IMG/VR virus record: IMGVR_UViG_3300045988_144737
Origin: a virus
Strand: one strand, 5' to 3'
Length of the DNA stretch: 64,000 nucleotides
Shown here: piece by piece, positions 1-64,000 of the stretch
Layout of the letters: each line of letters starts with the position of its first letter
Position numbering within the stretch: position 1 is the stretch's first letter
Notes under the pieces: model-generated
Database searches by the model: none
What the model saw: the letters and a program-made list of their open reading frames with translations, nothing else
What the model was told of the DNA's origin: nothing
Translations under genes and position numbers: made by a program

Positions 1-1238
1 TTCTTTAACCATTCTCCGCCATCCCCAAGACCATATCCTAATAATCTATGAATTGTTGAACCATCTTGCCCCACAACTTCACCTAATCTTGATGCAGCCA
101 TGCCAGACAAAGCAGTTAAATTATAATATTCATTAGAACAAGAAATAATACCTTTTACAACAGTTGTCTTTCCAGTACCAGCAGGAGAGTTAATGGCTAA
201 AACATTTTTACTTAACGCTAATTTAATTGCATTGGCTTGCTCATCACTATATTTAAACCCTTGCTCTTCTTCTACTTGAGACATTCTTTTATTAAATTCT
301 TCTACTTCATCTTTACTCATTTGTCTATCTTGCTTTAACAATCTCATCAATTCACGACAAATACCCACCTCTAAATTCCTAGTTTTAACCATGGATATTT
401 TAGTTCGCTCCTCGTTTCTCCATACAATGTTTTTATCAACCAATTCATCCAAAGCGTCTCGTGTCGATAAAATAATTTTTTTCTTAGTTTGCTCATCTAA
501 AACTATATCAGGAAATAATGTATAAACCTTATCTACAATTTGTTGCGAATTCAACCATGTGTCACCGTTACTATTACTTTCTAGTAATGTGTGCATAATA
601 TATCCCCCAATTCGATATGTGCTAAATTTCTTAATGCCGACTTTTAATGCTATTTCATCAGCTTTAGCCCAACCAATTCCAGGAACATCTATAATCAACC
701 TATAAGGGTCGTGCTGTATCATATAGACCGCTTTTGACACATCTGGATAAATATTAGCTATAGTTTTAATAGTGTTCGCAGTTAAGCCATATTGGCTCAT
801 AGCACTAATAAAACTAAAATATTTTTTATTAAGCGTAAATCTTTCAATTAACTTCTTTGCACTAGACTCTCCAATCCCCTTAACCTTAGTAATTGAATCA
901 ATATCTTCGCTCGCTATAACTTCGATTGGATTATCATACACCTCTTTAAATGATTTAATTTGTCGAGGGGTTAAAATAATTCCCAAAAAGCTATCAACAT
1001 TCATCTTATCAACATCGATTGACTCATTAACAAAAACAATGTCTACTTGTTTTCCATACTTTTCATCATTAACCCAATTTCCAATAAGCGAATAAACAAC
1101 GTTTGATTTTGGTTCTGGAAATATCCCTTTCGCAGTAAACGTTTCATTGCTTTCAATATCGAGAAGGGAATAGATGCCCCAATCTCCTTTGCGATATACT
1201 ATTTTCTTAACGTATACACTTGTTTTAATTTCATTCAT
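1..1238 (-). CDS. RecD/RecD2-like SF1 DNA helicase, N-terminal ~412 codons (gene continues past window start)
   Basis: Not in ORF track because it is open at the edge. Minus-strand ATG at 1238 with GGAGGGAG upstream. Hand translation MNEIKTSVYVKKIVYRKGDWGIYS..., two HhH-like segments (KVKGIGESSAKKLIERF; VPGIGWAKADEIALKVG), and Walker A AINSPAGTGKTTVVKG encoded near nt 150-200. Confidence 0.7.
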   Translation of the reverse strand, partial: MNEIKTSVYVKKIVYRKGDWGIYSLLDIESNETFTAKGIFPEPKSNVVYSLIGNWVNDEKYGKQVDIVFVNESIDVDKMNVDSFLGIILTPRQIKSFKEVYDNPIEVIASEDIDSITKVKGIGESSAKKLIERFTLNKKYFSFISAMSQYGLTANTIKTIANIYPDVSKAVYMIQHDPYRLIIDVPGIGWAKADEIALKVGIKKFSTYRIGGYIMHTLLESNSNGDTWLNSQQIVDKVYTLFPDIVLDEQTKKKIILSTRDALDELVDKNIVWRNEERTKISMVKTRNLEVGICRELMRLLKQDRQMSKDEVEEFNKRMSQVEEEQGFKYSDEQANAIKLALSKNVLAINSPAGTGKTTVVKGIISCSNEYYNLTALSGMAASRLGEVVGQDGSTIHRLLGYGLGDGGEWLK

Positions 1239-1255
1239 ACAAAACTATCTCCCTC

Positions 1256-2877
1256 CTAATATGACAAAGTAGTCCACGCTTCAACTAACTCCTTTTTTTC
1301 ATCAGTATCTATCCATTTTTCTTTACCTTTATCAGTAACTATTTTTTTCTTCTTAAACTCTTCTTTGAATGTATTGACCTTTATTATACTATTTAACTTA
1401 AATGGTTGTTTTAGAAAATTAAATCTATTTTTGGTATTCGTAGAAATAATTTCACCATTTTGCAAGTTATATAATTTCATATAAGGTTTACATTCATCTC
1501 TATAAGTTTTATACTCCACTACATAATAAATTGATTTTAAATCATTGTTTGAATAAACAATATTTCCAACAAAGTCACTTTGAACTCTTAATATAAGTTT
1601 AAGCGGTATACTTTTATTTTCAATCTCTTTTTCTATATCTTTTAAAAACGAAATGCAATCAAACTCACTATATCTTTTTGGTGTTTTTTTATTACAATAT
1701 TGACCAACCTTTTCAATATCTACTTCATATGATTTAATTATCTTCTTTTCTTTTGGAGCATACTTTAGTTTATATTCGCTATCAAAAACAATATTATCAC
1801 TCGTTGAAAATTGTTTCTTATTATAAAATCTATCAAAATAATCTAAAATTGTCAATAACTTTTGTGACTTTCCAAATTCTTCAAAAAAATCTAACATAAT
1901 TAATATTTTTAACATTCCAAAATTAATAGACTTGATTTTTAATAATTCACATAACAAGTCAACAAAACTATCATACTCATTGTTTCTCAATAAATACAAA
2001 TCATCGCCAACTTGTTCCCCGATACTTTTTATATTCGACAATCCTTTATAAATCACTTTACTATCTTTATCGAAGAAATAAAATGATTTAGAATATCTAA
2101 ATTTCCAATTTGCGAATGTAATACCTACACCTTTGGCATAGTTAGTAATTCTCTCAACTTTCTCATGATTGTCGCCAAAAATATTCATAAAGGTAGTAAT
2201 AAACTCCAACGGATAATAATATCTTAAATAACCACAAATATAACCAATACAAGAATAAGCATCAGAGTGATTAAATGAGAAACCATATGAACTCGCATCC
2301 AATATAGCTTGAATAAATGGTTTAATAATTTCTTTACATTTTGTAACAGGAACATTATATTCTTGAGAAGTATATGAAATAAATCTACTTTCTATTTCTG
2401 GCAACAAAGATTCAGTGCCAGATTTTTTACTAATTGCTCTTCGAACATTGTCTGACTCCGCCATCGAATATCCACAAAATTTTACTAAGAACATCATAAT
2501 TTGTTCTTGCATTACTAATCTACCTAATGTTGGACTTAAAAAATCATCTAACTCTTTTAAACCATTGTGATAAAATTCTCCATTGGTTGCCTCGTCTCGA
2601 AAACTCGCACAACCAGGTCTGATTAGCCCGTTAGCAAAACTCATTAATTTGATTTTAGAGATATTTTGATTTGTCTCCTCTATTTTTGATAACGTTTTTT
2701 CACTAAACATATTTGATAATGTTTTATATCCTAATGGGGATTCCATTTGGAATATTCCAATGGTATCTCTAGCAATATCTTTCCAAACTTTTTCATCCTC
2801 TAAATCTACATTATCAGGAGTTAGTCTGGGTATGTTGGCTAATTTACAAGTTTCATTAATTAGCCCGATGTTATCTA
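1256..2877 (-). CDS. dnaE: DNA polymerase III alpha subunit (DnaE-type), exon 2 (fingers and C-terminal half)
   Basis: ORF 1256..2746 stays open in frame upstream to 2877 (..DNIGLINETCKLANIPRLTPDNVDLEDEKVWKDIARDTIGIFQMES). Motifs TIGIFQMES, GLIRPG, VMQEQIMMFL, SMAESDNVRRAISKK, GFSFNHSDAYS and YLRYYYPLEF match the DnaE fingers domain. Confidence 0.8.
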
Positions 2878-2895
2878 CAAATTTGTTACACTATG

Positions 2896-3192
2896 CTATT
2901 TTATAATATTTAATAATTTGTTTGTAATGTTATCTTTGTAACTTATTCTCTCTAGTTTAATGTTGTGTTTGCATAATAATTTTTCTTTAAGTTTATCCCT
3001 ATATTGACTATTTAAAAATTTTTGCTTATTTTTATGAAAATGTTTACTATATCTAAAATGTTGATTTCCATCAAACTCAATTACCAAATTTAAAGACTCG
3101 ATATAAATATCTACAAACATATGTTTGTTTGTTTTGTCGTTGACCCACCAATCCCATGTTTTTTCTAATTGATACTTTATATTTTTTTTCAT
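2896..3192 (-). CDS. Homing endonuclease nuclease domain (DUF559/Vsr-like PD-(D/E)XK), in a different frame from the upstream DNA-binding part
   Basis: ..FVDIYIESLNLVIEFDGNQHF.. is the same D-x-Y..IE-x-DG-x-QH core as the endonucleases at 60465 and 62002. It begins inside an A8 run (T8 at 3182-3189 on plus). Confidence 0.55.
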   Translation of the reverse strand: MKKNIKYQLEKTWDWWVNDKTNKHMFVDIYIESLNLVIEFDGNQHFRYSKHFHKNKQKFLNSQYRDKLKEKLLCKHNIKLERISYKDNITNKLLNIIK

Positions 3193-3940
3193 CCAACATT
3201 TTAGTAATAATAATCATGCCACTACTCATATTTCCATAAGAACGATAATTGTTTCCAAACAATTCAAATAATTCTTCTTTATTAAAATAAGTTGAAATAG
3301 CTTGATATGTAAATTCACATTCTAAATCAATAACATATTTAGATATGAATCCATATAAATTATAGCATCTCTTTAATTCCTTTAAAATATGCTCTTTCCC
3401 ATAAACTTTATTTTGTGGTTCATATCCCAATTGTTCAATCATATCATTCCAACCATCAAAATACTTTCTTATAGTGGCACTACTATAAGAACCATGTTGT
3501 TTATATATTCCATAATCAACCTTATTAAAATAGTTAATTACTTTCAACACGTCTTCAATCAATTCATCTTTAGACACATTCTTAGGGGTATTGATTTTCA
3601 AATTATAACTTTTTAACAAGTTGTTATAACCTCCAAAAATTCTTCTTACCGTGCTACTATGAACGCCATATTTTATCAAAGTATCTTTTTTTATTGGAAT
3701 ATTATCAACTATCATTTTCGAGACAACATTGTCAATAAACTCTTTATCAATTTCATTATATTTTTTTAATTTAATTCCTAATTCTTCGCAAACTTTCTTA
3801 AATCCTCCGTATTTGTTAAAATGCCATTGAGCATTTATATCTAAACCGCTATCTTTACTAAAGTCTTTTAAATATACATTACCCTTTTCTTTATAAATTT
3901 CTAATAATTTTTCACATAACAATTCTTTTGTTATTTTCAC
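3077..3940 (-). CDS. Homing endonuclease DNA-binding part (four homing-endonuclease-associated-repeat-like units)
   Basis: Repeated units HFNKYGGFKKVCEELGI, STVRRIFGGYNNLLKSYNL, ATIRKYFDGWNDMIEQLGY, AISTYFNKEELFELFG. GTG start after AAGGTGA. Frame ends 115 nt after the A8 run. Confidence 0.55.
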   Translation of the reverse strand: MKITKELLCEKLLEIYKEKGNVYLKDFSKDSGLDINAQWHFNKYGGFKKVCEELGIKLKKYNEIDKEFIDNVVSKMIVDNIPIKKDTLIKYGVHSSTVRRIFGGYNNLLKSYNLKINTPKNVSKDELIEDVLKVINYFNKVDYGIYKQHGSYSSATIRKYFDGWNDMIEQLGYEPQNKVYGKEHILKELKRCYNLYGFISKYVIDLECEFTYQAISTYFNKEELFELFGNNYRSYGNMSSGMIIITKMLDEKKYKVSIRKNMGLVGQRQNKQTYVCRYLYRVFKFGN

Positions 3941-4239
3941 AATCTATCAATCACCTTAATTATTTTTTTTGCATAGTGGATAAGTCATTTCTGCTTATCT
4001 CTCATGTTTTTCACATGATGTTCAGACTATATAATTCACGAATATTATTCGCTAGTGGGGTTTTTATATACAATCACTTGTATATAAATAAGATATTCTT
4101 ATAGTCGTTGAGGCGGAACTTATCGTGCCTGCTGATTACCCATTGTTACATACTTTGAATTGTCACTTTGTTTCAAGTATCAAAGCCTTTAGGGCTTCCC
4201 AGCATATAACCCACTTTTACTTGGACTAGTAAAACGTCA

Positions 4240-5881
4240 ATCCAAGAATATCAAGTTTCACATACCCCATATGTCCTATTTCGCCCATATTGACACAACT
4301 GACGGGGTACAAGCTATCCTTAGTAGTAAATGTACCAAACTCCCTAAAAATGTTTCTATCACTAATTATTGAACCAGCAGGATGATTTCCTAAAGAAACA
4401 ATTGTACCATTTAAGATATCTACCATTTTAAATTCGTTAGGGTACATCTCCCTATACTTATCTAAACTATCATCTTCCGTAGAATTAGCAACCATACTTA
4501 TAACATCTTCACCATGGCCAAAAGTTGGAAACACATCTCTAATTGCTCCCTTAAGTGCAATGGTATTAAATGTTACAATTTGGCAAGTATATAATTTAGG
4601 ATTATTTAATTTATCTTTTAAAATAAATTCATCAATTCTCTTTTTGTCCTTTTCGTAATAATCGCTATCAATATCAGCCAAAGTCACACGAGATGGATTG
4701 GCATATCTAAAGAAGTTTAAGTCAAACTTAATACTATTCATTTCTGTAATATCCAACAAATAAGCAATCATTGAGCCAGATACAGAACCACGACCAGGTC
4801 CGCAAAAAATACCATTTGACTTTTCCCAATCACGAATATATTTTTGCAATAAAGTAAAGTCAATTAAGTTTGTTTTTTGATATATTGATAACTCCTCATT
4901 AATTCGATGTTTTAATACATCATTAGGAATATCTTTTATATATTCCCATTTGTCTTTCATTCCTTTTAAAATCTTTTGTTTCAAAGTTGTTAAAGGGTCA
5001 TCACTTAATTTTGGATATTTAAACGAAACATCAATTTCATATTCTTCACAACCATTAACCAAAGTATGAGTATTTTCAATTCCCTCATAAACATATTTCA
5101 TATCGATTCCAGTTTTTTCAAACGCATTAATCAATTCATTATAATCCTTAAAGCACAAATCCCAACCATCTTCACTATCAAAATGAATTTTTTTTCTTTG
5201 TTGCAAAGTTTTTCTACCCTCAAATGAATTTTGGTCAATGCAATGGGTGTCAGTTCCAACAATTAAAGGTATACCAAATTTATTATGTAAAGCAATTAAT
5301 TGTTTGTTGTAAGTAATTTGCTCCTCGACATTATGATGTTGAATTTCTAAAAAACATCTATCTTTGTTATCATAAAAGAATTTTATCATCTTTTTTTTCA
5401 TACTTTCACTTGCACTTGGTGAAATTGTGCCACCCAAACATGCTGATGAAAAGTAGAAATTATCACTTAGATTTAATAATTCATCAATAGATATCCTTGG
5501 ATAAAAATAAAACCTTACGACATCATCAATAACTTTAACATTTTCTCTATTAAAACTCTTGCTAACTAATTCATTTAATTCATAAAAAGCCTCTTTGTTC
5601 TTACAATAAATACAAATATGTCGATTATCCCTAATCAATTCATCATGAGTTTCAGTGATATATGCTTCAATCGCATGAATATATTTCAATCCTTGTTTTT
5701 CAGCATATGTCTTTTTATGATACCAAGATAACAAATTTCCATGTTCTGTAAAGACAATTGACTTCATTCCACACTCTTTTGCCCTATCAATAAATTTCGT
5801 ATAGTCATCTATTGAATCGATAATTGTTGTTCCGTTTGACAATTGTGTATGACAATGAATAATATTATAATTATCTTGCAT
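4240..5881 (-). CDS. dnaE: DNA polymerase III alpha subunit (DnaE-type), exon 1 (PHP domain and palm)
   Basis: PHP motif IHCHTQLSNG..FTEHGN. GPGRGSVSGSMIAYLLDITE and RVTLADIDSDY match the DnaE palm. Exon ends ..GYVKLDILG plus 1 nt, and the ORF-track tail LTFY* is intron read-through. Confidence 0.85.
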
Positions 5882-5907
5882 TTTTACACCTCTCTTTTTG
5901 ACAATAT

Positions 5908-6669
5908 TTATTTTTGAATTATATATCTACACTTTTGCGACAAGGCTTTTTTAGATTCTCTATATTCTCCTTGCGATTTAATATATAACACTTCGGTTCT
6001 AATGCCTAATTCTTTACAAGCAATTTCATAATTATAATTATCTTCTTGTTTAGCAGTTCCAATAACTATAATTATATAAAAGTTTTTATATTTATTCAAG
6101 ATTTGTAATAATATTTTTCTACAATGCTCTAAGTCATTGTCTTTTCTAATTACAACCCTTAAATGTGGCTTTGTTTTATAGTCAATACCTACATATTCAT
6201 ATGAATATGCTATCCTTTTATCGTCAAATGTAAAACCATGATTGTGAACACCATCGTTAACATTCTTTCTTAGCTTACGAGAACTGCTAGTTTCAATCCA
6301 AGGAGAGTTTGGCAATAATCTGCTTTTAGCCAATTTAACATGGGTACTACGACAAAAATATTTATTCCCATTGCTAATATAATAATTACCCAAAGCATTG
6401 CTTAATCGTGTTCCAATTCCCAACCCTTGATAGTCAGGCAACACAACTAATCTATGCTCTCTATAACCATTCTTTAATGTACCACTCGGTATTGGCAACA
6501 CGCTATCCATAGCAACGATAACCCCATTCCAAGTAGCAATATACATCTTGCAAGCGTTGTTTAAGTTTACACTTAAATAGTGATGGTTAGCAAACAATCT
6601 CCAAAGCGATTTGTTTGTTGTTTCGTACACTTGCAAGGTAATAACTCCCCCAGCGCTTGACCACGACAA
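5908..6669 (-). CDS. GNAT-family acetyltransferase domain protein, probably the C-terminal part of a fusion with the upstream ATPase
   Basis: RLVVLPDYQGLGIGTRLSNALG is the acetyl-CoA binding motif A. The frame opens right after a TGA, no convincing own start (TTG, first ATG is 42 codons in). Confidence 0.6.
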   Translation of the reverse strand: MSWSSAGGVITLQVYETTNKSLWRLFANHHYLSVNLNNACKMYIATWNGVIVAMDSVLPIPSGTLKNGYREHRLVVLPDYQGLGIGTRLSNALGNYYISNGNKYFCRSTHVKLAKSRLLPNSPWIETSSSRKLRKNVNDGVHNHGFTFDDKRIAYSYEYVGIDYKTKPHLRVVIRKDNDLEHCRKILLQILNKYKNFYIIIVIGTAKQEDNYNYEIACKELGIRTEVLYIKSQGEYRESKKALSQKCRYIIQK

Positions 6670-7304
6670 TCATAAATCAATTCCTCGTCTAAATCAATTA
6701 CAATACTAGGTTGTAAAAAATCTATGTAATCTTTATGACAACTTACAAATACAACATTGTGTAAATCATGCTCTTTAATATACTTACCCAATCCTTTGGC
6801 ACAACTCTTAGCAACATTTCTATCAATTGTTGATGTAAACTCATCAAAAATAGTATGGCTATCAATATTTAAGGCAACATCAGCTCTAAATCCCTCTCCA
6901 ACACTTAAAACATTTCTAGGTCTACACCATGTAGGAATTGAATTTAACCCGACACTTGTTAGTCTGTTAGTCGCATCTTCGACGCTTTTAAAATTACTAA
7001 TTAATGCTTTGGCATTGTCGTATTGTTTGTTTGTAAATTTTGCAAATGTTAATGTTTGTGCTAATGTACTTTTACCACTACCGCTTGCACCGCAAATAAC
7101 AATACTTTGAATATCATTGCTTTTATTAATCTCATTAATTAATTCTTTTGGTAACTCATAAGGATAAAATTTACTTGTACCATCAAAATCATAATCAAAA
7201 TTATTTTGAATTGCATTTGTAAAATCATCTATTGGTACTTTTGATACCAAGGGTTTATCGCCTCTTTTAATGTTGGCAATAACCTTACATTCATTATATT
7301 TCAT
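6573..7304 (-). CDS. ABC-type ATPase domain protein
   Basis: Walker A GASGSGKST, signature-like LSVGEGFRADVA, Walker B IFDEFTSTIDR, H-loop-like VSCHKD. Confidence 0.65.
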   Translation of the reverse strand: MKYNECKVIANIKRGDKPLVSKVPIDDFTNAIQNNFDYDFDGTSKFYPYELPKELINEINKSNDIQSIVICGASGSGKSTLAQTLTFAKFTNKQYDNAKALISNFKSVEDATNRLTSVGLNSIPTWCRPRNVLSVGEGFRADVALNIDSHTIFDEFTSTIDRNVAKSCAKGLGKYIKEHDLHNVVFVSCHKDYIDFLQPSIVIDLDEELIYDCRGQALGELLPCKCTKQQTNRFGDCLLTITI

Positions 7305-7405
7305 TTTTTAATTTCCTTTCTTTTTAAATTAATTTTCTTTCTATGTATATATAATAACCCTCAACTAAATATAAGTCAAGGGTTATTTTGAAAATTTGTT
7401 TAAAA

Positions 7406-7642
7406 TTATTTGAATTTTTTACAGCACCCACAATTAGAATTACCCGATAAACGCTTATTAATAAGTTCAAAGTCATTTTGATTAAATGGCAATATAATAA
7501 TTGGAAGGTTTTCTAATTTAATATCGCCATTTTTTATTTGTTCTAAAGATTCCTCGAACAAATGAATTATATTTTCAAAATCTTTTATCGAACTAATCTT
7601 GTTCAAGTTATAAAACGACATATTTTTATTAGTCATCGTCAT
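7406..7642 (-). CDS. Hypothetical small protein (C-terminal CGCC motif)
   Basis: ATG at 7642 preceded by GGGAGTGAAAAG. The upstream part of ORF 7406..7729 overlaps the neighbouring gene, so it was trimmed. Confidence 0.45.
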   Translation of the reverse strand: MTMTNKNMSFYNLNKISSIKDFENIIHLFEESLEQIKNGDIKLENLPIIILPFNQNDFELINKRLSGNSNCGCCKKFK

Positions 7643-7661
7643 TTTCTTTTCACTCCCTTTC

Positions 7662-7916
7662 TTATTTTTTCTTTCCCATATCTTCAACAAATTTACGTGT
7701 ACTAGCATGGTCTTGAACATTACATTCATTAATTGACGCTATACAATTTCGTACCGTTGTAGTCGTTATATTAATAATTTTATTTCCTATAAGCCCAATT
7801 GCATCATCGTCATATAAAAATGTATAGTTAGCCTCATACAAAATAGATGTAATTAGCTTTGGAAGTTCAATATACAAATCAATCTCGCCCTTGTCTTGAA
7901 ATTCTCTTTTAATCAT
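7662..7916 (-). CDS. Hypothetical protein
   Basis: 84-aa ORF in the operon, AGGAGG upstream. Confidence 0.45.
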   Translation of the reverse strand: MIKREFQDKGEIDLYIELPKLITSILYEANYTFLYDDDAIGLIGNKIINITTTTVRNCIASINECNVQDHASTRKFVEDMGKKK

Positions 7917-7931
7917 AATAATATCCTCCTT

Positions 7932-9119
7932 TTAAAAATTAAAGAAACTATCAACATCATTAACCTCAATTTTATTAGGGTTACTCATATTGACAAAATT
8001 ATCTTCTTCTTTTTGTTTTTCAATATCTTCTAATTGTTTTTTATAAATTGCAAATGGTTTATGATATTTATCACTATAACCACATAAATTATATAAATAA
8101 AAACTGTTTTTCTTTTCATTTACATCATACATGAATACACTATCATCTTCGTTTTGTTCATAAAGTCTTATTTTGTTTTCAATTTCATCACAAGTTTGAC
8201 TTAATTGTTCAATAAATTCTTTTTCTACATTTTCATCAATATCGACATATACATAACAATCATTGAAAACAAACTTATCTTGAATTTCACTCGGCAAACA
8301 CTCTAATGAATTGCTATATTCAACTTCATCTAACAACACTTCGATTTCTTTTGGTTCATAATTAAATTTTTTCAACCATTTTTTAATATCATTTTTTAAA
8401 ACCTTTCCGTACTCTCTACGCTCGACAATTCTATCTTTGAATTTTAATTGACCATCTTTTGTTTTCCCAATTTGTTGTACAGTTATATTATAATATTTTA
8501 AAAAATTCCAACAAGTTTTAATTTTATCATACTCAATTCCTTTGGTTTGATGTAGCCCGATTGTATATAATTTTAGTTGTTGTGAGTTTTGCTCAATCTT
8601 ATTACCTTTGTAAATTGTACTCGTTTTAAAGTCTTGTTGCATCAACACTCCATCGTTGATATTCAACATATCGATATAGCCCATAAATATTCGATTTCCA
8701 ACCTTTGTGTATACAGTGGTTTCACATAAATTATTCCCTTTTAATGGTTTAAAGTTTTCACAATAATCTATCAAATTATTATAATAGTTATAAGCAATTT
8801 GAGCGTCTTTTGTCTCGTCGCTTGTAAAACCAATTTGTAATATTTGCAATTCCTCAAATCTATCTTTAAATCTTTTAGCAATTTCCTCTTTTTTTATATT
8901 TCCTTCATAATATTTTTGTAATAAATCATGAATACAAGAACCTAATTCTAAATACGCTTTGCTTGTTGTTTTGTCTGGTTTTATGTGTTTTACATATTTT
9001 AAAAAATATTCATATTCATCTTGTAAATAACAAGAAACTTCACTCCAAGACCAAACCTTATCAACATTAAATTTGTTTTTTAGTAATTCAATTTTTTCTT
9101 TATGACCGTTTCTTCCCAT
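7932..9119 (-). CDS. PD-(D/E)XK (RecB-family/Cas4-like) exonuclease
   Basis: GYIDML...QQDFKTS (D..D/E-x-K) and QLKLYTIGL (QhxxY) motifs. Sits in the recombination/replication context. Confidence 0.6.
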   Translation of the reverse strand: MGRNGHKEKIELLKNKFNVDKVWSWSEVSCYLQDEYEYFLKYVKHIKPDKTTSKAYLELGSCIHDLLQKYYEGNIKKEEIAKRFKDRFEELQILQIGFTSDETKDAQIAYNYYNNLIDYCENFKPLKGNNLCETTVYTKVGNRIFMGYIDMLNINDGVLMQQDFKTSTIYKGNKIEQNSQQLKLYTIGLHQTKGIEYDKIKTCWNFLKYYNITVQQIGKTKDGQLKFKDRIVERREYGKVLKNDIKKWLKKFNYEPKEIEVLLDEVEYSNSLECLPSEIQDKFVFNDCYVYVDIDENVEKEFIEQLSQTCDEIENKIRLYEQNEDDSVFMYDVNEKKNSFYLYNLCGYSDKYHKPFAIYKKQLEDIEKQKEEDNFVNMSNPNKIEVNDVDSFFNF

Positions 9120-9121
9120 TG

Positions 9122-10186
9122 TTATGCACCCCTTTCTTCTAACAATTTTAAATAGTGCAAATGTTTGCTTTCGTCATATTTTATCCTTTGATTAAACATA
9201 GCTTTATAATCATTATCACATAGGTCAGCAGGAGCCATATGGTCTTGTAGGGCGTTGTTTTTATCATATAGGTAAAATACATTACGAATGTTATAAAATT
9301 GCTCACAAGCCTTATATATATCCAATAATGACACATCTTTGTCAAAACTAATTATAACATCAACATTTAATCCAATTAAAATTTTTGCTTGTTCATTACT
9401 AATCGAATGACAACCTAAACTAACTCCTGTAAAATCGAAACGAGAATGTCTCTTCCAAACGCTTTTCTCCGCTTCATGAACAGTTACATACCCATTTGTT
9501 TGTATTCCATAATAATTATTATATAAACCATATAAATTATTACCTTTAGGATATGCTTTGATAGGAAAATATTTGGGAATATCAAACAATTCATAATTTT
9601 CAATTGTGGTTCTCCTCATAACACCAACCAATTTCCCATCATCGTATTTATAATGCGGAATAATTATTGCTTGTCTATAATAATCATATCCAATATTAAA
9701 TTCTTCTCTAGTAAATTCTGCAACTCCCTCTTTTACTAATGAAATATGTAAATATGGAAATGAGTTTAACAAAACATTATCATCAACTTCTTCGAGTTGT
9801 ATATTTTGATATCTTTGTTTTTTTACTTTTGTAAAAATATCTAATGGATTTTTTACCTCGTCTTTAATAACTTTTCCATTGTATGAATATTTTAGACCAT
9901 ATAATTTGTGTAAGTATTTCATACATTGACCAAACGTTAGGTTTTTATATTTCATAACCAAAGCATAAATATCTCCATGCCAATTTTCGCTGTATATTGT
10001 AACCTTTAAGGTTTCTTTATTTAATGCCAAAGATGTAGAATTAGTGTGGTTTGGTCTAGCACATCTAATTTCTTTGTCATTGGCATTTATTTTAGTACAA
10101 CCAATATCTCTTAGGGTTTTTTCTGCCAAATCATTATCAATAATATATTTTTTTAACTCATTTGGACTCACATATAACCCTCCCAA
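9122..10186 (-). CDS. DNA primase (N-terminal zinc-binding-like region plus TOPRIM-like domain)
   Basis: VTVHEAEKSVWK (TOPRIM Glu) and VIISFDKDV (DxD), immediately downstream of the helicase gene. Confidence 0.6.
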   Translation of the reverse strand: MGGLYVSPNELKKYIIDNDLAEKTLRDIGCTKINANDKEIRCARPNHTNSTSLALNKETLKVTIYSENWHGDIYALVMKYKNLTFGQCMKYLHKLYGLKYSYNGKVIKDEVKNPLDIFTKVKKQRYQNIQLEEVDDNVLLNSFPYLHISLVKEGVAEFTREEFNIGYDYYRQAIIIPHYKYDDGKLVGVMRRTTIENYELFDIPKYFPIKAYPKGNNLYGLYNNYYGIQTNGYVTVHEAEKSVWKRHSRFDFTGVSLGCHSISNEQAKILIGLNVDVIISFDKDVSLLDIYKACEQFYNIRNVFYLYDKNNALQDHMAPADLCDNDYKAMFNQRIKYDESKHLHYLKLLEERGA

Positions 10187-11686
10187 CTAATCCATATCGA
10201 TATACGTATATCCTAATTCAACGATTTTATTTCTACCAAAATCAATTTCGGCTACAATTTGTTGATTTTTATCTCCTTCTCGAGATTTTGATACAAAGAA
10301 AATAATATAAGATTTTCTTTCATCTAATTCAACCAAAACTTGATGAGCAACACCATTCGCATCAATCTCTATTCTTCTAACCTTTAGCGGATTAGAACCG
10401 CAACTCTTTTCATCGTTTCTAACCTTTCTAAACATAACACAAGTCGAAAATACATCAACTACACTTTTAGCCTCGGCTAAGTTATCAATGCTTAAATACT
10501 TTTGTCTAGCACTCCCCTTGTTTGATTGAAATGTACATAACAAATGAACATTTTGTCCTGCTTCTTTACAAACATCATATAGTTTAACACTATCATTGAT
10601 TAATTCAATACGATAATTAGATGTATTTGCGCCTGTACTCATCTTAAAAGTATCTAATACAAAATATTTTACTCCCAACATAGCGTATTTATTTATAATT
10701 TTAATCATTGAATCAACGGTATATCTTTTTAATGGAATTATAGTTAATAGTTTTTTATTTTTCATTGACTTTAGCCATGCGATTGCTTTGGAAATATCTT
10801 CTTCTTGTTTCTTAGTCCATTTACCGCTCTTAAATGTGTATTTATCAATATCTCCATCTTTGATAGCATTATTAATATACCAAATAATCAAATCTCTTTG
10901 AACCTTATCTTTTCCTTCTTCGTTTAATACACAAATAACCTTTTCTCCCATCAACAACAACGTTGGTAACCATAATATCCTCATTATTGTTGATTTTCCT
11001 TCATTGGTTATAGCAGTAATCATTTCTAGGTCACCTAACCTCATACCGCCAGTAGCCCTATTTAACATTGGCATATTAAGCAATTCTAAACCCATCTCTT
11101 CGCCTTTTTTGGCACTTTCAATCATATCATCAATGCCATCAGAGATGTCGTACACTTTATCCATGCCAGCATCTTTATTCAAGATTACATTAGTTAATCT
11201 AACCTCTAAATCTGTATATATATCTTCTAAAGTCCAATCTGTATAGGTTGATAACTTATCCCTAATTGGGTACTTTTGTTTATTTAATTCATAAACAGCA
11301 CACCATTTGTTTAAATCGATGATATACCCCTCTAAGTTGGCTACATTTACATATTCTTTGATTTTGTCAATTATACTATAACCACCATATTTTTCATATT
11401 CTAATTTTAATTTTGGATGTTGTTCCAAATAAAAAGAAATTGTATATTCATCAATAAATGTTTTCTTTTCATTAATTACTAAATCTTTAATTATAGAAAA
11501 GTATACTTTCCATACATTATGTAGAAAATCTTCTATACTTAAATTTGTAAAGCCATACAACAACTCAGGTTCTTTATAAAAGCAACCACAAATATTTGCT
11601 TCGATTGGTTCTGTATACCCTCTTAATATTTTTGCTACTTCATAAACTTCTTGTTGGATTGGTGTTAAATTATTTATATCTACCAT
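10187..11686 (-). CDS. DnaB-like replicative DNA helicase
   Basis: RecA-fold C-terminal domain with LNRATGGMRLGDLEMITAITNEGKSTIM (Walker A) and a DnaB-like N-terminal region. Confidence 0.7.
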   Translation of the reverse strand: MVDINNLTPIQQEVYEVAKILRGYTEPIEANICGCFYKEPELLYGFTNLSIEDFLHNVWKVYFSIIKDLVINEKKTFIDEYTISFYLEQHPKLKLEYEKYGGYSIIDKIKEYVNVANLEGYIIDLNKWCAVYELNKQKYPIRDKLSTYTDWTLEDIYTDLEVRLTNVILNKDAGMDKVYDISDGIDDMIESAKKGEEMGLELLNMPMLNRATGGMRLGDLEMITAITNEGKSTIMRILWLPTLLLMGEKVICVLNEEGKDKVQRDLIIWYINNAIKDGDIDKYTFKSGKWTKKQEEDISKAIAWLKSMKNKKLLTIIPLKRYTVDSMIKIINKYAMLGVKYFVLDTFKMSTGANTSNYRIELINDSVKLYDVCKEAGQNVHLLCTFQSNKGSARQKYLSIDNLAEAKSVVDVFSTCVMFRKVRNDEKSCGSNPLKVRRIEIDANGVAHQVLVELDERKSYIIFFVSKSREGDKNQQIVAEIDFGRNKIVELGYTYIDMD

Positions 11687-12159
11687 AAATCGTCAAATTT
11701 TTCCTTTCCTACACTTTTAACTTTATAATTATTTTTAACTTCATTCATTAATTTAATATCATTTGCGATTTTGCTTTGTTTTTCTTCGTTGATTTTTTTA
11801 TTCCTATGTGCTTGCATGGCTTTTAATTTAATATCATTCAAATTTTTCTCAGCAATTAAACAAACTCCATTAATTTTATGTTGCTCATTCTTAAATGTTG
11901 TTTTTGCAATATAATTTAAAATATTTCTCTCTTCTTTTTTAAAGGCAAATAAAATCATTTTATAAGTATATAGCATTTTATCTTCTTTTCGTGCTATATG
12001 TTTTCCTACTGCCATACCTTTTAGTCTTAATGCCATTTGTTTTGGAAAAGCTAAATCATCTCCATATTGTAAAATATTAGATTTAACATAATTACATAAT
12101 TCATCAAATTCTTCTTTTTGTTTTTTAGACATCTTAGCCATCACTATCACCGTTGCCAA
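11680..12159 (-). CDS. Hypothetical protein (possible helicase-associated/replication organiser)
   Basis: 159-aa ORF whose stop overlaps the helicase start. No motif recognised. Confidence 0.4.
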   Translation of the reverse strand: MATVIVMAKMSKKQKEEFDELCNYVKSNILQYGDDLAFPKQMALRLKGMAVGKHIARKEDKMLYTYKMILFAFKKEERNILNYIAKTTFKNEQHKINGVCLIAEKNLNDIKLKAMQAHRNKKINEEKQSKIANDIKLMNEVKNNYKVKSVGKEKFDDLW

Positions 12160-12184
12160 AACCTTATAAAACTCTATAAAGCTT

Positions 12185-12330
12185 GTTTAATTCCCTATTC
12201 AACGTATCCTATTTTGCTACAAAGCTACTCTAGTTTGATATAATACTCCAAGGGCGTAAATTCCCATACAACGCATGGTACACATTAGTATTATCTTTTA
12301 AGTGACTATTCTACTAATCCATATCTACTT
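12185..12330 (-). ncRNA. Candidate omegaRNA/right-end region of TnpB element 1
   Basis: Directly 3' of tnpB on the minus strand. Hairpin CCATgcgttgtATGG, motif TTACGCCCTTGGAG (12248-12259 region) shared with the 3' region of TnpB-2 (TTACGCCTGTGGAG), terminal ..AATTAAACAAGC resembles ..GGTTCAAGC of element 2. Ends are approximate. Confidence 0.4.
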
Positions 12331-13427
12331 AAATTAATACTTGCATTAAAATCTCTATCTATAATGCAACCGCAATCTTCACAAATATAAGTTCTTTCTG
12401 ATAATGATAACTTAGTTTTTATATGTCCACACTCACTGCAAGTTTTTGAAGATGGATACCACTTGTTTGCTTCAACAAATTCTATTCCATAAAACTCGCA
12501 TTTATATTTCATTTTCACTTTGAAATCATATAAACATTGTTCTGCAACAGCTTTTGACAAATGACGATTTTTCATCATTCCCTTAATATTAAGTGTTTCC
12601 ATAACAACTCTTGATGGCTTGGTTTTCACTATCTTATTCGTTGCTTGGTGAATATGATTGCTTCTTATATTTGCTAATCGCCTATGAAGTAATCTAATTT
12701 GCTTTTCGAGTTTTGCAATATTCTTAGTTTTGACATACTCCTTTCCTTTTTTATTCATATCATATTTTCTTGAACATTGTCTTTGTTTTCTCTTTAATTT
12801 TTTCTTTAGTTTTTTAACTTCTTTAGTTTTATTAATGTTTTTAAAAGTCATTCCGTTGGAACATATAGCCAAGTCTTTTATACCTATATCTATTCCAATA
12901 GATTCCCCTGTTAATTCTACATTTTTTAATTCTCTTTCTATGCCTATTGACAAGTACCAATACTTTCCGTCAAAGCTTATTCTTGGATTACTATATTTAA
13001 CATCTAAAGGAATTGAATGAGGTTTAATATTAATCCATCCAACCTTTTCTATATTTACAACATTGTCCTTAACTTTAAGTTTGACGTTATCATTATAGAA
13101 TGATGGTTTAGATTTCTTTTTGCTTTTAAATCTAGGTTTACCAGCTAACCCTTTGAAGAACCTTTTATAAGAATTACAAGCATCTTTTACAGCTTGTTTA
13201 GCTACATTATTAGATACATCATTAAGCCAAGCCAACTCACCTTTCTTTAATTGAGTTATCTCTTTTCTCAAATCTCCATCTTTTATGAATTTACCACCAT
13301 TCTTATAATTATCTTCTTGTCTTGCAAGTGTCCAATTATATATATATCTAGATGTCCCTGCTGATTGCCATAATCTTTGTTCTTGAATTTTTGTTGGATA
13401 TAATCTAACTCTTTTCGCTAGCATCAT
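12306..13427 (-). CDS. tnpB: TnpB (IS200/IS605-IS607 family RNA-guided RuvC nuclease, OrfB)
   Basis: N-terminal KRVRLYPTKIQEQ, RuvC motifs GIDIGIKDLA, VVMETLNIKGM, DRDFNASINL, and zinc ribbon CSECG..CEDCG. Confidence 0.85.
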   Translation of the reverse strand: MMLAKRVRLYPTKIQEQRLWQSAGTSRYIYNWTLARQEDNYKNGGKFIKDGDLRKEITQLKKGELAWLNDVSNNVAKQAVKDACNSYKRFFKGLAGKPRFKSKKKSKPSFYNDNVKLKVKDNVVNIEKVGWINIKPHSIPLDVKYSNPRISFDGKYWYLSIGIERELKNVELTGESIGIDIGIKDLAICSNGMTFKNINKTKEVKKLKKKLKRKQRQCSRKYDMNKKGKEYVKTKNIAKLEKQIRLLHRRLANIRSNHIHQATNKIVKTKPSRVVMETLNIKGMMKNRHLSKAVAEQCLYDFKVKMKYKCEFYGIEFVEANKWYPSSKTCSECGHIKTKLSLSERTYICEDCGCIIDRDFNASINLSRYGLVE

Positions 13428-13509
13428 CTTCTATCAGCCCCCAATTCCTAAGTGTTTGCTCAATTTTACCAATCAACTTAGCAAACTCACCCATAGAATA
13501 ATAGTTCAT
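13405..13509 (-). pseudogene. 34-codon MerR-type HTH remnant, possibly the 5' stub of an IS607-type serine-recombinase tnpA
   Basis: MNYYSMGEFAKLIGKIEQTLRNWGLIEDDASEKS, GAGGTGA upstream. Runs out of frame into the tnpB start. No recombinase domain follows. Confidence 0.35.
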
Positions 13510-13563
13510 GTTTATCACCTCATTTTTAACTTATGTATTAGGGGAATAAACCCCCTATTTATA

Positions 13564-14724
13564 TTATAGCTTTTTAATTGCACTTGTCAACTCAATTAAA
13601 TCTTTTAAAGATAATTTTTCTAATTCTTTTAACGTTACTTCATATTGTGCAAACAATTCTTTAACTTGTTGAGCTTTTACACTATCTTTAGCATCTCTAA
13701 TATTGCCCATTTTTTCTTTAATAGTGTTAACTAACTCATCTTTTCTTTCGCTAGCTTGTGATTGCTCTAATTGTTGAGATTTTTTGGCAATCATTTCTTG
13801 TTGCTCTTGTTCTTTTTTAATTTGTTCTTTTTCTTCTTCATTTGTGATTTTAGTAGTACGAGAATTTTTAACCCCTAATTCAAAAGCATCCCAAAAACTT
13901 TTTGCTGATAAAGGTAGTTTTTCAGGCAATCCAACAAATCTTCCACCAGCATCAATTAACGGATTATCATCTCTAAAATAAATCATGCGTTCACTAGAAA
14001 TCAAATCCCCTGCCATTAAATTTCCAAAACTGTCTTTTTTGCCACTCGATTTAATATCTCTGTCAACAACAACATTCAAAACCCATTGAGATGTGCCAGC
14101 AATTGATTCAAAAGTTTTATCGTCTAGATTATTTGTAATTCGTTCATACTTCAAACCCGTTTTAGCATCTGTTTTATCTTTATTTTTTGTATGACAAATA
14201 ACAATAGGGTGATAACCAGCATTTTCTAATCTTTCTAATTGACCGTTTAATAATGCAATAACCCTATCACGACCTCTCATGAAACCACCCAAAGCGCTAT
14301 TTAACGAATCTGGATATTCTCCGTATTTTTTCTTGTGTTCATCAAACACCCTTTTAGTTGCAATGTTATACCATTCATCAAGGGTATCTATTCCCACAAT
14401 TTTAATATTTTGTTTATGAGCAGTTTCTACAAGTTCATCAACAATTTCAACAAAACCTCTCGTCCACAAATCTTGTGGCAAATCCTCTTCTTCATATCCA
14501 TATTCTTTAGTCCAACACGGAGCATCTTCAACTTGTAAATTATCTAGTGCTTTATATCCTTTTTCTGCTCCACAAGAAATTAATAAACCATATTCTGGGC
14601 TTCCGTAGCGCTCAATTATCAAGTCTCTAAACATAGTTGTCTTACCTGTTTTTCGTTCACCCATGATAATCGTATGCGGATATGAACAAATATCTGCTTT
14701 AACTGTATTAATTCTAAATGCCAT
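13564..14724 (-). CDS. AAA_24/Sak4-like RecA-fold ATPase with long C-terminal coiled coil
   Basis: Walker A IIMGERKTGKTT, Walker B-like KIVGIDTLDE, E/K/Q-rich C-terminus. Confidence 0.55.
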   Translation of the reverse strand: MAFRINTVKADICSYPHTIIMGERKTGKTTMFRDLIIERYGSPEYGLLISCGAEKGYKALDNLQVEDAPCWTKEYGYEEEDLPQDLWTRGFVEIVDELVETAHKQNIKIVGIDTLDEWYNIATKRVFDEHKKKYGEYPDSLNSALGGFMRGRDRVIALLNGQLERLENAGYHPIVICHTKNKDKTDAKTGLKYERITNNLDDKTFESIAGTSQWVLNVVVDRDIKSSGKKDSFGNLMAGDLISSERMIYFRDDNPLIDAGGRFVGLPEKLPLSAKSFWDAFELGVKNSRTTKITNEEEKEQIKKEQEQQEMIAKKSQQLEQSQASERKDELVNTIKEKMGNIRDAKDSVKAQQVKELFAQYEVTLKELEKLSLKDLIELTSAIKKL

Positions 14725-14794
14725 ATTTTCTCCTCCTAAATTTATATTAAAAATATTAATTATCCATCAAGAATTTCTCAATGGATAACGTTTT

Positions 14795-16024
14795 TTAAAG
14801 TGCTAAATCGCTAAAAAAATCATCATCTCCAAACGCTTCTTCGAATTCTTTATCTAAAATAGCATCACCAACACTCTCTTCTAACGGTTTAATCTCCACT
14901 GTTTTCATTGTTGTATTTTCATTAGTAGATTTAACCAATGATAAAACATTTGTAATATTTTTATCGGTATATGCCTCTTTATTAATTTTGCACACCAATG
15001 AACCGCTATCGTTTTTAATAGTATGCGGTCTAACAAATTCTAAATAATGAACTAAAGAACCCCCAGCAGTAGCTTCCTTTAAAGCATCTTCTTTTGTCAT
15101 TAAGCCACACTCAATTTGTAATTTCATATCTTCACTTAAATCCTCATAGCCTAATTGAACTGTTTCTCCTTGGGTTACAAATAAACACTGTGTATATAAT
15201 TCAATTACATAATCTTTTTGAGGTCTAAGATACGCCTTGATAACTTTTTCATATAAAGGAACTTTCTTAGCATTGATTTTAACTTTGATTGGATATGCAA
15301 CTGTTTCTTTATATTCAACTCCATTAAATTTTCCCAAATACCCAGCCACAAACGCATCACACTCTACAAGACCATCTTCATTTGGTTTTGCTGATTGTTC
15401 TACTGAATCTTTGGTAATCAATAATGGTAAAACACAATTATAAGTCCAATTAGCCTTTTCAGATTGTTCTCCTTCGACTAATTCAATACTTTTAATTTTT
15501 GGTTCTAATCGAGAATAATTGCTACCATTTTCTTTTGTTGTTGCTAATTTTGGTTCTAAATCACCTCTAATTTTAACAATCATTCCATTTTTTAACACTT
15601 CGTTTAAGTATTTGATTGCATCGTATTCTGATAAGAATTTTTTTTCAATTAATTTTCCATCATCATCTTTACCAAGTTTAATTGTAATAAAATCATTTGG
15701 GTCAATCAACGATAGTTCATCAACATCAAATCTTCTAGACCAATCTAATACGATTCTATTAGTCCAATCTCCAACCATTCTACCGTTCATCTCTTTTAAT
15801 CCATGACAATAGATTTTGCTTGAACCATCTTTCATATATCCACCAATTAATCTAAACCAATCAGTTGATGTATTTGAATTTACTTGAAAATCAACGCTAC
15901 TATATACATAGTTAGGGTTGTTTTTTGAATCGTTATCAAACGAGAATGATTTATCACTAATAGACACTTGACCTAAACAATAAAATTTTCTTGAACCTTG
16001 TTTTAATTTAGTTTTATTTTCCAT
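14795..16024 (-). CDS. Hypothetical protein, possible non-canonical ssDNA-binding protein
   Basis: Acidic C-terminal tip EFEEAFGDDDFFSDLAL resembles an SSB tail. Position between the ATPase and small genes. No OB-fold motif verified. Confidence 0.35.
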   Translation of the reverse strand: MENKTKLKQGSRKFYCLGQVSISDKSFSFDNDSKNNPNYVYSSVDFQVNSNTSTDWFRLIGGYMKDGSSKIYCHGLKEMNGRMVGDWTNRIVLDWSRRFDVDELSLIDPNDFITIKLGKDDDGKLIEKKFLSEYDAIKYLNEVLKNGMIVKIRGDLEPKLATTKENGSNYSRLEPKIKSIELVEGEQSEKANWTYNCVLPLLITKDSVEQSAKPNEDGLVECDAFVAGYLGKFNGVEYKETVAYPIKVKINAKKVPLYEKVIKAYLRPQKDYVIELYTQCLFVTQGETVQLGYEDLSEDMKLQIECGLMTKEDALKEATAGGSLVHYLEFVRPHTIKNDSGSLVCKINKEAYTDKNITNVLSLVKSTNENTTMKTVEIKPLEESVGDAILDKEFEEAFGDDDFFSDLAL

Positions 16025-16062
16025 ACATTTTCCTCTTTCGTTATTTGTTATTTATTTTTTTA

Positions 16063-16233
16063 TTATGGTAAAATCACAATTTTAGTTGTATTTCCAACCC
16101 CATCTTCAATAGTAACTTCATTTTCTCCAGTTTCTTTAAATTTATTTAATAAATCTAATAACAATTCTACGTCCTTCTCTTCGATAATTAACGTAGTTTC
16201 CTTTGTTAGTGTTTTACTTTTTGTTTGTAACAT
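16063..16233 (-). CDS. Hypothetical 56-aa protein (below ORF-track cutoff)
   Basis: ATG at 16233 after AGGAGGAAAATT. Translation MLQTKSKTLTKETTLIIEEKDVELLLDLLNKFKETGENEVTIEDGVGNTTKIVILP. Confidence 0.45.
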   Translation of the reverse strand: MLQTKSKTLTKETTLIIEEKDVELLLDLLNKFKETGENEVTIEDGVGNTTKIVILP

Positions 16234-16258
16234 AATTTTCCTCCTGTTTTTACTATTC

Positions 16259-16516
16259 TTAAATTAAAATCATAATACCCTCATATTCATTAGAGACATA
16301 TCCAAATATATATTCATGCTCTAAATATGATTGTAATAATTCACACACACCATCCATAATATCTCTAACTATTTCTGGCGCATTTTCATACTCTACCTCT
16401 TGTGGTGTTAATAACACCTTGTTGTAAATATATTCTTGGTTATTAATTAAATAATTTAATTCCATAATACATTTTTCAACATAATCATTAATTTCATATG
16501 GTAGTACTATGCTCAC
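16259..16516 (-). CDS. Hypothetical protein
   Basis: 85-aa ORF in the minus-strand operon. Confidence 0.4.
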   Translation of the reverse strand: MSIVLPYEINDYVEKCIMELNYLINNQEYIYNKVLLTPQEVEYENAPEIVRDIMDGVCELLQSYLEHEYIFGYVSNEYEGIMILI

Positions 16517-16528
16517 ATTTCATCACTC

Positions 16529-16723
16529 CTAACGATTAATTAATTGTGCAACCCTTTGAATACTACGCTCTGCTTGAATACTAGGTAAAGTCACATTTTT
16601 ATAATGACTTCTAATTTGAGCGTAAGTATATCCCTTCCAAGTTTTTAGTTCTTCATCAAACTCATTTCGTTGAAACCCAACTGCTTGAAATAGCTTAAAC
16701 AATCGTTTTCGTTTCTTGCTCAT
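16529..16723 (-). CDS. Hypothetical protein
   Basis: 64-aa basic ORF, AGGAGGA upstream. Confidence 0.4.
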   Translation of the reverse strand: MSKKRKRLFKLFQAVGFQRNEFDEELKTWKGYTYAQIRSHYKNVTLPSIQAERSIQRVAQLINR

Positions 16724-17036
16724 CTTTATCCTCCTTTAATAATAATTCTTTTATATGAAAGTATGGCACTTCATCTTCGTATATACCATACACTCCCATT
16801 TTTGTTTTTTCTTCATCAATTATTCTAACATGACAAACTTTATCTTTTAATCTATTAATAATTTCTTCATATTTTTCATTGAATTTTCCATCATGGTTTT
16901 TATAGATTACATCGATATTCAAATATACCTCTTGATTATCTTCTAATCTATTTATCAATCCTTTATTTCTCAATGCACTTCTTATAGACTTGTTACTAAT
17001 TTTTTTAGCAAGCGCTCTTCTTTGCTCTCTATTCAT
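16695..17036 (-). CDS. Hypothetical protein
   Basis: 113-aa ORF, GAGGTTGATT upstream. Confidence 0.4.
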   Translation of the reverse strand: MNREQRRALAKKISNKSIRSALRNKGLINRLEDNQEVYLNIDVIYKNHDGKFNEKYEEIINRLKDKVCHVRIIDEEKTKMGVYGIYEDEVPYFHIKELLLKEDKDEQETKTIV

Positions 17037-17047
17037 TTAATCAACCT

Positions 17048-17284
17048 CTAATTAGTTGCGACATAAACAACTTGTCTAGCTTGATATTTTCCTTTAAATT
17101 TTACTAAATCAAAAGAAACTTTGTCACCGCTTTGTAGGGTAATACTACTAATTACTTGTGATTTATGAAAAAACACTTCTTCATCAATATCGTCGCAAAT
17201 GATAAATCCATATTGATTTTCTTCATTATACCACTTAACCTCTCCATTCATATCTACTTTGATTTTTTCTTCTCTTTTTGTCAT
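17048..17284 (-). CDS. Cold-shock domain (CspA-like) protein
   Basis: GEVKWYNEENQYGFII..EVFFHKSQV matches the RNP1/RNP2 CSD motifs. ATG at 17284 after AGGAGGAAG. Confidence 0.7.
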   Translation of the reverse strand: MTKREEKIKVDMNGEVKWYNEENQYGFIICDDIDEEVFFHKSQVISSITLQSGDKVSFDLVKFKGKYQARQVVYVATN

Positions 17285-17435
17285 TTTTCTTCCTCCTGTT
17301 ATATTCCCTTTTAATAATAATTGTATATAAACACGCATCTATTACGTGGACTAACAATATAATAACAAATGAGTTTGTTATTGTCAACTATTAATCACAA
17401 TGAATTGTTTTTAATTTTATACCCGTCTATCATTT

Positions 17436-17660
17436 CTATAATCTATTTTCTTTAATATATTTTCTTGCATCGTATAATGATTCAACTAAATCCTTGTTTT
17501 CTTTTCGCAAATATTCACAAATAATTTGCAAATCATCAAGTTCTTTTCTTAGGACACAATTTTCATTTGTCAATCGCTTGATTTGTCCTTGAACATCGTC
17601 TCCTTCAAATTTATTAATAAACACATATTGCGAATGTCTAAGTTCGTTATTCCTCATCAT
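17436..17660 (-). CDS. Hypothetical coiled-coil protein
   Basis: 74-aa ORF. Confidence 0.4.
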   Translation of the reverse strand: MMRNNELRHSQYVFINKFEGDDVQGQIKRLTNENCVLRKELDDLQIICEYLRKENKDLVESLYDARKYIKENRL

Positions 17661-17680
17661 ATATCTTTTTTCCTTTCTTA

Positions 17681-17935
17681 TTATTTTTCATTACTTTGCG
17701 AATTAGAGTTTTTCTTTTTTAATAATTTGATTTCTCTATCTAAATACCATTTTGCTTTTTCTAAGTCTTCGACGTGCTTATTAGGATTATTGGATTTTTT
17801 CTTCCCTGCTCTGCTAACATATTTAATTACATTACCCAAGCTAAACCCTAAACCCTTATCTTCGATAAAATCAATTACTTCTATTTTACCATCTGTATAG
17901 TGAGATGGATGTGAAACATTATCATTATCAATCAT
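17681..17935 (-). CDS. DUF3310-family protein
   Basis: HPSHYTDGKIEVIDFIE..GNVIKYVSRAGKK..DLEKAKWYL is the typical DUF3310 pattern. Confidence 0.6.
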   Translation of the reverse strand: MIDNDNVSHPSHYTDGKIEVIDFIEDKGLGFSLGNVIKYVSRAGKKKSNNPNKHVEDLEKAKWYLDREIKLLKKKNSNSQSNEK

Positions 17936-18720
17936 TTATTATCACCATAACTTTCTCTAATTTTTTCCAATAATCTAATTTGTCCTACTCCTGTAATTAA
18001 TGTTTTTGTGAAAACCTTTGTTCCATATGGGGTTTTCTTTACAACTTCAACCACCTTAAACATACCATTGTTAATATATTTTTGATAAGGATTGTTGTTA
18101 CTCATCAAATAATGGTTGCTTTTCAACCATTTGAACAAATTGTTCCTTCCCATTTTTATATTTTCGTCTCTAATGGTTTTAGCAAACTCTCCAACATCAA
18201 CACAATCACTTGAATCAGATACTTGTTGAGCAAATCCAACCAATGGTTTTTGTTCAATAAGTTGTTGACTTTGTTGTTCAATTAGTTTAGATTGTTCTAT
18301 TCTAACCATTTCTTCCTCAATCCATCTCTTTGCTCTTTCGATTGGGTTTTCAATCATATAACTATCTCGAGATGCAATCATATTGTGTTTAACTTTGAAA
18401 TAAGTTTCCTCTAAAATATCAAATTGTTTCCATGCTTGGTCTGTATCCAAAATCTTACTATGTCGGTTAGCGCCACGTTCAGTCCATAAATACATGCTTC
18501 TGATTTTTGATTGATTTTGTAAGTGACTATTAGTCACCTGCAAAAATTCTTTAAGTTGTTCGCCCTTTAATAAATAATAGTCACGCCCCTCAATGAAGCG
18601 CCCTTTATTTCTCTTGAAATTTTGTTTAATATTTTCTGTTGAAGTCTCGTAAACTTCAGCCAATTGACGAGTTGTTAAAACTCTAATTCCTTCATGTTCA
18701 ATAATTTGTAATTCATCCAT
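17932..18720 (-). CDS. Phage antirepressor (ORF6N N-terminal domain plus KilAC/ANT C-terminal domain)
   Basis: VLTTRQLAEVYETSTENIKQNFKRNKGRFIEGRDYYLLKG (ORF6N-like). C-terminal ..LFKWLKSNHYLMSNNNPYQKYINNGMFKV (KilAC-like). ATG at 18720 after AAGGAG. Confidence 0.7.
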   Translation of the reverse strand: MDELQIIEHEGIRVLTTRQLAEVYETSTENIKQNFKRNKGRFIEGRDYYLLKGEQLKEFLQVTNSHLQNQSKIRSMYLWTERGANRHSKILDTDQAWKQFDILEETYFKVKHNMIASRDSYMIENPIERAKRWIEEEMVRIEQSKLIEQQSQQLIEQKPLVGFAQQVSDSSDCVDVGEFAKTIRDENIKMGRNNLFKWLKSNHYLMSNNNPYQKYINNGMFKVVEVVKKTPYGTKVFTKTLITGVGQIRLLEKIRESYGDNK

Positions 18721-18731
18721 TTTCTTACTCC

Positions 18732-19304
18732 TTACACGCACAAACTAGATACGTGCATAACACTATATCCATTGCGTTCTGCCCTACGTAAATTCTCTAA
18801 TTCATCATCAATTAATAATACTTTTTCTTTGCTTAATTTTTTAACCTCTTCTTGTGGAATAAACGTTTCTAATATTTGCTCAATGGAATTGATTTTATAT
18901 TCTTGATTACCAATAAAGAAAATATCCTCATTGTCAACAAAATCAACCCAATTTTCCAACCATTTTAATTTATCATGTATAACAACATTATTAGGCGCTC
19001 CTGATAAAATAAACACTTTGCAACCTAATCTTTGAGATAATCTTTTAATCATCATAATATTAGATAATAATGGCTCTTTATAATAAAATTGCAACGGTTC
19101 AAACCAATTATCAATAAACATACTTCTATTATTATAATATTCTACAATAGTTCCATCCATATCTAAAAATATATATTCAATATCTAAGGCTTGTAATCTA
19201 TGTAATAATTTATCAAATTTCATTTTTGCCAACTCATTAAAATCAATTTCAAAATCACTTGTAATAGATTTTGTATTTAAAATACTATCTTTATCTAACT
19301 TCAT
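18732..19304 (-). CDS. HAD-superfamily hydrolase (5'(3')-deoxyribonucleotidase-like)
   Basis: DMDGT motif I (IFLDMDGTIVEY), SGAP (motif II-like), LLIDDELENL (motif IV). Confidence 0.5.
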   Translation of the reverse strand: MKLDKDSILNTKSITSDFEIDFNELAKMKFDKLLHRLQALDIEYIFLDMDGTIVEYYNNRSMFIDNWFEPLQFYYKEPLLSNIMMIKRLSQRLGCKVFILSGAPNNVVIHDKLKWLENWVDFVDNEDIFFIGNQEYKINSIEQILETFIPQEEVKKLSKEKVLLIDDELENLRRAERNGYSVMHVSSLCV

Positions 19305-19684
19305 CTTTGCTCTCCTTTTGTTGTTTTATTGTCTAAATCCAAGATGTTTAATCTCATACACTCTTTAAAAATCATGTCAATATTTGGGTCATTTTTGTTT
19401 TTATTTAAACAATTGTAAAACAATTCATTATTTATCTTTTTATATTTATCAACTTTTTGAACTCGTAAATAATCAACTAAAATGCAAGTCATATCATAAT
19501 ATAACAACAAATTAACAATTTTATCATTATATCCACTCAAATCAACTACACCAAAGTCAATCAAGTTTCTTAAAACTACTTGTAAAGGTATGTTTTTAGT
19601 GTCATTTTTTAAATTACTATATCTATCTCTTTCTCTAACTTCCACATCTCTCAACAAAGTATTAAAACTAATCAATGTACTCAC
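19301..19684 (-). CDS. Hypothetical protein
   Basis: 127-aa ORF, translationally coupled to its neighbours. Confidence 0.4.
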   Translation of the reverse strand: MSTLISFNTLLRDVEVRERDRYSNLKNDTKNIPLQVVLRNLIDFGVVDLSGYNDKIVNLLLYYDMTCILVDYLRVQKVDKYKKINNELFYNCLNKNKNDPNIDMIFKECMRLNILDLDNKTTKGEQR

Positions 19685-20354
19685 TCCAAACTTCTACAAC
19701 CTTTCTACCCCAATCACTATTATCCCAACGACAACCAATTGTATAGGGTGTGTTTAATCCATATTTATCAACATATTTTATTAATAATTTGAATAACCCA
19801 TGAAACCCATCTTCTTGAGAAGAATAACTATGATAATTATTTTGACCACCAATGCCCCCTGGGTTGTTTTTAGTCAACCATACCGAACTAGTTCCATTGC
19901 TTGTTTCTAGCCTCCATACAGAGTAAGCAAACCCAATATCGATTTGTGGATAATTTTGAGCAACGCTTTTAAACAATTGATTATCAATTTTATTTGGGTC
20001 AGTTAATTGAGCATTAATATTTGTATGAATATCAACACTATGGTTATACATAGCCAACCTAGCTTGTCTCTCTTGTTCTGCTTTTTCTAACTTCAATCTC
20101 TCTTCTTCTTGTTTTCTTTGCTCTTCTCTTGCCCTAGCTTGAGCAAGTGAATATTGCCTAATTCTTTCATCTTCTTGTTGTTTTTCCAATTGTTTCTTTT
20201 TAACATTGTCATCCAATGCTTTCATTTGCCTTTTTGCCATATTGGTTACTTTTTCTTTGTGCTTAGTATTTAGTTTTACAATTGGGTGAAACACCGAACT
20301 AATAGACAACATCAAGGCTGTTGTAACGCCAATTGCTTGTTTCTTTGTTTTCAT
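19668..20354 (-). CDS. Membrane-anchored putative peptidoglycan hydrolase (glucosaminidase/FlgJ-like C-terminal domain)
   Basis: N-terminal hydrophobic segment, E/R/K-rich coiled coil, C-terminal WRLETSNGTSSVWLTKNNPGGIGG resembling the glucosaminidase motif. Confidence 0.4.
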   Translation of the reverse strand: MKTKKQAIGVTTALMLSISSVFHPIVKLNTKHKEKVTNMAKRQMKALDDNVKKKQLEKQQEDERIRQYSLAQARAREEQRKQEEERLKLEKAEQERQARLAMYNHSVDIHTNINAQLTDPNKIDNQLFKSVAQNYPQIDIGFAYSVWRLETSNGTSSVWLTKNNPGGIGGQNNYHSYSSQEDGFHGLFKLLIKYVDKYGLNTPYTIGCRWDNSDWGRKVVEVWSEYID

Positions 20355-20404
20355 AAAATCCTCCTATTTGAGACAAATAACCTAATTAATTATAGACAAA
20401 TAGC

Positions 20405-21280
20405 CTACAATTGATTTAATAATCCATTAGCACTCATTCTATTAACCATTTTATTTTTTGTAACATGAGAGTAAATATTTAATGTGGTACTAATATCACT
20501 ATGCCCCAATTCTTCTTGTAACTCTTTAACATTTGCTCCATTTTCAATTTGAATACTTGCAAAACTATGTCTTAAACAATGAAAATGAAAGTCTTTGTAA
20601 TCTTCAAATCCGTTTTTTCTTAATACCGATTTAAAATTGTTATTAATATTTCTTTTATCTATTTTATTACCATGTTTAGTAATAAATAAAATATCATTAT
20701 TTGCTTGCGGTCTATCATTAACAATATAATCTTTTATGTAGTTTAAAGTAGGTTTGGAAAATCCTAAAAATCTTTCCTTGTTTCCCTTACCGATAACTCT
20801 AACGAATCCACCATCTTCGCTTTCTTGAATATCTTTAATACAAATATTTGTAACTTCTCCATAACGCATACCAGTTTCTAAGATTAAACTGTACAAAGCC
20901 TTATCTCTTGGTTTTTTAAGACCACGAATTAATTTTAAAGCATCTTGTGTATTTAGAAATTTTGTTTCTTTCTTATTTCTAATTTTGTATTTTAACAAAT
21001 ATGGACTTTTGTCAATCAATCCTCTTTGATAAAAATAATTATATAGTTGTTTGATAGGCATTGTATAATTAAATTGAGTATTAACAGACAATCCTTTTTT
21101 TACCAAAAAATAATTATATTCTTCAATATCAAAAGATGTAATTTTTAACAAATCATCCAATGTTTTAATTTCTTGGAAATCAAACCACATTTCTAAATTC
21201 TTTTTGTAAATGTTATATGTATTATCTTTGCCATCATTTTTAATTAATCCATTTAAAAATATTTCTACTTCTCTTATCAT
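20405..21280 (-). CDS. int: Tyrosine recombinase/integrase (XerC/D-like)
   Basis: C-terminal HCLRHSFAS..LGHSDISTTLNIYSHV (R-H-R-Y catalytic region). ATG at 21280 after AGAGGT is preferred over the SD-less TTG at 21361. Confidence 0.8.
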   Translation of the reverse strand: MIREVEIFLNGLIKNDGKDNTYNIYKKNLEMWFDFQEIKTLDDLLKITSFDIEEYNYFLVKKGLSVNTQFNYTMPIKQLYNYFYQRGLIDKSPYLLKYKIRNKKETKFLNTQDALKLIRGLKKPRDKALYSLILETGMRYGEVTNICIKDIQESEDGGFVRVIGKGNKERFLGFSKPTLNYIKDYIVNDRPQANNDILFITKHGNKIDKRNINNNFKSVLRKNGFEDYKDFHFHCLRHSFASIQIENGANVKELQEELGHSDISTTLNIYSHVTKNKMVNRMSANGLLNQL

Positions 21281-21371
21281 TTTCGCACGACCTCTTTCTA
21301 TTTGTTTTCTTAATACAACTACATTATATAATTTATTTTTCCACAAGTCAATACAATTCAATCACAAATTT

Positions 21372-21725
21372 TTAATAAATTCTTAATGCACATTTTAAAG
21401 CATTTTCTAAATCTTCCATTTCATCGTAATACAATTTGTCTAAGGTTTTTACAACTTGTTTTTTTGCAATAGTTGTAATTTGCTCACACAAACAAATACT
21501 TTCTTTGTAATTTAGATTTAATATTGTATGAGTTGGCAAGCGCTTTTTCTTTTTTGAAGTTAATGGTACAACAATTAGAATATCGCTATATTGATTACCA
21601 ACATTGTTACTAACAACAACGCATGGTCTTACACCGCTTTGAATATTATTTTCTTTTTGTTCTCCCAAATCAACTAATACCACATCTCCTCTTTTAAAAT
21701 TTTTATCTTGTTCATTTTTATCCAT
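21372..21725 (-). CDS. mazF: MazF/PemK-family endoribonuclease toxin
   Basis: KRGDVVLVDLGEQKENNIQSGVRPCVVVSNN..ILIVVPLTSKKKKRLPTHTIL matches the PemK fold signature. GGAGGAAG upstream. Confidence 0.75.
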   Translation of the reverse strand: MDKNEQDKNFKRGDVVLVDLGEQKENNIQSGVRPCVVVSNNVGNQYSDILIVVPLTSKKKKRLPTHTILNLNYKESICLCEQITTIAKKQVVKTLDKLYYDEMEDLENALKCALRIY

Positions 21726-22732
21726 ATGTACTTCCTCCGTATTTGTAATTTAATAAAATTATTTTTATTGATAAAACTCCGTTTTGAAAAAATATTTTTA
21801 TTATGCAATCTAGGATTTTGAAAAATAAAAAATTATTTTTATTAACAAAACTATAAAATAAAAAAATATTTTTAGCGTTATTATATAGATACTATATATA
21901 TTTTATTATAGTTTTATTGATATCTTTTATATCAAACCTTGATTACGATACTAATTATATCATATATTTAACTAATGTCAATATTTAATTTCAATTATTT
22001 ATTTTTGAACGTTTAATATAGTATAAGCATAATACTACCAAACAAATTATTTAGATTTAATCAATATAATTCTATTTTTAAAACAACACAACCATTAATA
22101 CAATTTATTAATACTTTGCAACATTCCATTATCGACCATACGAGAGCAATAATGAATGATTATATATAGTTATCATAAAACAATAAAACAACTCTACACA
22201 ATGTCATATGGTTTATATACACCCATATATAGATTTGATGAATTATATTAACTTTGTAGACCATAAACACATTCTATTAAATCTATTAATTATAAACATA
22301 ATAACAAATACAACTAGCTAATACTTACAACCATCTTATTTACAATCAACATTCCTTACGCCAAACACAAGCGAAGTCACCACATTGTATAGCAATGAAA
22401 TGGTTACAAAAGCAATTATGAAACCCTTATATTAATAACTTTTAAGAACCAAAAGCGACGATAAATGTATCAATTGTAAAATTGTTTGCTTTTAAAACCC
22501 ACATTTTACATACCACGGTTTAAAACTTTGCGACATTATACATTGTACGCTTTACTCGAATTGCGACATTGCAAACTTTAAGCCCTTTATTTTTTGTAGA
22601 AAGGATAAACCCCCTGCTTTACTGGATTTCCGACATTTCGAATTTTCCTATTTATTCCCTATAACCCAACTATATCAAGAAAAAACAGATCCGTCAAGAG
22701 ATTAACTAAGAAAATTTTTTAAAAAATAATTG

Positions 22733-22761
22733 TTGACTTATTTATTGAACACTAGTATAAT
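22733..22761 (+). promoter_or_regulatory. Sigma-A-type promoter of the rightward early cassette
   Basis: TTGACT (22733-22738), 17-nt spacer, TATAAT (22756-22761), A-rich upstream tract. Confidence 0.6.
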
Positions 22762-22787
22762 ATTAGATGAAAGGAGGCATAATAATA

Positions 22788-23156
22788 ATGAAACTAAAGG
22801 TAAAAGAATTAAACAACAATAATATTATTACATTAGATAACGTTAAAAGTGCAATTGCAATTAAGAAAAGTAATGATATTCTTGTAACTACAAAAGACAA
22901 CAAAATAAATACATTAAATAATTGCTCTATATGCAATAATGTATTAGTAGATATTTTAGAAAATGATTTAAGAAATAAAAATATTAATATCTACGATGAT
23001 TTGACAAACGAGTTTCTTATCTATGGCAAAGGTGAAAAACTCTTTCAATTGTTAAACTTTAACTATATGACATACCACGAGGTAATAGCAATTGCGCAAA
23101 ATAAAGATAGTTATGATATATTTGTAACTAATCTTAAAACAAAAGAAATTAAATAA
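22788..23156 (+). CDS. Hypothetical early protein, paralogue of 26376..26738
   Basis: ATG at 22788 after AAAGGAGG. The C-terminal ~80 aa are nearly identical to the paralogue. Confidence 0.6.
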   Translation: MKLKVKELNNNNIITLDNVKSAIAIKKSNDILVTTKDNKINTLNNCSICNNVLVDILENDLRNKNINIYDDLTNEFLIYGKGEKLFQLLNFNYMTYHEVIAIAQNKDSYDIFVTNLKTKEIK

Positions 23157-23176
23157 AAAAAAGAAAATATAAATAA

Positions 23177-23223
23177 TTCTTTACATTATTAATAAAGTAG
23201 TATATAATTAATAGTGTAAAGAA
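23177..23223 (+). promoter_or_regulatory. Palindromic promoter/operator unit 1
   Basis: TTTACA (23180-85), 17 nt, TATAAT (23203-08), embedded in inverted repeat TTCTTTACATTATTAAT / ATTAATAGTGTAAAGAA. Confidence 0.6.
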
Positions 23224-23247
23224 TTACTAAGAAAGGAATGACATTAA

Positions 23248-23652
23248 ATGAAATTTGTTTATAGTGATGGCGGTAGAAATAGATATTTTAAAGCTAACAA
23301 CGTTAATGATTGCGTAATTAGAGCTATATGCAATGCTACACAAAAAGATTATTTAGAAGTTTACAATGATTTGAAAAAATTAAATGGTGGTAAATCTTGC
23401 AGAAATGGAACACCGTTAAAAGTTGCTAAAAAATACATTAATAGTTTAAAGGGGTGGGAATGGGTTCCAACAATGCTAGTCGGACAAGGTTGTAAAGTCC
23501 ACTTAAAAAAAGATGAACTACCAAAAGGGATTCTTATTATTTCCTTAAGCAAGCATTATACTTGTGTAAAAAATGGGGTAATATATGATACATATGATTG
23601 CTCGCGCAATGAAACGAGGTGTGTATATGGTTTTTGGATTAAGAAAAATTAA
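23248..23652 (+). CDS. Hypothetical protein (NDCVIRAI..., ...HYTCVKNGVIYDTYD motifs)
   Basis: 134-aa ORF with AAAGGAATG-type RBS. The motif arrangement C...H...D is compatible with a small thiol hydrolase, but this is not verified. Confidence 0.5.
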   Translation: MKFVYSDGGRNRYFKANNVNDCVIRAICNATQKDYLEVYNDLKKLNGGKSCRNGTPLKVAKKYINSLKGWEWVPTMLVGQGCKVHLKKDELPKGILIISLSKHYTCVKNGVIYDTYDCSRNETRCVYGFWIKKN

Positions 23653-23834
23653 GTTTGCTTATTATTTAAATATTTTTAAAATTAGGTATATTAATAGGAA
23701 TTGTATATAAATTATGATTAGTATTTTTAACACCTATAAACACCAATTTAAAGGTGGTGAAGATAATTGGGCGCGTTAATTGTATTACTTATTATTTGGA
23801 TATTTTTAAAATTAGATAAATTAGTTTAAAATAA

Positions 23835-23881
23835 TTCTTTACATTATTAATAAAATAGTATATAATTAATAGTGTAAAGAA
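23835..23881 (+). promoter_or_regulatory. Palindromic promoter/operator unit 2
   Basis: Near-identical copy of unit 1. TTTACA 23838-43, TATAAT 23861-66, arms 23835-51 / 23865-81. Confidence 0.6.
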
Positions 23882-23902
23882 TAATAAAAGGAGAAAAGAA
23901 AA

Positions 23903-24190
23903 ATGGAAAAATTAAATTATTATTTAAAACCACAATACGATAAAGCAAAGTCTTTTTACAACAAAGCCGAGGTTGTAGATTATGGAGAAGTTAAATATTT
24001 GTATTCTTATAATACTTTAGTATGTACTTTAAAAAATGGTAAACTTGAATTAAATTATAATATTGATGAACATTTATTATTTAGTAGAACAACCCTAAGA
24101 CATATTAAAGAGTTCTTAAACCAACATTTTAAAGATAGCGAACGCTTTAAGACAAAAAAAGAAATTATTGAATTTGCAATAAATAAATAA
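23903..24190 (+). CDS. Hypothetical protein
   Basis: 95-aa ORF after AAAGGAGAAAAG. Confidence 0.5.
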   Translation: MEKLNYYLKPQYDKAKSFYNKAEVVDYGEVKYLYSYNTLVCTLKNGKLELNYNIDEHLLFSRTTLRHIKEFLNQHFKDSERFKTKKEIIEFAINK

Positions 24191-24215
24191 GGGCAAACCC
24201 CTAAGGAGCACGAAA

Positions 24216-24770
24216 ATGAACGCAAAAGAAAGCATATTAAAATTATACATAGAAAACAATTTAAGTGACGAAGATTTATTAAATTTATTTAAGGCATATG
24301 ATGGATATTCTGGTAATTATGAATTTTGTAATACATGGGATTTAGAAGAATTATGCTTTTGTTATAATGCTTATGACGTAGCAAAAATGATTATTAACGG
24401 AAATGTAAATAGTGTCGATGATGATGTTAGGTTCGATGATGATGGAAATTTAGAAAGCATAGACAATTATGATTTATACGATGAAATGTATGATTACTTA
24501 GGTAGTTTATGCGACGATTTATTGTCTAGTTGGTATAATATTGATAGTGAAATTGAATTTATAGATTATGATTTAAGAGCATTATTAGAGCATTTAGATT
24601 GTCGAGACGATGAATTATATATTAGATTAAATGATAACAACATTACAAAAGATGTTTTAATTAGTGATATCGATTTCGATAAAATTGATGATGTTTGCGA
24701 TGTAAATTTAATTTGTGAAGAAGTAGATAATGATAATTTTGTTTTTATTGAGTTAGCTTGTAACTTTTAA
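24216..24770 (+). CDS. Highly acidic hypothetical protein (candidate DNA mimic)
   Basis: Hand count about 33 D plus 15 E versus about 10 K/R in 184 aa. AAGGAG RBS. Confidence 0.5.
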   Translation: MNAKESILKLYIENNLSDEDLLNLFKAYDGYSGNYEFCNTWDLEELCFCYNAYDVAKMIINGNVNSVDDDVRFDDDGNLESIDNYDLYDEMYDYLGSLCDDLLSSWYNIDSEIEFIDYDLRALLEHLDCRDDELYIRLNDNNITKDVLISDIDFDKIDDVCDVNLICEEVDNDNFVFIELACNF

Positions 24771-24786
24771 ATTTTATTTAAAATAA

Positions 24787-24833
24787 TTATTGACACTATT
24801 AATGAATTGATATATAATTAGTAGTGTCAATAA
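24787..24833 (+). promoter_or_regulatory. Palindromic promoter/operator unit 3 (variant)
   Basis: TTGACA 24790-95, 17 nt, TATAAT 24813-18, arms TTATTGACACTATTAAT / ATTAGTAGTGTCAATAA. Confidence 0.55.
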
Positions 24834-24966
24834 AAATTATATTAAAGGGGTGAAAAATAATGAAACTCAAACTAATTAAAGGCTTATATAAATTACATAT
24901 TATCGATTTAGAAAAAGCCATGGCACTAAGCAAATAAAGCATATTAAAAATAAATTAATAAAAGTA

Positions 24967-24995
24967 TTGCAATTATAATACATATATGATATATT
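24967..24995 (+). promoter_or_regulatory. Promoter (extended -10)
   Basis: TTGCAA, 17 nt, TGaTATATT. Confidence 0.45.
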
Positions 24996-25043
24996 AATAA
25001 TGTGGAAAATATCCATAAAAAACATATGAAAGAGGTAAACAAA

Positions 25044-25505
25044 ATGGAAAAACAAAAAATCACAAAATTTGGCGATGATTATTATTTATTAGGGATCAAC
25101 CAAAACAATGAAAAGGTATGGTTAGAAAAACCTAGTTGGGATTGCAATTGGTATTGGGGTTTGGGATATGTAGAAATCTTTAACCAAAATTATAGCGATA
25201 TTGATACACATACGCACTTTAATTTATTGTTCTTTAACACAAACAAAATGAGCCGTGACGCTTTTAAAGAATATTTTAAAGAAACAACTCTAAATAATAA
25301 AGAACTATGGACGTTGTTAGAATGTATGAAATCTTTATATACACTAAGCGAGTATAGTGAACTCTTGCATATAGGCGGAAGTAACTACACATCAAACCCT
25401 TGCAAAGAATTATTAAAAAATGAAAATGAATATGATAGAATTAATAATATTTTAATTCCTAACTTATGGGAACAAGTAGAAAATATTTTAAAGGGGGATA
25501 AATAA
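25044..25505 (+). CDS. Hypothetical protein
   Basis: ATG at 25044 after AAGAGGT. The upstream extension in the ORF track lacks an RBS. Confidence 0.5.
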   Translation: MEKQKITKFGDDYYLLGINQNNEKVWLEKPSWDCNWYWGLGYVEIFNQNYSDIDTHTHFNLLFFNTNKMSRDAFKEYFKETTLNNKELWTLLECMKSLYTLSEYSELLHIGGSNYTSNPCKELLKNENEYDRINNILIPNLWEQVENILKGDK

Positions 25506-25507
25506 AA

Positions 25508-25747
25508 ATGACAAAAAAGGAAATTATCCAAAACACTAAACCTTTTGCTTATTATAGCGGTTACAGCGGTATAGAATTACATCATATTGAGTATGGGATT
25601 GATGACCATGTGTATTTTATAGCAGGCACACGGACTGCTAACAAGTCATATCACAAAAGTAAGGTTTACTTTAACTTAAATGGTGATAGTTATATTAAAT
25701 TTAATGGAAATAGAATTCCATTAGGTGAATGTATTATGATGAATTAA
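25508..25747 (+). CDS. Hypothetical protein
   Basis: 79-aa ORF, coupled to the upstream stop. Confidence 0.45.
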   Translation: MTKKEIIQNTKPFAYYSGYSGIELHHIEYGIDDHVYFIAGTRTANKSYHKSKVYFNLNGDSYIKFNGNRIPLGECIMMN

Positions 25748-25764
25748 AAAGGAGAAGGGTAAAA

Positions 25765-25959
25765 ATGGAAACAAGATTAAGAAAATTATTAAAAAAAGAA
25801 CTACTAACAGAAAATGAAGTTAAGGAAGTTGAAGAACACGAAGAAGTATTAGAATGTATATATAACGGATATTTTGATAATAAATACGCTCCAAGTACGT
25901 CGTGGTTTAGCGTTAAAACAATCGACAATGGGGAGTTTGATATTTATTGCAAATATTAA
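25765..25959 (+). CDS. Hypothetical protein
   Basis: ATG at 25765 after AAAGGAGAAGGG. Confidence 0.45.
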   Translation: METRLRKLLKKELLTENEVKEVEEHEEVLECIYNGYFDNKYAPSTSWFSVKTIDNGEFDIYCKY

Positions 25960-25969
25960 AAAATAATGC

Positions 25970-25998
25970 TTTACTTTATAATATAATTATGGTAATAT
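25970..25998 (+). promoter_or_regulatory. Promoter of the reiterated AATGCTTTACT type
   Basis: TTTACT, 17 nt, TGgTAATAT. Confidence 0.45.
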
Positions 25999-26051
25999 AA
26001 TATACGTGAAAGGGTTATATTGATTAATTACATAATAAGGAGGTGAATTTT

Positions 26052-26138
26052 ATGGAATGGTTTATTATGTTGCCAATGATATTATTTATAGTATTTAGTC
26101 TAGCAATGTTATTAATAGATAAATTTAGCAAAAAGTAA
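26052..26138 (+). CDS. 28-aa hydrophobic micro-protein
   Basis: AAGGAGGTG RBS, translation MEWFIMLPMILFIVFSLAMLLIDKFSKK (single TM). Confidence 0.4.
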   Translation: MEWFIMLPMILFIVFSLAMLLIDKFSKK

Positions 26139-26316
26139 TAACTATACATAAAAAAATAATAACCCTTTTACATTTTTCTTTGATTTAATTAGGTAGCTAC
26201 GCATTAATATGCTTATGTACTTTTGTTTTCGATTACATTCTAAATATTCTATGTTTGGATTTTATAAAAATGTAGTTACCTAATTAAATTAAAGAAAGAT
26301 ATATTTAAAATAATTC

Positions 26317-26345
26317 TTTACTTTAATATATTAAACGCTTATAAT
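26317..26345 (+). promoter_or_regulatory. Promoter (AAAATAATTCTTTACT type)
   Basis: TTTACT 26317-22, 17 nt, TATAAT 26340-45. Confidence 0.55.
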
Positions 26346-26375
26346 AGTAGGTGTAAAAAACAAGGAGGATAAAAA

Positions 26376-26738
26376 ATGAAATTAAAATTTAAAGAATTAT
26401 CTAGCAATACGATATTTACATTAGATAATATTAAAAGCGCAATCAAGGAAAGCGAAAATATTACCATAACAACAAAGGACAATGAAACAAGTATTTTACT
26501 TGATTGTTCTATATGTAATAATGTATTAGTGGATATTTTAGAAAATGATTTAAGAAATAAAAATATCAATATCTATGATAATCTAACAAATGAGTTTCTT
26601 GTCTATGGTAAGGGTGAAAAACTTTTCCAATTATTAAACTTTAGTTATATGACATATCATGAAGTTATAGCAATTACACAAAATAAAGATAGTTATGATA
26701 TATTTATAACTAATCTTAAAACAAAAGATATTAAATAA
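26376..26738 (+). CDS. Hypothetical early protein, paralogue of 22788..23156
   Basis: AAGGAGGA RBS. ..CSICNNVLVDILENDLRNKNINIYD.LTNEFL.YGKGEKLFQLLNF.YMTYHEVIAI.QNKDSYDIF.TNLKTK.IK is shared. Confidence 0.6.
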   Translation: MKLKFKELSSNTIFTLDNIKSAIKESENITITTKDNETSILLDCSICNNVLVDILENDLRNKNINIYDNLTNEFLVYGKGEKLFQLLNFSYMTYHEVIAITQNKDSYDIFITNLKTKDIK

Positions 26739-26774
26739 GGAATAAAAAATTTTACTTATGGATTAAAAAAATAC

Positions 26775-26803
26775 TTTACTTTATAATATTATTATGATAT
26801 CCT
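26775..26803 (+). promoter_or_regulatory. Weaker promoter copy
   Basis: TTTACT then TGaTATCCT at 17-nt spacing. Confidence 0.35.
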
Positions 26804-26851
26804 TATATTGTAGAAAGGGATAGGAAATTAATTCCTATAAAGGTGAAAGAA

Positions 26852-27127
26852 ATGTTTGTAAAAAATTGTGGTAATGTTAAAATGGTTTTATTCTTAAATG
26901 ATGGTTGTTGTGATATGTGTTTGATTGATGAATATAATACATATAACAAGTATAGTGATTTTTCAAGTGTGATTGACACTTTCGAAACACAAATGATATT
27001 AATTTCTAGTGGTGATGATGTTAAAACATTCTTATTATATAAAGAAGAATATTATGAAATTGGTGAATTGATTGATATATTTGAAGAAGGATGTAAATAT
27101 GTTTATGGCATGAAAGGTTGTGAATAA
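26852..27127 (+). CDS. Hypothetical protein
   Basis: ATG 26852 after AAAGGTGA. Confidence 0.45.
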   Translation: MFVKNCGNVKMVLFLNDGCCDMCLIDEYNTYNKYSDFSSVIDTFETQMILISSGDDVKTFLLYKEEYYEIGELIDIFEEGCKYVYGMKGCE

Positions 27128-27128
27128 A

Positions 27129-27323
27129 ATGAACTTAGGCGAATTATTAATGAAAGATTTTAAAGATGATGTTACTATTTTTGATAAAAATAATAACATT
27201 ATTGCAAGTGGTAATAACGATGATTTATTTGATATGCTAGGGTATTATTTCCTAGATTTAAAAGTTCTTAGAAATGACGATGGTATGATTAATGTTGATA
27301 TTAGTTTAGGAGGTAATGAATAA
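27129..27323 (+). CDS. Small protein, member 1 of a tandem paralogue family
   Basis: MNLGELLMKDF..VTIFDKNNNIIASG..LFDMLGYYFLDLKV..INVDISLGGNE. ATG right after the upstream stop. Confidence 0.5.
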   Translation: MNLGELLMKDFKDDVTIFDKNNNIIASGNNDDLFDMLGYYFLDLKVLRNDDGMINVDISLGGNE

Positions 27324-27517
27324 TGACGTTAAAAGAATTATTACTTGAAAACTTAGATAGAGAAGTTGTTTTATTCGACAAAAACGACAATATAGTTGCA
27401 AATGGTAGAGCAGGTAATTTATTTAATACATTGAGTTATTATTTCCTAGATTTAAAGGTTATTTTTAATGGTAAACTTTGGGTTAATGTTGATTTTAAAT
27501 TGGGAGGTGATGAATAA
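27323..27517 (+). CDS. Small protein, member 2 of the tandem paralogue family
   Basis: MTLKELLLENL..VVLFDKNDNIVANG..LFNTLSYYFLDLKV..VNVDFKLGGDE. ATGA-type overlap with the upstream stop. Confidence 0.5.
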   Translation: MTLKELLLENLDREVVLFDKNDNIVANGRAGNLFNTLSYYFLDLKVIFNGKLWVNVDFKLGGDE

Positions 27518-27906
27518 TGGAATTATTAAAGGATTATTTAGAAAGTGAAGAGTTTAATAAAAAAATATTTATCCATGATAAAAATGAAAGGCTAGTTGTC
27601 TACGGGGATAAAGAATCATTAAAACACCAATGCAACCATAAGCTTCAAAGCGCAAGAGTAGCCAAAGTCTTAGATTATGGAAATACCTTTTACATTTTTG
27701 TGGATTTTATGGCTCCATTAAAATTAGGAGATGTTTTACGGGATTACTACTATGATTTTGTGTATATCTATGATTCTAATGGACAAGCAATAGTAAAAGC
27801 CAAAAGCTCAAGCATTTTAAAAATAATGGAAAAATCTTTATATAATAAAGAAGTCTTTGCCATCAAAGAATATGTTGATGATATTTATATTGGAATCAAT
27901 TTATAA
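27517..27906 (+). CDS. Protein with two divergent copies of the same module (members 3-4)
   Basis: MELLKDYLESE..IFIHDKNERLVVYG.. and ..LKLGDVLRDYY..VYIYDSNGQAIVKA.. repeat the pattern. Confidence 0.45.
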   Translation: MELLKDYLESEEFNKKIFIHDKNERLVVYGDKESLKHQCNHKLQSARVAKVLDYGNTFYIFVDFMAPLKLGDVLRDYYYDFVYIYDSNGQAIVKAKSSSILKIMEKSLYNKEVFAIKEYVDDIYIGINL

Positions 27907-27927
27907 ATATAAATAAGTAAATAAAAT

Positions 27928-27955
27928 ATAACCCTATTTTAATAAGTAGGGTTAT
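27928..27955 (+). terminator. Hairpin terminator ending the early cassette
   Basis: ATAACCCTA (27928-36) / TAGGGTTAT (27947-55), 10-nt loop, followed by TTTAT. Confidence 0.55.
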
Positions 27956-28140
27956 TTATAGTATCTAATAAAATACATATAATAATCTACAAGCTAAATA
28001 TAAAGCCATAGAGAAACGTTTTAGGAATTTAGGTATTGTTATACCCTTTTAATAAAACAACGCCCTAATGGCTTGTATTTAGCTTATTTTAATATATCGA
28101 TAATGTAAGTGTTTTTATAATCATAATTGTAATTACAAAG

Positions 28141-28174
28141 TGCTATATCAATATATTTGCTATATCAATATATT
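28141..28174. repeat. Perfect tandem direct repeat 2 x 17 bp (TGCTATATCAATATATT)
   Basis: Read directly: 28141-28157 and 28158-28174. Confidence 0.9.
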
Positions 28175-28462
28175 AAGGTGTTAGATTATAAAGATTATTA
28201 GAATAAGCTATTTTAAAGCCTATACAAGCGCTTTTGTGTGTAATAGGTATTATTTATCCTATCATAGTAAAACGATTGCCTATGGGCTTATATTTGCGTT
28301 CTAGGGCTATCATATGCTTTTATATCTATACTATGTGGAACAATGTTATTTGATTGTAATGATAATGATATAGTATTGATTATTGTTGAATGTAGTTTTT
28401 AAAACCATGTTTAATAGTTGGTATAATCAAATGAATGTTATTAAGTAATAATGTATATATGT

Positions 28463-28530
28463 AATAATGTTATAACAATATAATGATAGGTAATAATGTA
28501 AGTTCATTGTCATATTGTTATAACATTATT
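28463..28530. repeat. 19-bp perfect inverted repeat with 30-nt spacer
   Basis: AATAATGTTATAACAATAT (28463-81) / ATATTGTTATAACATTATT (28512-30). Confidence 0.85.
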
Positions 28531-28883
28531 AAGTTAGATATATATTATTATTGTATTGATATATCATGGTTATATAGTTATGTAGTAATGTTAATGTATG
28601 TAATATGATGTAGTATCATATACTATGTAATGTAATGATAATGAATATGTATTGTAATATAAATATGATAATTATATTTTATTATTTAGATAAATATATT
28701 ATTGTTTATATTTATATTAATATGATTTAGTGTGTGATGTCTATTGTAGAGCATTTAACGCTTGTATGAGCGTTGTTTGTGGTAGTTAGGTATAATTGGT
28801 ATAGTTATATAGTTTATGCGTGTATGGTCTTGTATTGTGATTGTATGGTGTGTAGTAGGATATATGATTATATTTATATATTG

Positions 28884-28896
28884 TTAAGGTGCTTAA
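28884..28896. repeat. Palindromic 13-mer TTAAGGTGCTTAA, copy 1
   Basis: Exact copy also at 29159-29171, degenerate TTAAGGTGTTA at 28173-83. Confidence 0.8.
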
Positions 28897-29158
28897 CTAT
28901 GTTATATATGTATGCTATGGTGTATGGCTTATACATGGCTTGTGTGGTGTGTTTAATGGTATATGGTGTAAATGTATTAGTTAATAGGTTTGGTGCTTAG
29001 ATTGGCTTGTATTGTCCTTGTGGTGGTTGTTAGGGTAATATGGTTAGTGTGGTATAGGTAGTATGGGTAATGGTATAGGATAGTAAGCGGGTTGGTGATT
29101 GTGTGTGTTGTGTGTGTGTGGGTAAGTATTTTTTAAAAGGTATGCCATAGTCCAATCG

Positions 29159-29171
29159 TTAAGGTGCTTAA
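29159..29171. repeat. Palindromic 13-mer TTAAGGTGCTTAA, copy 2
   Basis: Exact repeat of 28884-28896. Confidence 0.8.
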
Positions 29172-29889
29172 GTATTGGGGTAATTTTAAAATGTATTATA
29201 ATATTTAGAATTTAAAATTATATTTCTTTTTATTTAAAAAATACAATCTAATATGTATTAGGTTGTATAAAATAGGGGGCATGGTACAAGTTAGCGTATA
29301 TGGGGGCATATTTGAAAATATAATCGCTATTTTATTTGATAGGATGGTGCTTGTACTTATCACATACGCTTTATATCAATTTCGTATGTTCGTAGTTCAA
29401 TTCATTAACTATGGCTTAAAATTTAACGTATTCGTGAACGATATATAATTTATAATGTAATTTAGCCATATATTCCGTTTATGATATATTATTCATATAT
29501 AGTCGTTACCGTGTTATATGATAGTCGCATAAATTAATGTTCTTATACTACTATGTATATGCAATTGTTGATAAAATAGTACCTATGGCATTGTAATTTA
29601 TGATATATGCGATAAATAAGTGTGATTTTAAAATAGATTGATTTTATGTATGATAATATGATTGAATTACTATATATAAACGTGCATAAAAGGCATAATG
29701 ATAAAAATTGTAACCACATTGGGTGTATTAGGTGTATTAAATATTAAATTTATTAAATTAATTGATTTTATTAGTTGCTGTATATAACTATATAATATAT
29801 ATACACTGACTATCAAAAACTTATAAACTTATAAATTTTATAAAATTTAATCTATCAACTCATCACAAGTTACAAAAAATAAATATAAT

Positions 29890-29956
29890 ACTCGAACGAA
29901 TGTGAGAGCAAGTGAACAAAGTGAACGCCCAAGCAACGAAATTGAACGAAGTGAAA
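29890..29956. repeat. Iteron-like cluster of GAACGAA / AGTGAA(C/A) motifs
   Basis: CGAACGAATGTGAGAGCAAGTGAACAAAGTGAACGCCCAAGCAACGAAATTGAACGAAGTGAAATGAG. Confidence 0.6.
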
Positions 29957-30273
29957 TGAGTACATATATAAAGACAAAACAACTAATACACATATAATAC
30001 TTTATCAATTGCGAATTGCTTAATTAACAATGGATTAATTTATCTACCACATTTCACTATGCAAGAGATAATTACTTAATCAATAATAACATATTGCAAT
30101 AAGAAAACTTGTACGCTAAAGAAATATATATATTGATTAAGTATTTCCAATGCAACTAGCGCTTACGCCTACCGCACTTCGTTTGGTACAACATTTCATG
30201 TTGTAATTATATTTTTATTTAATATACATTTAATTAATAATAAATATAATATACCTAAGCAACGACGAAGTCA

Positions 30274-30289
30274 TTTCACGCTAGTGAAA
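30274..30289. repeat. Perfect palindrome TTTCAC-GCTA-GTGAAA
   Basis: Same GTGAAA half-site as the 29.9 kb cluster. CACTTCGTT at 30175-83 is the inverted copy of AACGAAGTG. Confidence 0.7.
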
Positions 30290-30404
30290 CAATCATAGTA
30301 CAGCAAATTAAAATATTGAATAAATTTAATAATGGGTATTGAAATGATATTATGTATATGTTATTATTATCTTGTGAATAAGATATTTATGAAAGGAGAT
30401 ATAT

Positions 30405-30923
30405 ATGAATAAGACATTACTAGATGTTGAAGTGCCTAAAACTTGTGGCGAGTGTATGTTTTATAGAAAGCACAGAGATAGATGTATTGACCATGTATCA
30501 TGTGTTTTGGGTTCTTATGATGATAGCAATACTAAATATGATGCAAACTATGATAATTCAAGACATTATAATTGTGCTATTGTAAAAGAACGAGCTATGC
30601 AACAATTAGTTGAATACAAAAGTAAAAGAAAACAAAGAGAATTATTAAAAGCCTTACAAGAATACTCATTGAGAGAATTTGGTGATATAACATATAAATC
30701 TATTGATGATATACCAAATGTTATTAATCTTGCTTATGATATAATGGGAGATGAAGAGCATGAGGTACAAATTGATTTTGACCTTAAAAGACTTCAATGG
30801 AAAGAATATATAGATTATGAACTAAAAAGAACAAAGCAATATACAAGTCTCGATGAATTTATTAATAAATTAAAAAGATGTGCTTATGAGGATATTGCTT
30901 ATGAAGCTTTTTATGATTTATGA
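30405..30923 (+). CDS. Hypothetical protein (N-terminal Cys-rich)
   Basis: 172-aa ORF after AAAGGAGAT. Confidence 0.5.
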   Translation: MNKTLLDVEVPKTCGECMFYRKHRDRCIDHVSCVLGSYDDSNTKYDANYDNSRHYNCAIVKERAMQQLVEYKSKRKQRELLKALQEYSLREFGDITYKSIDDIPNVINLAYDIMGDEEHEVQIDFDLKRLQWKEYIDYELKRTKQYTSLDEFINKLKRCAYEDIAYEAFYDL

Positions 30924-30952
30924 TTGTATTACAAATAGAAAGGAGATAAAAA

Positions 30953-31390
30953 ATGTCAATGATTAGTAATATGTTTTTAAAAAAGAAACAAGATAAGAAT
31001 AATGCAATTAAATCAAACTTAATAGAATTGGAAACAGGACATAAGTGTACAAACGAAGTATATGATATAGTTGAAAGAACATTAAAGTCAATGCGAGAGG
31101 ATAATTCATCATTATCAACGTGTTACAATGTTTCAAAAAAGGAAAATACTAATTATCAAAATAATGATTTTGCAAATGGTGAAGTTGTAATCACCTTAGG
31201 CAAAGAAACAAAACAAAGAACAATAACAAATAATGCAAATTACAATTTCCTTAAACAAACGCAAGAAAAAGATATATGGATAGCATATTTAAAAGGGCAC
31301 GAGGAAATATGGGGATGTGGAAAAACAAGAATGGATGCAATTCAAGATTTGGAGAAATCAATAGCATATGAAAAAACTACTAGAAATTAA
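30953..31390 (+). CDS. Hypothetical protein (C-terminus weakly HicB/UPF0150-like)
   Basis: AAAGGAGAT RBS. ..WIAYLKGHEEIWGCGKTRMDAIQDLEKSI. Confidence 0.45.
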   Translation: MSMISNMFLKKKQDKNNAIKSNLIELETGHKCTNEVYDIVERTLKSMREDNSSLSTCYNVSKKENTNYQNNDFANGEVVITLGKETKQRTITNNANYNFLKQTQEKDIWIAYLKGHEEIWGCGKTRMDAIQDLEKSIAYEKTTRN

Positions 31391-31446
31391 GAGATATGTA
31401 AAATGTTTTTCAATAGAATATTCATGCCCCCCATTGTGGAAATGTT

Positions 31447-31650
31447 ATGAGCAAACCATTTGTAGTCAAACATTTAGATTACGAGGAAATTAAAGATTTG
31501 TTAGAAAAATATAAATCAAATAATAATATATCCCACAATTATTTATTGGAGTATGGTTTGTATGTGGCAAAATGTGAGCATTGTCATGAAATTTGTATAA
31601 TTAATATAAAAAATAAAAGAAAGAAGAGGAATATAAAAAATGGAAAATAA
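31447..31650 (+). CDS. Hypothetical protein
   Basis: 67-aa ORF. Confidence 0.4.
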   Translation: MSKPFVVKHLDYEEIKDLLEKYKSNNNISHNYLLEYGLYVAKCEHCHEICIINIKNKRKKRNIKNGK

Positions 31651-32089
31651 TAATTTAAAATTTGAAGAAGTTAAGGTTGGTCATAGTTATTTGTTAGTAT
31701 TAAAAAACGGTCATAGCGTTACGCTAAATAATGTTGCTATGGTTGAATATAATGATACTTATTATTTTTATGAGGCATATGATAAGGGATTACTAGTTGA
31801 TATGTTGGATGATGTTGTTTTGCAAGATAAAGTTGAATTAGATGCTGATGATGTCAAAGACTTGGTTTGTCATGAAAACATTAATATTGTTGACATTGAT
31901 GAGGAACACGCAATTGGTGTTAATGATTGTCTTCATGATAAATTTCACAATCATAATTTAGAGAATTATTTTCATATTGAAGATTTTGATACTTTGATTG
32001 GAGTGTTTAACAAAAGCGAAGTTTGTTATGTATTGGATATTACCAATGAGCAAAACGACAATGAAGATTATCCTTCATTAGTGTCATAA
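31640..32089 (+). CDS. Acidic hypothetical protein
   Basis: 149-aa D/E-rich ORF overlapping the upstream stop. Confidence 0.45.
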   Translation: MENNNLKFEEVKVGHSYLLVLKNGHSVTLNNVAMVEYNDTYYFYEAYDKGLLVDMLDDVVLQDKVELDADDVKDLVCHENINIVDIDEEHAIGVNDCLHDKFHNHNLENYFHIEDFDTLIGVFNKSEVCYVLDITNEQNDNEDYPSLVS

Positions 32090-32101
32090 GGGGTGTTATT
32101 T

Positions 32102-32251
32102 ATGAAGAATGATTTAAGACTATTATTAATATATATATTATTTGTGTTGGGGTATTTTATTATGACATACCCCGATGCTTTTATAACAATGTTAATAGTT
32201 GTGTGTTTTGTTTTTATCATACTTAGTAATGACAATAATAAATTAAGGTAG
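32102..32251 (+). CDS. 49-aa two-TM micro-protein (below ORF-track cutoff)
   Basis: ATG 32102 after AAGGGGTG. Translation MKNDLRLLLIYILFVLGYFIMTYPDAFITMLIVVCFVFIILSNDNNKLR. Confidence 0.4.
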   Translation: MKNDLRLLLIYILFVLGYFIMTYPDAFITMLIVVCFVFIILSNDNNKLR

Positions 32252-32264
32252 TGTATAGGGGGAT

Positions 32265-33599
32265 ATGATGAATTTAGATAAGTTAAGCAATGGTCAAGTT
32301 GTTAAAAACTATAAAACAATGTGCGAAATATTAGAAGAGCCTTACATGGGTGGTAAAAGTAGGGTTATACAATTAGATAAATGGAGATTGTATTTTGATT
32401 ATGGTAAAGACGGTGTAAAGTTTATAATCAATGATATTTATACACAAGAAAAAACAAATAAATTAAAACAAGCATTAGATGATGTAAAAAGAAATAAAAT
32501 AGAAAATAGAAAAAAAGAAACTCAAAGAAAAAAAGATTTAGAGAAAAAAGAGAAGGAACAAAAAAGAGAAGAGAAAAGAAAAGAAAGAGAGCGATTGGAG
32601 AGGGAAAAGTCAAAAAAGAAAAAATTGAGAGAACAAAAGAAATTAGAGAGAGAAAAATTAAAGAAAGAAAAAGAAGAACGAAGGAAGCTAAGAGAACAAA
32701 AGAAATTAGAAAGAGAAGAAAAACAAAGAGAAAAAGAAATAAAAAGAAAAGATAGAGAGCGATTGAATAAAGAAAAAGAAGAAAGAAGAAAATTAAGAGA
32801 AGAAAAAAAATTAGAAAAAGAAGAAAAGAAAAAATTAAGCAAAGAAAGAAGAGAAAACGGTCTTAGCAACTTGTTATACAACAATATATGTTGTGTCTTG
32901 AATAAATACAAAGAAGATAAAATTGTATTAACAAAAAGTAAACTATTAAAAGATGTTGGTATGATTAACGATAAGTTTGGAATGAAGTTAAGCGATAAGG
33001 AATTGGAAAAGATTAATTCAAATCAATTTAACTATAATGAATTTAATAAAATTGTATTAAGTAGAATATCATCAACCCTTGATTATGTGTTTAAAAAAAT
33101 GTCTAATGATTGTTTAATAAAAAGAGATACTTATTTATTAAGATATGATAATCACGAATTTTATGATTTATCAACGTTTAGAGAAGTTGATATGAATGAA
33201 GAATATATTATTAAAGATATTTATAATCAAGTCTTAGCAGAGTTTGAATTAGGAAAAGAAGCAGACCTTATGTATAAATCTAATAGCGTTAAAGAAAGTT
33301 TTTACGCTAAGGTCAGCGAAGAAATAAATAATAGATTTGATTGTAACGGACATTGCAAAGCGTATGATATTCAAATTTTAAATAGGGATAAGTTAAAAAA
33401 TAAAACATTAGATAAAAGAAGATTAAATAATACATTTGTTACAATATTAAAAGATACTATCAAAAACAAATATACCAGAACTAATAATAAGGGCATGATT
33501 ATGTTATCTGAAAATAATGACAAGGCTTTTATGTATGATAATTACTTTTTATCTAATCAATATGATTTATTAAATAAATTTATAAGATTAAACAACTAA
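32265..33599 (+). CDS. Hypothetical protein with a ~120-aa E/R/K charged single-helix-like spacer
   Basis: Central KKETQRKKDLEKKEKEQKREEKRKERERLEREKSKKKKLREQKKLERE... flanked by globular N and C domains. GGGGGAT RBS. Confidence 0.55.
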   Translation: MMNLDKLSNGQVVKNYKTMCEILEEPYMGGKSRVIQLDKWRLYFDYGKDGVKFIINDIYTQEKTNKLKQALDDVKRNKIENRKKETQRKKDLEKKEKEQKREEKRKERERLEREKSKKKKLREQKKLEREKLKKEKEERRKLREQKKLEREEKQREKEIKRKDRERLNKEKEERRKLREEKKLEKEEKKKLSKERRENGLSNLLYNNICCVLNKYKEDKIVLTKSKLLKDVGMINDKFGMKLSDKELEKINSNQFNYNEFNKIVLSRISSTLDYVFKKMSNDCLIKRDTYLLRYDNHEFYDLSTFREVDMNEEYIIKDIYNQVLAEFELGKEADLMYKSNSVKESFYAKVSEEINNRFDCNGHCKAYDIQILNRDKLKNKTLDKRRLNNTFVTILKDTIKNKYTRTNNKGMIMLSENNDKAFMYDNYFLSNQYDLLNKFIRLNN

Positions 33600-33618
33600 A
33601 AGAAATAACAAAAAAGTA

Positions 33619-33647
33619 TTTACAAAGGCGATGGTGTATGATATACT
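33619..33647 (+). promoter_or_regulatory. Promoter upstream of the RNA polymerase operon (extended -10)
   Basis: TTTACA 33619-24, 17 nt, TGaTATACT 33639-47. Confidence 0.5.
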
Positions 33648-33694
33648 ATAATAGTAAAGTAAATCACATGAATTATAGGAGGAAATAAAGTAAA

Positions 33695-33874
33695 ATGGAA
33701 AATAAAATTATTTATGATGATTGTTATGGTGATGAAGAGGGAGGAACAGAATGGTCAGAGATGTCTTATAACAGATATAAGCCGAAAAGTATCAAAGATG
33801 AATTAATTGTTGATGAATATGATTTTTGGTATCGCAAACAAATAGAAGATTTTCGTGATGATTATAATTTCTAA
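33695..33874 (+). CDS. 59-aa acidic hypothetical protein (below ORF-track cutoff)
   Basis: ATG after TAGGAGGAAAT. Translation MENKIIYDDCYGDEEGGTEWSEMSYNRYKPKSIKDELIVDEYDFWYRKQIEDFRDDYNF. Confidence 0.45.
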   Translation: MENKIIYDDCYGDEEGGTEWSEMSYNRYKPKSIKDELIVDEYDFWYRKQIEDFRDDYNF

Positions 33875-33964
33875 AATAAATTGAAATAAAAAGAAAATAA
33901 AAGAAATTATAGGAAATTAAGAAAAATTTTAAGAAAATAAAATAGGAAGTTGTGGTGATTATTA

Positions 33965-35520
33965 ATGAAATCTCCAAAGTTGTATAAAGTTTTAAATTTT
34001 AATTTAAAGGAAATTATTGAAGAAAACTTTATGATAGTTGGCGATAATCAATATATCAAAAGTCATTTAAAGTATACCAGTGATAATCAAGAGTTTAGAC
34101 AAATTAGATTAATTACGAATACAAATAATAAAATGAATAAATATATTGCTTTTGTTGAATTTGATGGAGGAACAAAGGAAGAGGATTTAAAATCAATAGT
34201 TAGAAACGGTTTTAGATTTAATGACCAAGAATTTGTATTAAGTGAACGCAGTGGTTCTATGAGCAGAACTGGGAAGTTAAGTTTTGTTGATAAAACTATC
34301 GCACAAGAATTAGATAAAAGAATATCTATGGATAATAGGATTGACAAAACAGTAGTAAGCAAATTATCAGCATACAGAGGGTTGATGTTAACTGGGTGTC
34401 ATATGTTAGAAAATTATATGCCTAAGATAATTATTACCAAAGGATTAAATAGAACTATAAAAAATGTAAAAATTAAATGTTTGCATGATAAACAAGATAC
34501 ATTCAAAAATGAAGATGGAGAAATTATCGAATATACTAAAAAAGTAATAGAGGAAGAAACTAGAGATATTGAAATAGATTGTTTTGATGGAATGGGTATA
34601 GTTCATCCTTTAGTTGTTGAAGAAATGACTAAAGAGTTAGATTTGCCAAAGGATATTAATACTATGATTGTTAGAGCGTGCTATATGAAGGGTTGTATTC
34701 ATAAGGTTGATTATACAAAGTTTTTTGTTGACCATGGTGTTGAATGGATAGAAGATATTTGGGGTGTTAAACATAGCGTTTATGAACCTATGATTATTAT
34801 GGATAAGTCTATGTATAAAGGTTTTAATTATTTCAAATATTACAACGATTATAGAGATTGGGAATATTATTTATCTAAGTTAGAAGAGTATGACCATGTA
34901 TTTGGCATTGCTAAATACAATTTTAATGAAAAAGATGAGAAAATTTATACAAAGGCAAATTATCAAATATTACAAGATTTAAACATCCCATTTTCAGATT
35001 TTGAGAAGTTGGGAGATAAAACTTTGGATTATTTTCAAAAAGTCATAGATGGCAAAGAGGAATATGTAAAAACATTCTTAGGAATTTGTGGAGATAAGTA
35101 TAAACTTAGTAGTAATTATATTAAAGCCATTGCTAAAAATCCAGAGATGCTTAAGCAAGAGGGTGTAGTAAATCATGTTATAAATTTATTAAAAGGAAAT
35201 ATAAACGATGCTAAATGTGGAAAGTTATATTTAAGAGGTTGTTTTAAGTTTGCAGTTCCTGATTTGATTTTGTTTATGGAGCATATTGGTGGACTAGAGC
35301 CAAATGGTTGTTTAGGATTTCAAGAGTTTTGGACTAGAGGTAGATGTGGTTACGAAGTTGGAAAAGAATATCTCATTACACGAAATCCACATATTTGCAG
35401 CTCAGAACACGATGTAGTTACATATGTAAGAAATGAACTAATCGAAAAGTATTTAGGGCATTTGCAAAATGTTTGTATGGTGGACTGTAATAGCCCACAC
35501 ATGGCGAGATTAAATGGGAT
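33965..35520 (+). CDS. YonO/RdRP-like single-subunit RNA polymerase, exon 1
   Basis: ..YLITRNPHICSSEHDVV..VCMVDCNSPHMARLNG parallels the RdRP/YonO RNPCLHPGD...SG segment preceding DxDGD. The ORF-track tail IGQSVPLYRNI* is intron read-through. Confidence 0.7.
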
Positions 35521-36433
35521 AGGACAATCTGTCCCACTATATAGAAATATATAGTTAAAAACACAGTGAACCTAGAAATCTAGGGTGTATGATTTACGAT
35601 AAGGAATAGTAGGAAATGACTATTAGAAATCATGCTAACAGGGGAAGCATTAATTGTAATCCTGTGTTGTATTAAATTATAATCTATATTATATTAATTT
35701 AAAGGAGGTGTTGATATGTCATTTGAAATAAAAATTAACAATGAGAAGGAATGGAAAGAAGTCAATATTAATGGATTATCATATGTTATAAGTAATTATG
35801 GTGATGTTGTTACCTTATCAAATCGCTCTCATAAAATCGTTCCACATTTGAATAAGGACGGTTATCCAATAGTAACAGTTGGAAAAAATCCTAGAGTTGG
35901 AAAACCAGTTCATTTATTGGTTGCCATGTTATTTGTAGATGGATATAAAGATGGATATGAGGTAAATCACAAAGATTTTGATAGAACTAATTACCATTAT
36001 TCTAACTTAGAGTGGGTAAGCCATAAAGATAATATTAATTACTCTTATAAAAATGGTAGACACACTAAAAGAATAAATAGTTTGTATGGAAATAATAGAA
36101 AATTAAAAAAAGAGGCTTTCTTAGATATATTAAATAAACTAGAAAATGGTATGCCTTGTTGTGATATAGCAATATATTATGGCGTATCTGTTGACGTTGT
36201 TTATAACATAAAAAGCGGAAAGACTTATAAAGAATATAGATAATATAGATATAGTTTAATGTAATCAACAGACTAGCGAAAGAGTATTGTATGTTCCTAT
36301 GGGAATATACAAGAGTAATTGAGTAGGGTACATTTGGAGTGAAACTCTCTATTTGGAAGCGCTGTGAGCCTAAGTCAGTAATGATATGGCTATGATATAG
36401 TCGGATATAAATACAATATATGTGTTTATATAG
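35521..36433 (+). mobile_element. Group I intron with HNH homing-endonuclease gene, in the RNA polymerase gene
   Basis: P1 TGGGAT (35515-20) / GTCCCA (35531-36) with U.G at the splice site. P10 GGATT (36434-38) / AATCT (35526-30). R-like AATCAACAGACTAGCG, S ATGATATAGTCGG. Intron ends in G 36433. 1556+1039 nt = 865 codons in frame. Confidence 0.75.
35716..36243 (+). CDS. HNH homing endonuclease (NUMOD4-like N-terminus plus HNH_3 plus C-terminal HTH)
   Basis: WKEV..YVISNYGDVVT, GYPIVTV, VHLLVAMLF, EVNHKDFDRTNYHYSNLEWVSHKDN. AAAGGAGGTG RBS. Confidence 0.8.
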   Translation: MSFEIKINNEKEWKEVNINGLSYVISNYGDVVTLSNRSHKIVPHLNKDGYPIVTVGKNPRVGKPVHLLVAMLFVDGYKDGYEVNHKDFDRTNYHYSNLEWVSHKDNINYSYKNGRHTKRINSLYGNNRKLKKEAFLDILNKLENGMPCCDIAIYYGVSVDVVYNIKSGKTYKEYR

Positions 36434-37472
36434 GGATTTTGACGGTGATTTATTGTTCGTTTTAGACGAACCAACCATGATTAAAGGGGTTGATATGTCG
36501 ATTCCAGTAACTATGGATATTCAAGATAAAATAACTGTAGAACCAGATTATTATAATATTGATAGCATCGAAAAATTAATAATTAATAATTCTAGTAATA
36601 GAATTGGAGAATATTCTAACTACAGCAGTTGCTATCATAACAAGATGAAAAAAACAGAAAAAACAAAAAAAATACATGATGATTATATCTCTACGCTAAG
36701 TATTTTTGTTGGCAAAGAAGTTGATGCGTCAAAAACTGGGATAAGATTTAATTTACCAAAAGCAATTGCCAAGTATGCAAGACCAATTCCATACTTTATG
36801 AAGTATCGTAGTCCATATTATGCCACCTTAAGAGATTTTAATAAATACCGAAGTAATATGAACGCAATGTGTTTTAAAATAGAGAATTGGGAAAGAAAAA
36901 TAAAATACACAAGAACTTATGATAACTTTGATTATACTATTATGATAGATGAAGGTGTTGAGGATAATCAAGATGTTATGGGTAAAATAGAAAAGATTTA
37001 TTTAGAATTTGTTAACTTATCGCAAGATTTAATTATTGAACAACGTAATTTAAATACTTATGGAGACAATAGAATAAAACAAGTAAAGGATAAAAATAAT
37101 TTAACTATTAAAGAAGCCAAGGATTTGAATAGATATGAAAAAGCAAAAGAGTATATCCAAGATAATTATTTAAGTGTTAATAAAAGGTTTGCAAAAGAGT
37201 ATCAAGTTGATTGGGCTTATTATTATGAGGATTATAAAGACAAGTTGTTAAAAATTACAAGCAACAAAAAATTGATTGTAAATTGTATTGTTAAATTATG
37301 TTATGAGAAATATCCAAAAAAAAGCAAAAAGATTTTATGGGCGGTGGTTGGAGATTGGTTACCTAATAACATAGAAGCAGTCACTCATAATATACCATAT
37401 CGAGATGATAATGGTGATATTGAGATATTAGGAGAAAGATATTCATTAAAAGAAATTAAAAGCGAGGTGTAA
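36434..37472 (+). CDS. YonO/RdRP-like single-subunit RNA polymerase, exon 2
   Basis: Begins (M)DFDGDLLFVLDE, the double-psi beta-barrel metal-binding motif (compare NADFDGD of beta-prime and DLDGDLYFV of RdRPs). Confidence 0.7.
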
Positions 37473-37475
37473 GTT

Positions 37476-38105
37476 GTGACAAATGAAAGACTAAAAGTTA
37501 ACGATATATTAAATGGAGTTGACTTGAACGCTTATCATATGAGATATTATTGTACTTTACTCGTTAGGCATTATTATGGTTTGGGGATTAATGATGAGGT
37601 TGAAATTAGAAAGTTGATTTTTACTTGGGCTAACAAATATGGATTATATATAAAGCTAAGTGTCAAACATTTGATTAGAGATGTTCTTGAAAAATATGTA
37701 TCTATTGATAGTCATGATGGGGTGGTTAATATATCTAAGGATGATATAGAATATATTAAAACACAAAGCACTAAAAAATCAACAAGAAAATTAGCCTTAT
37801 TAATATTATGTTATGCTAAAGCATTTGCAAATAATGATGGTGATTTTGATGTTAATATTAGAATACTCTCTGAATGGGGAGGGTTAAATGTTAATAATGT
37901 TTATAATAGACAACTAAAAGAATTATTAGAGGTTGGTTATGTTGAAGATTTAGAAGAAATTCAAAAGTGGAAAGACTATATTCAAAAGTATACTAGAAAA
38001 CTAAGAATAAACTATAAATTAGATAACAATAATCCCGACTATATATTAAGAGACAATAATTTTATGAAATTCTATGGAGAAATTGATTGGGGAAAAAGAA
38101 AATAA
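37476..38105 (+). CDS. Hypothetical protein
   Basis: GTG start after GAGGTG, 209 aa. Confidence 0.45.
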   Translation: MTNERLKVNDILNGVDLNAYHMRYYCTLLVRHYYGLGINDEVEIRKLIFTWANKYGLYIKLSVKHLIRDVLEKYVSIDSHDGVVNISKDDIEYIKTQSTKKSTRKLALLILCYAKAFANNDGDFDVNIRILSEWGGLNVNNVYNRQLKELLEVGYVEDLEEIQKWKDYIQKYTRKLRINYKLDNNNPDYILRDNNFMKFYGEIDWGKRK

Positions 38106-38110
38106 TTTCA

Positions 38111-38147
38111 ATATACTTGATGAGCATATTTTTGCTCGTTGAGTATA
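38111..38147 (+). repeat. Imperfect hairpin, candidate left-end structure of IS200/IS605-type element 2
   Basis: ATATACTTGATGAGCA / TGCTCGTTGAGTATAT around a TATTT loop. Confidence 0.4.
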
Positions 38148-38266
38148 TTATGAATATACTATAATAAACACTCATTTTTGGAATTTATGGCTTAGGCGAT
38201 AACGCTTGCCATTTTAGTAGTGAAATGAATCACCAAAGAGAAAATATACATATAAGGTGATGAATA

Positions 38267-38323
38267 ATGGAAGTAACTCATGGGCGTGGATATGTATATT
38301 TAATGCAATGCTATATTGTTTGA
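38267..38323 (+). pseudogene. 18-codon stub resembling the N-terminus of a Y1 (IS200-type) TnpA
   Basis: MEVTHGRGYVYLMQCYIV* after AAGGTGA. Resembles the ..VVY.CKYHIVW.. start of HUH transposases. The rest is absent. Confidence 0.25.
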
Positions 38324-38347
38324 TGTGTGAAAAGCGAGGTAAAATCA

Positions 38348-39451
38348 ATGGAGAAAGCTTATAAATATAGGATTTATCCAAATAAAAAGCAAAAAGAAAT
38401 AATTGCTAAAACATTTGGTTCATGTAGATTTGTTTACAATAAATATTTAGCAAAACGCATTGAAATGTATGAAAATAATAAAGAAACATTTTCATATGTG
38501 CAATGTGCCAATGATATGAAACAACTTAAATCAAAATTAGAATGGTTGAAAGAAGTTGATTCCACTGCTCTCCAATCTTCTCTCAAAGACTTGGATATGG
38601 CTTATCAAAAGTTCTTCAAAGAACACTTTGGTTATCCTAAATTCAAATCTAAGAAAACACATAGATTTTCATATAAATCAAAATGTGTAAATAAAAATAT
38701 TCAGTATTGCGGAAAACATATTAAACTTCCAAAGTTAGGAATGGTAAAAACGAAAAACAAGTTGATACCACAAGGAAGAATACTCAATGCCACCGTTTCA
38801 CAAGAACCGAGTGGAAAATATTATGTGTCTATTTGTTGTATTGATGTTGATATTACTACATTAGAAAATACAAATAATTACATTGGATTAGATTTGGGAA
38901 TTAAAGAATTTTGCATCACAAGCGATGGAGAAATGATAGAAAATCCTAAGTATCTCAAGAAGTCATTAGATAAACTTGCAAAATTACAAAGAGAATTATC
39001 TCGAAAATCAAAAGGTAGTTCAAATCGTAATAAAGCAAGAATTAAGGTGGCAAGATTACAAGAGCATATTACTAATCAAAGAAAGGATTTTCTACATAAG
39101 TTGTCTACAAAAATAATTAGAAACAATGATATCGTGTGCATAGAAGACCTTCAAGTAAAGAATATGATTAAAAATCATAAACTTGCTCGTAGTATTGCGG
39201 ACGCATCATGGTCAGAATTTGTTAGACAATTGGAATATAAAGCAAATTGGTGTAATAGAAAAGTTATTAAAGTAGATAAATTCTTTGCAAGTTCTCAAAC
39301 TTGTAATGTATGTGGATATGTAAATAAGGGAACTAAAAATCTTAGTGTCAGAGAATGGGATTGTCCTTGTTGTCATACTCACCATGATAGAGATATAAAT
39401 GCTGCTATCAATATTTTTAATGAAGGATTAAGAATGTCGCAAGTAGCATAG
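38348..39451 (+). CDS. tnpB: TnpB (IS200/IS605 family RNA-guided RuvC nuclease, OrfB)
   Basis: [65 protein letters not shown] 38348 after GAGGT. Confidence 0.85.
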
Positions 39452-39560
39452 TAACCATAAAGCTAGGGTTGGAATAATCCGAAGTTACGCCTGTGGAGAT
39501 AGAGGTTACGAAGTCTGTGAAACAGGAATCTTGTGGCTTTAGCCATAAGAGGTTCAAGCA
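39400..39560 (+). ncRNA. Candidate omegaRNA/right-end region of TnpB element 2
   Basis: Overlaps the tnpB 3' end. TTACGCCTGTGGAG (39485-98), hairpin CTTGTGGC-TTTA-GCCATAAG (39530-49), then AGGTTCAAGC. Ends are approximate. Confidence 0.45.
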
Positions 39561-39606
39561 TTTTCCAAAATATTTTGTCAATTTGTTTGTAGAAAGGAAG
39601 GGTTGT

Positions 39607-39915
39607 ATGAAACTAAACAAAGAAGATTTTGCAAGAAGATTAGCCGAAAATCTAAACACCACAATAGGAGATAGCAAATGGATTACTGATGTATTTTTAG
39701 AAACCATTGTAGAAGCCATGGAGCAAGGGAATACTATTATGTTCTCTGGTTTTGGTAAATTTTATACAGTAGACAAATCTCCACGCAGAGGGTTAGACTT
39801 GAATAAGAATGAAGTTATTGTGCCTGGATTTAAGGCGATGTTATTTAAACAAGGCGGTAATTTAAAAGAAAGGCTAACTAACTCAATGGGTGAATTACAT
39901 GAAGAAGATGAGTAA
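39607..39915 (+). CDS. HU/IHF-family DNA-binding protein
   Basis: MKLNKEDFARRLAE..ETIVEAMEQGNTIMFSGFGKFYTVDKSPRRGLDLNKNEVIVPGFKAMLFKQG is collinear with bacterial HU. ATG 39607 after GAAAGGAAGGG. Confidence 0.8.
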   Translation: MKLNKEDFARRLAENLNTTIGDSKWITDVFLETIVEAMEQGNTIMFSGFGKFYTVDKSPRRGLDLNKNEVIVPGFKAMLFKQGGNLKERLTNSMGELHEEDE

Positions 39916-41113
39916 AAATTATTTTCAAGGGAAAAATGAAAGTCGCTTTGACTATATTAAAAGAATGGTTCAAATGAGAAAAGATGGATTATTCAAAGGA
40001 AGTCATGCTGATTGGATAGAGATAGTATTTAATATAAGACATAGTGAAGATGTCGCACGTAGAGAATATTATGGTTGTAAAATGATGGTTAATGACTTGG
40101 AAGAAGAAATTGTTGAATCGTCTCCAAATGAAATTCAAGAAGCTATTATGCGTTCTAGTATTAGGCTCGAAAAAGAAAGAATTAAAATTAACGACGAGAA
40201 AAGATTGTTAAGAAGAATTAAGGTACAAGATGCTCGATATGAGCAAGCGTTTGATTTTGCGAGAGAATATGCTTTGATAATGAAAGATTCAAAGCCTTTT
40301 TTGACTTCTAATAATTTTAATTATAAAAAAAATATAAATGGTATGTATAAAGGCATTTTGTGTCTATCTGATTGGCATTATGGTATTGAGATTGATAATC
40401 ATATAAATAAATTCAATCCTCAAATTGCCAAAAAAAGAGTATCAAAAATATATGAGTCAGTTGTAAAAGATATTGATTTGTTTAAATTGGATGAATTAGT
40501 TATTGTAAATCTTAATGATTTGTGCAGTGGGATTATTCATCCTACTATTAGACTAGAAAATGTAAAAGATGTTATGGAGCAAGTTATGGAAGTATCTGAA
40601 ATGATAGCTGAGTTGATTTATAACATTAGTCAAACAGGGATTAATATTAGATACTATTCTACGTTGGATAACCATTCTAGGGTAATGCCAAATAAAAAAG
40701 AGTCTTTGGATGGCGAAAACTTTACAAGATTAATTGATTGGCATTTAAAGAACAGGTTTGAAGATGTTGATAATGTTGAAATTTTGGATAATGAATTAGA
40801 CGATGAGTATGCGACTTTTAAAGTTTATAATCATAATATCATTGCTAGTCATGGGCATAATGATAATCCTAAAAACTCGGTAAATACTTTATCAAGTTTA
40901 ATTCATAGAGATTTTGATTTACATATATTAGGTCATAGACATTCTCCAGCATTGAGTGAAAGTAACGAAAGAAGAACTATTGAAAATGGAACTTTAAGCG
41001 GAACAGACGCTCATGCTAAGAAATTTAGATTTTCTTCAACGCCAAGTCAAAACCTAATAATTGTATCAAAAGAAAATGTAAGTGAATATCTTAGAATTAT
41101 TAATTTAAAGTAA
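39899..41113 (+). CDS. Calcineurin-like metallophosphoesterase with an N-terminal extra domain
   Basis: LCLSDWHYG, VNLNDLCSG, ASHGHND, LGHRHSP motifs. The start is uncertain (39890 GTG / 39899 ATG / 39908 ATG). Confidence 0.55.
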   Translation: MKKMSKNYFQGKNESRFDYIKRMVQMRKDGLFKGSHADWIEIVFNIRHSEDVARREYYGCKMMVNDLEEEIVESSPNEIQEAIMRSSIRLEKERIKINDEKRLLRRIKVQDARYEQAFDFAREYALIMKDSKPFLTSNNFNYKKNINGMYKGILCLSDWHYGIEIDNHINKFNPQIAKKRVSKIYESVVKDIDLFKLDELVIVNLNDLCSGIIHPTIRLENVKDVMEQVMEVSEMIAELIYNISQTGINIRYYSTLDNHSRVMPNKKESLDGENFTRLIDWHLKNRFEDVDNVEILDNELDDEYATFKVYNHNIIASHGHNDNPKNSVNTLSSLIHRDFDLHILGHRHSPALSESNERRTIENGTLSGTDAHAKKFRFSSTPSQNLIIVSKENVSEYLRIINLK

Positions 41114-41149
41114 AAAGTGCGAAATTCTCTCTTCTATAAGTAGAGAATG

Positions 41150-41295
41150 GCTTAATATGTTAGTAATTATGGCTTTACGCCCTTGGCGATTGTTCATTTA
41201 TTAGGGTGGTGAACCCGAGTATATTGAGGAGGGTCGCTCCTTCCTTTATTTTGCACGTGCATGAAACAATCGCAGACCGTGTGTGGCGGTCTATT
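41150..41295 (+). other. GC-enriched structured intergenic element (candidate ncRNA or orphan IS right-end remnant)
   Basis: TTACGCCCTTGG (41175-86) identical to the TnpB-1 3'-region motif. Long-range stem GCGATTGTT (41186-94) / AACAATCGC (41265-73). Hairpin AGACCG-TGTGTGG-CGGTCT (41274-92). Confidence 0.4.
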
Positions 41296-41392
41296 GTTAA
41301 TAAATATACCACACATTAGTATAGTTTTATACCAAATTTAATTGTTTGGTGTAAATTTACAATTTCCATAAAGATTATAAGGAGGATAAAAT

Positions 41393-41677
41393 ATGGATAC
41401 AAGTATTATTTTAGAAATGATTAACCCTTATGTGTTCTTAGGTTGTGTAATGTTAGGATTTTTAATTAAACTATGGGTTGGATTAGATTGGGTAAATAAC
41501 AAATTAATTCCTACTATCTTAGCTGTAGTTGGTTGTGTCTCTTATTATTGTATTTACACTTCGATTGAAAAAGCAGTGATTGGTGCTTTTGTTGGAGTTA
41601 TGGCTACTGGTGGATTTGAATTAGTGAGAAATTTAATTACATTAGTTAGTGAAAAAGTAGATTCTAAAGAAATTTAA
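41393..41677 (+). CDS. Holin (three predicted TM segments)
   Basis: 94 aa, hydrophobic helices, charged C-terminus, directly upstream of the endolysin. AAGGAGGAT RBS. Confidence 0.65.
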   Translation: MDTSIILEMINPYVFLGCVMLGFLIKLWVGLDWVNNKLIPTILAVVGCVSYYCIYTSIEKAVIGAFVGVMATGGFELVRNLITLVSEKVDSKEI

Positions 41678-41742
41678 AAAATAACTAGTAGAAAGTAAAC
41701 TCTTTCTGCTAATACATAAAAAGAAAGGTGGTAGTGAATAAT

Positions 41743-42717
41743 ATGAATATTGGAATAAATGCAGGTCATACTAAAACGAGTCCTGGAAGTGGGGCAAACG
41801 GTATTATTAATGAAAGTAACGAAACTAGAGCAGTGTCTGCTCCTTTAATGGAAATGTTAAGAACAGCTGGTCATAACGTAGTAAATTGTACTATTGATAA
41901 AGCACCTAGTCAAAGTTCTTGTTTGAGTCAAATTGTTAATATGGCAAACAGAGATGATTTGGATTATTTTATCTCAATCCATTTTAATGCAGGCGGTGGT
42001 CGAGGAGTAGAAGTATATACTTATAACGGTAGACAATTTGCCGATGCTCTAGAGGTTTGCCAAAATATTTCAAATCTAGGATTTAAAAATCGTGGTGTAA
42101 AAGCTGGGAACGGTTTATATGTAATCAAAAAAACAAAAGCAAAATCTATGTTAATTGAAGTGTGCTTCGTTGATACAGAAGATGCTAATTATTATAAATC
42201 AATTGGGGCAACGGAAATCGCTCGAGCTATTTTTAACGCCATTGTGGATGTTAATAATGGTGGCGGTAGTCAAGCTACCCAAAATACTCAAACTAAGCCA
42301 CAAGCAAGCGGAAATGACTTAATTAGAGCAGGACAACAACATTCTATTAACTTTACAGGGCATATCATTAGTGTTGATGGAATTAAAGGTGGCGACACTT
42401 TAAGAAATGTTAGACGTTGTGTGCAACATGCTATTAATTTAGATTATGGAAAGCACCTTGACCCAGATGGTTATTTTCAAACAAAGTCAAAAGATGCTTT
42501 TGGTAAACACTATGTTAAACGAGGAGAAAAACAATACATGGTTACAGCTTTAGAAATTGCTTTAATGTGCCATGGGTATAATCCTAACGGTGTAGAGTGC
42601 CCAGGTCAATTTGGAAAAGGATTAGAAGCGTGTGTAAAACAATATCAACGTGACCATGGATTAAATCCTGATGGGGTAGCTGGAAGAAAAACTTTCTTTA
42701 GTTTAATGGGTATCTAA
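41743..42717 (+). CDS. Endolysin: N-acetylmuramoyl-L-alanine amidase (Amidase_3) plus C-terminal PG_binding_1 domain
   Basis: MNIGINAGHT..GANGIINESNE..SIHFNAGGG..MLIEVCFVDTEDA. C-terminal YQRDHGLNPDGVAGRKTF. ATG 41743 after AAAGGTGG. Confidence 0.8.
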   Translation: MNIGINAGHTKTSPGSGANGIINESNETRAVSAPLMEMLRTAGHNVVNCTIDKAPSQSSCLSQIVNMANRDDLDYFISIHFNAGGGRGVEVYTYNGRQFADALEVCQNISNLGFKNRGVKAGNGLYVIKKTKAKSMLIEVCFVDTEDANYYKSIGATEIARAIFNAIVDVNNGGGSQATQNTQTKPQASGNDLIRAGQQHSINFTGHIISVDGIKGGDTLRNVRRCVQHAINLDYGKHLDPDGYFQTKSKDAFGKHYVKRGEKQYMVTALEIALMCHGYNPNGVECPGQFGKGLEACVKQYQRDHGLNPDGVAGRKTFFSLMGI

Positions 42718-42719
42718 CA

Positions 42720-42965
42720 ATGTTAAAAAAAGAAATAGAAGTGAAAATATTGACATTTCTAGCATTATTATCTTTGTTACTTGGCATAAACTATACCAAG
42801 GTTAAACATGATAATGATGTTTTAAAACAAGAATTACAACAATCTCAAGAGGGCTTAAATAAAGCTAAGAGAGATGTTGAATATTATTCTAATCAATATA
42901 ATAAATATAGAGAACTATCTATTGAGTTGGAAAACCAAATTGGTGTGTATAGTTATGAACCATAA
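42720..42965 (+). CDS. Membrane-anchored coiled-coil protein (lysis accessory?)
   Basis: N-terminal TM ILTFLALLSLLLGI followed by a coiled coil. Confidence 0.4.
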   Translation: MLKKEIEVKILTFLALLSLLLGINYTKVKHDNDVLKQELQQSQEGLNKAKRDVEYYSNQYNKYRELSIELENQIGVYSYEP

Positions 42966-43149
42966 TAAAGTATGTTTAGCCGAAAATAATGTCGACATAT
43001 TTGGGAAAAATGTAAATCCATATTGCGAATATTATTTAATTTGCAAAAGCAACACTCATAGTGTAGTTTCTAATGGAGTGCAAGACTTCATTTTAAGTAA
43101 TAAGTTTATTATCTCCAAGGACTTGTTTTGTAAAATTAGTCCTTTTTAA
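42953..43149 (+). CDS. Hypothetical small protein
   Basis: ATG 42953 within ORF 42874..43149. Confidence 0.3.
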
Positions 43150-43169
43150 TATCACTTCCCTTTTAATTA

Positions 43170-43197
43170 TATGAGGAGTTTTTCCATTCTCCTCATA
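43170..43197 (+). terminator. 9-bp perfect hairpin after the lysis cassette
   Basis: TATGAGGAG / CTCCTCATA with 10-nt loop. No clear T-tract. Confidence 0.45.
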
Positions 43198-43245
43198 ATA
43201 CATAAAAATTGTAAGAATGTTTTTGGTGAAAGGAGGTCATTTTCA

Positions 43246-44190
43246 ATGGCTGTTAGTTCAAAAAAGAAATTAATTAATACAAAGCCACAAAAGGAAAAAT
43301 GGCGTTGTTTTCATTGCAAAGAAGAATTGGACGAGTCTAAATTTTATAAATCTCGTTCTAACGCTTTTTACATTATGCCAATTTGTAAGGAATGTACTAA
43401 AAAAATGTATATCCAAATGGTAAAAGAGTATGATAGCGTTCATAGAGCAATATTTAGATTGTGCGGTTTATTGGATGTTTATTATGATAAGAATTTAGTT
43501 GATTCGATTATCGATAAAGCGGTAGAAAAAGAGTGGGGAGAAGAACAAATCTTACCAGAATATATTAGATTTGTCAATAGTGCAACCCAATATCGTGGAT
43601 TAAACTTTTATAATAGTGACGAAAATAGGGGTTCAGTCGAAGATGTTCCTTTGGTGACTGTTGAAAAAGAGAATATGGAAGTTTGGGGCGGAGGTTATTC
43701 CGCCGAAGATTATAAAAGATTAAATCAATTGTATAAAAAATGGTCTGATGGTGTTCCATTAGATGATGTTATAAGTATATCATATATTAGAGATTTGTGC
43801 AGAGTGGAATTAAGTATTGAAAAATCTGTAATATCAAATGGTAAACCAACCGAATCGTTATTAAAACAAAAGTCATCAATTATTAAAGATATGGGCTTAG
43901 ACCCTGCAACTCTAAAGAAAAACAAAGAGGCAAGCGAGGGAAATAAGACATTTGGAAAATGGATTGATGATATTGAACAAAATATGCCTGCTGAGTTTTT
44001 CTCAGATAGAAATCTTTATAAAGACCATCAAGGTTTTGAAAAATACTTTAATTTACACATTGTTCGCCCTATAAAGAATTTATTATTGGGTCATAGAGAT
44101 TTTCCACACATTAACTACAATGAAGATGAAATTGATGGTAGTTTTGAGAATGATATGGAGATATCTTATGACAAATTCGAAGGTGAATAA
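43246..44190 (+). CDS. Putative terminase small subunit (Cys4 N-terminal region)
   Basis: ATG 43246 after AAAGGAGG, immediately upstream of and coupled to the large terminase. Call based on position only. Confidence 0.45.
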   Translation: MAVSSKKKLINTKPQKEKWRCFHCKEELDESKFYKSRSNAFYIMPICKECTKKMYIQMVKEYDSVHRAIFRLCGLLDVYYDKNLVDSIIDKAVEKEWGEEQILPEYIRFVNSATQYRGLNFYNSDENRGSVEDVPLVTVEKENMEVWGGGYSAEDYKRLNQLYKKWSDGVPLDDVISISYIRDLCRVELSIEKSVISNGKPTESLLKQKSSIIKDMGLDPATLKKNKEASEGNKTFGKWIDDIEQNMPAEFFSDRNLYKDHQGFEKYFNLHIVRPIKNLLLGHRDFPHINYNEDEIDGSFENDMEISYDKFEGE

Positions 44191-44192
44191 AT

Positions 44193-46022
44193 ATGGCTTT
44201 GTCTAAAAAAATGGCATCAAACAAGGATAAAATATCTTTATATGAAAGAAATAATGATAAAACCATTGAGAGATTAAGGCATTGGATTACTTTTTATAGA
44301 AGAAATGTAGAATTATTTGCTGAGCATTATTTGGGTATATCTTTATTTCCATTTCAAAAACTTGTATTACACTTAATGATGACAAATAATGTGTTTGTAT
44401 GGATAGCTGCTCGAGCCATAGGAAAGAGTTTCTTGACTGCGTTATTTATTTGTTGTTATGCAATATTATATCCTGGGGCTAGGATTGTTATCGTTGCATC
44501 AAAATTATCGCAAGCTGGATTGATTATTACCGAGAAGATAGAAAAAGAATTAATGAGAATGTCTCCCAATTTGCGTAGAGAAATACTTAAAATTACAACA
44601 GGTAATAACGAATATGAAGTTAAATTTAGAAACGGTTCTTCAATTATAGTAACAGCACATAATGATAATTCTCGTGGTTTGCGTTCGAATCTAATAATAC
44701 TAGAAGAGTTTAGAACTTTAAATAAAGGAATTGTTGACTCTGTAATTATTCCTTTTAATGTTCCTAGAAAACCACCATATATGTTGTTGAGTAAATATGA
44801 AAACTTAAAAGCTGAACAATCTAAAAAAATATATATATCTTCTGCTTATTGGAAGAGTAATTGGATGTGGAAACAAATTGTTGAAACATCTACTGACATG
44901 TTTAATGGGAAAAAGCGTTGTCTCGTGGCATTTGATATGTATCTAGCATTGGAACACCAATTAAAAACACCAGAGGATATTTTTGGAGAAAAAAGTACAA
45001 TGGATGACCTAACATTTAAGATGGAGTATGAAAACAGTATGATTGGAGAGTCTGGAGATTCATATTTTAAATTAGATGACATGGATATTAATAGAAGGCT
45101 TAGAGAGCCTTTTTATCCATATAGCAACGTTGAGATAGTTGGCAAGAGACATATTGATAATCCTTATAATAAAACAAGAAGTGATGACAATATTAGGATT
45201 GTTACAATTGATATCGCAACAAAAAAAGGTAAGAAAAACGATAACACCATTATAGGTTGCATTGAGGGAGATTTTGATGGAACTAGATATAAAAGAGATA
45301 TTGATTATATAGAAAGCCACAATGGTGCTACTGCGTCTCGTCAAGCACTTAGAATAAAACAATTGTATTATGAGTATGGAGCTGATTATTTGGTTATTGA
45401 TACTCAAAATGCTGGTATTACAGTTTATGATGAATTAACAAAAGAGATTATTGATGACATTACTGGCGAAGTTTATCCTGCTTGGACTATTATAGATGAT
45501 GATAAGTTACACGTTTTAAGCAAAGAAACTATAGGTGACTTAAGAGATAGGACGGTTGAAAGTGGGGCGTTGCCTGTCATCTTTCCAATTCAAGGCTCTT
45601 TGGCTTTGAATAGTAGGATTGCTGTAGATTTTAAGAAGCAATTAGATAATAACAGTATATCATTTTTAGTCAACGAACAAAGAGCAATAGATATTTTGAC
45701 TTCAAAGGATTCTTTGTTCAGGAATAATGATAATCCAAATTATAGAGCGTTAAAACTTGCTCCATATGTTCAAACATCAGAACTAATAGAAGAATGTATA
45801 AATTTAAGTATGGAGATACTTGGCGGAAACATTAGACTAACTGAACCAATCAATGGTCGAAAGGATAGGTATTCGTCAATATCTTATGGTAATTATTTTA
45901 TATCTTTAAAAGAGATAGGTAAATTAAAAGGTGGGAATAATTCATATTCTGCCGAAAAATTTAAAGAAGCTATGAAAACTCGTTCTACTAATAAGCGTAG
46001 AGTAGGGTTTAAATTTAGATAG
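44193..46022 (+). CDS. terL: Terminase large subunit
   Basis: Walker A-like WIAARAIGKSF, Walker B LIILEEF, 609 aa, followed by the portal. Confidence 0.8.
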   Translation: MALSKKMASNKDKISLYERNNDKTIERLRHWITFYRRNVELFAEHYLGISLFPFQKLVLHLMMTNNVFVWIAARAIGKSFLTALFICCYAILYPGARIVIVASKLSQAGLIITEKIEKELMRMSPNLRREILKITTGNNEYEVKFRNGSSIIVTAHNDNSRGLRSNLIILEEFRTLNKGIVDSVIIPFNVPRKPPYMLLSKYENLKAEQSKKIYISSAYWKSNWMWKQIVETSTDMFNGKKRCLVAFDMYLALEHQLKTPEDIFGEKSTMDDLTFKMEYENSMIGESGDSYFKLDDMDINRRLREPFYPYSNVEIVGKRHIDNPYNKTRSDDNIRIVTIDIATKKGKKNDNTIIGCIEGDFDGTRYKRDIDYIESHNGATASRQALRIKQLYYEYGADYLVIDTQNAGITVYDELTKEIIDDITGEVYPAWTIIDDDKLHVLSKETIGDLRDRTVESGALPVIFPIQGSLALNSRIAVDFKKQLDNNSISFLVNEQRAIDILTSKDSLFRNNDNPNYRALKLAPYVQTSELIEECINLSMEILGGNIRLTEPINGRKDRYSSISYGNYFISLKEIGKLKGGNNSYSAEKFKEAMKTRSTNKRRVGFKFR

Positions 46023-46035
46023 AAAGGAGGACACA

Positions 46036-47643
46036 ATGGCTAATCGAAATTATAAAAACAAACAAAAGCCAATAAAAATAAATAAGCCACAAAGCAATTC
46101 TAAAAAGCCAATTACTTCACAAGAGTTTGGTGAAAGTATTCATGCTTATGCTCAATCTTTAAAAAGAAGCGTAGAACAAGCACAAATGTTAGCTACTTTG
46201 TCGGCTCATAATGGTGTCTCTCAACCTTATTTAGAGGAAAGATTTTTACAAGACATGAATTTCAACCCTGCAGAAGCTACTAGCGATGATATTGAGACTT
46301 GGTTATTAGCACCCCAATATAACGATAGAAAACTAAGGGCGCTATCGCAATATTTGGAGTATGCAGTTGGTCAATACAATCGTTTTGTTCATTATTTTGC
46401 TGATATATTGAGTTTTAATTGTATGTTATTGCCAGGAAGTAGTACGCAAATTAGTAGCTCATCACTAAAATCATATCAAAACAGTTATAGAGTTGCAAGC
46501 GATGTTATTGCTAAAGCGAAGCCAAAACAAAGATTTAGAAGTATGGCGTTGGCAACTATGCAAGATGGTGTTTCTATTTGGCATATAGAAAAAACCGAAA
46601 ATGATATAAACTTTTTGCAATTGCCTACTGATTGGTGTATAATTACATCAAAGTGGGCTTATGGTTGGACTGCTTCATTGGATTTGTCTTATTTTGATAG
46701 AATGGCTTATATTCCTAATATAATTCCTAATCTTTATAAGCAATATGAGTTATTTAATGAAAAAAGAAAAGATGGATTGGCAGGAAAAGCCTTAGCACCA
46801 TATCAATATTTGGCATTAGACCCTAACGAAACATTTGTATTAACTTTTGACCCCAATAAAGCCTTAAAGATACCACCGTTAAGTAATACTTTTGGTAGTG
46901 CTTTAGATATACTTTCGTACAGACAATTATTAAAAGATAAGTCTGCTCTAGAGTTATGGAAAGTGTTATGGGGTAAAATTCCACAAAAGAAGAATACTGA
47001 TGAAATGATTATGCCTTATGAAGAGGCAGCTGAGATTGTAGAAATGATACAATCTACATTACCAGATAATATTACTATGTTTGCCTCTCCTTTTGATATT
47101 GATGATGTATCGACCGCTCAAGCGAGTAATCTAGATAATATCGTTAATTTATCAAATGATACATTTTATGCAGGTGCTGGAACAACGGGGACATTCTTTG
47201 GGGATGACGATACAAAATCCGCAAAGGCTATTACAATCAATGCTAGAAAAGACTATTTATATGTAGCCAAGGCGTTATATCCACAATTTGAATTAATGAT
47301 GGATTGGCAAATTTCAAACGCAACCAAGACATATTCTTGGGTAACAAAATTTAGCGGAAATGACTTAGAAAGAGATGAAGAAATTAATACAGCGTTAAAG
47401 CTAACAACTTCTGCGAACTTTCCAATTCAACATCTTGCTAGTGCAGCTGGTTATTTACCTCATGAATTAGAGGGATTAACATTGTTGGAAAATGAGTTTG
47501 GATTAAAGAGTGCAATGCAACCTCTAACATCGCAATTCCAAGCATCACAAAAAGTCAATGCAACAAGTGGCAGAGATAAAATAGATACTATGAATTTGAG
47601 CGATGAGGGAATAGCAACCAGAGATAGCAGGGGTCAAGAATAG
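46036..47643 (+). CDS. Portal protein
   Basis: 535 aa directly after terL. Call based on size and position, no motif verified. Confidence 0.6.
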   Translation: MANRNYKNKQKPIKINKPQSNSKKPITSQEFGESIHAYAQSLKRSVEQAQMLATLSAHNGVSQPYLEERFLQDMNFNPAEATSDDIETWLLAPQYNDRKLRALSQYLEYAVGQYNRFVHYFADILSFNCMLLPGSSTQISSSSLKSYQNSYRVASDVIAKAKPKQRFRSMALATMQDGVSIWHIEKTENDINFLQLPTDWCIITSKWAYGWTASLDLSYFDRMAYIPNIIPNLYKQYELFNEKRKDGLAGKALAPYQYLALDPNETFVLTFDPNKALKIPPLSNTFGSALDILSYRQLLKDKSALELWKVLWGKIPQKKNTDEMIMPYEEAAEIVEMIQSTLPDNITMFASPFDIDDVSTAQASNLDNIVNLSNDTFYAGAGTTGTFFGDDDTKSAKAITINARKDYLYVAKALYPQFELMMDWQISNATKTYSWVTKFSGNDLERDEEINTALKLTTSANFPIQHLASAAGYLPHELEGLTLLENEFGLKSAMQPLTSQFQASQKVNATSGRDKIDTMNLSDEGIATRDSRGQE

Positions 47644-47649
47644 AAGGGA

Positions 47650-48174
47650 GTGATAAAATTGTTAATTAGCGAAGAAACAAATGAGATGTTGGATAAATTG
47701 GTTCAACAAGGATTTATTTTGAATAGAATATGGGATAGAGGTTTGTCTGTATTAAATGTTAAGTATGCTATGAATAATTTTGAAAAAATATTTCATGAAG
47801 GGTTTGCACATTTATTTCCCATTGCGTGGAGTGATACTATTTCAAATATTCAATCTATGTATAATGTAACTACAAAATACTTACCAACACCATTAGATGA
47901 TTCAGATTACAATAGTCCAAGAGAGTTTTTTTATAAGAACTTAAAATATCATGAAGAAACTTATAACATATTAGTTCAAGCTATAAAAGTAGCTAACGAA
48001 CATGGTGATTATAATGTTTCCAAGGAATTGGATAGCTTTATGAGAACATTTAATAAATTTATGGAACAATCCATATTATTAGTGGATAAAGCCAATGCAG
48101 TCAAAAATGATGATTGGTTTACATTTGATTATATGTGTGATAAATTCTTTGTATTCGATGGTGGTGATGATTAG
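47650..48174 (+). CDS. Hypothetical protein
   Basis: 174-aa ORF. Confidence 0.4.
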   Translation: MIKLLISEETNEMLDKLVQQGFILNRIWDRGLSVLNVKYAMNNFEKIFHEGFAHLFPIAWSDTISNIQSMYNVTTKYLPTPLDDSDYNSPREFFYKNLKYHEETYNILVQAIKVANEHGDYNVSKELDSFMRTFNKFMEQSILLVDKANAVKNDDWFTFDYMCDKFFVFDGGDD

Positions 48175-48401
48175 TGAGAATTGTTAATACCGAAGAAATC
48201 GAAGATAGATTTAAGATTAAATATTTTAAATGTGGTTCTATACCTTTGTGTAAATTTTTAGAACAAAATAATGTATTGCCAGTTGGTGACTTTATAGCTA
48301 AAAATGGCAAAGTTGTATACAAATATGTAGAATGTGAAAGCCTTTCTAAACTCTTAAAAGAGTGGGGATTGAGAAAACAATCAGAAAGGGGTGAAGAGTA
48401 G
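48174..48401 (+). CDS. Hypothetical protein
   Basis: 75-aa ORF, overlapping stop/start on both sides. Confidence 0.4.
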   Translation: MRIVNTEEIEDRFKIKYFKCGSIPLCKFLEQNNVLPVGDFIAKNGKVVYKYVECESLSKLLKEWGLRKQSERGEE

Positions 48402-50152
48402 TGGAAAAAGTTAATAAAATGAATTTGGAATTTTCGTTAGATTATTTAAGCGTTATTGAAGAAGATAAAGATACTTGTTTAGTTTCATTAGATTTGTGTC
48501 ACTTAGGCGTGAATAGAAATAAAACTGACATTGATATGGATTGTATTGAATGTTCTAAAGAAACATTTAGAGATAAACCAATTATTTATCGTCTTAATAA
48601 TAGCGTGATTCCAAGTATGAGTACGGATGTACTAGAACACGCTAGAGATGGCGATGCTACAATGCTAATTGCTGGTCACGTTCCATATTTAACCCCTATC
48701 GAATACGTAGAAAGAGATGGTCGTACCTATGTTCGAGTAATAGGTGTAATTCATAAAGTATATCTTCCTACTTTAATGCGTATTATCGAAAAGCGTGATG
48801 GTAGTTTAAAAATAAGTATTGAAATTATTGTTTTAGATGGTTGGCAACAAGATAATGGTATTCTAAAAATTAATAAAATGAAATTAAGAGGAATTGCTCT
48901 ATTAGGTAGGGATGTACTAGAGGGCATAGAAGGGTCTGAGATGAATGTTATTAAATATTCATACGATGACTATAACAATACTTATTTAAAATTTTCTAAA
49001 AACACAAAATATAAATTGCCTTTAGAATTAAAAAACAATATCAATGATAACATGAACAATTATTTAATCAACAGAAAATCAACAAATAAGGATATTGATT
49101 TAGTCCTTAATGATGTTAAAGATATTGTTTACAATTCTTATATATCTCATAGTAAATTAGTTGAAATTGAAAATAGTATGAAAGAACATAAAGATGGAGA
49201 TATTTATAGTCTTTATGGAGGTAATAAAATGAAAGAATTTATTGAAAGTTCTTTATTTGCCAAAAAGGAAGATTTAGGCAAAGAAAAAGCAATAAAGGTT
49301 AATAAATCAAGTGAAAAAATGTCTGATTCTAGTTGGGGAGACGTAGATAAAACAACACTTAGAAATAAAGTTTTAAGTGCTAAAAACTATAAGACGTTAG
49401 TTAAAGATGTTTATTTGCTTGTTGAACAAGGGTGGGAAAAAAGCCCAAGTTCTAAATTAAAATATCCAGTCATGGAAATTGTTGGAGATACTGCTGTTTA
49501 TAATCGAGGAGGGTTAGCTTCCGCTTTGGGTTATGCTAAAGCCGAGGGTGATACCAAAGTGGTTGATAAGGTAGAAAGTATCTACAAAAAATTAGGATTA
49601 GACAAAGAAAAGGAGGATGCTTCTATGGCAGAAGAAATCAAGAACAAACTTGATAAGGATAACAAAGACATCGAAGAAATCAAAGATGATGCTGAGGCAC
49701 AAGAAGATGATGTCAAAGAAAAAGAAGAAAATGTTAAAAAGAATAAAATCGAACCCCATGATAAAGGCGAAGAGGGATTAGAAGATGATGTTGACGCTGA
49801 CAAAGATTATTGGGAAAAGAAATATGCTATTCTTGAAAACAAATTAAAAGAAATCGAACATGCTAAAAGTGTTGAAGCTATGAACGCTTTAGTAAAAGAA
49901 TATGCTAGTTGCTTGGGCGATGAAGCTGAAACATTTAAAGCTGAAATTGCTAAATTTGGTTGTGGTGAATTGGATGAAGAAAAATTCTCATTAAAAGTAT
50001 ATGCTGCTGTAGCAAAAAATGCTAAGAAAGCAATTGAAGAAATTGATGAAACTAAAAAATTCTCATTTATGCCTATTGATAATACTTCAATGGCTCAAAA
50101 GAACCAAGACCCATTAGAAAGTTTAGCTAAAAAATATAGAAAAGGTAAATAA
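48401..50152 (+). CDS. Putative head morphogenesis/scaffold-like protein with acidic coiled-coil C-terminal third
   Basis: Position between the portal and the capsid genes. K/E/D-rich C-terminal region. Confidence 0.3.
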   Translation: MEKVNKMNLEFSLDYLSVIEEDKDTCLVSLDLCHLGVNRNKTDIDMDCIECSKETFRDKPIIYRLNNSVIPSMSTDVLEHARDGDATMLIAGHVPYLTPIEYVERDGRTYVRVIGVIHKVYLPTLMRIIEKRDGSLKISIEIIVLDGWQQDNGILKINKMKLRGIALLGRDVLEGIEGSEMNVIKYSYDDYNNTYLKFSKNTKYKLPLELKNNINDNMNNYLINRKSTNKDIDLVLNDVKDIVYNSYISHSKLVEIENSMKEHKDGDIYSLYGGNKMKEFIESSLFAKKEDLGKEKAIKVNKSSEKMSDSSWGDVDKTTLRNKVLSAKNYKTLVKDVYLLVEQGWEKSPSSKLKYPVMEIVGDTAVYNRGGLASALGYAKAEGDTKVVDKVESIYKKLGLDKEKEDASMAEEIKNKLDKDNKDIEEIKDDAEAQEDDVKEKEENVKKNKIEPHDKGEEGLEDDVDADKDYWEKKYAILENKLKEIEHAKSVEAMNALVKEYASCLGDEAETFKAEIAKFGCGELDEEKFSLKVYAAVAKNAKKAIEEIDETKKFSFMPIDNTSMAQKNQDPLESLAKKYRKGK

Positions 50153-50168
50153 TTAGGAGGAAATATAT

Positions 50169-50726
50169 ATGGCTATCAAACATTTTTATTGCGCACCAAT
50201 TACTCGTGTGCCTGACCGTTTAGTATTCACTGCAAGCGTTCCAGAAGGACAAACAATCCAAGCTGGTGCAGTATTAACATTAGAAGAATTGGATGCAACA
50301 TTTGGAGCAAGAAACGTTGATGTTTACAAAGGTGCTGCTCCTACTGATATTAAGACTCAAAGATTTGGTTTAGTTATTAATGGTGGTTTTGAACAATTAC
50401 CTGATGGTAGACGCCCAGAAGGACAACCAGACTATACTCAATACGAATTTAAAGAAGGAGATGTTGTTACAGTAGTAATGATTGATAATTATGTTCGTTT
50501 TGAAATTTCTCACGATGCAATTAAGAACGCTACAGCAACTGCTAAAAACTTCTTAATTCCAGTACAAGCTGAGTATGCTTTGGTCAACAATGCCTCTCAT
50601 GCAACTGCTAAATGTTATTTAAGAGTTGAAACTGCTGGTGAATATTTACGTGCTGGTGGTTTATTTGGTGCTGAATTTATCAAAACTGTAATCGCAACTG
50701 GTTTCATCGGTGACGATGTAGCTTAA
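50169..50726 (+). CDS. Abundant structural protein (head-associated, function unknown)
   Basis: TAGGAGGAAAT RBS, and a marked shift to GGT/GCT/ACT-rich codon usage shared with the next gene. Confidence 0.45.
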   Translation: MAIKHFYCAPITRVPDRLVFTASVPEGQTIQAGAVLTLEELDATFGARNVDVYKGAAPTDIKTQRFGLVINGGFEQLPDGRRPEGQPDYTQYEFKEGDVVTVVMIDNYVRFEISHDAIKNATATAKNFLIPVQAEYALVNNASHATAKCYLRVETAGEYLRAGGLFGAEFIKTVIATGFIGDDVA

Positions 50727-50750
50727 TAAGGAAAGAGAGGATAATATAAG

Positions 50751-51890
50751 ATGGAAAAAGTAATTAATGTAGTACAAAACTTCTCAGCTACTGACAACGA
50801 GGCAGCTGTGATTGTTGATGGGTTAACTGAATTAGCTTTAGCTTATAGTTCAGACCATTATGTAAGCAAAGGTTTATGTGATGACTCATTCAAAATGGAT
50901 AAAAAAGAATATTCTCATAAAAACAAAAACGTTAAAGATGCGTTATTAGGATATTGTGCTTCTAAATCTGGTTTAGAACATTTATCATTAAACACAAAAG
51001 AAGGAGTTGCAAGAGCGTTTTCTAACCCGACTTTTGGTGCTTTATATAATTCAATTGTAGTTGAGGCAATTTCAGGAGTTGTAGCTAACTCTAACCCAAC
51101 TGCTTTATTAAATTTATGTAATATCGAAACAGTAGGATTAGGAGATTCTTATACTGCTGAAATTGAACCAAAAGGGTTACCTGTTGCACAAAGAAGTTCT
51201 TATATGACAAATGTAACTCGTTTAAACGGTGTTACTAAACAAAGTATCACAATCACTCCAAAAGAATACGCTTTAGGTGTTCAAATGGATTATATTCGTA
51301 TTGTTGATAGAACATTTGATTTTGGTAAAGAAGTGGCTAAAGTTGCTATGGCTTTATTATATGCTCAATATCAATTAGTTGCTGGATTAATTTTCGATAC
51401 TAATAAATTAAATGGTACACCATTCTATTCTGCTACTTATGCAAGTGATAAAGTGGTTAAAATGATTAGTGATTTACAAGCTGTAAACGGTGGTGCTGAA
51501 GTTAAGGCTTATGGTACTTTAACTGCATTTAACAAAGCTGGTACTATCGCTACAACTAACTTTGGTTTTGAAAGTCAAGACCAAATGATTAGAGATGGTT
51601 TCTTAGGTCGTGCTTTTGGTGTTGATAACATTGTTATCCCACAAGCTACTGATTTATCACAACCATTCACTGGAGAGGCTCCAACAATCTTATTGCCTGC
51701 TGACGTAATTGTATTATTAAGTTCAGTTGGTGACAAACCAGTAACATTAGTTCGTGAAAATTATGCTTATGCAAAAGAAACAGATGCTACTCGTGGTTCA
51801 TTACACAAAGTAAGCTATTCTTATCATATGCAATTTGATGCTGCTATTGTTACACAAGCACATTATGGTTTAATTAAAGTTGCTCAATAA
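50751..51890 (+). CDS. Major capsid protein (putative)
   Basis: 379 aa, highly-expressed codon usage, followed by a hairpin terminator. Call based on position. Confidence 0.6.
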   Translation: MEKVINVVQNFSATDNEAAVIVDGLTELALAYSSDHYVSKGLCDDSFKMDKKEYSHKNKNVKDALLGYCASKSGLEHLSLNTKEGVARAFSNPTFGALYNSIVVEAISGVVANSNPTALLNLCNIETVGLGDSYTAEIEPKGLPVAQRSSYMTNVTRLNGVTKQSITITPKEYALGVQMDYIRIVDRTFDFGKEVAKVAMALLYAQYQLVAGLIFDTNKLNGTPFYSATYASDKVVKMISDLQAVNGGAEVKAYGTLTAFNKAGTIATTNFGFESQDQMIRDGFLGRAFGVDNIVIPQATDLSQPFTGEAPTILLPADVIVLLSSVGDKPVTLVRENYAYAKETDATRGSLHKVSYSYHMQFDAAIVTQAHYGLIKVAQ

Positions 51891-51922
51891 TTGTAAAAAT
51901 AATATAGTGGAATAATGATATT

Positions 51923-51943
51923 GGCTAGGGTTTATTCCTAGCC
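51923..51943 (+). terminator. Hairpin terminator after the capsid gene
   Basis: GGCTAGG-GTTTATT-CCTAGCC then TCTTAT. Confidence 0.5.
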
Positions 51944-51978
51944 TCTTATATCATTGTTGTAGAAAGGAAATTGATATA

Positions 51979-52740
51979 ATGGAAAACAAACAAGTAAATA
52001 TCTCGTCTGAAAATGATGAAACAAAAGAAGCAAAGACGCCAAAACGTGGTAATGCCAAAAAGAAAGAGCCAAAGGTTGTGCAAAAAACCAAAGATGCCAA
52101 AGATGAAGAACTTGAATTAATGAAAAAACAATTAGCCGAAGTAAATGAAATGTTAAAACAACAAAGTGCTTTGGTTGAAATGTTTAAACAACAAGCCCAA
52201 CAAGCTAATCAACTTCAACAAGCCACGATTGAAACAAAAGCCGATGATGATTTAGGTGAAACTATTATGGTGGGTTGTAATGCGGTTTATGGTGTTACGC
52301 TAACATCACAAAAAGGCGATGTGGTTCTCCAATTTGAATATGGGGAAGAAGTTGAATGTGATAGAGCGGATTTAAAAGAAGTATTTAAGAAAGCGTCTAA
52401 TAAAAAAGTATTTGAACAAGGGCTTTGTTATTTTGATGATGACAATGAATATAAAGAATTCAGAATTAAACGTACATTTATTTATGATGAAGATGAAATC
52501 ATGGATTTAATTAATGGTGGAGACGCCAACCAAATTTATAGTTGGCTAGATGGTAAGACCAAAACTAAAACTAACATAGATATTATGCACATGATTCTAT
52601 ATAAATTAGCTGACTTAGAATTGGATAAAAGATTAGAACGTATTCCTTATGCAAGTAGGGCTACTATCGAAAAATTCTTTGGAGTAGAATTAGTTCAAGC
52701 AGCTAATTCTTTACAAATTTTAAAAAATTTAGTTCACTAA
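51979..52740 (+). CDS. Hypothetical structural-module protein
   Basis: 253 aa, K-rich and Q-rich N-terminal region. Confidence 0.4.
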   Translation: MENKQVNISSENDETKEAKTPKRGNAKKKEPKVVQKTKDAKDEELELMKKQLAEVNEMLKQQSALVEMFKQQAQQANQLQQATIETKADDDLGETIMVGCNAVYGVTLTSQKGDVVLQFEYGEEVECDRADLKEVFKKASNKKVFEQGLCYFDDDNEYKEFRIKRTFIYDEDEIMDLINGGDANQIYSWLDGKTKTKTNIDIMHMILYKLADLELDKRLERIPYASRATIEKFFGVELVQAANSLQILKNLVH

Positions 52741-52766
52741 TATAACAATGAATGGAGGGAGTATTG

Positions 52767-53447
52767 ATGACTACATTTGAAGAAATATATTGTTTAAACG
52801 AAGTTATTAGAAAAGACCCTAAATTGGCTAAACTTCCTCTATATCAATTTTATTCTTTGTGTTATCGACAATTACAATATGCCATAGGGGCATTTTTGTA
52901 TGATTGCCATAAAGACCTAACTAAAATAAAGGGATATAGCGAGAGCGAATATTTTTTTGATGGAGATGGGGTAGAAACCCAATTTCAATTAGACCCAATC
53001 CCACAAGACGGTCAAACCAATATTTGGGTTGGTACAAAAAGAGATGATGATGATTATTATGTGGAGTTATTTGGTTACCAATATGACCCACTTACTCATA
53101 TTATCACCTTTGACCAAGCCCCACAAGTGGGGTTGTCTATTTTAGTAGGTGCTTATGAAATAGGATATTTTGAAGAAACTTTGGATATAGATGAAAAAAT
53201 TATTCTTGCTGAGGGTATGAATATTCCTTTTTTGGAGGCATATGCAGCAAATGACAGGTCGCTGAATCAAATTGTTTATAGTAACAGTTATAAAGTTCAT
53301 AGTCAAGCTGAACAAATTAAACAATTATCAAACTTATCTATTACTCAATGGAGAGATAGAGTTCATGATTTAATTGTAAAATATAGTTATCGAAAATCAA
53401 AAGATAAACTTAAAAGATTAGCAGGTAGGCGTATGTATGGTCGCTAA
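52767..53447 (+). CDS. Hypothetical head-tail joining module protein
   Basis: ATG 52767 after GGAGGGAG. Confidence 0.4.
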   Translation: MTTFEEIYCLNEVIRKDPKLAKLPLYQFYSLCYRQLQYAIGAFLYDCHKDLTKIKGYSESEYFFDGDGVETQFQLDPIPQDGQTNIWVGTKRDDDDYYVELFGYQYDPLTHIITFDQAPQVGLSILVGAYEIGYFEETLDIDEKIILAEGMNIPFLEAYAANDRSLNQIVYSNSYKVHSQAEQIKQLSNLSITQWRDRVHDLIVKYSYRKSKDKLKRLAGRRMYGR

Positions 53448-54444
53448 GCCAAAGAGAACAAGAGGTTGTTCTTCTATGATTATGGATATTATGAACAAGG
53501 GCGATTCCTTAAAAGATAGCACTAGCGATATTGTTCAAGATGGATTTGAAGATGCAGTGGATTTTGAATGGGTTTATAAAAATATGGACTATGATAAAAA
53601 ATATAAAACATGGATTATGGAAGGAAATTCTGACGATAAGACATTGGGTTATAAAAAAATGTTATCATATCCTTATCAAACTTTGCAATTTGGAATAGGT
53701 GATTATATTCATTTTAATTATTTGCACATTCGTGATGTTCCCCAAAAGTGGACTACATGGTTATTAATTTCATTAGATACATTGAGATTATTTAATGTTA
53801 ATGGAAGGATGGTTCCTTGCAACCAAACTTTAAATATGTCAACTTCGGAGGGAGTTGTTTCTTATCCTTGTAATTTTGAGGACACTATGAAATATACGAC
53901 TTTAGACATGGGGCAACATGGTTTTGTAGAGCCTAATTGTGATATTGTTGTATATGTTCAAAACAATAAAGACACAAAAAATATCTATATCAACCAAAGA
54001 TTTTTGTTTAACGGTAGGGCATATGTTGTTATTCAATATAATAATAGTATTAATAACGGTTTATTAAAACTATTTATGAATAAGGTTTCTGAGCAACCAG
54101 AGGACGACTTGGAAAAAGATATTGCATGGAATGGAAATAATTATACACCAACTTATGTTGATGGAATTAATATTACTCCTAGCGATGTTACTAGTTTAAA
54201 GCAAGGCGAATCGCAAGAGTATGAGGTTAGATATTATAGTAATGGAAAACCTAATGACGATGCTTTTGAAATAACATCAATGGGTGTTCCCCAACAATAT
54301 TATTCTATTGAAAATGTTGGAAATAATAAATTTACTATTAAATGCAATAAACAATATAGAGCAAACTCGTTGACAATAAAATTAAAAGATATAGAAAATC
54401 AAGAGGTTAAAGATTTAGAAATTTGGTTAAGGGGTGTTGTATAA
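53437..54444 (+). CDS. Hypothetical structural protein
   Basis: 335-aa ORF overlapping the upstream stop. Confidence 0.4.
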   Translation: MVAKPKRTRGCSSMIMDIMNKGDSLKDSTSDIVQDGFEDAVDFEWVYKNMDYDKKYKTWIMEGNSDDKTLGYKKMLSYPYQTLQFGIGDYIHFNYLHIRDVPQKWTTWLLISLDTLRLFNVNGRMVPCNQTLNMSTSEGVVSYPCNFEDTMKYTTLDMGQHGFVEPNCDIVVYVQNNKDTKNIYINQRFLFNGRAYVVIQYNNSINNGLLKLFMNKVSEQPEDDLEKDIAWNGNNYTPTYVDGINITPSDVTSLKQGESQEYEVRYYSNGKPNDDAFEITSMGVPQQYYSIENVGNNKFTIKCNKQYRANSLTIKLKDIENQEVKDLEIWLRGVV

Positions 54445-54445
54445 A

Positions 54446-55021
54446 ATGGATAATGTCAATAATTTTAGAGATTACGCAAGCTACAAATCAATTAGAACTA
54501 TCCCATATGATGTAATTAATTATTTGGCGATTAATTGTCCTAATTTGTGGAAACTATTAAAATACGAAAATCCAATGGGAAAAAGTGATTTGTCACAAGA
54601 AGAAATAAAAGGTATGATTGCTCCTAGTTCTATACACTTAGAGAATTATAATGTTGCATTTCAAAAATTCTCTGATGAAGCTATGACGAGCGATAAAGGA
54701 GAGGTTTTCTCGCAACTAAGAATACAAGTGTTGAATGGGTATTCCCAAGATACGCAAGTGGCTAAGGTTAATATATTGTTGCAAATTATTGTAAATAATC
54801 GAAAAATGATATGCGATACAGACCAAGTCGCATACGACAATAGAGCAACTGCTATAATGCAAGAATTGGTAGATGCTCTAAATGGAAAGCCATTATATGA
54901 TAATGGTAGATATTTATTCTTGAATGGACTAGAAGATTATAGCGGTGGTTTTAAATTGGTTAATTTTAATAATGAATATAGTGGTTATAATCTAATCATG
55001 ACTACTATTGTATCTGATTAA
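54446..55021 (+). CDS. Hypothetical structural protein
   Basis: ATG 54446 after AAGGGG, just past the upstream stop. Confidence 0.4.
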   Translation: MDNVNNFRDYASYKSIRTIPYDVINYLAINCPNLWKLLKYENPMGKSDLSQEEIKGMIAPSSIHLENYNVAFQKFSDEAMTSDKGEVFSQLRIQVLNGYSQDTQVAKVNILLQIIVNNRKMICDTDQVAYDNRATAIMQELVDALNGKPLYDNGRYLFLNGLEDYSGGFKLVNFNNEYSGYNLIMTTIVSD

Positions 55022-55977
55022 TGGAACTACAAGATTTTTATAATGATGATAACGACATATGGGGAAAACCACAAACTTTTAAAAATTTAGAGTTTTACCC
55101 CATTCTTGTTGTTGAGAAATATAAAGAAAACCTAGTTTCCATAATCTTATGTCACTCTAAAAAAGAATTTATATATCCAACCATGAGCGTATTGGAGAGA
55201 AAGGCGATATATAAAGCCTCTTATCTAAAGGCGTTATTGATTGCTTATTTGTTCACTAATCCAATCTCATTTGTTAATATTCAAAAAATAATACAAGAAA
55301 TGTTGTTTGATGTTTGCAAGCTAGAAGAGGTGTATGGTTGCTCCAAAGATGATATTAATAAAATCATTAGGATAACAACAAATATTGAGATAGATAGTGT
55401 TGATGCTTTGAGTTTAGCTCAAATTAAAATAATAATTTCTATCGATGGTAGAGAAGAAGTTGTGTTCGATGAAAGTGATTTTGATTTAATAAGGCAATTG
55501 ATATTAAAACAAAATGCAATAAGCATTAAGCGCATTGAACAGTATCATAAAGATATGGAAGAAAAATTAATTGAGTTAAGCAAAGATAATCCACCTCAAT
55601 CATTTTCAGATGAGATATTTAATTTTGCTAGTTTATCGGGTTTAGCTATTAATGATGATAAATTTGTTAAATATACATTATATCAATTCAGGCATCATTT
55701 ATACTTCCTAAGACAACAAAAGGATTTTGAAGTCATGTACCCTTTGGCAGTGTCTGGAAAAGTTAAATTTGATAGAAAAATTAATTATTATGCAAACCCT
55801 TATGTCGAAAAGGGTAGATACGATGGCTTATTAGTTACTCAAAGTGATTTTGAGAATAGTGATTTGTCTAAGTCGGTAGGAAATATTGATTTAGACAAGC
55901 CAAAAGATGGGGTCGCTTCTCAAAAGAATGTTTTTATTGATAAAATAAATAAGGCAACTAAAGGTCAAGTAAAATAA
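55021..55977 (+). CDS. Hypothetical structural protein
   Basis: 318-aa ORF, ATGA-type overlap with the upstream stop. Confidence 0.4.
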   Translation: MELQDFYNDDNDIWGKPQTFKNLEFYPILVVEKYKENLVSIILCHSKKEFIYPTMSVLERKAIYKASYLKALLIAYLFTNPISFVNIQKIIQEMLFDVCKLEEVYGCSKDDINKIIRITTNIEIDSVDALSLAQIKIIISIDGREEVVFDESDFDLIRQLILKQNAISIKRIEQYHKDMEEKLIELSKDNPPQSFSDEIFNFASLSGLAINDDKFVKYTLYQFRHHLYFLRQQKDFEVMYPLAVSGKVKFDRKINYYANPYVEKGRYDGLLVTQSDFENSDLSKSVGNIDLDKPKDGVASQKNVFIDKINKATKGQVK

Positions 55978-56002
55978 ATAAAAAATTTAGGAGGAAATAT
56001 AT

Positions 56003-57052
56003 ATGGCAAAAAAATTTGCTGTTTCTGTAGCTAACGTTGTTGCTCGTGATACTTCAACTGGTAACGGTTTATTTTGGGGTACTACTTCAACTTCAACTGC
56101 TGTTAATATGGCTATGACTGCTACTGATGTTCGTGGTGGTATTAACAACGTAATGCAAGCACGTTATATGCACGATAAAACTATTACTTGTACTATCACA
56201 AAACCTACATTTAGTAAAGTGTTCTTACCATTAAATGCTGGTTCTGATATTCAAAATAAAAACATCAAGGTAGTACAAACTGAATGTATTACTTTAGATG
56301 CCAGTGGTAAAGGAGAGTTATCTAAAACTCCTGTTGGTAGAGTATCTGTTTTCTATGATGAAGATACTGTAACAGTAGTGGATGCTAGTCAAAAAGAAAT
56401 TACAGTGGTTGGCGGAAAAGGAAAAATGGTTACTGCTATTTATGATGCTATGGAAACTGTCGATGTTTTAAGCATTGAAACAAAAGAGCCACCAAAAGTT
56501 GTTGATTTAACTCTAATTATCGAAATTAGAAACGAAGCTATGGAATTAGTAGAATACTTACATTACAATATTCCACGTTTCCAAATTGATGGTAACTATG
56601 AATTAGCATTAAGTGCTGATGGTGTTTCTAGTGAAACATTAACTGGTACTGCGTTAAATGTTTCTGGTCAAGATTGTACTAGTGGAGACGTTTATGCTTA
56701 CGTTAAATGGGTTCCTGTTTTAGAAGATGCTTTATCTGAAATTGGTGGAGTTGTAATTACTAATGGAGATATTACAGCAACTCATGGGATGCAAAAAACG
56801 GTTCAATTAAATGTAATTGGTTTACGTGGTGGTGTAAAAGGAGATATTGAAATTCCTGCTACTGATGCCAAATTAGGGTTTGCGGTTGCAACGAAGCCAG
56901 CAGCTACTGGTTCTAATATTTCTGTAGGAGCGAAAACAGGTATTGTAACTATTGCTACTGGAGCGCAAGTTAATGATAACGCTGTTATTACAGTAACTTA
57001 TACTAATGGCGGAACTATTTACAAAGATTCTATCCTTGTAACTGTATCATAA
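56003..57052 (+). CDS. Major tail protein with C-terminal Ig-like (Big_2-like) domain (putative)
   Basis: TAGGAGGAAAT RBS, highly-expressed codon usage, C-terminal ..TVQLNVIGL..VTYTNGGTIYKDSILVTV, two genes upstream of the chaperone/TMP block. Confidence 0.55.
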   Translation: MAKKFAVSVANVVARDTSTGNGLFWGTTSTSTAVNMAMTATDVRGGINNVMQARYMHDKTITCTITKPTFSKVFLPLNAGSDIQNKNIKVVQTECITLDASGKGELSKTPVGRVSVFYDEDTVTVVDASQKEITVVGGKGKMVTAIYDAMETVDVLSIETKEPPKVVDLTLIIEIRNEAMELVEYLHYNIPRFQIDGNYELALSADGVSSETLTGTALNVSGQDCTSGDVYAYVKWVPVLEDALSEIGGVVITNGDITATHGMQKTVQLNVIGLRGGVKGDIEIPATDAKLGFAVATKPAATGSNISVGAKTGIVTIATGAQVNDNAVITVTYTNGGTIYKDSILVTVS

Positions 57053-57054
57053 TT

Positions 57055-57273
57055 ATGTCTTTTTGTAAATTTGGTCGTGAGCAAAGAGAGGGTAGTGGAG
57101 TATATTATATATGTTCTCAAACAAATGGGGCATGTATGTTCAGTAGATGGTGTAATCTTGAAAACAAGTTTAAACCATCTGCAAACTATCAATCTTGCAC
57201 ACTAAAAGACAAACAAGAAGGACTTGTGATTACTCGTGGGGCAAAGGCTAGAAGTTCTAAGAAACAAAAATAA
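57055..57273 (+). CDS. Small Cys-rich basic protein
   Basis: 72-aa ORF. Confidence 0.35.
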   Translation: MSFCKFGREQREGSGVYYICSQTNGACMFSRWCNLENKFKPSANYQSCTLKDKQEGLVITRGAKARSSKKQK

Positions 57274-57281
57274 CAACGATA

Positions 57282-57320
57282 ATAAGAGTGATATAGTAAT
57301 ATATTACTCTTATTTTTTTA
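57282..57320 (+). terminator. Rho-independent terminator
   Basis: ATAAGAGT (57282-89) / ACTCTTAT (57306-13) followed by T7. Confidence 0.7.
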
Positions 57321-57353
57321 CACATCTTAAATATAAAATAGGAGGATTTAATT

Positions 57354-57887
57354 ATGTCAAATGATAAAATATTGTTAAAATTTAAAAAAAAGAATAAAAA
57401 AAGATTTGTGTTTAATGGGGAAACTGTATTAGTAAAACCTTATATTGAATATCCAGAGATTAAAACAATCATTGATATGTCTATTGGAAAATTAGGTGTT
57501 GAAAATGATTTTGATGGTATCTTAACATTAGATGATATCTATACAGCAAAGGCTTGCGCTGATTTATATCTAATTCAATTATTGACAAATGTAAACCTTG
57601 AAAACGTTGAATACGAAGAGGCGTTACAAAGTGGGTTAATTACTTTGGTTAAGAGTAAAATTGATAATATCAAAGAGTTTGAAAGTGTGTTTGATAGCTA
57701 TCTAAATGTTTTGAACAATCAAATGTTGCTTAATGGAATTTTAAAGGGAGTACCAAATTTAGAGGAGCTAGATTTATTGAGTCAAAAGGTTGTTAAAGAT
57801 TTTAATGATGTTGACAAAGATAAAGTTGATAAAATTTTACAACATGATATAGTTTCAAAAGTTGCCAAACAAAGTGTCAAAGGTTAG
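57354..57887 (+). CDS. Putative tail assembly chaperone
   Basis: Position upstream of the tape measure. TAGGAGGAT RBS. Confidence 0.4.
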   Translation: MSNDKILLKFKKKNKKRFVFNGETVLVKPYIEYPEIKTIIDMSIGKLGVENDFDGILTLDDIYTAKACADLYLIQLLTNVNLENVEYEEALQSGLITLVKSKIDNIKEFESVFDSYLNVLNNQMLLNGILKGVPNLEELDLLSQKVVKDFNDVDKDKVDKILQHDIVSKVAKQSVKG

Positions 57888-57896
57888 ATAATCATT

Positions 57897-58394
57897 ATGG
57901 GAGAATATATTATTGATATAGACACATTTCAACGTGATATGGAAAATGGCATACAATTAGCGTTAGAAGATGCGAGTGAAACCATTTACAAAGAGTTATT
58001 AAAATGTATTAAAACCTACACCTATGTTGATATGAGTAATGAAGATTATTTTAATGGCGAGGGGGCTACTGGTGAATTTGCCAATAGTTTTGATGTAACT
58101 CCATTAAAGCATGACATTAGTGGATTTGTCAAAGAGTTATACTTCGACCCTAATAAACTAAGTGTGCAATACGCAGGCGGTGGATATGGTTGGAACGCTC
58201 ATGCAAGTGTAGGCGGAGAAGATGTTCGAGAAGATATGTTGGATATTTTGAACGTTAGTGGCATACATGGATTAGGTGGTAAAACAAATCGACAACCATA
58301 TTTAGATTTATTTTTAAATTGGCTAGAAAACAACTTCAAAGATATAATTAAATCTTCCTTATACAAATATGATGTATGGGTTTATAACCTCTAA
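57897..58394 (+). CDS. Hypothetical tail-module protein
   Basis: 165-aa ORF directly upstream of the tape measure. Confidence 0.4.
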   Translation: MGEYIIDIDTFQRDMENGIQLALEDASETIYKELLKCIKTYTYVDMSNEDYFNGEGATGEFANSFDVTPLKHDISGFVKELYFDPNKLSVQYAGGGYGWNAHASVGGEDVREDMLDILNVSGIHGLGGKTNRQPYLDLFLNWLENNFKDIIKSSLYKYDVWVYNL

Positions 58395-58419
58395 ATTTAT
58401 GAAAGGAGGGTGAAAAAAC

Positions 58420-59712
58420 GTGGCTCAAGAAAAATATATTGCTAGTATTAAAGTAGCATTGGATAAGGCTAGTATTGAAGATGTTACCAAAAGACTTGAT
58501 ACAATAACTTCTCAAAAACGAGAAATGTCGTTGGCAATCAATAAGGGCGATATGGATGCCTTCTACAATTCGGTTGCAAAGGTTGAAACGGAGACAAAGA
58601 AATTACAATCGTCATTGAATATTACTGCCAAAGACACTAAGACTTTAATTAGTAGTTATAATCAAGCTAATAATTCTAGCAATAGATTAAATCAAACACT
58701 AGATAAACAAATACAAAAATTAAATAAAATTAGAGCATTACATCAAAGCGCATTTGAAGATGAAGGTATTGGCGGTCAATTCGATAAGGTGAATGAGGCT
58801 ATTAGCAAAGCCCAAGCCGATACTACAGCGGAAAATGTTTCAAATGTAAAAAAGCAAATAAGTTTATTGAGTGATGAAGTTTCTATTTATAATAATAGAG
58901 AAAAGTCGTTAGGGGAACAATTAAGGTATAGTGCCGAAAGATTTACTAAGTATGTAATTGGTGCACAAGCATTGTTTATGACTATTTCTGTCGTTAACAA
59001 AATGATTGATAATGTCAAGGAGTTAGATAGTGCATTAGTCGAAATACAAAAGGTTACAAATCTTAGCGGACAAGCATTGCAAGATTATACCGACAAAGCA
59101 TTTCAAGTAGGCGAAACGGTTGGTAGAACTGGTACTGAAGTATTAAAGGCTGCTGGAGATTTTGCTCGAAGTGGATATGCTTTAAATGAAACCTTGACAT
59201 TGGCTCAAGAAGCTGCTACAATGTTAAATGTAGCCGATGAAATGAGTGATATTTCAACTGCGTCATCAACTTTAATTTCAGTAATGAAAGCATATAATTT
59301 ACAAGCTAGTCAAGCTGGTGAAATTACTGATACGTTGAATGAGGTAAGTAATAATGCTGCGATATCTTTTGATGATTTGGCAGAAGGAATTTCCAGATCT
59401 GGTGCAGTATACGCTCAAGCTGGAACTTCTATGGGCGAATTAACGGGATTGCTTACAGGTGCAAACGAAGTATTACAAAATATTGAGAAAACTTCTACTG
59501 GTTTGGTAACAATATCTCAACGTATTAGAGGTATTGAAGAAGCAGGAGATGAGGCTACACCAGGGGTTGCCAAATTAGGCAAGGACTTGGAAGAAATAGC
59601 TGGAATTAATTTAATGGATAGCGAGGGTCAACTAAGAGATACTTATGATATTCTCAAAGACTTGGCAGAAGTCTATCCTACGTTGACTACAAATCAACGT
59701 CAATATTTGGGT
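58420..59712 (+). CDS. Tail tape-measure protein, exon 1
   Basis: GTG after AAAGGAGGGTG. Coiled-coil N-terminus then a PhageMin_Tail-like core (..ALVEIQKVTNLSGQ..GRTGTEVLKAAGDFARSGY..). Ends ..TTNQRQYLG. The ORF-track tail WLLCLAQ.. is intron read-through. Confidence 0.8.
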
Positions 59713-60087
59713 TGGCTACTATGTTTAGCCCAATTAAAACAATTTGAATTGTTGGGAAGTCCTAAAGTCTATTAAACTACAACGTGGCTTGAAAAGGCGA
59801 GCGTGAATGTGAACGAAAGTTAGAAAAAATTAATAGAATGGCATATGGTGAAATATGAATGTGGTGACATAGCCCTAAGTGCTTTATAATGGATAATCAA
59901 CAGCCAAGACTCGTATAGAGTAAGGTTTAACGACTATCTCGTAAGAGAGTAGGGTCACAAGCGATTGGTGACTCGAAGCGGATTGGCTCTCAATGAGAGT
60001 ATGATATAGTCTGTTCTCATGCGAAAGTATGAGTATTTGATATAATTCAAATAGGCTTAGTCTAGCGAACTAAGTTTCACAAAAAAG
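59713..60087 (+). mobile_element. Group I intron A in the tape-measure gene (ORF-less, 375 nt)
   Basis: P1 TTGGGT (59707-12) / GCCCAA (59728-33) with U.G. Q AATCAACAGCC, R GGTTTAACGACTATC, S ATGATATAGTCTG, P9 CTCATgcgaaagtATGAG. Ends in G 60087. Confidence 0.7.
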
Positions 60088-60102
60088 GAGCAGATAGCTG
60101 GT
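60088..60102 (+). CDS. Tail tape-measure protein, 15-nt micro-exon (EQIAG)
   Basis: GAGCAGATAGCTGGT. Preceded by G, ends in U that pairs in the P1 of intron B. Keeps the frame. Confidence 0.6.
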
Positions 60103-61419
60103 TAATCTTTAGCCAGAGTGTATAGAGATATACACCAAGTACAGACCTAATTGCTGGGAACTCTCGAAGTATTTATAAACTAAACATACTTAGAAATAAG
60201 CATGTATAAGTGATATATATAAATATATGTGACAATCAGCAGCGAAGCCCCTAAGTCGTTTAGATATGGGGTGTGTTCAACGACTATCGAAATTAATAAT
60301 AAATATAACTCTACAATGTAGAGAATAAGGCACGTAAAAGTGGATGAATAAAGTAGAGTACGCCTTTATGGTGGAAATGGTCTGCCCCTATTATATAGGG
60401 TGAAGATATAGTCTAGTCTTGCATGAGAGTGTAAGGATTTTTTATTGTTGAATTGAATAATGATATGAAGAAAAAATTAGATGAAAAAATAGAAGATGCT
60501 AAAAAGTTTATAAAAGAAAATTATAATAATAAGTACGAATTTGTAGATGCTTATTATAAAAACACTAAGAGCAAAAGAAGGAAAAATGGGCGCAATGAGT
60601 TTTTTATTAAATTAAAATGTAACACATGCAGCGAAGTGTTTGAAAGAAAATATTGCGCTTTTAAAGCTAATGATAGATGTTTTTATTGTGTTACATATAC
60701 TCAAAATTCATTTTTGCATAATCAAATCAGCTTAATGGCAAAACGATATTGTGATAATGTTGAAACAGAAAAAGACATAGGCTTTAAAGGCTTGAAAGGA
60801 AAGCCTAGTAAATATGATTTATATATTCCAAATCATTATGAATTTGGAAATGTTTTAATAGAATTTCAAAGTAGATTCCATGATAACAAAAGGGATTTTG
60901 ACATGAAGAAAAAGCAATACGCTTTAGAAAGTGGATTTAATTTCATGGAGTTTGATGAGCGAGATTACAATATTGATGATGTTAGTTTAATATTATTTGG
61001 TAAGGTTGTTGATGAAGATATTAAAAATAATTTCTTAAAAAGACCAATCGATTTTGATGAAGTTCAAAAACTTTTAGATAAAAATATGACGTATAAAGCG
61101 ATTGGAGAAAAATTAAAAATATCACCAAATATTATTCAAAACCATGTCAACCGAGGTAGGTTGTATTTAAGAAAAGATAGAATGAATTATACTCATAACA
61201 AAACACCATTGATAAGAATTGACGCCCAAGGGAATATAACCGAGGTCGACAGCGCTTGGGGGTATTTTAAATCAACAGGTGACAAAATACCCAGACCAAA
61301 ACAAGGAAGTATGATTTTTAGTCACGGTTATTTTTGGGTAAGAAAAAATGACTATATTAATAACAATTACAAAGAACACAGGAGATTTAAAAAAATTCAA
61401 CAATAAATAAATTAAAACG
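60103..61419 (+). mobile_element. Group I intron B in the tape-measure gene, with homing-endonuclease gene
   Basis: P1 CTGGT (60098-102) / GCCAG (60112-16). P2 GTGTATA/TATACAC. P AATTGCTGGGAAC, Q AATCAGCAGCG, R GTGTTCAACGACTATC, S GAAGATATAGTCTAG. Ends in G 61419. Confidence 0.7.
60465..61406 (+). CDS. Homing endonuclease: zinc ribbon plus DUF559/Vsr-like PD-(D/E)XK core plus C-terminal HTH
   Basis: CNTCS..CFYC; KYDLYIPNHYEFGNVLIEFQSRFH; MTYKAIGEKLKISPNIIQNHVNRG. ATG 60465 is preferred over the TTG at 60453. Confidence 0.6.
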   Translation: MKKKLDEKIEDAKKFIKENYNNKYEFVDAYYKNTKSKRRKNGRNEFFIKLKCNTCSEVFERKYCAFKANDRCFYCVTYTQNSFLHNQISLMAKRYCDNVETEKDIGFKGLKGKPSKYDLYIPNHYEFGNVLIEFQSRFHDNKRDFDMKKKQYALESGFNFMEFDERDYNIDDVSLILFGKVVDEDIKNNFLKRPIDFDEVQKLLDKNMTYKAIGEKLKISPNIIQNHVNRGRLYLRKDRMNYTHNKTPLIRIDAQGNITEVDSAWGYFKSTGDKIPRPKQGSMIFSHGYFWVRKNDYINNNYKEHRRFKKIQQ

Positions 61420-61531
61420 AAGAGACAAGTTGCAGTTTTAGAAAGTTTATTAACAAATTGGCAATCTGTAGACAAAGCAGTACAAGCAGCTGCAAATAGT
61501 ACAGGTAGTGCAACTGAGGAACAAGAGAGGT
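61420..61531 (+). CDS. Tail tape-measure protein, exon 3
   Basis: KRQVAVLESLLTNWQSVDKAVQAAANSTGSATEEQER plus 1 nt. Not in ORF track (no start codon). Confidence 0.7.
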
Positions 61532-62939
61532 TAGAATAAAATAGCCTATGTGTATAGTAATATGCACTAAGAATATATTTAATTGCAGGTAATCCCTAAA
61601 GTCTTGCACCACAATAATGGCGAAAGCACATTATGAAGGTACGAAAGTAGAAACAACGCAAGAATGGCATATGGTCAAAAGCCTAAGTGTCTATACAATG
61701 GGTGTTCATGCAACCAAGTTCCCTAACGTTATACACAAATCATGTGTTAGTTAAGTCGAGGGAAAAGGTTCAACGACCAGATTCATGTCGAGATTAAAGC
61801 AAGAGAATAAGGGTGGAAATCCCGAATACTTTAATCAATAATCGTAGGGCGCAATCGCTATTGGCGTGGGTGAGAACCCCTTAAATCGAAAAGGTATACC
61901 CCTATATAATATTAGGGTGAAGAAATGGTCTGCGCATATGCGAAAGTATATGAATTAAATATCGAGTTATTATAAAAGGGGATGGTATTATTAAAAGAAA
62001 ATTGTGGGATATAAATAGTGTAAGAGAGTTTTTAAAGGAGAGAGGATATAATTTAATTTCTGAAGAATACAAAAATAACAAAGAAAAGATATTTTTTGAA
62101 AAAGATGGTTATAAGTATTCGAGTACCATAAATTGTATCACGAGACAAAAAGATGTTCAATCTAAGTTTTCGGCACGCAACCCATATATGTTGGAAAATA
62201 TTAAAAAATATATGCGTGACAACAATTGGAAAATTAAATTATTAACTAAAATAAATCCTCATAAAAATGATGATAAGTTGGAGTTTCAATGCGTTTGTGG
62301 TGCTAAATTTAGTGCCACGTTTAAAAATTTGAGAAAAAATGTAGACCCATTGTGTCCTGCTTGTTCAATAAGAAGACGTAGCAATATGCTTAAAACCACA
62401 AAGGAAGAGGCTAATAGGTTTTTAAAAGAAAATGGTTATAAAATAAAAATTATAGGAAACTATACAAAAGGTAATGCGCCTACGACCTTTTTGTGTGATT
62501 GTGGTAATGTTTTTACTACTACATTTCATGATGTTAAGTGGAGCAAGCGAATTCAATGTCCTGAATGTAATAACGTTATGTCAAAAATAGAAAGATTAAC
62601 TGAAAATTATTTAAGGGATTTGGGAATGTTGTTTGAGATGCAAAAAACTTTTGATGGATGTAAGATGAAAAGGTTGTTGCGCTTTGATTTTTATTTACCC
62701 AAATTAAATACTTGTATAGAGGTGCAAGGAGAGCAACATTATAAGAAAAAGTTTTATGTCAAAGATTGGGAATTAACTCAACGTAGAGATGAGACAAAGA
62801 GGGATTTTTGCTTAAAAAATGGTATCAAGTTAATAGAAGTTCCTTGGTATCTCTATAAAGACAATCAATATAAGACTTACATATTAGAACAACTCGATAT
62901 TTAATTAGTTAAAATTAGCGATTTTAATTAACATTACGG
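61532..62939 (+). mobile_element. Group I intron C in the tape-measure gene, with homing-endonuclease gene
   Basis: P1 AGGT (61528-31) / GCCT (61544-47). P2 GTGTATA/TATGCAC. R GGTTCAACGACCAGA and S GAAGAAATGGTCTGC carry compensatory P7 changes (GACCA/TGGTC versus GACTA/TAGTC in the other introns). Ends in G 62939. Confidence 0.7.
62002..62904 (+). CDS. Homing endonuclease: two (helical module plus zinc ribbon) repeats plus DUF559/Vsr-like PD-(D/E)XK core
   Basis: VREFLKERGYNLIS..CVCG..CPAC and ANRFLKENGYKIKI..CDCG..CPEC. ERLTENYLRDLG..RFDFYLPKLNTCIEVQGEQH. TTG start. Confidence 0.6.
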   Translation: MWDINSVREFLKERGYNLISEEYKNNKEKIFFEKDGYKYSSTINCITRQKDVQSKFSARNPYMLENIKKYMRDNNWKIKLLTKINPHKNDDKLEFQCVCGAKFSATFKNLRKNVDPLCPACSIRRRSNMLKTTKEEANRFLKENGYKIKIIGNYTKGNAPTTFLCDCGNVFTTTFHDVKWSKRIQCPECNNVMSKIERLTENYLRDLGMLFEMQKTFDGCKMKRLLRFDFYLPKLNTCIEVQGEQHYKKKFYVKDWELTQRRDETKRDFCLKNGIKLIEVPWYLYKDNQYKTYILEQLDI

Positions 62940-64000
62940 ATTTAAATTCTATTGAGGGTAAAACCCAACAAATGTTGTCGGCATTTGAACAATTATCTAC
63001 TAATACATTAGATAGTAATTGGCTTAAAATGTTAATAGATGCCTCAACCGCAGTTATTGAATTAACTGATAATGTAGGGTTATTAAATGTAGCTTTTGGA
63101 GCATTTGTTGCTTATGCTACTTTTAAAAATGAGGGTAAGCCAACTAAATTGTGGGAAACATTAAAAAACAATATTATAGAAATAAGGGATAACGTTAAGA
63201 GCACAACGGTTTCTTTAAGCAAACAAGATGAAGGCGTTAAGGAAATCTTGTTGTCACAAAAGAATTTAAAGACCTTAGAAGAACAAAGGGCTTATCTTAA
63301 AAAAACCGAAACAAAATATAACGAGGCTACATTGGGTCTTATTCACCAACAAGTTGCAGCTGAGAGAACAAAAAATCAAGTGGTAGCAGTTGGTAAATCA
63401 TTAGCAATGGGGCTAGTTGGTGTTTTGGCAGGTATGGCACTAAGTGCTGTTATTTCTTCAGCAGCCGAGGCATTTCATGAATGGACTCATCCAATTGAAA
63501 CAGCCAAAGAAAACTTAGATGAAATATCTAATGAGTTAGAAAGTGCCAATAGTGAACTTGAGGGGTTAAAAAATTCTACAAAAGACTTAACTCCACAAGA
63601 AGAAACTAGGTTACAAGTATTACAAGCACAAACTGAGCAATTAAAACAACAACAAGAATTGCAGGCACAAGAAACTGGTAAAATGCAATTCAAAGACACC
63701 AGTGGTGGTCAAGTTGAAAGAGTTCAAAAATATGATGGTACATTTACTTATAAATATAAAGTAGATACAAGCGAAGTAGATGCGTTTAACGCTAAATTGG
63801 AAGATGGAACTAATTATACGGTTCATGCCGATATGAGCGAGATTGAAGATGCTAAACAAACTATGATTGATGCAGCCAACGCTATTAGTGAAGCTGGTGT
63901 TGATGCTACTGATGAACAAAAAGAAGCATACAATCAATCGGTTGAAAATTACAATGAGATAGCTACTCAATATGCTGATATATTCGCTCAAATGACCGCA
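62940..64000 (+). CDS. Tail tape-measure protein, exon 4 (open at window end)
   Basis: (Y)LNSIEGKTQQMLSAFEQLSTNTLDSNWLKMLIDAS.., TM-like GLVGVLAGMALSAVISS, then coiled coil. Frame open to nt 64000. Not in ORF track. Confidence 0.75.

Follow-up and report, generated by a model that had tools for sequence, protein, structure and literature searches.

The window analysed here, a stretch of 64,000 nucleotides of viral DNA (IMG/VR record IMGVR_UViG_3300045988_144737), very probably contains a DnaE-type polymerase gene that is broken by a self-splicing, IA-type group I intron with a frameshifted homing endonuclease gene, as judged from comparative sequence analysis. It derives from a temperate phage of Thomasclavelia (Erysipelotrichaceae) close to phage TR-TP1.

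One dnaE gene in two exons

The ORFs 4226..5881 and 1256..2746 of the minus strand (551 and 496 amino acids in the ORF list) are collinear halves of one gene for DnaE (Pol III alpha, a family C polymerase). The two exons and the spacer between them are as follows:

4240..5881, minus strand: dnaE exon 1, codons 1-547 and the first base of codon 548, encoding the PHP domain and the Pol III alpha palm/NTPase domain
2878..4239, minus strand: group I intron of 1362 nt, subgroup IA-like, with P7.1 and P7.2 but no P2
1256..2877, minus strand: dnaE exon 2, from the second base of codon 548 through the stop codon, encoding the fingers, the HhH domain and the C-terminal region

The unspliced ORF of exon 1 runs on for four codons past the junction, gaining ..TFY, and ends at TAG 4228-4226. 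When 4240 is joined to 2877, the result is a 1087-aa ORF, which reads ..VKLDILG-L-DNIGLINETCKL.. and is 91% identical, with 0 gaps, to the uninterrupted homologue P0001/L002, likewise of 1087 aa. Pfam places PF02811 (PHP) at residues 9-183 and PF07733 (DNA_pol3_alpha) at residues 300-547 of exon 1, and PF17657 (DNA_pol3_finger) and PF14579 (HHH_6) at residues 554-703 and 800-887 of the spliced protein, which thus contains PHP, palm, fingers and HhH domains in order, all above the Pfam cut-offs (E 7e-16, 9e-39, 6e-16 and 5e-7), and has 5702 homologues at E<=1e-10. The first-pass annotation had described two halves of one Pol III alpha gene which together form 1087 codons collinear with DnaE, and the split of the Pfam domains and the gapless homologue agree with it on both points.

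The junction splits codon 548, the last leucine of a K-L-D-x-L-G-L motif at the boundary of palm and fingers. Six residues of this motif (K542, L543, D544, L546, G547 and L548) are invariant in 39 DnaE homologues whose columns have a mean identity of 53%, which bears out the earlier placement of the insertion in a highly conserved DnaE segment. Uninterrupted homologues read ...KLDILGLDN(I/V)G... across the junction, exactly as predicted from the join, and they show that the halves are not naturally separate genes: besides P0001/L002, dnaE is uninterrupted in six contigs (L031-L036) with a DNA identity of 97.4%. The order acetyltransferase, dnaE, RecD-like helicase is common to the window, these six contigs and the other homologous loci compared. 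Intron-carrying and intron-free dnaE alleles coexist in near-identical phages related to TR-TP1; at position -2 of the insertion site, A is found in 7/7 intron-carrying and G in 4/4 intron-free alleles sampled.

Interrupted dnaE genes are also known from the split inteins of cyanobacterial and metagenomic DnaE proteins, which likewise combine a mobile element and an endonuclease at a conserved dnaE site. They use protein splicing, whereas the interruption in the window would be removed at the RNA level, and it holds no intein sequence. That the two halves are joined by protein trans-splicing, as in cyanobacterial DnaE or the metagenomic 'fractured' DnaE loci, has practically no likelihood: exon 1 leaves no room for an intein, since it goes only four codons beyond the junction, the joined exons equal the uninterrupted homologue with no extra residues on either side, and Pfam finds no intein domain. 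The gapless collinearity with the uninterrupted homologue refutes this explanation.

Structure of the intron

The elements of the predicted intron fold, all on the minus strand, are listed below in the order of the transcript:

4220..4246, minus strand: P1 hairpin of 7 bp, formed by exon CUUGGAU (4246-4240) and the internal guide GUCCAAG (4226-4220)
3979..4215, minus strand: ribozyme core, P3 to P9.1
4215-4210/4059-4054, minus strand: P3
4204-4199/4135-4130, minus strand: P4
4194-4192/4141-4139, minus strand: P5, with P5a/b extension
4129-4127/4114-4112, minus strand: P6
4106-4101/4030-4025, minus strand: P7
4100-4090, minus strand: P7.1
4088-4063, minus strand: P7.2, with a GUGA (GNRA) loop
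4051-4039, minus strand: P8
4018-4002, minus strand: P9
3999-3979, minus strand: P9.1
3971..3978, minus strand: 5' strand of P9.2, CACUAUGC, which closes the loop with the endonuclease ORF and is a perfect 8-bp complement to 2896-2889
2878..2896, minus strand: 3' strand of P9.2, GCAUAGUG (2896-2889), and 3' tail UAACAAAUUUG, with G2878 as its terminal G

The four core strings that had been reported as P, Q, R and S (ATATGCTGGGAAGCC, AATCAGCAGG, CAACGACTATAAG and TATATAGTCTGAAC) can all be found on the minus strand, where they correspond to P4, P4', P7/J and P7'. Also as described earlier, the 7-bp P1 pairs the U of the 5' splice site with a G (U4240·G4226), a wobble that can be read directly from the sequence. 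P1 and P3 are separated by 4 nt, with no P2, and CUA 4229-4227 can pair with the start of exon 2, UAG 2877-2875, as a possible P10. At the 3' end, G2878 (omega G) stands directly before exon 2, and the exon join restores the frame; the junction was set at 4240/2877 rather than at 4239/2876, which would give the same mRNA, because the intron ends in G. The presence of P7.1 and P7.2 between P7 and P3' assigns the predicted structure to subgroup IA.

The Rfam model Intron_gpI (RF00028), proposed earlier as a check, matches the predicted strand and position (4001-4258, minus strand; full model, 1-253) with 36.2 bits, below the gathering score of 50 bits, and with E 6.8e-8 for the slice searched, or roughly 1e-5 when scaled to the whole window. 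This match was obtained only from a 311-nt slice, and larger scans missed the intron; default Rfam scans of the whole window found 0/4 group I introns, although one of them exceeds the threshold in a slice. The score is lowered by long IA-specific insertions (P5 extension, P7.1/P7.2). An ORF-less relative of about 280 nt, which lies at the same dnaE site and in the same codon phase (L017), gives no match to RF00028 at E<=1.

Independent support for the fold comes from an alignment of 11 related introns (A1), evaluated with slid and shuffled controls. When the named structure is applied together with the P7 pseudoknot, paired cells make up 95.9% and 28/49 pairs are changed on both sides; none of 500 shuffles equals this pairing and covariation, and the slid controls give 33-42%. 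The covarying pairs include 3/6 in P7, 11/11 in P7.2 and 2/4 in P7.1, whereas P4 and most of P6 are invariant in A1, partly because the search pattern contained them. RNAalifold, applied to related introns, reports compensatory changes in 24/44 pairs. By these criteria the spacer 2878-4239 is identified as a group I intron with a covariation-supported predicted fold, P3/P7 pseudoknot included.

Two explanations in which no splicing takes place have to be weighed against this fold. According to the first, a free-standing endonuclease gene was inserted between naturally separate dnaE genes, and the two polypeptides assemble without RNA splicing. Endonucleases lying within split polymerase and reductase genes are on record (PMC2677866), and nrdA and gp43, split in T4-like phages, serve as precedents; the break in the window coincides with the Pfam domain boundary between PF07733 and PF17657, and TR-TP1 is publicly annotated with two 'DNA polymerase' CDSs plus an 'HNH endonuclease', with the intron unannotated. 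Such an arrangement is nevertheless highly improbable, as the spacer has a covariation-supported ribozyme fold that is fitted to the exon (P1, U·G, terminal G), the join falls within a codon, and L017 is interrupted at the same site without any endonuclease. Moreover, exon 2 has neither a start codon nor a ribosome-binding site at the junction: no in-frame start codon occurs between 2890 and ATG 2746, and this first in-frame ATG lies 44 codons in, downstream of the invariant residues. A terminator-like site between the dnaE halves was looked for and not found.

According to the second, equally improbable explanation, the intron is decayed and no longer splices, dnaE is a pseudogene, and replication depends on the host polymerase. 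The sub-threshold Rfam score and the decay of the endonuclease gene in the window and other contigs would fit this, but both dnaE exons are under strong purifying selection (pN/pS 0.03 versus TR-TP1 and 0.09 versus L002) and substitutions in the core keep pairing, such as two in P7.2 between the window and TR-TP1, where pairing is kept via G·U. The same intron is furthermore present in the cultured phages TR-TP1 (97.5% core identity) and TR-TP2, as well as in numerous contigs some 100 kb long. The intron of the window should still splice.

The intron-encoded endonuclease

The loop of P9.2 contains a homing endonuclease gene which, like its frameshift, had escaped the first-pass annotation. Its parts are:

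3077..3940, minus strand: N-terminal part of the homing endonuclease ORF, 287 aa, GUG start, AAGGUG 11 nt upstream
2896..3192, minus strand: C-terminal part of the homing endonuclease ORF, 98 aa in another frame, with a Vsr-like/DUF559-like nuclease core (..VDIYIESLNLVIEFDGNQHF..RD..K..)
3182..3189, minus strand: A8 homopolymer that shifts the endonuclease frame, with one extra A at 3189 relative to TR-TP1

The N-terminal part comprises a DNA-binding region of helical repeats (PF18780 HNH_repeat, E 1e-12) and the first helix of the nuclease domain, is 96% identical to the intact 347-aa protein P0121 (TR-TP1 gp95), and stops early because of the A8 frameshift. For the C-terminal part, Pfam gives weak DUF5889/DUF559 matches. 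The homopolymer is A7 in TR-TP1 and five other intron-carrying contigs, and the fragment P0310 implies an A6 allele elsewhere. The gene is intact in TR-TP1 and L039-43 and decaying in the window and other contigs; its pN/pS is 0.17. The A6, A7 and A8 alleles could represent an on/off slippage switch rather than simple decay.

Among 43 endonuclease homologues D277, E288, G291, D315 and K318 are invariant, and the candidate catalytic residues E259, D277, E288, H294 and D315 are conserved among the homologues. An AlphaFold model of the intact P0121 has a pLDDT of 84, which exceeds 88 across most of the nuclease domain. In Foldseek it matches Vsr (1cw0_A/1vsr) with a probability of 0.99 and a TM score of 0.46-0.48 per target; the E value is weak (about 0.07) owing to the use of the whole protein as query. 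The nuclease domain, as modelled, has the Vsr fold.

Proposed splicing and homing

Following the established group I mechanism, the exons and the intron would be transcribed as a single RNA, an external guanosine bound in P7 would attack after U4240, and the freed 3'-OH of exon 1 would then attack after G2878 with the assistance of P10. Ligation would join ...CUUGGAU to UAGAUAAC... (in DNA, CTTGGAT to TAGATAAC) and restore the 1087-aa DnaE. In relatives with an intact endonuclease, co-infection presumably lets the enzyme cleave intron-free dnaE close to the insertion site, whereupon the intron would be copied into dnaE by repair. In the window's copy, a +1 slip in the poly-A run (A8, not A7) splits the nuclease domain. 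The earlier suggestion of a homing site agrees with the data, subject to the qualification that the endonuclease is frameshifted here, so that the present-day mobility of this copy is doubtful; the intron has probably lost the ability to home on its own.

Related introns and known systems

The introns of T4 td, nrdB and nrdD/sunY belong to subgroup IA2, with P7.1 and P7.2 between P7 and P3'. In these introns, especially nrdD/sunY, an endonuclease ORF occupies a P9.x loop downstream of the catalytic core, and the terminal G comes from a short distal 3' segment that folds back to pair. The dnaE intron resembles them, nrdD/sunY in particular, in fold, ORF placement and distal 3' pairing, and it likewise resides in a highly conserved motif of an essential phage DNA-metabolism gene. 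The host gene here is a family C (DnaE) polymerase, however, and the endonuclease is Vsr-like with PF18780 repeats, in contrast to the GIY-YIG or HNH enzymes of the T4 introns; the blastn search gave no primary-sequence match to the T4 introns.

Self-splicing IA-type introns in replicative polymerase genes have been described for SPO1, SP82, Bastille and the Bastillevirinae, often with endonucleases that are sometimes split by frameshifts and among which a Vsr-superfamily nuclease group occurs (PMC11878797). The polymerases of these Bacillus phages are of family A (Pol I-like) and the endonucleases characterised there (I-HmuI and I-BasI) are HNH nickases, whereas the host gene in the window is dnaE. 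I-Bth0305I, a member of the EDxHD family, is encoded in a recA group I intron of Bacillus phage 0305phi8-36 (PMC3239194, PMC2677866). Like the dnaE-intron endonuclease, it is intron-encoded in a phage DNA-metabolism gene and combines N-terminal DNA-binding repeats with a C-terminal Vsr-like nuclease, and both show an Asp-to-His spacing of 17 residues (D277...H294 and D196...H213, respectively). The two differ in their repeats (PF18780 versus NUMOD in I-Bth0305I) and in the position of the ORF (P9.2 versus P1/P5). HMMER searches of the PDB with single sequences and profiles gave no match to the dnaE-intron endonuclease, including 3r3p (I-Bth0305I) and Vsr, and 3r3p was not in the top 50 Foldseek hits of the P0121 model, so the suggested tie to I-Bth0305I is one of modelled fold and architecture only.

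The closest relative of the intron in the phage database lies in the split DnaE-like gene of Bacillus phage G (NC_023719: gp329, gp330 homing endonuclease, gp331, ..., gp339). It shares about 72% identity across P3-P7 and exactly the same P4 and P4'-P6 strings, and interrupts the same conserved dnaE stretch, but 8 codons upstream (..VEALGL^VKFDILGL); the apparent intron of about 5 kb holds seven annotated ORFs, and an intron is not among the features in the record. Related introns at the same site as in the window (L012, L021-23, L026) belong to DnaEs that are only 31-46% identical. At different exon sites, P1 is re-fitted to each exon and the U·G is always kept. The 3' tail UAACAA...G is conserved in L017, which has a short hairpin in place of P9.2, and in L004, L021 and phage G. 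Near-identical cores sharing an exact 24-mer occur at at least four positions within two conserved motifs of phage dnaE, in proteins about 25-45% identical, and a prophage tape-measure gene holds a close relative of the core. From these sequence relationships it might tentatively be supposed, at rather long odds, that the intron and its Vsr-like endonuclease form one lineage that was repeatedly re-targeted. Should these be genuine transpositions in which guide sequence and endonuclease specificity change in concert, they would provide a natural series on how introns and endonucleases gain new sites.

Significance

In our literature search, no description was found of a group I intron in a dnaE-type (family C) polymerase gene. 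The intron is a fresh example of a well-known mobile element and involves no new mechanism; it extends to family C (DnaE) polymerases the rule that phage introns occupy conserved motifs of DNA-metabolism genes. The records of TR-TP1 and TR-TP2 show a pair of 'DNA polymerase' genes besides an 'HNH endonuclease', where the real product would be, after splicing, one 1087-aa DnaE, and for these gut phages such misannotation distorts the counting of genes, the clustering of proteins and the phylogenies. Since the locus is a well-sampled natural population with alleles that have the intron and others that lack it, intact and decayed endonucleases and an ORF-less variant at the same site, it lends itself to work on the homing cycle within the virome of the human gut.

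Three further group I introns lie in the tape-measure gene of the window, with just 15 nt between two of them, and one sister group I intron in the window reaches 68.6 bits with RF00028.

Two dnaE halves and their interruption

The two minus-strand open reading frames (ORFs) 4226..5881 (551 aa) and 1256..2746 (496 aa), which the first-pass annotation had read as halves of one dnaE gene, are both present as described, and joining nucleotide 4240 to 2877 indeed removes 1362 nt and gives a single 1087-codon ORF reading ...GYVKLDILG-L-DNIGLINETCKL... at the join. The ligated exon DNA is predicted to read CTTGGAT^TAGATAAC, i.e. cttggat^tagataac, with ^ marking the junction. Four Pfam domains were found in the joined protein above the curated cut-offs.

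Parts of the interrupted dnaE gene and domains of the joined DnaE
4240..5881 (-), exon 1
2878..4239 (-), intron
1256..2877 (-), exon 2
Residues 9-183, PHP
Residues 300-547, DNA_pol3_alpha, the match stopping at the last profile position
Residues 554-703, DNA_pol3_finger
Residues 800-887, HHH_6

Thousands of full-length DnaE homologues were found among 5.8 billion proteins, and the best match, P0001, confirms that the halves are one gene: it has 1087 aa, is 91% identical to the joined protein without a gap, and reads VKLDILGLDNVGLINE across the predicted junction. P0001 is encoded on the 65-kb contig L002, where dnaE has the same neighbours as in the window (an acetyltransferase gene upstream and a RecD-like helicase gene downstream) and where the DNA at the site is cttgggctagataac, compared with cttggat^tagataac in the joined exons. 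Uninterrupted dnaE genes on six further contigs (L031-L036) show 97.4% DNA identity to the joined exons. The 90%-identity protein cluster comprises 1087-aa members as well as members of 551, 496, and 522 aa, and these mixed lengths indicate that intron-free and interrupted alleles coexist in one phage population. The interruption separates the first base of codon 548 from the other two, in a segment that is as highly conserved as had been proposed, K542, L543, D544, L546, G547, and L548 being invariant among 39 homologues with a mean column identity of 53%.

Purifying selection acts strongly on both exons (pN/pS of 0.03 against the cultured phage TR-TP1 and of 0.09 against L002). This selection and the fact that a cultured phage carries this intron leave little weight to the view that the intron is dead and dnaE a pseudogene, and a split intein deserves little weight too, there being no spare sequence for intein halves. 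A promoter scan was uninformative (44 sites versus 37 expected).

Anatomy of the intron and covariation

All core strings quoted in the first-pass annotation occur in the stretch between the two ORFs, and the proposed P1 can be read as CUUGGAU/GUCCAAG with a U4240·G4226 pair. The expected match to the covariance model RF00028 was obtained in part: within a 311-nt slice the whole model aligned at 4001-4258 (-) with 36.2 bits (E 6.8e-8), short of the 50 bits of the gathering score. An Rfam scan of the whole window at the gathering threshold reported RAGATH-18 alone and no match in the intron, and a scan at E<=10 of 1.8 kb around the intron gave noise alone; neither negative is informative, because the filters hide the intron. 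Since RF00028 gave no match in L017, a relative with an ORF-less intron at the same dnaE site, covariation was used as support instead.

Helices P3 to P7 are present, P5 being extended, and P2 is absent. P7.1 and P7.2, the latter with a GUGA loop, lie between P7 and P3', and are followed by P8, P9, P9.1, and an 8-bp P9.2 (CACUAUGC/GCAUAGUG), the loop of which holds the ORF. The tail reads UAACAAAUUUG with G2878 as terminal base, and because the intron ends in G, a one-base ambiguity of the junction could be settled. A 3-bp P10 (UAG/CUA) is possible.

Exact copies of a 24-mer spanning P4'-P6 are present in 16 viral contigs, in all cases inside DnaE-like genes. In a MAFFT alignment of 11 distinct intron cores, RNAalifold recovered P3, P4, P5, P6, P7.1, P7.2, and P9.1; 24 of the 44 pairs showed compensatory changes. 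When the named structure including the P7 pseudoknot was scored, 95.9% of the cells were paired and both sides had changed in 28 of 49 pairs; none of 500 shuffles scored as high, and sliding the partners by 1-3 columns reduced pairing to 33-42%. The invariance of P4 and P6 is partly due to ascertainment. As MAFFT misaligned P1, P8, and part of P9, the first two were left out and P9 was cut to its two inner pairs; the P7.1/P7.2 region of Bacillus phage G (L003, NC_023719), likewise misaligned, probably accounts for some of the unpaired cells. Inspection by eye shows that P1 is re-fitted to each exon, with the U·G pair kept every time. Window and TR-TP1 differ in P7.2 by C4080U and A4079G, pairing being kept via wobble pairs.

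A free-standing endonuclease between two separate genes is given little weight: the spacer folds as a ribozyme, a relative has an intron without an ORF, exon 2 lacks a start codon, and the join splits a codon. As the best explanation we infer that the window intron is removed by ordinary group I splicing, which would restore dnaE.

Intron-encoded endonuclease

Two overlapping ORFs in different frames are located in the intron.

Endonuclease ORFs of the window intron
3077..3940 (-), first part, 287 aa, PF18780 repeat
2896..3192 (-), second part, 98 aa, weak DUF559/DUF5889 match

Both are parts of a single 347-aa gene in TR-TP1. The run at 3182-3189 (-) is A8 in the window, with one extra A, versus A7 in TR-TP1 and five other intron-carrying contigs. 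Since database entries from other contigs also show the frameshifted 287-aa product, the change is probably real, although these entries could stem from one sample assembled again. The encoded endonuclease presumably drives homing in the relatives, the window copy having apparently been disabled recently. Poly-A slippage is a decay route of this gene in different genomes, with A6, A7, and A8 alleles at 3182-3189 (-) and a +1 allele of a second A7 run at 3683-3689 (-), the A6 and +1 alleles being implied by database fragments; endonuclease fragments of 94 and 146 aa occur on about 20 contigs.

A word-indexed protein search gave just 10-20 homologues, and a full HMMER scan was needed to define the family (6901 representatives, E<=1e-3), in which S239, E259, D277, E288, G291, Q293, H294, D315, and K318 are conserved. 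In the AlphaFold model of the intact protein (pLDDT 84), four helical repeat units precede an alpha/beta domain, and the best nuclease match of the model is Vsr (1cw0, 1vsr; probability 0.99). Sequence comparison with the PDB, using the single sequence and a 43-sequence profile, gave nothing meaningful. The architecture resembles that of the EDxHD enzyme I-Bth0305I (PMC3239194), but sequence searches gave no link to it, and the endonuclease is therefore named Vsr-like and not assigned to EDxHD. Its pN/pS is 0.17. The RNA fold around its start has a z-score of just -1.9, and a sequestered ribosome-binding site is therefore not claimed.

Allelic differences at the insertion site

GGA-T precedes the splice site in 7/7 intron-carrying alleles and GGG in 4/4 intron-free alleles, so that among the alleles examined A/G at position -2, counted from the splice junction, is the sole difference tracking intron presence. 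It fits either co-conversion with the intron or protection of surviving intron-free alleles. A cluster of 12 substitutions at +8..+58 in the intron-free contig L031, in a dense patch of changes at +5..+66, was considered as a co-conversion or resistance mark and rejected: the same patch occurs in the intron-carrying contigs L039-43, and it therefore reflects recombination near the site and not intron status.

Related introns and previous reports

Related introns occupy the same dnaE site and other sites.

Related dnaE introns
L017, same site and codon phase, no ORF, ~280 nt, join VKLDVLR-L-ENVGIINK
L012, same site and codon phase
L021-23, same site and codon phase, join VKYDLLG-L-KNIEII, endonuclease 38% identical to that of the window
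L026 (Clostridium MAG contig), same site and codon phase
Bacillus phage G, different site, ..VEALGL^V
L011, different site, ..EEIGL(I/M)^K
Eight contigs, different site, ..IAAATALG^RPGP

The host DnaEs of the same-site introns are just 31-46% identical to the window DnaE. In phage G, an apparent related dnaE intron of ~5 kb (about 6024-11047) has a complete core at its 5' end, seven ORFs (gp332-gp338, one a NUDIX hydrolase), and the family-typical tail AUAACAAAAAG directly before ..VKFDILGL; a second interruption of this dnaE contains gp330, annotated as 'homing endonuclease'. Two Lysinibacillus genomes (L029, 3300-3640, and L030) carry an ORF-less related intron in a prophage tape-measure gene (..GTDGAAFAL^..), with the P3-P4 19-mer and the P7.1/P7.2 layout identical to those of the dnaE family, which is therefore not confined to dnaE. 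Three of six genome matches to the 19-mer (L025, L027, and L028) were chance matches. The anaerobic ribonucleotide reductase gene nrdD, which lies just beyond the window, is split by a NUMOD4/HNH ORF in L002 (12616-15264) and L039-L043 (about 8500 onward), suggesting either a further intron or a free-standing endonuclease.

Phage genes for polymerases, reductases, and recombinases are classic hosts of group I introns, and such introns with Vsr-like endonucleases have been described (PMC2677866, PMC3239194, PMC11878797). The literature searched yielded no description of group I introns in phage dnaE genes, the word 'intron' is absent from the paper mentioning TR-TP1, and no intron is annotated in the GenBank records of TR-TP1, its cultured relative TR-TP2, and phage G. 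The dnaE intron would not surprise a specialist; its value lies in annotation and in illustrating the homing cycle at the level of a population.

Other RNA elements in the window

The tape-measure gene (58420-64000 (+)) contains three further group I introns.

Introns and exons of the tape-measure gene
59713-60087 (+), intron 1, no ORF, RF00028 48.6 bits
60088-60102 (+), mini-exon of 15 nt encoding EQIAG
60103-61419 (+), intron 2, 68.6 bits, endonuclease ORF 60453..61406
61420-61531 (+), exon 3
61532-62939 (+), intron 3, 32.9 bits, endonuclease ORF 62002..62904
From 62940 (+), exon 4

A test peptide from these exons aligns as a single piece with the uninterrupted tape-measure protein of Enterocloster phage CB473P1, without gaps at junctions 1 and 2; junction 3 as first drawn has a 2-residue gap, which the predicted join ..ERYLNSIEGK would remove. 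The TR-TP1 tape-measure gene differs in its layout of intron and endonuclease. The match in intron 2 (60093-60435 (+)), although its 68.6 bits exceed the gathering score of 50, was seen only in a 771-nt slice and missed by the whole-window gathering scan; default whole-window Rfam scans call for caution, as this one missed 4/4 group I introns. A regex scan of the window for more P7 pairs gave no further intron candidates. The RAGATH-18 RNA match (12191-12254 (-), 70.8 bits, E 4e-12) is located in the replication module, at a position corresponding to a TR-TP1 region annotated as an 'HTH merR-type' gene and adjoining a DnaB-like helicase.

Follow-up and report, generated by a model that had tools for sequence, protein, structure and literature searches.

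A YonO-type RNA polymerase gene of a Thomasclavelia phage, probably interrupted at its catalytic motif by a mobile group I intron

Introduction

The window analysed here, a stretch of 64,000 nt from the virus record IMGVR_UViG_3300045988_144737 to which all positions refer, contains on its plus strand two open reading frames at 33965..35554 (529 aa) and 36420..37472 (350 aa) with a gene for an HNH protein between them. This raises the question of whether the two frames are genes in their own right, the remains of a broken gene, or the exons of one gene, and of what kind the intervening sequence is. A sequence-only reading had proposed one gene for a two-barrel RNA polymerase, interrupted by a group I intron. 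We consider it likely, at a probability of roughly 0.88, that positions 33965-37472 are a single gene of a Thomasclavelia phage which encodes a YonO-type single-subunit, two-double-psi-beta-barrel DNA-dependent RNA polymerase and is interrupted by a 913-nt mobile group I intron.

Results

The two open reading frames are collinear with one uninterrupted gene

We found that both ORFs match consecutive parts of the same profile, phrog_8308 (847 positions; Table 1). Joining 33965-35520 to 36434-37472 gives 2595 nt, that is 864 codons and a stop, and the product reads ..MARLNG-M-DFDGDLLFVLDE across the junction. An uninterrupted allele of exactly 2595 nt, 97.1% identical, is present in the Thomasclavelia phages TR-TP1 and TR-TP2, so that the length of the insert is set by comparison and not assumed; removal of 35521-36433 restores the length and frame of the TR-TP1 allele. 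Two IMG/VR loci, L010 and L012, also carry intron-less alleles, which are 98.3-98.5% identical (about 97-98% for these two and TR-TP1 together). The proposal of a single gene is thus borne out by the collinearity with phrog_8308 and by the TR-TP1/TR-TP2 allele, the frame is exactly restored as had been claimed, and all coordinates and residues given in the sequence-only reading were verified. One point had to be corrected: the intron had been placed two codons upstream of the metal-binding motif, whereas the junction (AT|G GAT) falls within codon 519, which directly precedes the first aspartate, one base upstream of DFDGD. No other possible register has both a U before the 5' junction and a G as the last base of the intron.

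The identical arrangement of 529, 175 and 350 aa was found on independent NCBI and Logan contigs and is therefore not an assembly artefact. A single cluster at 90% identity contains 864-aa proteins together with pieces of 529/520 aa and of 350/339 aa from many contigs. The exact exon-intron junction of the window was not found in IMG/VR or in GTDB species genomes.

Table 1 Features of the interrupted polymerase gene in the window; numbers for protein motifs are residues of the spliced product.
Feature	Position	Strand	Details and basis
Exon 1 of the YonO-like RNA polymerase gene	33965..35520	+	Codons 1-518 and first 2 nt of codon 519; phrog_8308 120-537 (ORF 33965..35554); collinear with TR-TP1 allele
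Exon 1 motifs	RNPH 473-476; SEH 480-482		Invariant alignment columns
Group I intron, SPO1/I-HmuI type (IA-like, P7.1 and P7.2)	35521..36433	+	913 nt; absent from TR-TP1, L010 and L012; match to covariance model R1; covarying core
P1	35515..35536	+	5' exon TGGGAT 35515-35520 with internal guide GTCCCA 35531-35536, U35520.G35531 at splice site; sequence, unconstrained MFE fold
P10	35526-35530 / 36434-36438	+	AATCT directly 5' of guide with GGATT, first five bases of exon 2; sequence
P2 hairpin	35537..35554	+	CTATATA, loop GAAA, TATATAG; sequence, MFE fold
P3	35562..35567 / 36361-36366	+	CACAGT with GCTGTG; 6 pairs, 4 changed on both sides, 100% paired in nine introns
Two family-specific hairpins between P3 and P4	35571..35633	+	In R1 model
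First extra hairpin	35571-35584	+	CCTAG/CTAGG
Second extra hairpin	Outer stem 35589-35595/35627-33; inner stem 35606-10/35619-23	+	Invariant loop AGGAAATG; 11/12 pairs changed on both sides
P4/P5	35638..35665	+	ACAGG 35638-42 with CCTGT 35661-65; P and Q consensus elements; invariant in nine introns, unique in window
P6 (GTT) and 5' strand of P6a	35666..35689, paired with 36243-36265	+	P6: 3 pairs, 2 changed on both sides
Shine-Dalgarno of HNH gene	35701-35708	+	AAAGGAGG; sequence
I-HmuI-like HNH homing endonuclease gene	35716..36243	+	175 aa; P6a loop; Pfam, phrog_59, 1U3E
P7 (guanosine-binding helix)	36271..36275 / 36398-36402	+	GACTA (R element) with TAGTC (S element); pseudoknot with P3
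P7.1	36287-97 / 36302-12	+	MFE fold
P7.2	36335-39 / 36347-51	+	Loop TGAAACT; 4/5 pairs changed on both sides
P8 hairpin	36367-70 / 36388-91	+	4/4 pairs changed on both sides
P9 hairpin	36405..36433	+	ATATAAA 36405-11 / TTTATAT 36425-31, then A and terminal G 36433; sequence, MFE fold
Exon 2	36434..37472	+	Third base of codon 519, then D520 F D G D524 to stop; PF05183 E 1.2e-9; phrog_8308 549-845 (ORF 36420..37472)
Exon 2 motifs	DxDGD; G612-K613..D616..K619.G621		DxDGD metal-binding; invariant alignment columns

The spliced product belongs to the YonO-type polymerases

The assignment to the YonO and eukaryotic-RdRP type of two-barrel polymerases, made before from the sequence alone, is supported by profile and structure comparisons. 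Exon 2 matches the RdRP family PF05183 (37.9 bits, cut-off 23.8), as do all 120 homologs listed of the 335 found; most of these 120 are uninterrupted proteins of about 820-877 aa. An hhalign comparison with YonO of phi3T (probability 99.8%, E 6e-28, 495 columns) sets DFDGD opposite DNDGD and RNPH opposite RSPH. D520, D522, G523 and D524 are invariant across 36 homologs; the motifs RNPH, SEH, G-x-D-x-DGD and GK..D..K.G are invariant in the homolog alignment, and DxDGD aligns with DYDGD of QDE-1. The AlphaFold model of the spliced 864-aa protein (pLDDT 89.2, pTM 0.85) was matched over its full length by RDR2 and QDE-1 in Foldseek (E 6e-19 to 1e-15, TM 0.48-0.55, about 900 aligned columns), followed by the virion RNA polymerase of crAss phi14:2 and then by the largest subunits of multisubunit RNA polymerases. 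Matches in the viral library include protein A7XX94 of Thermus phage P23-45, annotated as uncharacterized, which we take to be the RNA polymerase of this phage.

The spliced protein thus has significant matches to both YonO and QDE-1. YonO of SPbeta is a member of the same protein family with an aligned catalytic triad, at an identity of only ~25%, while the eukaryotic RdRPs QDE-1 and RDR2 share the fold over the full length as well as PF05183, at only 12-15% identity. These comparisons support the classification of the 864-aa protein as a YonO-type two-barrel RNA polymerase. It would presumably be active, and in contrast to QDE-1 and RDR2 it would be expected, by analogy with YonO, to copy DNA and not RNA.

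The insert has the core of an SPO1-type group I intron

Blastn matched the insert to introns of Firmicutes phages that interrupt nrdD, DNA polymerase and Pol III alpha genes, including gene 31 of SPO1. A covariance model (R1) built from seven phage introns including that of SPO1, with the window excluded, gave one match in the window, at 35556-35671 (114.6 bits, E 6.8e-22). The Rfam group I model RF00028 gave no match at its gathering score or at E values up to 10, and the same model misses four related introns that interrupt these three kinds of gene in other phages. A study from 2025 reports this weakness for phage introns in which a nuclease loop divides the core; splicing of the SPO1 intron was confirmed in the same work (PMC11878797).

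We compared the core helices in a block alignment of nine introns, which leans towards the structure because its blocks were anchored by hand (each taken at a set distance from conserved motifs, and that of P7.2 in Remus alone shifted manually); in it, the 46 pairs of 8 helices are paired in 97.8% of cells, and 27 of the 46 are changed on both sides. None of 500 shuffles reached the observed value, and slid controls were paired in 34-40%. Compensatory changes back P3, P6, P7, P7.2 and P8. In P7, where all nine introns retain five pairs out of six, there is one such change, in phi3Ts (GACCA/TGGTC), and the guanosine-binding G-C pair (alignment columns 83-136) is invariant. The P, Q, R and S consensus sequences of group I introns correspond in the window to ACAGGGGAA / AATCCTGT for P and Q and to ACAGACTA / GATATAGTC for R and S. 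An unconstrained minimum free energy (MFE) fold of the intron without its ORF recovers P1, P2, P3, both extra hairpins, P4, P6/6a, P7.1, P7.2, P8 and P9. It includes a long P6a stem; the strands of P6 and P6a flank the HNH gene, which is therefore looped out of P6a.

At the splice sites, P1, P10 and the terminal G36433, on which the sequence-only reading had based its junction, can all be read from the sequence, and the guides of related introns match those introns' own, different exons. Taken together, the homology to the self-splicing SPO1 intron, the covariance model and the covarying, pseudoknotted core support the assignment of the insert to the group I introns of the SPO1/I-HmuI type, and its sequence suggests that it is self-splicing.

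Whether the intron still splices and the polymerase is still made

If the intron no longer spliced, the lineage would have lost the polymerase or would survive only with a helper. Two deviations point in this direction, as the sixth P7 pair is a G-A mismatch in the window and the conserved base before P7 is an A instead of the C of the intron family; furthermore, ORF calling on the related contig L092 divides both the HNH gene and exon 2 into two shorter ORFs apiece, consistent with decay in some copies. In the window, however, the remaining core helices and all bases that are invariant in the family are intact, the HNH ORF is of full length, and the exons keep all invariant catalytic residues. 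Codon differences from TR-TP1 comprise 58 synonymous and 13 non-synonymous changes, the latter mostly conservative, and this excess argues that the polymerase gene is alive in the intron-plus lineage. The same is indicated by Met519, since a methionine at this position is also found in uninterrupted homologs. The intron-plus allele is moreover present on many contigs of up to 105 kb. We therefore regard a dead intron or pseudogene as improbable.

Even less probable, in our view, is that the polymerase gene was invaded by a free-standing HNH gene and that the 529-aa and 350-aa halves are translated separately and assemble without splicing. Such genes in pieces would resemble the mobE-split nrdA of Aeromonas phage Aeh1. 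The second ORF does have a start codon, an ATG that precedes the proposed 3' splice site by 14 nt, and multisubunit phage RNA polymerases tolerate split subunits (PMC7598289). This ATG (36420) lacks a Shine-Dalgarno sequence, however, whereas the HNH gene has one, and the break would come within a beta-barrel, a single residue ahead of the metal-binding triad. Nor is the sequence that surrounds the HNH gene a spacer: its 385 nt form a conserved covarying ribozyme core, and the U.G pair at the 5' splice site, the terminal G and P10 are placed such that removal of the insert restores the frame to the base.

An intein or a group II intron has next to no standing: the interrupted catalytic motif, a placement that inteins also favour, is all that speaks for it, while the core is that of an SPO1-type group I intron, there is no reverse transcriptase gene, a search of all Rfam families, group II included, gave no group II match, and an intein was rejected because the polymerase frame meets a stop 11 codons after the junction and 913 nt is not a multiple of 3.

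An intron-encoded HNH protein and possible traces of homing

The intron carries a complete HNH gene, as had been claimed. Its product matches the Pfam families HNH_3 (30.2, cut-off 24.8) and NUMOD4, an N-terminal DNA-binding region (25.3, cut-off 23.4), as well as phrog_59 (2e-35) and the structure of I-HmuI (1U3E; E 2.9e-12, residues 12-114). Presence and absence of the intron are polymorphic among alleles that are more than 97% identical. We found that 16 of the 75 exon differences from TR-TP1 fall within 50 nt on either side of the junction (p = 2e-8), and the same clustering was seen in comparison with L010 and L012. The HNH protein may nick alleles that lack the intron (..AATGGATGCGATTTTGAC..) when relatives, for instance TR-TP1 and TR-TP2, infect the same cell; repair from the intron-plus copy would then pass on the intron and, with it, a short stretch of the adjoining exon. 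The differences that cluster at the junction could have been left by such a homing event.

Discussion

Following the preferred reading of a spliced gene, the transcribed intron would fold and bind guanosine in P7; cleavage after U35520 would be followed by joining of that end to G36434. This would recreate codon 519 (AT+G, Met) and yield an mRNA that encodes all 864 aa of the polymerase, its NG-M-DFDGD metal site intact. In the window, the polymerase gene is followed by a small ORF, a gene for an HU-like protein, and then by holin, endolysin and structural genes; in SPbeta-type phages, yonO likewise adjoins an HU-like gene (which follows yonO in phi3Ts) and lies upstream of the late genes. YonO transcribes the late genes of SPbeta (PMC5467207). 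By analogy, the polymerase may transcribe the lysis and structural block that starts just downstream, and the host-to-phage polymerase switch proposed before would likewise be an analogy with YonO (PMC5467207). The accompanying claim of sigma-A-type early promoters could not be supported: 68 promoter-like matches were counted around the gene against 68.3 expected from shuffles, and the sigma-70 scan is uninformative in DNA as AT-rich as this. A promoter motif for the phage polymerase was not identified.

The closest known counterpart of the intron is that of SPO1 gene 31, a DNA polymerase gene, which encodes I-HmuI. Its core is homologous end to end (5' half by blastn, E 1e-7), and further relatives occur in SP82, Bastille, Twort-like and Enterococcus/Clostridium phages. 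The window shares with these introns the blocks GTGAACCTA..TAGGGTGT, AGGAAATG, GCTAACAGGG, AATCCTGTG, ACGACTA, GAGTAGAGTAC, GAAACT, GGAAGCGC and GATATAGTC, the same covarying helices and an I-HmuI-like endonuclease, and the polymerase genes that the introns of SPO1 and the window interrupt are both essential and are both entered at a conserved motif. In contrast to SPO1-type introns, which reside in genes for DNA polymerase or ribonucleotide reductase, the host gene here encodes an RNA polymerase; the HNH gene sits in the P6a loop and not, as in SPO1, in the P8 loop, and the phage host is Thomasclavelia (Erysipelotrichales), unlike the hosts of the SPO1-type relatives.

Among 80 IMG/VR relatives, an intron interrupts the DxDGD codons in 24 and lies at a second catalytic motif in 25, so that an intron that interrupts the catalytic metal-site codons of this polymerase gene is not unusual within the family. 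No fewer than three separate sites of group I insertion fall within 11 nt of the segment that codes for DxDGD, namely the phase-2 site in codon 519, after D520 and after D522; the first was seen only in the allele of the window. A further, fourth hotspot is at the GK..D..K.G motif. The phi3T-type yonO is also interrupted by a related group I intron, ~100 aa downstream of the window's site; it lies at the ID|xxAKT motif, the second catalytic motif, and in phi3T lacks an ORF, whereas the intron of the window lies at DxDGD and carries the HNH gene. Such intron-bearing yonO genes are found in phi3T, SPR, Goe11 and Goe14, while yonO of SPBc2 has no intron. The literature searched contained no description of introns in YonO-type genes. 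The earlier statement that the configuration is not a described one thus stands for the papers that could be searched, but not for the databases, where introns in or next to the DxDGD codons are common. As far as found, this is a known kind of selfish element in a host gene for which the literature searched held no description.

The nearest precedent concerns gp210 of PhiPA3, where an HNH homing endonuclease is encoded in a group I intron of the gene for a beta subunit of the virion multisubunit RNA polymerase (Birkholz et al. 2024, PMC11620839). Both cases combine a group I intron, a gene for a nicking-type HNH protein and a phage RNA polymerase of the two-barrel superfamily; in both, the site lies directly at conserved aspartates, and close intron-less relatives are possible targets. 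They differ in that PhiPA3 has a multisubunit enzyme with the intron in the beta-like barrel, whereas the window encodes a single-chain YonO-type enzyme with the beta-prime-like DxDGD metal triad. Competition was demonstrated for PhiPA3 (PMC11620839), and for the phage of the window it would be expected by comparison.

We tentatively propose, as a possibility we would not call probable, that the catalytic codons of YonO-type RNA polymerases are contested by mobile introns whose I-HmuI-type nickases arm co-infecting gut phages against one another where intron content is their only difference. If so, the phage of the window and TR-TP1/TR-TP2 would form such a pair, in the way demonstrated for PhiPA3 against PhiKZ. 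The transition from host to phage transcription could also gain a timing step through splicing, since the late-gene polymerase needs its intron spliced first.

Single-subunit YonO-type RNA polymerases join the short list of phage genes that host mobile group I introns, so far dominated by genes of DNA metabolism. Within this family introns are frequent and concentrated on the two catalytic motifs, as would be expected of elements for which imprecise deletion is not an option. With regard to annotation, many fragments of ~520-620 and 250-350 aa labelled as RNA-dependent RNA polymerase in gut phage catalogues are probably halves of one spliced gene, as are, presumably, the yonO_1/yonO_2 pairs in records of Bacillus phages. 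The cultured, intron-less phages TR-TP1 and TR-TP2 of Thomasclavelia ramosa YY17 and the 97%-identical intron-plus alleles form a natural pair in a gut Firmicute system, which is suited to questions of homing, marker exclusion and interference competition.

A YonO-type polymerase gene split by a 913-nt insert

In a PHROG search, the two outer ORFs matched consecutive parts of phrog_8308 (847 positions), namely 120-537 for the exon-1 ORF and 549-845 for the exon-2 ORF. When region 33965-37472 was compared with GenBank phages by megablast, the Thomasclavelia phages TR-TP1 and TR-TP2 each aligned in two pieces (74% of the query, 97.3% identity), and their counterpart is a single CDS of 2595 nt annotated as 'RNA-dependent RNA polymerase'. 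Joining 33965-35520 to 36434-37472 also gives 2595 nt, aligning without gaps to the TR-TP1 CDS at 97.1% identity; since these lengths are equal, the insert comprises 913 nt. Among the length-compatible registers, 35520/36434 is the only one in which the upstream exon ends in T and the insert in G. The joined exons encode 864 aa and read MARLNG-M-DFDGD in the window versus MARLNG-C-DFDGD in TR-TP1. The spliced junction expected from the sequence is AAATGGGAT followed by GGATTTTGAC; the spliced window site is AATGGGATGGATTTT, and the uninterrupted site in TR-TP1 is AGATTAAATGGATGCGATTTTGACGGAGAT. The sequence-only reading had taken the outer ORFs as one gene spliced at 35520/36434. The consecutive phrog_8308 spans and the uninterrupted 2595-nt homologous CDS confirm the split polymerase gene, and the gap-free alignment and restored frame bear out the placement of its splice sites.

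Further uninterrupted alleles are present on two IMG/VR contigs (98.3-98.5% identity). The interrupted allele was located by exact protein look-up, and its 529 + 175 + 350 aa layout was found again on independent NCBI and Logan contigs of at most 105 kb, so an assembly artefact is excluded. The exon-intron junction had no exact match in IMG/VR or GTDB genomes, nor did a 44-nt piece of the intron core in IMG/VR.

Coordinates of genes, intron helices and further elements in the window
Feature	Coordinates	Strand	Remarks
RAGATH-18 RNA	12191-12254	-	Rfam RF03064
444-aa protein gene	32265-33599	+	two genes upstream of polymerase
Exon-1 ORF	33965..35554	+	529 aa
P1	35515-20/35531-36	+	U35520.G35531
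P10 strand	35526-30	+	directly 5' of guide; pairs with exon bases 36434-38
P2	35537-54	+	
P3	35562-67/36361-66	+	
Two family-specific hairpins, P3-P4 interval	35571-84; 35589-633	+	second with invariant loop AGGAAATG
P4 and short P5	35638-42/35661-65 (P4)	+	
P6	35666-68/36263-65	+	
P6a, long stem	35672-89/36243-59	+	loop contains Shine-Dalgarno and entire HNH gene
HNH ORF	35716..36243	+	175 aa
P7	36271-75/36398-402	+	
P7.1 and P7.2		+	both present in window intron
P8	36367-70/36388-91	+	
P9 hairpin	36405-31	+	followed by A and terminal G36433
Exon-2 ORF	36420..37472	+	350 aa
TnpB / IS605 OrfB gene	38327-39451	+	
PhageMin_Tail ORF	58420..59775	+	E 1e-27
Two tandem ORF-less group-I-like cores	59776-60452	+	between two ORFs
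ORF after tandem cores	60453..61406	+	

The spliced protein is a YonO/RdRP-type polymerase

The exon-2 ORF matches Pfam PF05183 (RdRP) at E 1.2e-9, its score of 37.9 bits exceeding the cut-off of 23.8. We found 335 homologs of the spliced protein (E up to 1e-3); all of the 120 listed contain PF05183, and most of these are uninterrupted proteins of about 820-877 aa. In an alignment of 36 sequences, the invariant residues are R473-N-P-H476, S480-E-H482, G518, D520, D522, G523 and D524, as well as G612, K613, D616, K619 and G621. Residue 519 is variable (A 25, C 7, M 3, S 1).

A profile comparison with phi3Ts YonO gave a probability of 99.8% and an E of 6e-28 over 495 columns, pairing DFDGD with DNDGD and RNPH with RSPH. 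Against the PDB, single-sequence phmmer returned nothing relevant, and a sequence profile reached QDE-1 at E about 0.4 at best, the DxDGD segments being aligned together nonetheless. Because such sequence-only PDB searches were insufficient, a fold comparison was needed. The AlphaFold2 model built from the homolog alignment was confident (mean pLDDT 89.2, pTM 0.85), and its best PDB matches by Foldseek were RDR2 of maize and Arabidopsis and QDE-1 of Neurospora/Thielavia (E 6e-19 to 1e-15, TM about 0.5, about 900 columns). These were followed by the virion RNAP of crAss-like phage phi14:2 (E 1e-3) and lastly, weakly, by the largest subunits of multisubunit RNAPs. Among viral models, phage 'RNA-dependent RNA polymerase' entries ranked top, and the 'uncharacterized' protein A7XX94 of Thermus phage P23-45 was also matched. 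Together, PF05183, the YonO profile and the fold matches support assignment to the YonO/RdRP two-barrel family, as had been proposed from the sequence.

YonO has been shown by experiment to be a DNA-dependent RNAP that transcribes SPbeta late genes and requires its Asp triad (PMC5467207). By analogy, the template and biological role of the window polymerase would be the same. The polymerase gene is followed by a small ORF, an HU-like gene, and then, from about 41.3 kb onwards, holin, endolysin and structural genes; this order and the likeness to YonO make a host-to-phage polymerase switch, as suggested previously, plausible. A sigma-70 promoter scan gave match counts equal to the shuffle expectation and is uninformative on early promoters at the 29% G+C of the window DNA.

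The 913-nt insert as an SPO1-type group I intron

By blastn, the intron matched 91-119 phage records, and at all loci that we examined an essential gene is split, with the match starting right behind its first half. These genes encode Pol III alpha in Enterocloster phage CB457P2, nrdD in Enterococcus phage EFP01 and Clostridium phage CS01, DNA polymerase in Lactobacillus phage Semele and Staphylococcus phage Remus, yonO in phi3Ts, and the DNA polymerase (gene 31) of Bacillus phage SPO1, which is annotated 'contains intron' with the homing endonuclease gp31.2. The classic self-splicing intron with I-HmuI is that of SPO1, and recent work has again confirmed that it splices (PMC11878797). We additionally built a covariance model from the 5' halves of seven related introns, leaving the window out, and searched with filters off on both strands. 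Over the 64-kb window it gave a single significant match at 35556-35671 (+) (114.6 bits, E 6.8e-22, full model covered); the second-best match had an E of 0.5.

Rfam returned no group I match, either in the whole window at gathering score or in 35300-36700 at E up to 10. We gave this result no weight because Rfam also missed group I introns at four control phage loci carrying related introns (split nrdD, DNA polymerase, Pol III alpha), and a 2025 survey documents the same weakness for phage introns in which a nuclease loop divides the core (PMC11878797).

Helices were assigned by comparison with SPO1 and other related introns, and the P, Q, R and S core elements are all recognisable (ACAGGGGAA, AATCCTGTG, ACAGACTA and GATATAGTC). 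For covariation, helix strands from nine introns were placed at fixed offsets from conserved motifs in a gap-free alignment, with one manual two-base shift in P7.2 of Remus. It was used in place of a plain MAFFT alignment of ORF-deleted introns, in which 3' halves were misaligned where P7.1 is absent. Standard pairs occupied 97.8% of 414 cells of this alignment, which leans towards the structure since the anchors were chosen by us. Both sides had changed in 27 of the 46 pairs, and 0 of 500 shuffles reached any of five measures. When the 3' partners were displaced by one to three columns, pairing fell to 34-40% and the covariation score dropped from 0.69 to about 0.1. All nine P3 sequences differ, and all of them pair; P6, P7.2, P8 and the second extra hairpin also covary, P7 shows one compensatory change, and P4 is invariant and hence uninformative. 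Independently of the alignment, the unconstrained minimum-energy fold of the ORF-less intron recovered every helix except the pseudoknotted P7. Two positions depart from the family in the window: the sixth P7 pair is G-A, and the base immediately preceding P7 is A instead of C. We read the subgroup as IA-like from the presence of P7.1 and P7.2.

The product of the HNH ORF matches Pfam HNH_3 and NUMOD4 (both above cut-offs), phrog_59 (2e-35) and PDB 1U3E (E 2.9e-12), which identifies it as I-HmuI-like. Homology to SPO1-type introns, the covariance match and the covarying helices support the interpretation of the insert as a group I intron, and the HNH gene described in it is corroborated by these four matches. 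Separate translation of the polymerase halves was rejected: a strong ribosome-binding site precedes the HNH gene and none precedes the ATG at 36420, which argues against it. Readings of the insert as a group II intron or an intein were likewise rejected.

In Logan contig L092 (SRR15373093, 2912-4665), the HNH gene is in pieces of 73 and 105 aa within an otherwise identical layout, and the ORF calls in exon 2 are of 85 and 204 aa. Endonuclease decay together with another lesion or insertion in exon 2 may account for this.

Introns at two catalytic motifs of YonO-type genes

We mapped breaks by tblastn in the best 80 of 391 IMG/VR loci encoding relatives. Junctions near DxDGD were solved by requiring a T before the insert, a G at its end and restoration of N-G-x-D-x-D-G-D, and each such locus had a unique solution. 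In 24 of the 80 loci the 15-nt DxDGD segment itself is broken by an intron, which directly follows D520 in 17 of them and lies after D522 in 7. Those inspected there look like group I introns, each with a guide that fits its own exon; several encode I-HmuI-type HNH proteins, with sequences diverged from that of the window. None of the 80 loci shares the window's position (phase 2, codon 519), which lies four bases upstream of the after-D520 group. In 25 of the 80 loci an insert is found at a second site, within the invariant GK..D..K.G motif (around residues 612-618), and several genes are interrupted at both motifs. These counts indicate that catalytic-site introns are common in YonO-type sequence data; the exact base position alone sets the window allele apart. 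In IMG/VR loci L051-L089, the shortest introns have no ORF (about 250 nt) and the longest carry an HNH gene (about 960 nt).

The second site is also split in yonO of phi3T, SPR, SPbetaL3-L7, Goe11 and Goe14; yonO of SPBc2 is uninterrupted. The SPbeta-like intron (phi3Ts, locus L007 1967-2340), a related group I intron, interrupts the motif between NNFTID and ..AKT. It lacks an ORF in phi3T. The introns of Goe11, Goe14 and SPbetaL4 exceed that length by about 890 nt, and the gene halves of these phages are annotated yonO_1 and yonO_2. BUCT083 yonO is split too, with a GIY-YIG nuclease annotated at the intron.

Intron mobility and selection on the polymerase

All intron-less relatives read AAT GGA TGY GAT at the insertion site, and the intron-plus allele reads AAT GGG AT/G GAT; the four adjacent base changes give rise to the P1 and P10 pairings. 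Within 50 nt on either side of the junction we counted 16 of the 75 differences from TR-TP1 (binomial p = 2e-8), and by the same measure 9 of 44 and 8 of 39 for the uninterrupted IMG/VR alleles L010 and L012. Such clustering would be expected if flanking exon had been co-converted when the intron homed from a more distant donor. Uninterrupted homologs with 55% identity also have Met519. In the remainder of the exons, 58 codons differ synonymously from TR-TP1 and 13 non-synonymously, the latter mostly conservatively, so the polymerase gene is under purifying selection. One 90%-identity protein cluster holds 864-aa proteins together with pieces of 529/520 aa and 350/339 aa; intron-plus and intron-less states therefore both circulate.

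Other elements in the window

The TnpB gene (OrfB_IS605, Cas12f1-like_TNB, HTH_OrfB_IS605; phrog_506 at 8e-137) sits between the small ORF after the polymerase and the HU-like gene. At that place it is absent in TR-TP1 and Logan contig L091 and present in NCBI contig L090; this pattern indicates a second, independent mobile element beside the polymerase gene. The 444-aa protein has a 130-residue K/E/R-rich repeat run (KKEKEQKREEKRKERERLEREKSKKKKLREQKKLEREKLKKEKEERRKLREQ), and its sole family match is phrog_36702 at the N terminus. TR-TP1 has a shorter gene at this position, annotated 'Histidine kinase'.

The tandem cores contain R/S-type elements (AACGACTAT at 59930 with GATATAGTC at 60003, and AACGACTATCGAAA at 60279 with GATATAGTC at 60405) and seem to split the tape-measure gene. 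Three copies of GATATAGTC are present in the window, against 0.35 expected. The 5'-half covariance model had no match at these cores, which places them in another intron lineage. The equivalent region of TR-TP1 and TR-TP2 is annotated 'tail length tape measure protein' and 'HNH endonuclease', so that the gene is intron-bearing there too, with different content. The RAGATH-18 RNA (70.8 bits, E 3.6e-12) is the only Rfam match in the window at gathering score.

Relation to known systems

The element is of a well-understood kind, a group I intron with an HNH nickase, placed where an essential phage gene encodes its active site, and the rationale for such placement has been reviewed (PMC12908238). 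Its closest ribozyme and endonuclease relatives are those of the SPO1/I-HmuI group. The closest functional precedent is gp210 of PhiPA3, an HNH protein encoded by a group I intron that sits directly after two conserved aspartates in the gene for the virion multisubunit RNAP beta-subunit; gp210 nicks the intron-less PhiKZ gene and provides a competitive advantage for PhiPA3 (PMC11620839). In contrast to PhiPA3, the host gene in the window encodes a single-chain YonO-type enzyme, and the motif is a beta-prime-like metal triad.

The sequence-only reading had called the arrangement not a described configuration for this family. This holds for the literature, in which, within incomplete coverage that yields absence of evidence only, we found no description of an intron in a yonO-type gene; the YonO paper (PMC5467207), an SPbeta review and a preprint on SPbeta relatives nowhere mention one. 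It does not hold for the sequence databases, where such introns are common at both catalytic motifs. The mechanism would not surprise a specialist. What is of real use is that introns concentrate on two catalytic motifs across the family, that model Bacillus phages carry unannotated yonO introns, and that TR-TP1 and TR-TP2 are available as cultured intron-less partner phages.

Follow-up and report, generated by a model that had tools for sequence, protein, structure and literature searches.

The 64,000-nucleotide stretch of viral DNA analyzed here (IMG/VR virus record IMGVR_UViG_3300045988_144737; hereafter the window) contains an insertion of 1369 nt (1.37 kb; 38189-39557) that is probably best explained, overall, as a non-autonomous ISDra2-type element with an intact RNA-guided nuclease that cuts element-free phages co-infecting the same cell. 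The host replicon is a ~100-kb Thomasclavelia ramosa gut phage, and the element lies in the spacer between the gp4 gene (TR-TP1 naming) and an HU/IHF-like gene, co-oriented with both (Table 1). Comparison with insertion-free relatives, a check suggested in an earlier note on this DNA, was possible because near-identical phages without the insertion exist (TR-TP1/TP2, IMG/VR contigs, and metagenome contigs); it fixed the ends of the element to the base and defined both the target and TTTAT as the TAM. The element is of an ordinary kind in an informative natural polymorphism, since its guide matches the uninterrupted site still carried by most sister phages.

Table 1. Features of the element and of related sites, in positions of the window.
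Feature	Position	Strand	Description
TTTAT	38184-38188	+	Insertion target and TAM for TnpB; phage DNA directly 5' of the left end
Left end (LE)	38189-38266	+	Variable 5-nt leader, outer stem, inner imperfect palindrome; homologous to ISDra2 LE
LE inner imperfect palindrome	38203-38222	+	CTTGCCAT-TTTA-GTAGTGAA
tnpA remnant (Y1/HUH transposase gene)	38267-38323	+	18 codons and stop, MEVTHGRGYVYLMQCYIV
tnpB	38348-39451	+	367 aa, ATG start (alternative GTG at 38327); ISDra2-clade RuvC nuclease, predicted active
omegaRNA scaffold and right end (RE)	39432-39557	+	Conserved covarying fold; 5' limit putative
P1	39466-39480	+	omegaRNA helix
P2	39490-39494 with 39522-39526	+	omegaRNA helix
P3	39499-39503 with 39514-39518	+	omegaRNA helix
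P4 (RE hairpin)	39530-39549	+	CTTGTGGC-TTTA-GCCATAAG
RE tail	39550-39557	+	AGGTTCAA
Guide-templating flank	39558-39573	+	GCATTTTCCAAAATAT; first 16 nt past the RE, in the HU 5' leader
HU/IHF-like gene	39607-39915	+	Pfam Bac_DNA_binding, E 5.8e-15; outside the element
Empty second site	7590-7614	-	TTTAT (7614-7610) then AACTTGAACAAGATTAGTTC; matches guide of a sister-phage tnpB/omegaRNA copy

The interval originally assigned to the element (38106-39606) contains the sequence features named for it and is too wide: its first 83 nt are phage spacer, and its last 49 nt belong to the HU leader. The left boundary was set by BLAST breakpoints against the empty alleles, and the right boundary by the empty alleles together with the flanks of the family's 44 distinct insertion sites in viral contigs, all of which start directly after GGTTCAA/G; conservation stops exactly there, and the 44 flanks beyond are mutually unrelated. 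A one-nucleotide ambiguity (G at 38189 and also at 39558) disappears once sister copies that have A at +1 and the RE end ...TTCAA of the family and of ISDra2 are considered. The empty alleles read ...GGAATTTAT^RCATTTTCC (the caret marks the insertion point), with flanks 99.4-99.8% identical to the window, and the occupied allele (TTTAT, 1369 nt, GCATTTTCC) differs from the empty one (TTTAT^RCATTTTCC) without any target-site duplication. Members of the IS200/IS605 family (ISDra2-like) insert 3' of a specific tetra- or pentanucleotide, with neither target-site duplication nor terminal inverted repeats. The window element likewise sits 3' of a fixed pentanucleotide without duplication, and of the family's 36 distinct insertion sites, 35 have TTTAT directly before the left end (5.5% expected). 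Judged by its sequence, it is an IS200/IS605-family insertion sequence of the ISDra2 type, and a non-autonomous derivative, as only an 18-codon remnant of tnpA is left; such derivatives are a common state in this family (PMC10055086).

The hairpin at 38111-38147 that had been proposed as the left end lies in an imperfect inverted repeat (38110-38149; 17-nt arms, 82% complementary) and is phage DNA, unchanged in every empty allele, which rules it out; the true LE begins at 38189. IS200/IS605 elements carry subterminal imperfect palindromes at both ends that resemble each other and are the binding sites of TnpA. The window element has an intact RE hairpin (7 Watson-Crick pairs and 1 G-T pair) and a decayed LE inner hairpin, which retains 3 Watson-Crick and 3 G-T pairs of 8 compared with a family median of 7 Watson-Crick pairs. 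The conserved LE box was found again in 36 relatives, and the family consensus sequences of LE (CTCGCCAC-TTTA-GTGGTGAG) and RE (CTCGTGGC-TTTA-GCCATGAG) resemble those of ISDra2. A Y1 HUH TnpA, typically encoded in IS200/IS605 elements, is found intact in relatives and is not encoded in the window element. The short reading frame suspected to be the beginning of such a transposase is indeed one, matching the N-terminus of the intact 133-aa TnpA (MEVTHGRGYVYSIQYHIVWCVKYRHK...; Pfam Y1_Tnp, E 2.8e-43) of relatives L020/L021/L041; alignment of the DNA with the intact genes reveals a TGG to TGA change plus a deletion that removes the rest of tnpA as far as the tnpB ribosome-binding site. Pseudogenes and deletions of tnpA occur in many relatives.

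TnpB itself is intact and of the IS605 type, as the earlier note had it. The protein matches the Pfam families HTH_OrfB_IS605, OrfB_IS605, and Cas12f1-like_TNB (E 3e-21 to 6e-30), is ~45-50% identical to ISDra2 TnpB, and matches the structures of the latter (8BF8/8EXA/8H1J) with an E of 1e-99. Its RuvC residues D182/E266/D349 align with D191/E278/D361 of ISDra2 TnpB and both CxxC pairs of the zinc finger are kept (319-322 and 339-342), so that the parts expected of an OMEGA nuclease (HTH/WED-REC, split RuvC D-E-D triad, and zinc-finger TNB domain) are all present. An inactive RuvC domain, which would have argued against a functional system, is not what the sequence predicts, the catalytic triad being intact. 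Estimated from older relatives (copies at the window's own site differ by 0-6 bases and are too young for an estimate of their own), the dN/dS of tnpB is 0.05-0.25 against 12 relatives, including pairs in which all copies lack tnpA; the tnpA-less relatives L006, L008, and L011 show dN/dS of 0.12-0.25 at dS of 0.1-0.5. These values suggest that tnpB is under purifying selection. The other TnpB of the window belongs to an element of the IS607/RAGATH-18 type, and the two had been called unrelated TnpBs within one phage; unrelated they are not, being 29% identical (E 3e-37).

The proposal of an omegaRNA-like right end is borne out by helices that are conserved with compensatory changes across 42 distinct relatives. 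The motifs reported for this region, TTACGCCTGTGGAG and AGGTTCAAGC (39550-39559), are present, and the scaffold ends ...GAGGTTCAA, as in ISDra2. According to RNAalifold and pair counts, 99% of cells are paired in P1 and 96% in P4, and P2 forms 5/5 pairs in every one of the 42 sequences, using nine different combinations of arms; both sides have changed in 108 cells (31.5 in shuffles), and slid controls collapse. The same helices are recovered by folding the single sequence, and a covariance model scores 98 bits at the window locus and detects no further copy within the window. The compensatory changes in P1, P2, and P4 point to a structured RNA at the tnpB 3' end and RE, with a guide from outside DNA, as expected of OMEGA systems. 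One change private to the window (39547 G>A) replaces a T-G pair with T-A in the RE/omegaRNA stem. A search of the element against Rfam returned no family at gathering score, and a weak match to HPnc0580 (24 bits; 36.9 bits in relative L036) was noted. There are signs in the sequence that the two ends are under different selection, with the LE hairpin decayed and the RE stem kept by compensatory change. Together with the loss of tnpA in relatives and the low dN/dS of tnpB, this agrees with the earlier suggestion of selection for the nuclease rather than for transposition, the nuclease and its RNA seeming to be kept as transposition decays. Transposase-less TnpB elements are very common, and the reason for their persistence is debated.

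As had been anticipated, the guide would read into the HU leader, its template running from 39558 onwards. The empty alleles L100, L101, L108, L110, L113, L115, and L116 carry TTTAT followed by GCATTTTCCAAAATAT, a perfect match to the guide; an L002-type variant of the guide-matched target reads ACATTTTCCAATAATA. In the window itself, the guide target is preceded by TTCAA instead of TTTAT, leaving no self-target with a TAM. The HU start codon is close to the right end, as described, although the exact spacing from the true RE is 49 nt and not about 45; in TR-TP1, the HU homologue bears the annotation "DNA binding protein". No promoter of the sigma-70 type was seen in the 49 nt that remain before the HU gene, nor in the uninterrupted spacer, and none was recognized for tnpB; scans for sigma-70 promoters and terminators in occupied and empty spacers were uninformative. 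HU would now have to rely on read-through transcription across the element or on an unrecognized promoter in the last 49 nt. Placement just upstream of a gene is frequent in this family, with a co-oriented gene start within 120 nt of the RE at 27 of 43 sites, and phage open reading frames annotated as "transposase" in such positions are likely to be guide-RNA nuclease modules whose guides can be read from the flank.

We infer from these sequence features that the element takes part in RNA-guided cutting of element-free co-infecting phages. It would be transcribed together with the phage operon, and TnpB, as in ISDra2, would bind the 3' portion of the transcript that encodes it to yield an omegaRNA with ~16 nt of HU leader as guide; processing by TnpB of its own mRNA into omegaRNA is described in PMC10278001. 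The complex would cut co-resident phage genomes with TTTAT directly followed by GCATTTTCCAAAATAT, the allele of most sister phages, and the carrier would be immune, its own TAM and target being held apart by the inserted element. Such cleavage could eliminate the element-free competitor, or the competitor could be repaired from the carrier, amounting to a TnpA-independent "gene drive" of the kind demonstrated for IS605 in plasmids. Cutting of vacant sites by TnpB is described as driving retention (PMC10055086), and TnpA-independent spread of IS605 elements in plasmids, with homing into co-infecting phages as a proposal, appears in a review (PMC13565253). A limited literature search found no demonstration of TnpB-mediated homing between phages.

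The distribution of the element indicates that it has probably spread recently between phages. Two phage lineages share the insertion at the very same base, with copies 99.6-100% identical and flanks 87-88% identical (~12% diverged), and each lineage also has empty alleles. Flanking markers show no co-conversion, the bases at right-hand positions +1 and +12 and at left-hand position -18 remaining lineage-specific; such markers should be co-converted if a cut between +15 and +21 were repaired from a donor, so the inter-lineage event looks like a transposase-type insertion and not like homing. An ancient insertion with a homogenized interior was rejected, as L105/L107 combine window-lineage flanks with the other lineage's element right up to both ends. 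Guide position 1, with A and G in five empty alleles each, is the sole variable base from -80 to +88; TR-TP1 has the A. Identical TnpB occurs in 3 contigs and identical gp4 protein in 471 blocks, and all ten places listed for contigs encoding this upstream protein lack the element, which contradicts the idea that the phage needs it; with the element so rare in its own phage lineage, any drive must be weak, young, or costly. A second site is of opposite polarity. Sister phages L106 (TnpB 98% identical) and L006/L007 (95%) carry tnpB and RE without LE at the second-site locus, and the RE flank of these copies (AACTTGAACAAGATTA...) is identical to the window at 16 of 16 positions. The arrangement is therefore reciprocal at the sequence level, with a guide of a related copy in a sister phage matching an empty site in the window.

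It is also possible, though somewhat doubtful, that the element is a mobile passenger, a non-autonomous insertion sequence mobilized in trans by the TnpA of an intact relative that resides in the host or another phage. Excision by this TnpA would then be precise and re-insertion would take place 3' of TTTAT, TnpB would only restore the element after excision, and the polymorphism and the repeated use of one site would reflect transposase activity plus a strongly favored or tolerated site. The base-exact junctions without flank co-conversion in two lineages ~12% diverged, the seamless empty alleles, the 44 insertion sites, and the intact 133-aa TnpA genes in relatives with TnpB 81-88% identical are all in keeping with such movement, and ISDra2 TnpA alone is sufficient for excision and insertion (PMC2806898). 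Against it, the LE inner hairpin, by analogy with ISDra2 the likely TnpA site, is among the most degraded of the family, and must have degraded before the transfer between lineages because both share the degradation. Moreover, TTTAT alone should offer hundreds of possible sites per genome, so that two hits at the same site need an extra cause. Species-representative bacterial genomes contain no relative above 87% identity (none in Thomasclavelia), and the exact LE variant is absent from other sites in IMG/VR and JGI metagenome contigs. The same base in two lineages without co-conversion, which neither break-repair homing nor random TTTAT-directed transposition predicts, raises a further reading, namely precise, TnpA-independent, guide-linked spread between phages, in which TnpB-omegaRNA helps to direct insertion or a precise homing pathway operates. 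We regard this as quite improbable; if true, the A/G polymorphism at +1 and the reciprocal targeting of two sites would be signs of an RNA-guided arms race in progress between phage variants.

That the element is an inert recent hitchhiker, a young and near-neutral or mildly harmful insertion whose TnpB and RNA do nothing relevant and whose reading frame is intact from youth alone, seems unlikely. The few differences among the copies at this site, the rarity of the element among phages with identical flanking genes, and the decay already visible in the transposase gene and LE fit such a history, but the tnpA-less architecture has persisted under constraint in L006, L008, and L011, the RE/omegaRNA stems keep pairing through compensatory changes, and an element without its own transposase reached two diverged lineages at the same base. 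TldR proteins have lost RuvC catalytic residues and/or have a truncated C-terminus, and their guides are aimed at a TAM-bearing promoter. Domestication as a TldR-like RNA-guided repressor at the HU locus, or as a supplier of the HU promoter, is suggested by the guide in the HU leader, by the co-orientation with HU at a short distance from its start codon, and by TldR precedents in prophages (PMC10705468); it is nonetheless highly improbable. In contrast to TldR, this TnpB retains an intact RuvC triad and C-terminal zinc finger, which rules out the repressor reading on catalytic residues; the target in cis has no TAM beside it, most sister phages express HU without the element, and the same placement upstream of unrelated genes is the rule in the family. 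Cutting of element-free co-infecting phages by a non-autonomous ISDra2-type element is thus retained as the preferred explanation, and the locus provides a natural test system for it, with a cultivable host, isolated phages with the empty allele (TR-TP1/TP2 on T. ramosa YY17), the occupied allele in metagenomic sisters, a guide that fits the empty allele base for base, and the second locus of opposite polarity. It would allow direct tests of whether TnpB works as an RNA-guided nuclease in homing or exclusion between co-infecting phages, and of whether spread needs TnpA.

Amongst known systems, ISDra2 of Deinococcus radiodurans is similar in its TnpB, which aligns end to end and shares the D/E/D and zinc-finger residues, in an LE inner palindrome of the same kind (LE oligonucleotide TTGAT^GCTTGAGGGGCGCACACTCGTGACTTCAGTCATGAG; PMC2806898), and in an RE that is nearly superimposable on that of the window (GAATC, 8-bp stem, TTTA, return stem, and GAGGTTCAA^; the ISDra2 RE ends ...GAATCACGCGACTTTAGTCGTGTGAGGTTCAA^, PMC2806898), as well as in insertion 3' of a pentanucleotide without duplication and in a guide taken from the flank past the RE. 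The differences are the target and TAM (TTTAT in the window, TTGAT in ISDra2), the reduction of tnpA to 18 codons, the degraded LE hairpin, the length of TnpB (367 versus 408 aa), and the location in a gut Firmicute phage. Group A IStrons (group I intron plus IS200/IS605, such as CdISt1 of Clostridioides difficile) carry a group I ribozyme at their 5' end. They resemble the window element in that C. difficile provides the closest named TnpBs in a protein search (73% identity, 78% query coverage), that TnpA is often lost and TnpB kept, and that insertion follows TTTAT (PMC13565253). However, the window element contains no ribozyme and its RE ends in TCAA instead of TCAG; an IStron was rejected because a search of 38000-39750 against Rfam gives no match to Intron_gpI even with E values up to 10 and because the 159 nt from the left boundary to tnpB are too short.

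ISGst2/GstTnpB2 of Geobacillus stearothermophilus (Meers et al., PMC10055086) shares the TAM, TTTAT having been determined experimentally for its TnpB2, as well as a mostly tnpA-less, non-autonomous state, an overlapping omegaRNA, and a proposed role in the retention or spread of the element through cleavage of the vacant site; its host and replicon are different, and the vacant sites lie in the sister chromosome, compared with other phage genomes for the window. The TnpB-driven IS605 plasmid gene drive, or "transposon non-restorative homing" (Mears et al. 2025, as summarized in the review PMC13565253), is likewise tnpA-less, with a guide that fits the empty allele on co-resident replicons of the same type and with presence/absence polymorphism. 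In the window, the replicon is a phage, the evidence is comparative only, and the flank co-conversion that break repair should produce is missing from the only reconstructable transfer. SegF, SegB, and mobE are free-standing homing endonucleases of T-even phages, involved in marker exclusion. They provide the parallel of a phage-borne nuclease that targets the allele of related co-infecting phages lacking it, and of phage variants that carry nucleases against each other's empty sites (the window versus L106), differing from the window element in that recognition there is by protein, whereas here it would be by a guide RNA and a 5-nt TAM, with self-immunity coming from the insertion itself.

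Comparison with insertion-free relatives, as the earlier note had advised, defines both the TTTAT pentanucleotide and the target that follows it. The Thomasclavelia phages TR-TP1 and TR-TP2 (isolates obtained on T. ramosa YY17; PMC12694917) are 97-99% identical to the surroundings of the element and lack it, with a gp4-HU spacer of 133 nt versus 1501 nt in the window. Two IMG/VR contigs (L100 and L101; flanks 99.4-99.8% identical to the window) are likewise empty, TTTGGAATTTAT running directly into GCATTTTCCAAAATATTTTG. BLAST breakpoints place the inserted DNA at 38189-39557 (1369 nt), and occupied versus empty alleles reveal no target duplication. A 1-nt ambiguity, which arises because G stands at both 38189 and 39558, is resolved by the A at +1 (counted from the junction) in sister copies, by the ...GGTTCAA/G with which every relative ends, and by the biochemically defined ISDra2 right end (...GAATCACGCGACTTTAGTCGTGTGAGGTTCAA; PMC2806898). 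TTTAT precedes the left end at 35 of 36 distinct family insertion sites (5.5% expected), and is the experimentally determined TAM, the pentanucleotide flanking a TnpB target, of ISGst2 TnpB2 (PMC10055086). The ORF, stub and 3' motifs listed in the earlier note are all found in the window and its interpretation is broadly correct; wrong are its boundaries (38106-39606) and its left-end hairpin (38111-38147), since the inverted repeat at 38110-38149 belongs to the phage and occurs in all empty alleles.

Features of the element, its surroundings and related sites in the window
Feature	Position	Strand	Remarks
Target pentanucleotide TTTAT	38184-38188		precedes left end
Left end	38189 to ~38266		family outer stem and inner palindrome
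18-codon ORF, MEVTHGRGYVYLMQCYIV then stop	38267-38323	+	tnpA remnant, upstream of tnpB
tnpB ORF, intact	38327/38348-39451	+	367 aa from ATG 38348; ORF and Pfam
3' region, predicted omegaRNA scaffold	~39432-39557		ends AGGTTCAA after P4
P1	39466-39480		helix of 3' region
P2	39490-94 with 39522-26		helix of 3' region
P3			helix of 3' region
P4	39530-39549		helix of 3' region
Guide template GCATTTTCCAAAATAT	39558 onwards		34-49 nt upstream of HU start codon
HU/IHF-type DNA-binding protein	39607-39915		next gene after element; Pfam search
Uninterrupted second site	7590-7614	-	TTTAT (7614-7610) then AACTTGAACAAGATTAGTTC; inside small ORF, ATG 7641
Other TnpB	12306-13427	-	29% identical to element TnpB
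RAGATH-18 RNA	12191-12254	-	after other TnpB; 70.8 bits, gathering score 44.9

The neighbourhood is that of a phage (YonO-like RNA polymerase, holin, endolysin, terminase, portal). The polymerase gene, a single 864-aa gene in TR-TP1, L108, L111 and others, is split in the window by a 917-nt insertion (35518-36434) into ORFs 33965-35554 and 36420-37472; the insertion holds an HNH/NUMOD4 homing-endonuclease ORF (35716-36243, + strand), and an Rfam search for group I and group II introns gave no match in it. In sister phages L105, L114 and L116, a 223-aa ORF lies in another insert close to this point of the polymerase gene.

The protein of the element has three TnpB Pfam domains (HTH_OrfB_IS605, OrfB_IS605 and Cas12f1-like_TNB; E 3e-21 to 6e-30) and aligns over its full length with ISDra2 TnpB (E 1e-99). 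An inactive RuvC domain, which would have spoken against the earlier proposal, is not indicated by the sequence: ISDra2 D191, E278 and D361 are conserved as D182, E266 and D349, and both CxxC pairs are retained. The dN/dS of tnpB is 0.05-0.25 against 12 relatives, also between copies that all lack tnpA. The left end recognisably resembles that of ISDra2, with an inner hairpin of just 3 Watson-Crick and 3 G-T pairs of 8 (family median 7 Watson-Crick pairs; 5-7 in copies with intact tnpA). Reading the stub as a tnpA remnant is borne out by its DNA-level alignment with the start of relatives' tnpA, which in L020, L021 and L041 encodes an intact 133-aa TnpA beginning MEVTHGRGYVYSIQYHIVW (Y1_Tnp, E 2.8e-43); in the window a TGG has become TGA and a deletion has removed the rest of tnpA. 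Further relatives have deletions of their own or in-frame stops, and tnpA has therefore been lost repeatedly. In SPbeta-like contigs with an 87%-identical TnpB (L011-L019; YonJ/YonG context), no gene was called in the ~800 nt (about 1371-2170) upstream of TTTAT and the element.

Among 42 distinct relatives, 99% of the cells in P1 and 96% in P4 are paired, P2 is completely paired in all 42 with nine arm combinations, both-sided changes occur in 108 cells (31.5 in shuffles), and sliding the partners collapses the pairing of the scaffold helices. Conservation stops exactly at the right end, beyond which 44 different flanks are mutually unrelated. Helix pairing and double-sided changes thus support the omegaRNA-like right end of the earlier note, and the 3' region has the predicted arrangement of an omegaRNA. 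The scaffold also weakly matches HPnc0580, a Helicobacter pylori small RNA in Rfam (39451-39556, 24.3 bits; L036 2603-2705, 36.9 bits, gathering score 37; L037 2601-2705, 29.9 bits), a family that may itself be an IS605-type omegaRNA.

On paper, the guide would be aimed at the empty allele of sister phages, as TTTAT plus the exact guide sequence is the empty allele of L100, L101, L108, L110, L113, L115 and L116. The same sequence in the window is preceded by TTCAA, so that the carrier lacks a TAM-flanked target. Contigs encoding the identical upstream protein occur in 471 blocks of the collection, with the empty allele at 10 of the 10 places listed, and the identical TnpB is on 3 contigs only (a 99% variant on 25); the insertion thus makes up the minority form of a polymorphism, and its absence at those ten places means that the phage's need for the nuclease had been overstated. 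When 39558 was compared across L001, L100, L101 and L108-L117, this guide position 1 was polymorphic in window-lineage empty alleles (5 G versus 5 A, L108-L117). It is the sole variable position between -80 and +88, in a 2-kb alignment where 78 of 2001 columns vary, and could be neutral or an escape from the guide.

Of the native 132-133-nt spacer of HU, the insertion has moved 83 nt away from the gene. Neither in the 49 nt left next to HU nor in the intact spacer did consensus scans detect a sigma-70-like promoter, and the left end showed none for tnpB; the scans may not be applicable, as the phage encodes its own RNA polymerase. HU transcription by read-through from the element is plausible. 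Placement upstream of co-oriented HU is typical of the family, in which the downstream gene is co-oriented at 36 of 43 sites and starts within 120 nt at 27 of 43 by a crude ORF-based count.

The single unexpected point about the element is its exact transfer between lineages. Contigs of a second phage lineage (L002-L005) carry it at the same base as the window, with flanks 88.3% and 87.3% identical (1 kb per side) and an element 99.56% identical. Two contigs with window-lineage flanks (L105, L107) have, at each of the six window-private positions, the base of the L002 version, so that lineages ~12% diverged share what is essentially one identical element. Lineage-specific sequence gives way to shared sequence at exact points (closest markers -18, +1 and +12), and seamless empty alleles exist in both lineages (L102 flanks are 99.8-99.9% identical to L002). 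Taken together, these alignments mean that the element recently passed between the lineages and entered one and the same site. Had a TnpB cut at +15 to +21 been repaired from a donor, the donor's +1 to +20 would be expected to be copied along, and no such co-conversion was seen. The exact junctions agree with insertion of the transposase type; against it stand the missing tnpA, a degraded left-end hairpin that is older than the transfer, and the failure of TTTAT by itself to account for two strikes on one site. Elsewhere in the family, L029 and L030 have the element at one site with a common right flank (AGCACTGGAAAA); in left ends compared ~81 nt upstream of tnpB, the first 6 nt are AGCACT versus CAATGT, and the first 8 nt of the L029 element (AGCACTGG) equal the right flank, a difference that may be a footprint of end rearrangement.

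The element belongs with the IS200/IS605 family, as an ISDra2-like derivative. An IStron was rejected because no ribozyme was found, and a TldR because the catalytic residues are intact. The RNA beside the other TnpB belongs to RAGATH-18, the guide-RNA family of IS607-type TnpBs (PMC11061315). Near related TnpB loci, viral or metagenomic contigs show matches below gathering score to HEARO, the IscB guide RNA (L060 3068-3284; 75 bits, threshold 83), and to a group I intron (L008 6507-6744; 40.6 bits, threshold 50). That TnpB can drive an element into co-resident replicons independently of TnpA has been shown in plasmids, and the same has been proposed for phages (PMC13565253); a search of the literature found no paper demonstrating it in phages. 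The value of the element lies in a natural polymorphism through which the hypothesis of homing or exclusion could be put to a direct test, and in the unexpected exactness of its between-lineage transfer. At another locus, L106 (TnpB 98% identical) and L006/L007 (95%) carry tnpB and a right end with no left end, and their guide, AACTTGAACAAGATTA, matches the window minus strand at 7609-7594 (L106, 16 of 16 bases). Nuclease modules in different variants of this phage thus have guides that fit the empty site of the other variant, a reciprocal arrangement that resembles the free-standing homing endonucleases of T-even phages.
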